DNA from: Patescibacteria group bacterium
GTDB taxonomy: Bacteria; Patescibacteriota; Minisyncoccia; UBA6257; 2-01-FULL-56-20
Direction of reading: 5' to 3'
NCBI GenBank assembly: GCA_038078595.1
Contig: JBBTYR010000033.1
Coordinates: forward strand, 1 to 11,918
Length of the DNA stretch: 11,918 nt
Below are positions 1-11,918 of the stretch, piece by piece. The translations under genes and the position numbers were made by a program. The number at the start of each line of letters is the position of its first letter. Within the stretch, counting starts at the first letter, position 1. Below the pieces are notes generated by a model. The model was not told where the DNA came from and searched no databases. It saw only the letters and a program-made list of their open reading frames with translations.

Positions 1-74
1 TTTCCTATCGGCGGAGAAACAGAAATGGTGCTTGATAAAGAAGTAATGCTAAAAATAGCTAAGCACTAGGTCTA

Positions 75-103
75 TTGCCAAAGTAAAAAAGTTGTGATAT
101 AAA
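75..103 (+). promoter_or_regulatory. sigma70-like promoter (TTGCCA-N17-TGaTATAAA) giving a leaderless transcript for the CxxC gene
   Basis: TTGCCA at 75-80, a 17-nt spacer, and an extended -10 TGaTATAAA at 95-103. The ATG at 112 lies about 8 nt past the -10 and has no SD, so the mRNA is probably leaderless. Confidence 0.5.
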
Positions 104-111
104 TAAGCTAT

Positions 112-642
112 ATGGATAAATTTCAAAAAGGCGGTTTTCGACAGGGAGGCGGCAATTCTGGTGGAAACCCAAGATTTGGTAATAAGTTTGGAGGTGGGTG
201 GGACAGAGGCAACAGGCCCGGAGGGCGTATGGAGCTTTTTCCAGCCGTGTGCTCTGAGTGCAGAAAGAATTGTGAAGTTCCTTTCCGTCCTACAGGAGAT
301 AAGCCGGTTTACTGTCGAGACTGTTTTGGTAAACAACCGCATGTGCCGGGAAGGAATTCTAACGGAAGTGATCGTCCGAGAGAAGATTTTCGAAGAGATG
401 TTCAACCACAGCGCGAATATCAGCCCGAACCAGCGAGAGTGCCAAGTGGGGGTGCCATTGATGCGCTTAGGCGACAGATTGCGTCGCTTGAAGTAAAAGT
501 TAATCGTGTTCTTGAGCTTTTGAGTCAAAAGGCGGCGGCTTCAGATTTGAGGGCCACTATTATAGAAGAAGCTCCCAAAGTAACAAAAGAGACAAAGATA
601 AAAACCACTGCTCGTAAAGCCGGGAAGAAGACTAAGAAATAG
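112..642 (+). CDS. CxxC-x17-CxxC zinc-ribbon domain protein with a Gly/Arg-rich N-terminus and a Lys-rich C-terminus
   Basis: 176 aa. The motif CSEC-(RKNCEVPFRPTGDKPVY = 17 aa)-CRDC matches the CxxC-x17-CxxC domain family. The N-terminus is RGG/FGG-rich (GGFRQGGGNSGGNPRFGNKFGGGWDRGNRPGG), the C-terminal half is predicted coiled and the tail is K-rich. A 15-bp perfect inverted repeat follows. Confidence 0.75.
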   Translation: MDKFQKGGFRQGGGNSGGNPRFGNKFGGGWDRGNRPGGRMELFPAVCSECRKNCEVPFRPTGDKPVYCRDCFGKQPHVPGRNSNGSDRPREDFRRDVQPQREYQPEPARVPSGGAIDALRRQIASLEVKVNRVLELLSQKAAASDLRATIIEEAPKVTKETKIKTTARKAGKKTKK

Positions 643-662
643 TCTCTTTTTGTAGAATCATA

Positions 663-695
663 GAAGTCCTGGAACACGTTGTGTTCCAGGACTTC
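663..695 (+). terminator. 15-bp perfect inverted repeat (gaagtcctggaacac-gtt-gtgttccaggacttc), a likely terminator or protein-binding palindrome
   Basis: Perfect 15-bp arms with a 3-nt loop lie 21 nt after the CxxC gene stop. The downstream sequence is only moderately T-rich (ttaggttgttgttgg). Confidence 0.5.
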
Positions 696-801
696 TTAGG
701 TTGTTGTTGGATGCAAAGAAAGAAAACGATGACGGCCGTTATCGATCAATACAAGCCAGACGTTCAGGTTACATCATAAAAGTTAATTAACGTCAAGATT
801 A

Positions 802-830
802 TTGACATTATTCAACATTTCTATTATCCT
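802..830 (+). promoter_or_regulatory. candidate promoter for the downstream operon (TTGACA-N17-TATCCT)
   Basis: A perfect -35 TTGACA at 802-807 is followed by a weak -10 TATCCT at 825-830. It sits about 90 nt upstream of the RBS at 901-914. Confidence 0.35.
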
Positions 831-921
831 GTAGCCGGTTCTTTGTCATATGTTTTTATAAAATAACGGTTAGTACTACTGATTTAACTGGACAAACAGC
901 AAGGAGAAAGGAGGCTCGAAT

Positions 922-1173
922 GTGGTAGGCGCTCTATCGATCGTGGCCAAGGTTCTGAAGGTTGTTCCCGAGCGTAACTATGCGGTGACTCTTCCCAACC
1001 AAGAGGTTCTGGGCGTCGAGGGATCAATAACTTTCTCTCTTACCAAAGAAGTTTGGGAAGGAGAAGGTGTTCCTCGCGAAGGTCAGCTAGTGGTCTTGGA
1101 GGACATCGCACAAACGGGTAGGGGATGGCGAGCTTACAAAGCTCGCGCAGTACGACCAGAAGATCAAACCTAA
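922..1173 (+). CDS. small hypothetical protein (83 aa), first gene of the flotillin operon
   Basis: GTG start lies 7 nt after a strong SD (aaggagaaaggagg, 901-914). The ORF ends 18 nt before the next gene. No recognisable motif was found. Confidence 0.5.
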   Translation: MVGALSIVAKVLKVVPERNYAVTLPNQEVLGVEGSITFSLTKEVWEGEGVPREGQLVVLEDIAQTGRGWRAYKARAVRPEDQT

Positions 1174-1191
1174 GAGAAAGGAGCAAGGAGA

Positions 1192-1794
1192 ATGAAGACG
1201 GTAGTTATCGCCGTCCTTGCGTTGGCGCTCGTTGTCGCTGTTCTCTGGGGGTCTTGGGCCTATGAGGAATCCAAGAAGCCCGTGCAGACAGTGGTTCTCA
1301 AGAGCCCGACCAACGACCTTTTTGTGGTAACTGTAAAACACAAGGAGGGGGACGACATTTTAATCCAGTGTGATGAGGATGACTTCCAGGAAGCTTTCGA
1401 GAAGTTTCGAAATTTCTTGGGGGTGGAGGTGGAACCGATTGAGGTTCCTGGTGGAGCGATGTTTTTTGCTATGCCACCTACCGAAGTGCCGGAAAAATTA
1501 GAACCGGCCAAGCGGGCGGTCATCGAAGTCTTGAAACGGCATTCGCCGCGAAGAGTCATCTTGATCGCTCATCCCGACTGTCTTCTCTACGACGTGGTTG
1601 GGGCTTGGGAGAATCAGGCCGAAGAAGTTGAAAACCGTCAGAAGGCTGACCTCGAACGTGCTAGGGACGTGATTCGGACTTGGTTTCCAAAAACCAGGTC
1701 CATCGAGATCTACTACGCCGGAAAGCGTGGTGACACGCTCGCCTTCAACCCCCTGCCGGACTTAACCATAACGCAGGAGGTGACTCATGATTGA
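1192..1794 (+). CDS. membrane-anchored beta-carbonic-anhydrase-like paralog (divergent, probably non-catalytic)
   Basis: 200 aa with an N-terminal hydrophobic anchor or signal (MKTVVIAVLALALVVAVLWGSWA). It shares LIQCDEDDF...VPGGA...RVILIAHPDCLLY...IEIYYAGKRGDTL with the 4175-4888 product (VVSCSDHRF...WPSGV...LILVAHEDCGAY...VRGFYADVIQGNEG). The Cys..His-x2-Cys spacing is 67 versus 69 residues. The Cys-x-Asp-x-Arg motif of β-CAs is degenerate here (CDEDD). It is preceded by the 15-mer AGAGAAAGGAGCAAG. Its stop overlaps the next start (ATGATTGA). Confidence 0.55.
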   Translation: MKTVVIAVLALALVVAVLWGSWAYEESKKPVQTVVLKSPTNDLFVVTVKHKEGDDILIQCDEDDFQEAFEKFRNFLGVEVEPIEVPGGAMFFAMPPTEVPEKLEPAKRAVIEVLKRHSPRRVILIAHPDCLLYDVVGAWENQAEEVENRQKADLERARDVIRTWFPKTRSIEIYYAGKRGDTLAFNPLPDLTITQEVTHD

Positions 1795-2398
1795 CTGGGC
1801 TGGTAATTTGCTCTCACAGGGAATGTCATTACTCGTGTTTGCCGCCTTAGCGATATTGGGAGCGGTTGTCTCAATCGTTTCCATGATCTTTGGAGGCGAC
1901 CACGACACTGACCACGACTTCGATCATGATGTTGGTCATGGCGGAGACGGTCATCATGGCGATCACGGAGATCACGATAGCGGCATGGGTTTAGGTGGCT
2001 GGCTTCTTTATCCCGTCATGTCCGTTCGAGGGATGTCGCTTCTAGCGACGGGATTTGGAGCCTTGGGTTTCATTACCTATTACATGACCCAGAAACTCCT
2101 TTTCTCATGTGGTGTAGGTACTCTCTCGGGTTGGATTTTTGCCCTTATCGGCTTCGTGCTGATCCGGGCGTTCAAGAAGCAACAATCGAACTCATTGGTT
2201 TTCAACGAGACCTTGATTGGCAGGGAAGCAATGGTTACCACCTCTATTCCGGGAAACGGGATGGGCGAGGTGACGTTTGTGATTCCTGGCCAAGGTCAGT
2301 TCACTCGTACGGCTACTTCAAACAAAGTAATTCGAAGCGGCCGGCCGGTGAAGATTATCCGAACCTTCGGCTCCAACGTGGAAGTCGAGGAACTCTAA
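1787..2398 (+). CDS. nfeD: NfeD-like membrane protein (short NfeD/YuaF family, C-terminal OB-fold) with a His/Asp-rich insert
   Basis: 203 aa with TM segments and a C-terminal beta-barrel-like region (GREAMVTTSIPGNGMGEVTFVIPGQGQFTRTATSNKVIRSGRPVKIIRTFGSNVEV) typical of NfeD partners of SPFH proteins. It sits immediately upstream of the flotillin gene. SD AGGAGGTG precedes the ATG. The insert reads GGDHDTDHDFDHDVGHGGDGHHGDHGDHDSG. Confidence 0.75.
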   Translation: MIDWAGNLLSQGMSLLVFAALAILGAVVSIVSMIFGGDHDTDHDFDHDVGHGGDGHHGDHGDHDSGMGLGGWLLYPVMSVRGMSLLATGFGALGFITYYMTQKLLFSCGVGTLSGWIFALIGFVLIRAFKKQQSNSLVFNETLIGREAMVTTSIPGNGMGEVTFVIPGQGQFTRTATSNKVIRSGRPVKIIRTFGSNVEVEEL

Positions 2399-2439
2399 CT
2401 CGAGGTGGCCCCCAGAAAGGCCAGAGAAAGGAGCAAGTA

Positions 2440-4101
2440 GTGTCAACTATATTAGGGGGATTATTCATCCCCGTCATGATCATCGCTGTCGGTATTGCGT
2501 TTTTGTCCGTGGCCATGATGGTTGCGCGGAACTACAAGAAATGTCCGCCCAACCAAGCCATGATTCTAACTGGTCGCAAGCGTAAGGTCTCGGACGGTCA
2601 GAGTGGAACTGTTGAACAAGGTTTCCGAACAGTCGTTGGTGGCGCGGCGCTCAGAATGCCGCTCCTTGAACGCATCGATTACATGTCCCTTTCTGTTTTT
2701 CAGTCGGAGTTCAGCGTACAGAAAACTCCGAACGTCGATGGTGTGGCTGTGAACGTTGATGCGGTAGCAAACCTCCGCATTTCCTCTCAGCCCAACATCT
2801 TGGCGATCGCTGTCAGTCAACTCTTGGGTAAGACACCCGAAGAGATCGAGATAATTTGCAAGAACACCCTCGAAGCGCAACTGCGGCAAATCGTCGGCAC
2901 TCTGACCATCGAAGATATGGTCAGAGACCGCGAGAAGATCAGTCAGCAAGTGGTCAACGTCGCGAAGCCCGAGTTGGAAAAGACTGGTATTGAGCTGGTC
3001 AACTTCAACATCAAGGGCATCAGCGATGCGCTGGGTTACATTGAGGCTCTTGGCAAGACCAAGACCGCGCAGGTCAAACGCGACGCCGAGATTGGCGAAG
3101 CCGAGGCTCAGCGTGAGTCGACAATCAAGGCTTCAACGGCCCGTCGCGAAGGAGAGGAGAAAAAGCTCGAAAACGACCAGGCTATTGAGCAGGCCAAGCG
3201 CGACCTCGAAGTGAAGAAGGCGGATTTGAAAGTCGAAGTCGACACCGCCCAAGCTAAGGCCGAACTGGCCGGAGCGCTTGCCAAGGCCGATCTACAGAAA
3301 GACCTCAAGGCCCGTGAAGCTTCCGTCGACGCCGCGAATGCTCGCGCTCGAATCGAGGTAGCTGAAGAAGAAGCCAAGTGGGCCGAGAAGAAGCTGGTTA
3401 CCGAAAAGATCAGGCCAGCTGAAGCCGAGAAGCAAGCCTCTATCATCAAAGCCGAAGGCGAACAGCAAGCTTCAGTTATCAAGGCCGAAGGCGATAAGCA
3501 AGCCGCGGTCATCAAGGCCGAAGCTACGAAGGCGACAGCCGAAGCTGAAAAGTCCAGGCTACAGTTCGTGGGCGAAGGCGAAGCGCTTGCCGAAGCCGCT
3601 TTGAAGCGTGAGCTTGGTCTTGCCGAAGCCGAAGTTGTTCAGAAGAAGGGCGAAGCCGAAGGCGCGGCCATTCAGGCCAAGCTCTTGGCTGAAGCCATGG
3701 GTTTGCTGAAGAAACAGGAAGCTTTGGCTCAGATGACCCCTGCGGCCCGCACGGTCATCATTCTCGAGATGTTGCCGCAGATCATCGAACACGCTGGAGA
3801 CGCTGGCGAAAAGATTTTCGCCGCGATGTTCGAGCAGGTGGGAGCCGGCTTGGCTCGCATCGATTCGGTCCACATGGTTGATCTGGGTGGAGGAAATGGC
3901 AACGGAAATGGTCCCGTGGCGAACTTTGCCATGAACATTCCAAAGATCGTTTTCGGTGCCCTGCAGCAACTCAAGGCGCTGGGCATTAATGTCGATGAGA
4001 TTTTCGGCAAACTAGGCATCAACATGGACGACTTGATCGGCGTTAACTCGCCCAAATCGACAATTCATGCTCCGATCGAAGTTGCCGAACCCGTCAGTTA
4101 A
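2440..4101 (+). CDS. floT: flotillin-like SPFH/band-7 protein (FloT/YuaG type)
   Basis: 553 aa from GTG 2440, preceded by AGAGAAAGGAGCAAG. The ORF-track start at 2107 overlaps nfeD and lacks an RBS. It has an N-terminal TM anchor, an SPFH core aligning to B. subtilis FloT (…LTIEDMVRDREKISQQV…IELVNFNIKGISDALGYIEALGKTKTAQVKRDAEIG…), a long Ala/Glu/Lys coiled-coil with 11-aa repeats, and a GGGNGNGNG tract near the C-terminus. Confidence 0.9.
   Translation: MSTILGGLFIPVMIIAVGIAFLSVAMMVARNYKKCPPNQAMILTGRKRKVSDGQSGTVEQGFRTVVGGAALRMPLLERIDYMSLSVFQSEFSVQKTPNVDGVAVNVDAVANLRISSQPNILAIAVSQLLGKTPEEIEIICKNTLEAQLRQIVGTLTIEDMVRDREKISQQVVNVAKPELEKTGIELVNFNIKGISDALGYIEALGKTKTAQVKRDAEIGEAEAQRESTIKASTARREGEEKKLENDQAIEQAKRDLEVKKADLKVEVDTAQAKAELAGALAKADLQKDLKAREASVDAANARARIEVAEEEAKWAEKKLVTEKIRPAEAEKQASIIKAEGEQQASVIKAEGDKQAAVIKAEATKATAEAEKSRLQFVGEGEALAEAALKRELGLAEAEVVQKKGEAEGAAIQAKLLAEAMGLLKKQEALAQMTPAARTVIILEMLPQIIEHAGDAGEKIFAAMFEQVGAGLARIDSVHMVDLGGGNGNGNGPVANFAMNIPKIVFGALQQLKALGINVDEIFGKLGINMDDLIGVNSPKSTIHAPIEVAEPVS
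3421..3531 (+). repeat. three tandem ~33-bp coding repeats inside the flotillin gene
   Basis: The DNA repeats …caagc-tc-atcaa-gccgaaggcga-… encode QASIIKAEGEQ / QASVIKAEGDK / QAAVIKAEATK. Confidence 0.6.
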
Positions 4102-4122
4102 GCTTGTAACCGACTGAACGTG

Positions 4123-4148
4123 CCCAGGGGATCACAAAGTCTCCTGGG
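4123..4148 (+). promoter_or_regulatory. intercistronic hairpin between the flotillin and β-CA genes
   Basis: cccagggga-tcacaaag-tctcctggg forms a 9-bp stem including one G·U pair. The shared 15-mer leader follows. It may be a partial terminator or processing site that tunes distal expression. A similar GGCC hairpin sits at 2406-2423 before the flotillin leader. Confidence 0.3.
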
Positions 4149-4174
4149 CGCTAATTTTAGAGAAAGGAGCAAGG

Positions 4175-4888
4175 ATGAACCCAGACCCGAATTCATCGTT
4201 CCCGGGATCACGGCGAGCGAACCCAGTTCGAACCACACTTGTTCGGCCAACATTGAAGCCAGCGCTTCGACAGGAAGCTCACGGTTCAACCGACGAACAC
4301 GAAGATCCAAGTCATCCCACTTCGGTTCATAGTGAACACGAAACCAGTCACCCTGAACCGATTCATCCTATGTCGGGTGAAGATCTTGTGCAGCATGGCT
4401 ACACAAGCCCGATCCCTTGGGTGAACGCGAAGGCCGATTGTCTCGTAGTTTCCTGTAGCGACCACCGGTTCGAAGACCAAACGCGCGAATTTCTAATCCA
4501 CGGCTTGGGTTTCCAAAACCCGCACGTTTTGCAGTGGCCAAGTGGTGTCACTATCGCGAGCGGACTCGCGGTTCTGACCGGGTCTCTCCCAAAAGCCTTC
4601 GATCTCCTTTTCCAAAAGGCGTTGAAGGTCACTCATGCGACCAACTTGATACTCGTGGCGCACGAAGACTGTGGAGCTTACAAAGATGGTGATCTAGTCA
4701 ACAGGATTGCCCGTCGCTTCACTGGAAAATCAGTTCGAGAAATCCAAATCATGCACCTTCAGGATGCGGTTATAGCGCTTCGGCCGACGCTCCGAGGTGT
4801 CACGGTGAGAGGTTTCTACGCCGACGTGATTCAGGGAAACGAAGGCGAGCACGTCAACTTCAAAGAAATATCAGTAGTACATAGTTAA
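4175..4888 (+). CDS. beta-class carbonic anhydrase-like protein with an N-terminal His/Glu/Pro-rich disordered extension
   Basis: 237 aa. The C-terminal ~150 aa carry both β-CA signatures: VVSCSDHRF (Cys-x-Asp-x-Arg) and DLLFQKALKVTHATNLILVAHEDCGAY, a near match to the second PROSITE β-CA pattern ending G-H-x2-C-G. The C-terminus has a β-CA-like VRGFYADVIQGNEG. The N-terminal ~85 aa are low complexity (HGSTDEHEDPSHPTSVHSEHETSHPEPIHP). It is preceded by AGAGAAAGGAGCAAG. Confidence 0.55.
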   Translation: MNPDPNSSFPGSRRANPVRTTLVRPTLKPALRQEAHGSTDEHEDPSHPTSVHSEHETSHPEPIHPMSGEDLVQHGYTSPIPWVNAKADCLVVSCSDHRFEDQTREFLIHGLGFQNPHVLQWPSGVTIASGLAVLTGSLPKAFDLLFQKALKVTHATNLILVAHEDCGAYKDGDLVNRIARRFTGKSVREIQIMHLQDAVIALRPTLRGVTVRGFYADVIQGNEGEHVNFKEISVVHS

Positions 4889-4896
4889 AACATTCA

Positions 4897-4924
4897 AGCC
4901 CTCAAGAAATTGGGGGCTTTTTTT
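4897..4924 (+). terminator. rho-independent terminator of the flotillin operon
   Basis: agccctcaa-gaaa-ttgggggct forms a 9-bp stem with one mismatch and is followed by T7. It lies 9 nt after the stop at 4888. Confidence 0.75.
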
Positions 4925-4987
4925 CTCTCTTGCCCCAAAGCCTAAAATTAAATAGAATCCAATTGACAGATTTTTAGTTTATTAGAT

Positions 4988-5060
4988 GGGCCTATAGTTC
5001 AGTGGTAGAACGCCTCGTTTGCAACGAGGAGGCGGGAGTTCGATTCTCCCTTGGTCCACC
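4988..5060 (+). tRNA. tRNA-Ala(UGC): tRNA-Ala (anticodon UGC)
   Basis: The cloverleaf is acceptor GGGCCTA/TTGGTCC, D-arm GTTC-AGTGGTA-GAAC, anticodon arm CCTCG-TTTGCAA-CGAGG (anticodon TGC), and T-arm GGGAG-TTCGATT-CTCCC. The G3:U70 alanine identity pair is present. The discriminator is A and CC is encoded, followed by G. There is one U6·U67 mismatch in the acceptor stem. Confidence 0.85.
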
Positions 5061-5345
5061 GAAATTTCAAAGTACTCGCTTAAAGATTACTGGACCGAAG
5101 TGACGACCACTCATCACGCGTTCTTGTCTGATCCGGCTCATAACATCTTCTTTATGCCAGGCGGTGAGGGCGGCTACATTTTCTCCTACGAGGAGAACAA
5201 CTTAACCCTCAAAAAAGCGGTGAGCCAAATCCGTTCGCGCCGCGCCATCTACATGAATGATTATTTGTACGTGGTAGGCGATGATCGAGTGGTGGTTCTA
5301 AACGAAAAGAATTGGGAAACCGTAAAAGAGCTAAAGTTTGAGTAA
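5061..5345 (+). pseudogene. probable C-terminal gene fragment with no credible start or RBS
   Basis: The frame reads open from inside the tRNA. The protein-like sequence (…GYIFSYEENNLTLKKAVSQIRSRRAIYMNDYLYVVGDDRVVVLNEKNWETVKELKFE) has only an internal Met at 5155 and no SD. It resembles the tail end of a beta-rich protein. Confidence 0.3.
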
Positions 5346-5356
5346 GTTCCCGCTAG

Positions 5357-5385
5357 TTGACAAAAAGCAAGTTTTGATTTAGAAT
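5357..5385 (+). promoter_or_regulatory. consensus sigma70-type promoter (TTGACA-N17-TAGAAT) for ppk2
   Basis: TTGACA at 5357-5362, an exact 17-nt spacer, and TAGAAT at 5380-5385. It lies about 60 nt upstream of the ppk2 GTG start. Confidence 0.6.
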
Positions 5386-5394
5386 CTCAAACAG

Positions 5395-5424
5395 TTTCTT
5401 AACTCACAATTTCTTAACTCATAA
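5395..5424 (+). repeat. tandem 15-bp direct repeat in the ppk2 5' UTR (tttcttaactcacaa / tttcttaactcataa)
   Basis: Two adjacent copies differ at one position. They lie between the -10 and the SD (ggaggga, 5433-5439). This is a candidate operator or translational control element. Confidence 0.5.
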
Positions 5425-5445
5425 CTTTTCACGGAGGGAGTACGA

Positions 5446-6327
5446 GTGGCAAAAAAGAAGCAAAGAAAGATCAACGCGAAACCATTTTTGGCACCACCCG
5501 GAAAACGAGTGTCAATCAAGGATTACGATCCCGGCTCCACTGGTGGCCTCACTAAGTCCGCTGCGCTGAAGATCCTTGAAGTTAATTCGCGGAGAATTGC
5601 GGAACTCCAAGAAATTCTTTATGCGGACGGTACTCGTTCCATGTTGGCGATTTTTCAAGGCATGGACGCCGCTGGCAAAGACAGCACCATCCGCCGGGTC
5701 ATGGATTGCATAAATCCGATGGGGATCCAGGTCCACAGTTTCAAATCTCCCTCGGCAGAAGAATTGGCTCATGACTACATGTGGCGGTGCGTGAGGGGCC
5801 TCCCCGAGCGCGGCAAAATCGGTGTCCATAACCGCTCTTACTACGAAGAGACAGTCGTGGTTAGAGTTCATCCCGAGATTTTGAAAGCGCAGCATCTGCC
5901 CGACGATCTGAAAGACAAAGACATCTGGACTCGCCGTTTCCGGGAAATCGTCAATTTCGAAAGATATCTCACCGACAATGGCACTGTCGTTCTCAAGTTC
6001 CTCCTGAACGTTTCAAAGAAGAAGCAGGGGAGGCGCTTCCTCGAGAGAATCGACACCCCCGAAAAGCGTTGGAAGTTCTCGCTCGACGATATTGCCAAAC
6101 GAGCGCTCTGGAGTGAGTATATGCGTGCCTACGAAGAGGCAATCTCCGCGACGAGCACGAAAGCCGCTCCCTGGTACATCGTTCCCTCTGACAACAAGTG
6201 GTTTACCGCCGCTTTAATCTCAACCGTCATTGTCTCTGTGCTTGAGTCAATGAAACTCAAGTACCCGACTCTTAGCGTTGGCGGCGATAAACGTCTCGCT
6301 ACTGCGAAGAAGCAACTCAAGAAGTAA
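5446..6327 (+). CDS. ppk2: polyphosphate kinase 2 (PPK2 family polyphosphate:nucleotide phosphotransferase)
   Basis: 293 aa from a GTG start. It has the Walker A motif (FQGMDAAGKDSTI) and the PPK2 motifs (HDYMWRC, VHNRSYYEE, KFLLNVSKKKQGRRFLERIDTPEKRWKFS). Confidence 0.9.
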   Translation: MAKKKQRKINAKPFLAPPGKRVSIKDYDPGSTGGLTKSAALKILEVNSRRIAELQEILYADGTRSMLAIFQGMDAAGKDSTIRRVMDCINPMGIQVHSFKSPSAEELAHDYMWRCVRGLPERGKIGVHNRSYYEETVVVRVHPEILKAQHLPDDLKDKDIWTRRFREIVNFERYLTDNGTVVLKFLLNVSKKKQGRRFLERIDTPEKRWKFSLDDIAKRALWSEYMRAYEEAISATSTKAAPWYIVPSDNKWFTAALISTVIVSVLESMKLKYPTLSVGGDKRLATAKKQLKK

Positions 6328-6330
6328 ATA

Positions 6331-6368
6331 AAAAGCCGTTCAGGTACCTACCGGAACGGCTTTGTTTT
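6331..6368. terminator. bidirectional rho-independent terminator between convergent ppk2 and NUDIX genes
   Basis: agccgttc-(12-nt loop containing GGTACC)-gaacggct forms an 8-bp stem. It is flanked by an A-run upstream and ttgtttttt downstream. Confidence 0.7.
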
Positions 6369-6794
6369 TTACGTTTCTTTTCGGACGAAATCCTTAATCG
6401 TCCCATCTGCCACCCTGTATTCATCCGTCAGAAACTCTTCTTTGGTCACCCATCGGTATTTAGTGATTTTTCCACCATCCGGGTTCTTTGTGATATCAAT
6501 CTCACCCGAAGAAATCTCGCAAAGGTAGGTTACACAACAAACCCAACGCTTACTGTTTGTTCCCACCGCCCAGTAGTATCCCATCGGACGAATTATTTTT
6601 ATCTTGCAGGCGATCTCTTCGAGCACTTCTCTGTTTAGAGTTTCCTCCGGTGACTCTCCCGGTTCCACCCTGCCTCCTGGGAATGTCCAGATAGAGCCAA
6701 TCGAAGACTTCTGTTCTAGTATTAAAAATTTTTCGCCATCGATAACTAAACCCTTTACCGAAATCCGATAATCTTCCACGACTCCTCCTTTCAA
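6369..6794 (-). CDS. NUDIX hydrolase
   Basis: The Nudix box is GGRVEPGESPEETLNREVLEEIAC (GX5EX7REUXEEXGU). The ORF track gives a TTG start. A GTG five codons downstream sits just after AAAGGAGGAG and is the more likely start, giving about 136 aa. Confidence 0.8.
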   Translation of the reverse strand: MKGGVVEDYRISVKGLVIDGEKFLILEQKSSIGSIWTFPGGRVEPGESPEETLNREVLEEIACKIKIIRPMGYYWAVGTNSKRWVCCVTYLCEISSGEIDITKNPDGGKITKYRWVTKEEFLTDEYRVADGTIKDFVRKET

Positions 6795-6816
6795 GTTACC
6801 TAATTAGTCTAGTTTA

Positions 6817-6845
6817 TAAGTATCACCGATAAAGCCGGTGGTCAA
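6817..6845 (-). promoter_or_regulatory. candidate promoter for the NUDIX gene (minus strand TTGACC-N17-TACTTA)
   Basis: The reverse complement of 6840-6845 is TTGACC, followed by a 17-nt spacer and TACTTA. Confidence 0.35.
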
Positions 6846-6858
6846 TCTTATAAAACAA

Positions 6859-6888
6859 AACCGCCAATATTATCGAGGCGGTTTTTTA
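6859..6888 (-). terminator. rho-independent terminator for the minus-strand gene 6897-7322
   Basis: AACCGCC-(11-nt loop)-GGCGGTT forms a 7-bp stem with T/A runs on both sides. It lies directly downstream (minus sense) of the stop at 6897. Confidence 0.65.
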
Positions 6889-6896
6889 GTCCCAAA

Positions 6897-7322
6897 TTAA
6901 TTTACAATTCGCATGAGTCGAGCACGACCTCCCCATTTCCGGTCCAGCCACCTGAAGCCGACATACCAGTCCTTACCATTCCAGCTTAGGCTAAGAACCC
7001 TTCGGTCGCCGGCTTTATCCTTGCCCACGGTCCCCGTGAAGACCAGACAGAAGGCTCGCCAGCTTGGATCGATCTTGTCCCGATTGTCGAAAAGAGTCCT
7101 GGCCAACTTCTTTCCGTGGGGTGTTCCGAGATCAGCTGCGCGAACCTCAAGCTTTTCCCCATTGATGCAATCCTCCCCGGTTTTCAAAAATGGGATTGCC
7201 TCGAGGGTGAAGTTTTTGCCATCTTGAAGCGAGGTGTCTTCAGTATCTCTCGCTACTTCCCAGCTTGGATCCAGGAGCTCTTGACCAGAACTGTCAGAAA
7301 CAAGAACACTCATTGTCGACAC
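6897..7322 (-). CDS. hypothetical protein (141 aa)
   Basis: The ORF is clean and bounded by its own promoter and terminator. The AAAGGAGGAGTAGTG leader suggests a possible GTG start 3 codons upstream of the ATG. No motif was recognised (…LSLSWNGKDWYVGFRWLDRKWGG…). Confidence 0.55.
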   Translation of the reverse strand: MSTMSVLVSDSSGQELLDPSWEVARDTEDTSLQDGKNFTLEAIPFLKTGEDCINGEKLEVRAADLGTPHGKKLARTLFDNRDKIDPSWRAFCLVFTGTVGKDKAGDRRVLSLSWNGKDWYVGFRWLDRKWGGRARLMRIVN

Positions 7323-7358
7323 TACTCCTCCTTTGTTAAGTTACTGTTTATCGGATGC

Positions 7359-7386
7359 ATACTAATATTTTTAAAGATTTTTGTCA
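7359..7386 (-). promoter_or_regulatory. strong minus-strand promoter (TTGACA-N16-TAGTAT) for the 6897-7322 gene
   Basis: The reverse complement of 7381-7386 is TTGACA, and the reverse complement of 7359-7364 is TAGTAT. Confidence 0.55.
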
Positions 7387-7439
7387 ATCACACTCACTAG
7401 TTAGCCTTTCAAATACTTTTGGCATAGCATTATTAAATC

Positions 7440-8906
7440 ATGTCCTTAGAAAAACATTTCGTCCAATTTCGAAAAAATACCGTTGGTTATAACCAACGCT
7501 TCGAATCACCATACGGCAAGAAAAAACTTATCTACGCCGACTGGACGGCGAGCGGGCGATTATACAATCCCATTGAAAAAATAATCTCGAAGAAAATCGG
7601 CCCTTTTATAGGCAATACCCACACCGAGGTCACGGTCACTGGGACCGCCATGACTAGAAGCTATCACGAGGCTCAAAAAATTATTAAACATCATGTTAAT
7701 GCGAGCGAGAGTGACGTTTTAATTGCGGCTGGTTCCGGTATGACCGGTGCCGTAAATAAACTCCAAAGAATTTTAGGTTTAAAACTCCCGGAAAAACTGG
7801 CTAAATACACACGCATTCCCGTCGCCCTCCGTCCTGTGGTTTTTATCACCCACATGGAGCACCACTCTAATCAAACTTCGTGGCTAGAAACCATTTGCGA
7901 CGTAGAGATTATTCCACCTGGGCGCGATGGTTTAGTGAGTTTAGATAATTTCAAACAACTTCTTAAAAAACATAAAAACCGAAAACGGAAAATCGCCGCC
8001 GTCACTGCCGCTTCAAACGTAACCGGCATCGAGCCTCCAGTTCACAAAATCGCCAAGCTCATTCACCGAAGTGGAGGGCTCTGTTTCGTTGACTATGCCT
8101 GCGCCGCGCCCTACGCGAAAATCAATATGCACCCGTGCGACCCGCAGGAAAAGTTGGACGCCATATATTTCTCGCCCCACAAATTTCTTGGCGGCCCGGG
8201 AACCCCCGGTATTCTGATCTTTGACTCAAAACTCTACTCAAACAAAGTCCCCGATCATCCTGGTGGCGGCACTGTCCTCTGGACTAACCCATGGCAAGAG
8301 CATCAATATCTCCCGGACATCGAAGCCCGAGAAGATGGCGGCACTCCGCCCTTCTTAGGCACCATTAAAACTGCTCTTGCGATTAAACTCAAGGAAAAAA
8401 TGGGTGTACAAAATATTTTAGCTCGGGAAAAAGAAATTTTACAAACCCTTTTCCTCGCCATGAAGAAAACAAGAAATCTCCATATTCTAGCGGGGGAGCA
8501 TGTCGATCGCCTTGGCGTGATTTCTTTCAATATTGAAGGGCTTCACTACAACTTAGTTTCAAAATTGTTAAACGACCACTTTGGCATCCAAACAAGAGGT
8601 GGTTGCGCCTGCGCTGGCACTTACGGCCACTATCTTCTAGGAATTAGTCGTGAGGCCTCCCGAAAAATTACCCGCCGACTCCGCCATGACGATCAGTCTT
8701 TGCGACCCGGTTTTGTTCGTCTTTCTATCAACCCCACAATGTCAAATCAAGAAATCTCATTCATTGCGCAAGCGCTCAAAGAAATCGCCGAAGATGGTAG
8801 AGCCTGGTCCGACGATTATAGGTACAACGCAAAAACCAATGAGTTTACCGCCCGCAAATTGAGAAGCCCGGGGCCGATAGACACGGACAAAATTTTTAGC
8901 CTCTAA
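7440..8906 (+). CDS. class V aminotransferase-fold PLP-dependent enzyme (cysteine desulfurase/selenocysteine lyase-like)
   Basis: 488 aa. It has the PLP-lysine motif FSPHKFLGGPGTPGILIFD (SxHK…GP.G.G), HMEHHSNQTSW, and a C-terminal RGGCACAG active-site-Cys-like segment. There is no obvious SD upstream. The start codon is uncertain and the transcript may be leaderless. Confidence 0.75.
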   Translation: MSLEKHFVQFRKNTVGYNQRFESPYGKKKLIYADWTASGRLYNPIEKIISKKIGPFIGNTHTEVTVTGTAMTRSYHEAQKIIKHHVNASESDVLIAAGSGMTGAVNKLQRILGLKLPEKLAKYTRIPVALRPVVFITHMEHHSNQTSWLETICDVEIIPPGRDGLVSLDNFKQLLKKHKNRKRKIAAVTAASNVTGIEPPVHKIAKLIHRSGGLCFVDYACAAPYAKINMHPCDPQEKLDAIYFSPHKFLGGPGTPGILIFDSKLYSNKVPDHPGGGTVLWTNPWQEHQYLPDIEAREDGGTPPFLGTIKTALAIKLKEKMGVQNILAREKEILQTLFLAMKKTRNLHILAGEHVDRLGVISFNIEGLHYNLVSKLLNDHFGIQTRGGCACAGTYGHYLLGISREASRKITRRLRHDDQSLRPGFVRLSINPTMSNQEISFIAQALKEIAEDGRAWSDDYRYNAKTNEFTARKLRSPGPIDTDKIFSL

Positions 8907-8975
8907 CTTTGACTCTCGCGGAAATTTTGCCTACTATTTCTCTAGTCACTTAAACGCTAAAAAAAGGAGGTCTTC

Positions 8976-9815
8976 GTGAAACAGGGTAGTGGGCAGAAGT
9001 TAGCTGAAGGGAAGACAAAGATCATTTGGGCCAACCCTAGTTCCAAAACCGAAGTTCTGATTGAGAGCAAAGACGATATTACTGCCGGTGATGGCGCGCG
9101 AAGGGATCTCATCGTAAGCAAGGGCGCTCTTTCAACTACTGTCACCTGCAACGTCTTTCGACTCCTAGGATCTAAAAACGTCCCCAACCACTTTCTTCAT
9201 CGTGTCGGTTCGACAACTTTCGCCGCCCAGCGAGTTCAGATGATTCCTATTGAAATAGTCACTCGTCGCATTGCGACCGGCTCCTATTTAAAGAGGAATC
9301 CGGAAATTCCAGAAGGGACGCGTTTCAATAATCTTGTCATCGAGTTTTTCTTGAAAGACGACGCCAATCACGATCCCATGATTTTTTGGGATCAGGATAA
9401 ATCCGAATACCAACTCTTTGACCCTCGTCAGTCCCTATCCGTCGGTCCCACCAGGGTTTTGCCCGAACTATTTGATAGCCCCCCCATCTTCCCGGCTGAT
9501 TTTGACGAGATGGGTTTTCTCGCTAGAACCTGCTTTGTTGCCATCGAAGAGGTCTGGGAGAATCAGGGAGTCACTCTTGTTGATCTGAAAATTGAGTGTG
9601 GCCTTGGTTGCCAACCACCCTATAGCAACCATATCATTGTGGCCGATGTCATAGATAACGACTCGTGGCGCATCTGGCCCCAGGGCGACAAGGCCCAAAT
9701 GAAAGACAAGCAAGTCTATCGTAACTTGGGCGACATCACCCCAGAAGCCCTAGTCGCCATTCGCGATAACTATCGATGGGTAGCGGACGCAACGGAAAAA
9801 TTCCTACCAGTTTAA
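8976..9815 (+). CDS. purC: phosphoribosylaminoimidazole-succinocarboxamide (SAICAR) synthase
   Basis: 279 aa from GTG after AAGGAGG. It aligns to E. coli PurC at GKTKIIW/GKAKTVY, TAGDGAR/SAGDGAR, MIPIEIVTRRIATGSYLKR/MVPVECVVRNRAAGSLVKR, DANHDPMI/DAMHDPMV, LVDLKIECG/LVDFKLEFG and RIW/RLW. Confidence 0.9.
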   Translation: MKQGSGQKLAEGKTKIIWANPSSKTEVLIESKDDITAGDGARRDLIVSKGALSTTVTCNVFRLLGSKNVPNHFLHRVGSTTFAAQRVQMIPIEIVTRRIATGSYLKRNPEIPEGTRFNNLVIEFFLKDDANHDPMIFWDQDKSEYQLFDPRQSLSVGPTRVLPELFDSPPIFPADFDEMGFLARTCFVAIEEVWENQGVTLVDLKIECGLGCQPPYSNHIIVADVIDNDSWRIWPQGDKAQMKDKQVYRNLGDITPEALVAIRDNYRWVADATEKFLPV

Positions 9816-9821
9816 ACAAAA

Positions 9822-9853
9822 AACCTTCGGTTAAGAACCGAAGGTTTTATTTT
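9822..9853 (+). terminator. rho-independent terminator after purC
   Basis: aaccttcggtt-aag-aaccgaaggtt forms a perfect 11-bp stem and is followed by ttttatttt. Confidence 0.8.
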
Positions 9854-10091
9854 GAAAAACAATCAACTTCCACTATTCCAGAAAACACCCCATTACCACT
9901 CATTTGCTTTGGAAAGCCGGATGGTAATAGTTATCCACATTCCCCCCCCACCCCCTTTGATAAAATTAAAGGTAGGAAAACTCCACCTTCATTTTCCAAG
10001 CAATTTGGACTTTCGGGTCTTTAGTAATGAAGGCAAAGGTCGTTACGCCTAAAACTCAGTTTTCGATAGCCTTAGGCGTTTATCAAAAAAT

Positions 10092-10778
10092 ATGGTTATT
10101 CAGGACTTATCAGCAGTTATAGTTGGATCGCTCCAGAACCTTTGGTTAGGATTTTCAGGTTTCCTACCAAACTTAATTGGCGCTCTTGTCATTCTGATCA
10201 TCGGTCTCATCTTCGCCGCTTTTTTTGGCACCTTGATCGAAAAGATCTTTATGGCTATCCGACTCGATACCTTCTTGGGCAAACTTGAGATCGCCCCCTA
10301 TTTTGAAAGGGGAGGATTAAAGCTTAGAGGCGCCAGATTCTTGGGTCAGTTAACGTATTGGTTTATTTTAATTGGCTTTTTGCTCGCCGCCTCCGATCAG
10401 CTTAATCTCTTTGCCTTTTCTAGCTTCCTCGGTCAGGTTGTTTTCTACATCCCGAACGTTATCGTTGCGGTCTTAATCATGCTAGCCGCCGCGTTCCTTG
10501 GAAACTTCCTTAGGGGAGTGGTTAAAGCATCCGTTAAGGGCGCCCGAATGCATAGCGCCAATTTTCTTGGCTCATTGACCTGGTGGTCGGTTGTTGTCTT
10601 TGGCTTCTTGGCTTCGTTGGTTCAGCTAAACATCGCGCCAAGCATCATCAACACCGTCATCACCGGTTTCATCGCCATGCTGGCGCTCGCCGGAGGCCTA
10701 GCCTTTGGCCTGGGAGGGAGGGACTATGCGGCCCATCTTATCAGTAGGCTTCGCGAAAACACCGAAACCAAGATGTAG
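10092..10778 (+). CDS. membrane protein built from three 'conserved TM helix' repeats (MscS-associated TM_helix family)
   Basis: 228 aa. It contains three repeats of the pattern LPNLIGALVILIIGLIFAAFFGTLIEKIF…, IPNVIVAVLIMLAAAFLGNFLRGVV… and APSIINTVITGFIAMLALAGGLAFGLGG…. These match the conserved TM-helix repeat found in small mechanosensitive-channel-like proteins. There is no SD and the start is uncertain. Confidence 0.65.
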   Translation: MVIQDLSAVIVGSLQNLWLGFSGFLPNLIGALVILIIGLIFAAFFGTLIEKIFMAIRLDTFLGKLEIAPYFERGGLKLRGARFLGQLTYWFILIGFLLAASDQLNLFAFSSFLGQVVFYIPNVIVAVLIMLAAAFLGNFLRGVVKASVKGARMHSANFLGSLTWWSVVVFGFLASLVQLNIAPSIINTVITGFIAMLALAGGLAFGLGGRDYAAHLISRLRENTETKM

Positions 10779-10847
10779 CTTGGAGTTCTAAGATATTCAC
10801 AGTTTTACTATAGGATCGACATTGTTTCTGCTACAATTACATTACAG

Positions 10848-10876
10848 AAATTAAGAGCCGTTGGTTGTGAGGACCG
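10848..10876 (+). terminator. weak terminator-like hairpin plus T5 after the membrane protein gene
   Basis: gccg…cggc forms a short stem followed by ttttt. The stem is poor. Confidence 0.3.
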
Positions 10877-10950
10877 GCGGTTTTTAATTTGCCCTGAAAA
10901 TCCTAGATGGAATAAAACCGAGTCTGAATAGGGCGTTAACCATCTCAAAT

Positions 10951-10989
10951 TTTTGGATTAAAAAAACTGCCATCGTGATGATTCACAAA
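10951..10989 (-). terminator. rho-independent terminator for the minus-strand small gene
   Basis: On the minus strand the sequence is AAACTGUCAU-(loop)-AUGGCAGUUU followed by U7. One pair is G·U on the minus transcript. Confidence 0.65.
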
Positions 10990-11024
10990 TGACAGTTTCC
11001 GACCAATTACCTAATATGAAGCCG

Positions 11025-11243
11025 TTAGACCAGCTTGATGACTTTGGTATCATCAACGAAGCTAGTGAACGATCCAATATCTAGGTAGGTAGCATTGATA
11101 TCAGCGTTCGTAAGTTCGACTTTCGAACCCGGAGCGATTTTCAGAAGTATTCTTACGTGCCTACCTCTCGTTGCTTCTCCGTTAACCGCCGAGACCAATA
11201 TGAATTTGTCTCCCGGTTTCAAGTCGTTGAAAAGAAGGTACAT
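11025..11243 (-). CDS. small hypothetical protein (72 aa)
   Basis: The start is reassigned to the ATG at 11243, which has a strong SD (GGAAGGAGA, 7-nt spacing). The promoter at 11292-11320 lies inside the longer 109-aa ORF-track call, so that call cannot be correct. Sequence: MYLLFNDLKPGDKFILVSAVNGEATRGRHVRILLKIAPGSKVELTNADINATYLDIGSF…. It may be a small beta-barrel or swapped-hairpin-like protein. Confidence 0.5.
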   Translation of the reverse strand: MYLLFNDLKPGDKFILVSAVNGEATRGRHVRILLKIAPGSKVELTNADINATYLDIGSFTSFVDDTKVIKLV

Positions 11244-11291
11244 ACAAAGTCTCCTTCCGGTTGAAATTAGTCGATCACAGTTTCTAATAGG

Positions 11292-11320
11292 TTTATACAT
11301 TTTGACCACAAAAGAGTCAA
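11292..11320 (-). promoter_or_regulatory. near-consensus minus-strand promoter (TTGACT-N17-TATAAA)
   Basis: The reverse complement of 11315-11320 is TTGACT, followed by a 17-nt spacer, and the reverse complement of 11292-11297 is TATAAA. It drives the 72-aa gene. Confidence 0.55.
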
Positions 11321-11520
11321 GAATCCAAAAATTTGAGATGGTTAGGCAGTGCAAGATAGACCCCCTCGTTTACTTCAGGAGCGAGTATTCTACTTTGGAG
11401 AGGCTATCGGAGGCTGGTTTAGCTTGGTTCCTGTAGGGATAAACCAGCCGAGATGCAGGTGCGACAAAACCGCCGGAGTTTTGGCGACACCGGCTCTCCA
11501 AAGTAAAATACGAGCGACCC

Positions 11521-11548
11521 TTGACAGGTTTTTTCCATCCCCTATAAT
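11521..11548 (+). promoter_or_regulatory. near-perfect sigma70 promoter (TTGACA-N16-TATAAT)
   Basis: TTGACA at 11521-11526, a 16-nt spacer, and TATAAT at 11543-11548. The predicted TSS is near 11551-11556. Confidence 0.65.
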
Positions 11549-11550
11549 GA

Positions 11551-11644
11551 ACTCCGGAATGATGAATGTACTAAATCTTGCACGGCAAAGCGGCTAAAGC
11601 GCCTTTTTCGGTGTGAGTAGTGGCCGCCAGAAAGCGGCTTTTTT
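11551..11644 (+). ncRNA. candidate small RNA (~95 nt) bounded by a consensus promoter and an intrinsic terminator
   Basis: No credible ORF is present, only a 12-codon MMNVLNLARQSG with no SD. An internal GC-rich hairpin region (aaagcggctaaagcgcc + T5) is followed by the terminator GCCGC-cagaaa-GCGGC-T6 at 11623-11644. Confidence 0.4.
11623..11644 (+). terminator. strong rho-independent terminator (GCCGC-N6-GCGGC-T6)
   Basis: The 5-bp GC stem and T6 run are read directly from the sequence. Confidence 0.7.
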
Positions 11645-11882
11645 AGTCTTAAGTCACTCCGAGATTTTTGATAATAGAATAAGAAACTTCACATCAGGTA
11701 CGCATTCCTGATGGGTGAAGCATCGTGTCGCGGAGCGACACTCAAGTGGAAAATGCAAATCTCAAAATGCAAAATTTATGAAGTTATGACGCAAGTCATA
11801 ACCACCAGAATTTTTAACTTTGATTTTTAAATTTTAAATTTGAGCGACGTGAAACGGCGCGATTAAAAGTCAGTATTGGGAT

Positions 11883-11918
11883 GGTTGGTATAAGGGCAAA
11901 TGGTGGATGCCTTGACTA
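11883..11918 (+). rRNA. rrl: 5' end of 23S rRNA (partial, continues beyond the window)
   Basis: GGTTGGTATAAGGGCAAATGGTGGATGCCTTGACTA matches the conserved 23S 5' terminus (GGTTAAG…NNNGGTGGATGCCTTGGC). The upstream 230 nt is non-coding with several stable hairpins, as expected for a pre-rRNA leader. Confidence 0.55.

Follow-up and report, generated by a model that had tools for sequence, protein, structure and literature searches.

Do the two carbonic anhydrase (CA)-like proteins encoded on either side of an NfeD-flotillin gene pair belong with that pair, and what could they contribute to it? The question is raised by a stretch of 11,918 nucleotides from a Patescibacteria group bacterium (contig JBBTYR010000033.1), referred to here as the window. 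SPFH proteins build membrane assemblies, shaped like domes or clamps, in which client proteins are held, and NfeD is their operon partner (PMC11222466, PMC12624060, PMC2636767). Bacillus subtilis yuaF-floT belongs to the sigma-W regulon, with alkaline shock among the inducing stresses, and in the literature consulted NfeD is the only flotillin operon partner described as conserved across lineages (PMC2636767). The function of bacterial flotillins is debated; they have been proposed to act as microdomain scaffolds, as holders of unfolded proteins or as regulators of membrane fluidity. The original prediction had held a CA link to be undescribed, and in agreement with this a literature search for a connection of flotillin or NfeD with carbonic anhydrase found no relevant paper. 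The presence of CA-like genes in the operon therefore appears to be new, whereas the NfeD-flotillin pairing itself is known.

Organization of the transcription unit

The region 922-4888 on the + strand is one transcription unit with the gene order ORF0-P1-NfeD-flotillin-P4, where P1 and P4 denote the upstream and downstream CA-like proteins. Its features are as follows.

802-830, + strand: promoter-like site TTGACA-17-TATCCT 5' of the first gene (consensus scan, 10 of 12 matches; a pattern match alone)
922-1173, + strand: ORF0, 83 aa, from the ORF list, predicted soluble, no known domain, own Shine-Dalgarno sequence
1173-1187, + strand: 15-nt repeat AGAGAAAGGAGCAAG with Shine-Dalgarno sequence, copy 1, just 5' of the P1 start codon (exact DNA match)
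1192-1794, + strand: P1, 200 aa, membrane-anchored, β-CA-fold domain
1787-2398, + strand: NfeD, YuaF-type short form, 203 aa, overlapping the end of P1 (PF01957 and YuaF 2k14 profile match)
2423-2437, + strand: repeat AGAGAAAGGAGCAAG, copy 2, 5' of the flotillin GTG (exact DNA match)
2440-4101, + strand: flotillin of FloT/YqiK type, 553 aa, GTG start (Band_7 and FloT models)
4120-4151, + strand: stable hairpin with a 13-bp stem in the flotillin-P4 spacer
4159-4173, + strand: repeat AGAGAAAGGAGCAAG, copy 3, 5' of the P4 ATG (exact DNA match)
4175-4888, + strand: P4, 237 aa, soluble, His/Glu-rich disordered N-terminal tail (residues 1-67) and β-CA-fold core (68-237)
4896-4927, + strand: intrinsic-terminator-like hairpin and T-run closing the unit (sequence)

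All four main open reading frames were found in the order, at the coordinates and with the tight or overlapping spacing originally described, the flotillin lying in the frame 2107-4101. P1 and NfeD overlap by 8 nt, and the other gaps among these four genes are 41 and 73 nt. The single terminator proposed to close the unit was likewise present, past P4. A tRNA-Ala gene is located at 4988-5060, beyond this terminator. The repeat AGAGAAAGGAGCAAG occurred in three exact copies against a chance expectation of 0.61 (at up to 3 mismatches). The same ribosome-binding sequence before P1, flotillin and P4, the P1/NfeD overlap and the single terminator together point to co-expression. The spacer region 4100-4180 had a folding energy of -31.3 kcal/mol (z -4.7), and its hairpin is kept, with base changes, in L001, the closest genome, and in L016. 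As a partial terminator or RNA-stability element, it may tune expression of P4 relative to flotillin.

ORF0 gave no match to Pfam but is 96% identical to its counterpart at the same position in Parcubacteria Gr01-1014_20. Homologs detected with jackhmmer immediately precede P1 in L010 and NfeD in L025; in L024 the homolog lies 3.5 kb past P4. ORF0 probably opens the operon and belongs to the module as an accessory component.

The middle genes proved to be the NfeD-flotillin pair that had been proposed. The flotillin consists of an N-terminal membrane segment, an SPFH/Band_7 domain and an Ala/Glu/Lys-rich coiled coil with flotillin region. Its GTG start at 2440 was read from the sequence, and the resulting 553 aa equal the gene called in L001. 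It matched Band_7 (PF01145) with 88.7 bits and E 6.1e-25 (cut-off 23.6), and PF15975 Flot with 21.2 bits and E 3.3e-4 (cut-off 27). The NCBIfam FloT model aligned over nearly the full length (E 4.4e-70), and at 237 bits against an equivalog cut-off of 700 the protein is, judged by this score, a family-level relative of FloT and not an equivalog.

In NfeD, three hydrophobic segments are accompanied by a loop rich in His and Asp (residues 37-70) and by a partner-binding domain of OB type at the C terminus. The window protein itself reached 16.2 bits with PF01957 (E 0.012; cut-off 29.1), 11 of 12 homologs matched this model (best 6.8e-9), and the family profile aligned with the soluble domain of B. 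subtilis YuaF (2k14) with E 5.7e-8. In the window, and wherever a cassette includes sufficient upstream DNA, NfeD lies directly 5' of the SPFH gene and is co-oriented with it. Of the 34 residues of the loop, 8 are His and 10 are Asp; the loop is conserved in 12/12 partners and, by the positive-inside rule, is probably cytoplasmic. In NCBIfam it weakly matched the His-rich loop of DmeF, a CDF exporter (E 0.0037). The loop was considered as a feature specific to CA-linked cassettes and rejected as such, since L030 has it without CA-like genes.

P1 and P4 as divergent members of the β-CA superfamily

Single-sequence searches with P1 and P4 against Pfam, NCBIfam and PDB yielded sub-threshold or spurious matches, so that family profiles and structure prediction were needed. 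The original prediction had called the two proteins clear paralogs. For the two sequences alone this was overstated, as evident from the weak BLASTP alignment (22% identity over 87 aa, E 0.017). The relationship itself was confirmed when the family profiles were compared with hhalign (probability 96.4%, E 1.3e-9, 146 columns), and the motifs listed in the prediction were paired exactly: QCDEDDF/SCSDHRF, VPGGA/WPSGV, ILIAHPDC/ILVAHEDC and IEIYYAGKRGDTL/VRGFYADVIQGNEG.

Classical Pro_CA (PF00484) had been named as the family, and the lack of a significant match to its HMM as counting against the assignment. Neither window protein matched significantly: P4 reached 13.9 bits (E 0.066) against a gathering cut-off of 25.7, and P1 gave no match. 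The nearer Pfam family turned out to be PF20393 Pro_CA_2, and this link is transitive, via homologs. P1 itself scored 17.1 bits (E 0.0067; gathering cut-off 30) and P4 gave no match at E up to 10, whereas PF20393 was matched by 11 of 13 P1 homologs and by 62 of 80 distant P4 relatives (≤50% identity), with a best E of 4e-15. Of the same 80, 26 matched PF00484; among close P4 homologs 30 of 31 did so, weakly (best E 9e-5). P4 had no NCBIfam match. It agreed with PROSITE PS00705 in 9 of 12 specified positions and with PS00704 in 4 of 7, neither signature being complete, and P1 matched neither meaningfully. Other evidence places both proteins in the β-CA superfamily as very divergent members closest to Pro_CA_2, namely the profile alignment (E 1.3e-9), the residues aligned with Escherichia coli Can and the invariant P4 residues C94, H163 and C166. 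Both have the β-CA fold. The P1 profile compared with Can alone was not significant (E 0.3), and its assignment follows from the link to P4 and Pro_CA_2 and from the fold.

Alignment of the P4 family with Can by hhalign placed CSDHRF on CSDSRV and AHEDCG on GHYGCG. Cys94, Asp96, Arg98, His163 and Cys166 thus correspond to C42, D44, R46, H98 and C101 of Can, which are the zinc ligands and the Asp-Arg dyad. By this comparison P4 was shown to retain the complete β-CA catalytic residue set, a Cys-His-Cys site plus the dyad, just as had been read from C-x-D-x-R and H-x-x-C-G. The five residues are invariant in 31/31 close family members (CSDHR). Among the 80 distant relatives C94, H163 and C166 are the sole invariant columns, and D96 and R98 are kept in at least 90%. 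The dyad is lost in the cassette homologs from L025 and P0060 (CSSEK/CSSEQ), implying that part of the clade, at least, can do without catalysis. Further residues, C89, H97, H117 and H194, are invariant in the flotillin-linked P4 clade and not conserved in the wider family. Classical β-CAs are also characterized by an R-N-x-A-N region and a substrate-pocket Gln. According to our reading of the alignment, P4 and P1 have PSG and PGG in place of the former, and the Gln is not conserved. With these second-shell differences, CO2 hydration by P4 is not guaranteed.

The His/Glu-rich tail ascribed to P4 was confirmed (residues 31-66 include 7 His and 6 Glu) but is clade-specific and outside the conserved module. 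It is predicted to be disordered, and its conservation stops at close Parcubacteria relatives; in homologs beyond these it is absent, or acidic and unrelated. Longer P4 relatives (P0054, P0060, P0050, P0126 and others) were considered as domain fusions, an idea that was dropped because their extensions are N-terminal, disordered and of low complexity.

P1 comprises an N-terminal transmembrane helix (residues ~2-27), a disordered linker (29-51) and the domain (55-190). It retains Cys60, His127 and Cys130, which are invariant in the P1 family and pair with the zinc ligands of P4 in the profile alignment. The predicted absence of the CxDxR dyad from this copy holds throughout the family: all members have C-[DNTSL]-E, with C-x-E (Glu62 in P1) invariant and never Arg at +4. 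P1 is most likely non-catalytic, with a structural zinc site in which the Glu would be the fourth ligand. In 19 family members the N-terminal flank of the helix always has 1-4 Lys/Arg and no more than one acidic residue, and in the C-terminal flank 2-5 Lys/Arg are offset by 1-5 Asp/Glu. Topology read from these charges is ambiguous and only leans toward N-in/C-out, so that the original placement of P1 across the membrane from P4 is no more than a possibility.

Recurrence of the gene arrangement and possible functions

A P4 homolog was found directly 3' of flotillin in 16 distinct cassettes from Parcubacteria, Komeilibacteria, Saccharibacteria and Solibacteraceae (window/L001, L016, L003, L004, L007, L008, L010, L012, L018, L019, L020, L022, L023, L024, L025 and L031). 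These homologs share about 33 to 84% identity with window P4, and in L003, L004 and L008 the flotillin-P4 gap is 2-13 nt. A P1 homolog precedes NfeD in 8 of 11 judgeable cassettes and is absent in L003, L004 and L025 (the Acidobacteria cassettes and one other). The conserved core is therefore NfeD-flotillin-P4 and not a symmetric four-gene unit; of the neighborhood originally drawn, this core recurs across phyla, whereas the P1 part does so incompletely. In several CPR lineages and in Acidobacteria, a P4 homolog was thus shown to be conserved as the third gene of this flotillin subtype. Chance adjacency, which the original prediction had allowed for, or a merely transcriptional neighborhood of unrelated genes without shared function, is effectively refuted by this recurrence. 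It could point to L013, one Saccharibacteria genome with a P4 homolog but no adjacent flotillin, and to the distant Pro_CA_2-like relatives of P4 examined in Melainabacteria (L014), which are unlinked to flotillin. The same order nevertheless recurs in many unrelated contigs from at least four named lineages, the genes around the cassettes differ between contigs, and the low protein identities argue against the recent transfer of a single mobile element. The identities of the parts and a functional linkage of NfeD-flotillin with P4-type CA-like genes are well supported.

On balance, we regard it as somewhat more likely than not that the operon combines a YuaF/FloT-type membrane scaffold with two divergent β-CA superfamily members, P4 being a putative hydratase at the scaffold and P1 a non-catalytic offshoot. 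P4 would be a zinc-dependent hydratase with β-CA-like chemistry, acting on CO2 or a small heterocumulene such as COS or CS2. We infer that P4 is co-produced with the cytoplasmic NfeD-flotillin assembly and works at that site, so that its activity would be confined to the flotillin membrane patch. P1 would be a membrane-tethered form of the same fold that kept the metal ligands and exchanged the dyad for the invariant Glu, and may serve as membrane anchor or partner. A cytoplasmic P1 domain could pair with P4 because β-CAs act as dimers; an outward-facing one would be an extracytoplasmic binding module. Any role of the module in CO2/bicarbonate or metal handling is speculation.

A less probable reading, although one to be taken seriously, is that both CA-like proteins are pseudoenzymes, in which the zinc site has a structural or regulatory role (as a redox or metal sensor, for instance), and that they serve as adaptors for scaffold assembly, client choice or membrane attachment without small-molecule catalysis. 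It would account for the loss of the P1 dyad in every member and for the L025 and P0060 homologs that stay in the cassette with CSSE[KQ] instead of CSDHR. The residues invariant only in the P4 clade may form a second site or an interface, and the tight coupling to flotillin suggests a stoichiometric partner. CA folds have been reused as structural subunits elsewhere, in the γ-CA-like domain of CcmM and the γ-CA subunits of plant complex I. Against this stands the conservation of the full catalytic set in all close P4 members and at 90% or more over the distant relatives, which is typical of selection on catalysis.

That the module handles metal (Zn, Ni or Co), with the NfeD loop, the P4 tail and the Cys-His-Cys sites buffering, sensing or delivering it at the membrane, seems unlikely to us. 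The composition, conservation and probably cytoplasmic location of the NfeD loop, its weak resemblance to DmeF and the 7 His in 36 residues of the P4 tail are consistent with it. The tail, however, does not extend beyond close Parcubacteria relatives, none of the cassettes includes a transporter or metal regulator, and the more distant NfeD-flotillin pair L030, which has the loop but no CA-like gene, indicates that the loop is not tied to the CA-like proteins. Similarly doubtful is an extension of the hydratase reading in which flotillin and NfeD form a membrane-attached nanocompartment for the CA-like reaction. P4 would sit in or on the dome and a non-catalytic P1 on the outer face, in the service of CO2/bicarbonate/proton (or COS/CS2) sensing or pH buffering. 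If true, a bacterial flotillin would for the first time have a defined enzymatic client and physiological role.

The recurring pairing suggests that bacterial flotillin has in P4 an enzyme partner not described before. A second conserved partner with a recognizable zinc-enzyme active site, in minimal-genome CPR bacteria as well as Acidobacteria, offers a concrete handle on whether the scaffold localizes an enzyme, which reaction is involved and whether flotillin is tied to pH or CO2 homeostasis. One operon provides a natural pair of a catalytic-looking and a dyad-less paralog. The finding also gives a first functional context to the uncharacterized Pro_CA_2-like branch, for which a literature search found no paper mentioning PF20393 and no member with tested function. 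Members of the family are few (among 1.84 billion, 19 cluster representatives at E ≤1e-30 and 349 at E ≤1e-3), so the impact would be conceptual rather than broad.

Comparison with known flotillin operons and β-CAs

The window shares with B. subtilis yuaF-floT(yuaG)-yuaI and E. coli yqiJ-yqiK, in which an SPFH2 flotillin is paired with an NfeD2 protein, a short NfeD (N-terminal transmembrane part, C-terminal OB domain) directly 5' of a flotillin of ~550 aa with an N-terminal membrane segment. Over the SPFH domain the window flotillin shares only ~25% identity with YqiK, and BLAST detected no similarity between window NfeD and YqiJ. A long His/Asp-rich loop sets the window NfeD apart from the YuaF/YqiJ systems. 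In B. subtilis, too, flotillin is followed by a small soluble enzyme-like gene; the gene in the window encodes a β-CA-fold protein, whereas the yuaI product is a GNAT acetyltransferase. The E. coli operon has no third gene and no CA gene downstream. Compared with both, the window adds the membrane-anchored paralog and the 83-aa ORF before NfeD.

Among sequence families the nearest is PF20393 Pro_CA_2 ("Putative carbonic anhydrase", uncharacterized), with its pattern C-S-D-G-R-F ... P-G-G ... H-x-x-C-G-x-Y. Carbonyl sulfide hydrolase (3vrk) and CS2 hydrolase (3ten) have the β-CA fold, with no sequence affinity past the shared motifs, and there was no evidence of sulfur-compound metabolism genes in the neighborhood. 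With the minimal "Cab" β-CAs (Methanobacterium thermoautotrophicum Cab, PDB 1g5c) and E. coli Can, the window proteins share a core of ~165 aa without a long N-terminal arm, and the P4 Cys, Asp, Arg, His and Cys match Can positions. Identity to Cab and Can is 13-20%, and both window proteins remain below the PF00484 threshold. They differ further in the P-S-G/P-G-G replacement of R-N-x-A-N, in the additional invariant Cys/His of P4 and in the absent dyad and the membrane anchor of P1. Finally, the genomic context of the CA-like genes is a flotillin operon and not one of carbon metabolism.

Organization of the operon

An ORF listing of the window revealed a single compact gene set on the + strand, from about 800 to 4930, in which a membrane-anchored β-carbonic anhydrase (β-CA)-like protein of 200 aa (P1) and a soluble one of 237 aa (P4) flank an NfeD-flotillin pair.

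Features of the operon and its surroundings
112-642: 176-aa Gly/Arg-rich protein with a treble-clef zinc finger (PF23477, E 1.8e-15), upstream of the operon
802-830: promoter-like site upstream of ORF0
896-910: degenerate copy of AGAGAAAGGAGCAAG ahead of ORF0
922-1173, + strand: ORF0, 83 aa, without a Pfam domain
1173-1187: AGAGAAAGGAGCAAG, copy ahead of P1
1192-1794, + strand: P1, 200 aa
1787-2398, + strand: NfeD-like gene, 203 aa, 8-nt overlap with P1
2423-2437: AGAGAAAGGAGCAAG, copy ahead of the flotillin gene
2107-4101 (frame), + strand: flotillin, start GTG 2440, 553 aa
4159-4173: AGAGAAAGGAGCAAG, copy ahead of P4
4175-4888, + strand: P4, 237 aa
4896-4919 onward: terminator-like hairpin with T-run, 3' of P4
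4988-5060: tRNA-Ala(TGC), after the operon terminator
5019-5345: 108-aa ORF overlapping the tRNA gene
5446-6327: PPK2 polyphosphate kinase
6369-6794, - strand: NUDIX hydrolase
7440-8906: class-V aminotransferase
8976-9815: SAICAR synthetase
10092-10778: membrane protein with two mechanosensitive-channel TM-helix motifs

The ORF listing and a hairpin scan agreed with the gene order, spacing, and terminator of the original prediction, which had missed two points: ORF0, the likely opening gene of the operon, and the precise start of the flotillin gene. This GTG was read from the ribosome-binding site and gives the same length, 553 aa, as the gene call in the nearest genome. The exact 15-nt repeat AGAGAAAGGAGCAAG holds a Shine-Dalgarno motif and occurs three times in the window (chance expectation, 0.61 matches), its 3' end lying 1-4 nt ahead of the P1, flotillin, and P4 start codons; the repeat may provide equal translation initiation for these three genes. 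The 73-nt spacer between flotillin and P4 contains a very stable hairpin with a 13-bp stem at 4120-4151 (folding energy of region 4100-4180, -31.3 kcal/mol; z -4.7). It is kept with base changes in two relatives (contigs L001 and L016) and may act as an internal attenuator or RNA-stability element.

The Parcubacteria Gr01-1014_20 relative carries the zinc-finger gene at the corresponding place. Because the ORF at 5019-5345 matched only the C-terminal end of Beta_propel (PF09826, E 6.6e-11), it may be a truncated gene remnant. The genes at 5446-10778, downstream of the operon, look like ordinary housekeeping genes.

Identity of the encoded proteins

The flotillin contained a clear SPFH/Band_7 domain (Pfam, E 6.1e-25) and matched the NCBIfam FloT model over nearly its full length (E 4.4e-70), with 237 bits lying below the equivalog cut-off of 700. 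The NfeD-like protein alone gave a sub-threshold match to PF01957 (E 0.012). Because this domain was matched by 11 of the 12 orthologous partners (best 6.8e-9) and the family profile found the solved soluble domain of Bacillus subtilis YuaF (E 5.7e-8), the two genes were assigned by homology as a YuaF/FloT-type NfeD-flotillin pair. YuaF is the NfeD partner of FloT in B. subtilis, and NfeD-flotillin pairing is well known (PMC2636767). Residues 37-70 of the NfeD protein (window 1895-1996) form a loop with 8 His, 10 Asp, and 10 Gly in 34 residues. Such a His/Asp-rich loop follows the first hydrophobic segment in all 12 partners examined, including that of the remoter locus L030, and it weakly matched the His-rich loop of the CDF exporter DmeF in NCBIfam. 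The positive-inside rule and the RAFKK stretch after the third segment point to a cytoplasmic location of the loop and the OB domain.

The relationship of the flanking proteins to β-CAs emerged from family profiles. As single sequences, P1 (PF20393 Pro_CA_2, E 0.0067) and P4 (PF00484 Pro_CA, E 0.066) both stayed under the Pfam gathering thresholds, their pairwise BLASTP match was marginal (E 0.017), and PDB sequence searches with each yielded no meaningful match. Profile-profile comparison of the P1 and P4 families gave a probability of 96.4% and an E of 1.3e-9 over 146 columns. The P4 profile aligned with E. coli β-CA (Can) at E 3.6e-5, placing CSDHRF on CSDSRV (Can C42/D44/R46) and AHEDCG on GHYGCG (H98/C101), and found weak β-CA matches in the PDB (1ddz, E 0.0018). 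Foldseek with full-length P1 again listed β-CAs, more weakly (best E 8e-4).

Of the 31 P4 relatives, the remoter ones measure 162-190 aa, and JGI names several "carbonic anhydrase"; the invariant residues of the set include D88, C89, C94-S-D-H-R-F-E100, H117, H163, and C166-G-A-Y-K170. Judged from this alignment, every residue class that defines the β-CA active site is kept in P4. The 13 P1 relatives share, among other residues, C60, E62, P86-G-G88, H127, and C130-L-L-Y-D134, and six more members from the fetched loci all kept C-x-E, PGG, and H-x-x-C-[LI]-x-Y-D. By the same reasoning, P1 keeps the metal ligands only; an invariant Glu replaces the Asp of the catalytic Asp-Arg dyad (C-x-D-x-R), and the Arg is absent. 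The original prediction was thus sound in the β-CA kinship, in its motifs, which the P1/P4 profile alignment pairs exactly as listed, in an altered upstream paralog, and in the identity of the NfeD-flotillin pair; at the Pfam level, membership falls short of the gathering thresholds, and the interpretation as a whole was partly supported.

The AlphaFold2 model of P4 (mean pLDDT 78) showed a high-confidence core and 67 disordered N-terminal residues. This tail (window 4175-4375) is rich in His, Glu, and Pro. Its occurrence is confined to close relatives within Parcubacteria; the remaining P4 relatives have no tail or unrelated acidic low-complexity tails, and the relevance of the tail noted in the original prediction is conjectural. 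The P1 model (mean pLDDT 70.7) comprised a TM helix (2-27), a disordered linker, and a folded domain (55-190). Across the P1 family, the N-terminal flank of the helix carries Lys/Arg with at most one acidic residue; the C-terminal flank carries as many Lys/Arg or more, offset by Asp/Glu. We lean slightly toward a predicted N-in/C-out topology, and the trans-membrane arrangement of the original prediction is conjectural.

The P4 profile was run exhaustively as an HMM against 1.84 billion cluster representatives and returned only 349 matches at E up to 1e-3, 51 at 1e-10, and 19 at 1e-30, which marks the family as rare. When 80 of these representatives were aligned, C94, H163, and C166 were the sole invariant columns, and D96, R98, P122, Y169, Q191, and A216 were at least 90% conserved; conservation in the family centers on the zinc triad and the dyad. 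Because 62 of the 80 matched PF20393 (best 4e-15) and 26 matched PF00484, P1 and P4 are best placed as divergent branches near Pro_CA_2 within the β-CA superfamily, not as classical Pro_CA. The common pattern was C-S-D-G-R-F ... P-G-G ... H-x-x-C-G-x-Y, of which P1 has PGG and H-x-x-C-x-x-Y without the dyad. The residues C89, H97, H117, and H194 of P4 (window 4439-4441, 4463-4465, 4523-4525, and 4754-4756) were invariant in the flotillin-linked clade and varied across the wider Pro_CA_2-like family; their role may be that of a second metal or redox site or of a contact surface for a partner. In the P4 homolog of contig L025 (5001-5492), which lies within a flotillin cassette, and in the protein P0060, CSSEK/CSSEQ replaces the CSDHR dyad motif. 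These look like natural dyad-loss variants of an otherwise catalytic-looking P4 paralog.

Conservation of the arrangement

Contigs encoding homologs were searched with the five window proteins. In 16 distinct cassettes, the gene directly after a FloT-type flotillin encoded a P4 homolog, in keeping with the neighborhood conservation anticipated by the original prediction.

Distinct cassettes with flotillin and P4 homologs
Window and Parcubacteria Gr01-1014_20 (L001, L002, L009), counted together
L016, L003, L007, L008
L004/5/6/11/21: Solibacteraceae, Acidobacteria
L010: Komeilibacteria; L012: Saccharibacteria
L018, L019, L020, L022, L023, L024, L025, L031/32

Identity to P4 in the cassettes ranged from about 33 to 84%, the surrounding genes varied by contig, and the flotillin-P4 gap shrank to 2-13 nt in L003, L004, and L008. 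Exceptions were a lone P4 homolog in one Saccharibacteria genome (L013) and distant Melainabacteria Pro_CA_2-like proteins with 29% identity (L014, L015, L027, L028). Upstream sequence was long enough to judge P1 in 11 cassettes: a homolog preceded NfeD in 8 (window, L007, L008, L010, L012, L022, L024, L031) and was absent from L003, L004, and L025. ORF0 homologs were found upstream of P1 in L010 and of NfeD in L025; in L024, one lay 3.5 kb downstream of P4. NfeD, flotillin, and P4 thus make up the conserved core, to which P1 is frequently and ORF0 occasionally added. The remoter NfeD-flotillin pair of L030 has no CA-like genes.

Proposed function and comparison with known systems

The operon thus combines an NfeD/FloT scaffold with two β-CA-fold proteins. 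Its genes point the same way, lie close together, share one translation-initiation sequence, and are found side by side in different phyla; adjacency by chance can effectively be dismissed. We propose that P4 would be a zinc-dependent hydratase with β-CA-like chemistry, acting at a cytoplasmic flotillin/NfeD assembly. In published work, SPFH assemblies are described as domes or clamps on the membrane that enclose their client proteins with the help of NfeD (PMC11222466, PMC12624060). P1, with a putative closed Cys2-His-Glu site, would be a probably non-catalytic, membrane-tethered partner. β-CAs are active as dimers, their active sites lying where the subunits meet, so a P1-P4 heterodimer would be attractive if P1 faced the cytoplasm; facing outward, P1 would form a separate extracytoplasmic module.

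A competing explanation takes the CA-like proteins as pseudoenzymes with purely structural or regulatory roles, for which one can cite the missing dyad of P1, the loss of the dyad in P4 variants (L025 and P0060 among them), and the clade-specific extra Cys/His of P4; the active-site residues kept in P4 speak for the hydratase proposal. The His-rich segments of the operon proteins speak for a metal-handling module; against it, the P4 tail is confined to one clade and the NfeD loop is also found where CA-like genes are missing. The CO2/bicarbonate or metal-handling function of the original prediction is accordingly conjectural. Analogy alone points to a physiological tie of the operon to pH or CO2 homeostasis: in B. 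subtilis, yuaF-floT is part of the sigma-W regulon, whose inducers include alkaline shock and other stresses (PMC2636767).

In the literature searched, no description was found of a conserved β-CA-like third member of a flotillin operon, of a membrane-anchored dyad-less CA-like paralog ahead of one, or of PF20393; carbonic anhydrase is absent from the principal published survey of SPFH operons in prokaryotes, and NCBIfam holds no model for P4. NfeD-flotillin pairs and β-CA-fold proteins are each ordinary. On these grounds the conserved CA-like partner in an NfeD-flotillin operon appears to be the new element, as the original prediction had supposed. The CA-like gene, from a rare family, offers a concrete, testable partner for a flotillin scaffold of debated function, and the operon provides a first context for Pro_CA_2-like proteins.

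Follow-up and report, generated by a model that had tools for sequence, protein, structure and literature searches.

A putative leader-peptide transcription attenuator preceding unlinked 23S rRNA genes of Parcubacteria/Paceibacteria

How bacteria adjust the production of rRNA to the demand for translation has long been asked. Model organisms employ ppGpp and DksA, sensing of the initiating NTP and antitermination through Nus factors. To our knowledge, control by leader-peptide translation has not been shown for any rRNA operon, and the rrn leaders known to us are untranslated and lack an intrinsic terminator 5' of boxA. No description of an rRNA-leader element of the kind treated here was found in a full-text literature search. 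Mycobacteria have leaderless polycysteine uORFs that act in cis on downstream operons, sense cysteine via runs of Cys codons and control metabolic genes. The classical examples of control by a leader peptide are the enterobacterial trp, his, leu, thr, pheA and ilv attenuators, which resemble the locus described below in that a strong promoter, a short leader ORF and an upstream terminator are combined with mutually exclusive hairpins that share a strand, and with a hairpin plus U-run that possibly pauses the polymerase for the ribosome (PMC8632103). In the his and trp leaders the pause hairpin holds the polymerase until the leading ribosome releases it (PMC8632103). A second group, formed by the erm, msrD/mef, yxjB/tlrB, hflXr and topAI uORF leaders, also has a very short peptide in front of a terminator or structure; such antibiotic or translation-stress leader peptides respond to ribosome slowing and control genes that protect or modify the ribosome (PMC6851288, PMC12121999, PMC6310831). 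In rrn leaders, finally, a hairpin (boxB) is followed by boxA (PMC8632103).

The DNA analysed, hereafter the window, is the complete 11,918 nt stretch, and the features described from 11521 onwards lie on its plus strand. Judged by the adjacent 228-aa MS-channel-like protein, its host belongs to the Parcubacteria/Paceibacteria within the Patescibacteria (CPR); annotations of relatives read Parcubacteria Gr01-1014_20, Liptonbacteria, Paceibacterota and Colwellbacteria. A preliminary description of positions 11521-11644 had proposed either an independent small RNA or an rRNA-operon promoter with an attenuator that depends on antitermination. Here we compare this region with its homologues and argue that it probably is the 5' end of a 23S-5S operon with a ribosome-dependent leader-peptide transcription attenuator.

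Homologous units were collected by means of synteny with the MS-channel gene, and metagenomes were scanned with a promoter-plus-motif pattern without any rRNA sequence; the unit of L011 was obtained by inspection of the region upstream of its 23S gene. This resulted in 12 distinct units (window, L001, L008, L027, L029, L039, L009, L020, L024, L022, L023 and L011), all from MAGs or metagenomes and all related, representing one class of CPR bacteria. Since MAFFT misregistered the terminator arms, base pairs were counted on anchor-based columns. Fold energies are equilibrium predictions of what would be a kinetic process. The layout is conserved among the units and consists of a promoter, an ATG ORF lacking a Shine-Dalgarno sequence, a short hairpin with a U-rich loop, and a CCGC/GCGG terminator with U-tract.

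The promoter is of the sigma-70 type, with TTGACA at 11521-11526, a spacer of 16 nt and TATAAT at 11543-11548. As the preliminary description held, it is the best promoter of the window: it has the top score and is the sole match to all 12 consensus positions, of which by our arithmetic approximately 0.004 are expected by chance in 11.9 kb when both strands are counted. All 12 units retain the hexamers, as TTGACA-N16-TATAAT or TTGACA-N18-TATACT, while the spacers have diverged. The closest other species, L001, shows 83% identity to the window in coding DNA, yet window positions 11542-11717 are 94% identical, including 70 nt past the T-tract at 100%, and the DNA 5' of the promoter cannot be aligned. 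This combination of kept hexamers, a diverged spacer and a transcript that is 94 to 100% identical against 83% for coding DNA indicates a functional promoter and a constrained transcript. Transcription would start at approximately 11555-11556, and the promoter presumably drives the 23S-5S operon.

The preliminary description had seen about 95 nt without plausible ORF downstream of the promoter. Comparison contradicts this: an ORF of 12 codons plus stop, encoding MMNVLNLARQSG, runs from the ATG at 11559 to the TAA at 11595-11597 and has a counterpart in each of the other units. The segment UCCGGAAUGA, in which a resemblance to SRP helix 8 had been noted, is the 5' UTR with the start codon. Apart from the window, the peptides are MINALNLAQQSG (L001), MMNIRNLTKRSG (L008), MTISLNLKRRSG (L027), MMANKKLFDRSG (L029), MNDHKELLGRSG (L039), MLTSRKFLWQSG (L009), MFRNSNLFAASG (L020), MNACKKTLRKSG (L024), MKNLNLSLTSISG (L022), MNTNFYIKSG (L023) and MSRVSRTPSG (L011), each followed by a stop codon. 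The ATG is found 9-16 nt past the -10 hexamer in every unit, and the ORF has 10-13 codons, exactly 12 in nine of the 12 units. Including the stop, the lengths are 33, 39 or 42 nt and thus differ in multiples of three. All units end in AGY-GGC-TRA (Ser-Gly-stop), and variation in this end motif is restricted to the synonymous AGC/AGU and the second position of the stop, which is UAA in six units and UGA in six. An ATG ORF in frame with the conserved URA is present in all 12 units against none of 24 control frames. The chance of such an ORF, determined by composition-preserving shuffles, is 0.03-0.09 per unit; the product over the 10 clearly diverged units, 9e-13, overstates independence because the units are phylogenetically related, and is an upper bound on significance. 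Two long overlapping ORFs, 11095-11436 and 11349-11597, match no Pfam family and were regarded as spurious.

Conservation of the frame leads us to infer that the leader ORF is translated. No Shine-Dalgarno sequence precedes it in the window, where the 5' UTR would be only some 3-4 nt (approximately 3-10 nt across units), although most other genes of the window have AGGAG or GGAGG upstream of the start codon; its translation is thus not assured. Beyond the terminal Ser-Gly the peptides are not conserved, which argues against a functional peptide. An unconserved peptide is typical for regulatory leader ORFs and uORFs. Regulatory codon runs or a conserved arrest motif, as attenuators of the described types have, were not found in the leader ORFs of the 12 units. 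In these respects the unit departs from the enterobacterial attenuators, which control amino-acid biosynthesis genes and not rRNA genes: it has no run of regulatory codons, its ORF begins within a few nt of the 5' end without a Shine-Dalgarno sequence, and the antiterminator strand is formed by the last two codons plus the stop. It also departs from the stress-sensing leader peptides, which have specific arrest motifs and target resistance factors; here the target is the 23S rRNA gene and only the C-terminal Ser-Gly is kept, for which RNA pairing accounts. With the mycobacterial polycysteine uORFs the unit shares a leaderless or near-leaderless cis-regulatory mini-ORF, but those are not in rRNA operons.

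The hairpin with T6 reported earlier was recovered by the terminator scan. It consists of a 5' arm, here called c, GGCCGC at 11622-11627, the loop CAGAAA, a 3' arm d, GCGGCU at 11634-11639, and T6 at 11639-11644, and probably terminates transcription. The CCGC/GCGG core and a U-tract are present in all 12 units, with variable loops and covarying outer pairs; at least five U directly follow the GC-rich stem in 11 units, L020 having four. Segment a, AGCGGCU at 11589-11595, comprises the codons for Ser and Gly together with the initial base of the stop codon and is the 5' strand of a predicted antiterminator. This segment (AGYGGCU) is invariant in all units and has the same sequence as d (AGCGGYU), so that it is complementary to c (RCCGCU). 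Four invariant G-C or Y-G pairs, with 1-6 further pairs at the flanks, make up the a:c helix; c:d combines the same four with the covarying outer pairs. Invariance is thus confined to AGYGGCU of a, CCGC of c and GCGG of d, with variable loops, flanks and spacers. Since a never varies it shows no true covariation, and pairing of the RNA alone could suffice to explain its invariance.

Nested within the antiterminator lies hairpin P2 (11599-11614), with GCGCC at 11599-11603, the loop UUUUUC and GGUGU at 11610-11614. It is predicted in every unit as a C-rich arm, a U-rich loop and a GGYG arm, although the arm sequences differ. Its 5' arm, b, can alternatively pair with a in a weak hairpin of 3-4 bp, 3 bp in the window. 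This a:b hairpin, followed by a U-run and with the stop codon in its loop, was found in 11 of the 12 units and is a candidate pause signal, reminiscent of the pause hairpins in the his and trp leaders. The window MFE fold further contains an outer stem P1 (11577-11618) that pairs CUUGCAC at 11577-11583 with GUGUGAG at 11612-11618. P1, which stabilises the terminator conformer, is confined to the lineage of the window and L001; the other units do not conserve it.

In all 12 units, RNAs that end just before d are predicted to fold as a:c around P2. When pairing is barred between -15 and +14, counted from the stop codon's initial base so as to approximate a ribosome footprint, the terminator hairpin is predicted in all 12. 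For full transcripts, the forced terminator and antiterminator conformers differ by -5.8 to +6.8 kcal/mol, and by at most 2 kcal/mol in six units. For the window, the lineage-specific P1 gives the terminator conformer an advantage of 5.8 kcal/mol. The untranslated leader of the window may therefore also terminate, as in super-attenuation of trp, and the polarity of regulation is least secure for the window itself. For most units, antitermination and not super-attenuation is the prediction for untranslated RNA, another difference with the enterobacterial systems. Folded as a single sequence, the candidate RNA has no unusual stability (z -0.84), hence stability alone lends no support.

Computationally, the region thus has the structural elements of an attenuator: a leader ORF, an intrinsic terminator and an exclusive antiterminator located under the ribosome footprint. 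We propose that RNA polymerase would initiate at the near-perfect promoter around 11555 and transcribe the almost leaderless 12-codon ORF, the end of which, AGC-GGC-UAA, is segment a. Segments a and d would then compete for c. A ribosome at the end of the ORF would cover a together with the 5' arm of P2 and leave c, at least 23 nt further downstream, exposed; c:d would form, transcription would stop at T6 (11644) and an RNA of approximately 90 nt would be released. If no ribosome occupies the last codons when c emerges, a:c would form around P2, the terminator would be unable to fold and the polymerase would read through the boxA-like site described below into 23S-5S. Slow, late or absent translation would thus permit read-through. 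By pausing the polymerase, the a:b hairpin with its U-run may synchronise the race between ribosome and polymerase. Under this model, with its predicted direction from translation to termination, rRNA transcription would be set by ribosome loading and translation speed on a weak ORF without Shine-Dalgarno sequence, a readout in cis of translation capacity. General translation speed or availability of free ribosomes is the simplest reading of the sensed signal; ribosome-targeting antibiotics are another possibility.

The two near-isoenergetic conformers that share a strand, with a conserved nested hairpin, would also suit a switch made of RNA only, in which the a:c helix, P2 and its U-rich loop form a pocket, binding of a small ligand or of a ribosomal protein, Nus factor or other protein there decides between antiterminator and terminator, and the ORF is incidental. 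Segment a and the CCUUUU region are conserved as nucleotides, GGC and AGY being the only codons used, and the missing Shine-Dalgarno sequence fits as well. Nevertheless we consider this unlikely. An in-frame ATG in 12 of 12 units against 0 of 24 controls, lengths that differ by multiples of three and alternation of TAA and TGA are unexpected in RNA that is not translated, and the conserved unpaired nucleotides are few for an aptamer. Nor does the region match an Rfam family. With Rfam 15, positions 11521-11720 gave a match neither at gathering score nor with E<=10; chance scores reached 12-14 bits at best, against thresholds of 34-38. Scans of the complete window (gathering) and of 10800-11918 (E-value mode) gave only chance-level matches for the candidate, and the homologous units of L009 and L011 gave nothing meaningful in E-value mode. 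The lack of a match to SRP RNA, 6S, tmRNA, RNase P or 5S, earlier judged by eye, thus stands; SRP, 6S and tmRNA as well as tRNA identities were rejected.

Linkage of the unit to the 23S gene is strict. All 12 units precede 23S on the same strand, the end of the terminator being 158-934 nt away from GGTGGATGCC, a conserved sequence close to the start of 23S. Wherever 23S was downstream of the MS-channel gene in a fetched locus, the unit was present; in about half of the loci with an MS-channel homologue S16 rather than 23S is found downstream, and there the unit is missing. An unbiased scan of both strands of 347 kb of related loci (promoter of at least 11/12, ATG within 5-20 nt, ORF of at most 16 codons) identified only these 12 units and one trivial Met-stop, and a scan of viral contigs found no unit. 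None of the fetched loci contains a 16S gene, hence 23S is unlinked to 16S there.

In the window the 5' end of the 23S gene occupies 11867-11918 and the gene runs off the end, as defined by identity to L001: the last 52 nt are 100% identical to L001 11517-11571. In L001 the Rfam LSU model covers 11533-14321 and 5S is found at 15961-16068. The 23S 5' end thus begins around 11867-11880, approximately 225-235 nt past the T-tract and close to the 240 nt estimated before. The ends of L001 23S (11520-11543 and 15272-15295) form a perfect helix of 24 bp that reaches approximately 8 nt into both leader and trailer, as expected of the processing stem, which backs the boundaries used. RNAduplex of the L001 leader against its trailer gave only this expected extended helix 1.

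This linkage bears on the possibility that the unit is a gene in its own right, in which the RNA of approximately 90 nt is a small-peptide mRNA, a trans-acting sRNA or both and 23S is transcribed from a separate promoter of unrecognised type. In favour of this are a complete, strong promoter and terminator, the terminator fold as MFE of the window, and the ability of RNA released by an attenuator to act in trans, as described for rnTrpL of Sinorhizobium (PMC6614838). As a separate gene, however, the unit is quite unlikely. It always adjoins 23S on the same strand and was found nowhere else, and in 11 of the 12 units the sequence between terminator and 23S contains no sigma-70-like site of at least 9/12. 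In the window, L001, L029 and L009 a boxA-like motif starts only 22-28 nt after the U-tract, which leaves too little space for a second promoter. The terminator core is moreover frozen together with a, for which a terminator at an ordinary gene end has no need, and the peptide sequence is not conserved. The independent non-coding sRNA of the preliminary description is not supported: that description had itself named a conserved peptide ORF at homologous loci as evidence to the contrary, and such an ORF is present in 12 of 12 loci. Nor does the position speak for it: the region has a promoter and terminator of its own, as an sRNA gene has, but it was never found away from 23S, and no separate promoter for 23S is visible downstream.

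The boxA-like motif of the window, UUUGAUAA at 11667-11674 in the wider context GAGAUUUUUGAUAAU, starts 22 nt past the T-tract, and this stretch is 100% identical in L001. It is a candidate boxA, the leader site that would bind NusB-NusE. The strict pattern YTTGAWAA is found past the terminator in nine of the 12 units, and the remainder have looser matches. The leader has some resemblance to the boxB-boxA-boxC antitermination system of E. coli and others, which employs NusA, NusB, NusE and NusG: it occupies an rRNA leader, a hairpin is followed by a boxA-like UUUGAWAA, and NusB is encoded by a relative. In contrast with that system, the motif lies 3' of the terminator and so cannot suppress it, and Nus-type antitermination cannot be the means by which polymerase passes. 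The other proposal of the preliminary description, an rRNA-operon promoter with attenuator, is supported in outline, but the likely control is competition of the translated leader ORF with the terminator through a:c and not antitermination of the boxA type.

That the hairpin and U-tract are a constitutive boxB-like, processing or RNA-chaperoning element of the pre-rRNA, with little or no termination and with translation and switching irrelevant, is in keeping with the boxB hairpin just 5' of boxA in rrn leaders (PMC8632103) and with the boxA-like motif that follows here, but is unlikely given the at least five U behind the stem in 11 of 12 units, needless for a boxB, and the competing strand a and in-frame ORF, which it leaves unexplained.

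If the ribosome-dependent attenuator is correct, reduced-genome CPR bacteria have a direct link in cis between ribosome activity and transcription of rRNA. Somewhat doubtfully, it could be extended to the idea that Parcubacteria/Paceibacteria hard-wire a Nomura-type ribosome feedback in cis, in which the weak, near-leaderless ORF would be translated only if idle ribosomes abound and a ribosome parked at Ser-Gly-stop would force the terminator, throttling rRNA without ppGpp, DksA or a trans-acting regulator; the approximately 90-nt RNA set free might act in trans as well. With its approximately 125 nt the unit is small and self-contained, which makes it directly testable in reporters or coupled in-vitro systems. 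It would also serve annotators as a marker of the rrl promoter in MAGs of Patescibacteria.

Further downstream the leader has a hairpin at 11687-11720 with loop UACGCAUU and stem cttcacatcagg / cctgatgggtgaag; L008, L027 and L024 share the loop but have different stems. A tandem AAAATGCAAA occurs twice at 11750-11773, with AAAATGTAAA twice as its counterpart in L008. The long leaders of L020, L023, L024 and L029 contain no tRNA genes.

Two other elements lie upstream. The first, 145 nt long, occupies 11376-11520 (11333-11476 in L008) and abuts the -35 hexamer. It folds far better than shuffled sequences (-64.2 kcal/mol, z -4.0) and shares 92% identity with its counterpart at the same position of L008, although the adjacent leader shows only approximately 75%; two of the differences between window and L008 change G-C into G-U on the plus strand. 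It is absent from L001 and has no Rfam match. The second, at 10915-11363 just 5' of the rrl promoter, is an ectopic copy of an insertion element of 23S rRNA. Its ends correspond to 23S exon sequence, aaaccgagtctgaatagggcgttaacc at one side and ggttaggcagtgcaagatagaccc at the other (compare L001 23S nt ~765-800 and ~812-835), and it has perfect inverted repeats of 23 nt (10937-10959 and 11322-11344) and a minus-strand ORF of 109 aa (11025-11354) without Pfam match. Scans of viral contigs found no copy of either element. In L008 the same termini flank an insertion of approximately 436 nt within the 23S gene (13259-13694).

The solitary tRNA-Ala(UGC) gene of the window, at 4988-5060, is located approximately 6.8 kb 5' of the unlinked 23S gene and is preceded by a terminator-like hairpin (4896-4919) and a weak promoter-like site (4930-4958). 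tRNA-Ala(UGC) is the isoacceptor usual in 16S-23S spacers. The 23S genes themselves are heavily interrupted in L008 (11876-19305), L001 (11517-15295), L027 and L029. BLAST of the L008 23S gene against that of L001 gives approximately 14 blocks across 7.4 kb, and LAGLIDADG ORFs are present within the 23S genes of L001 and L027.
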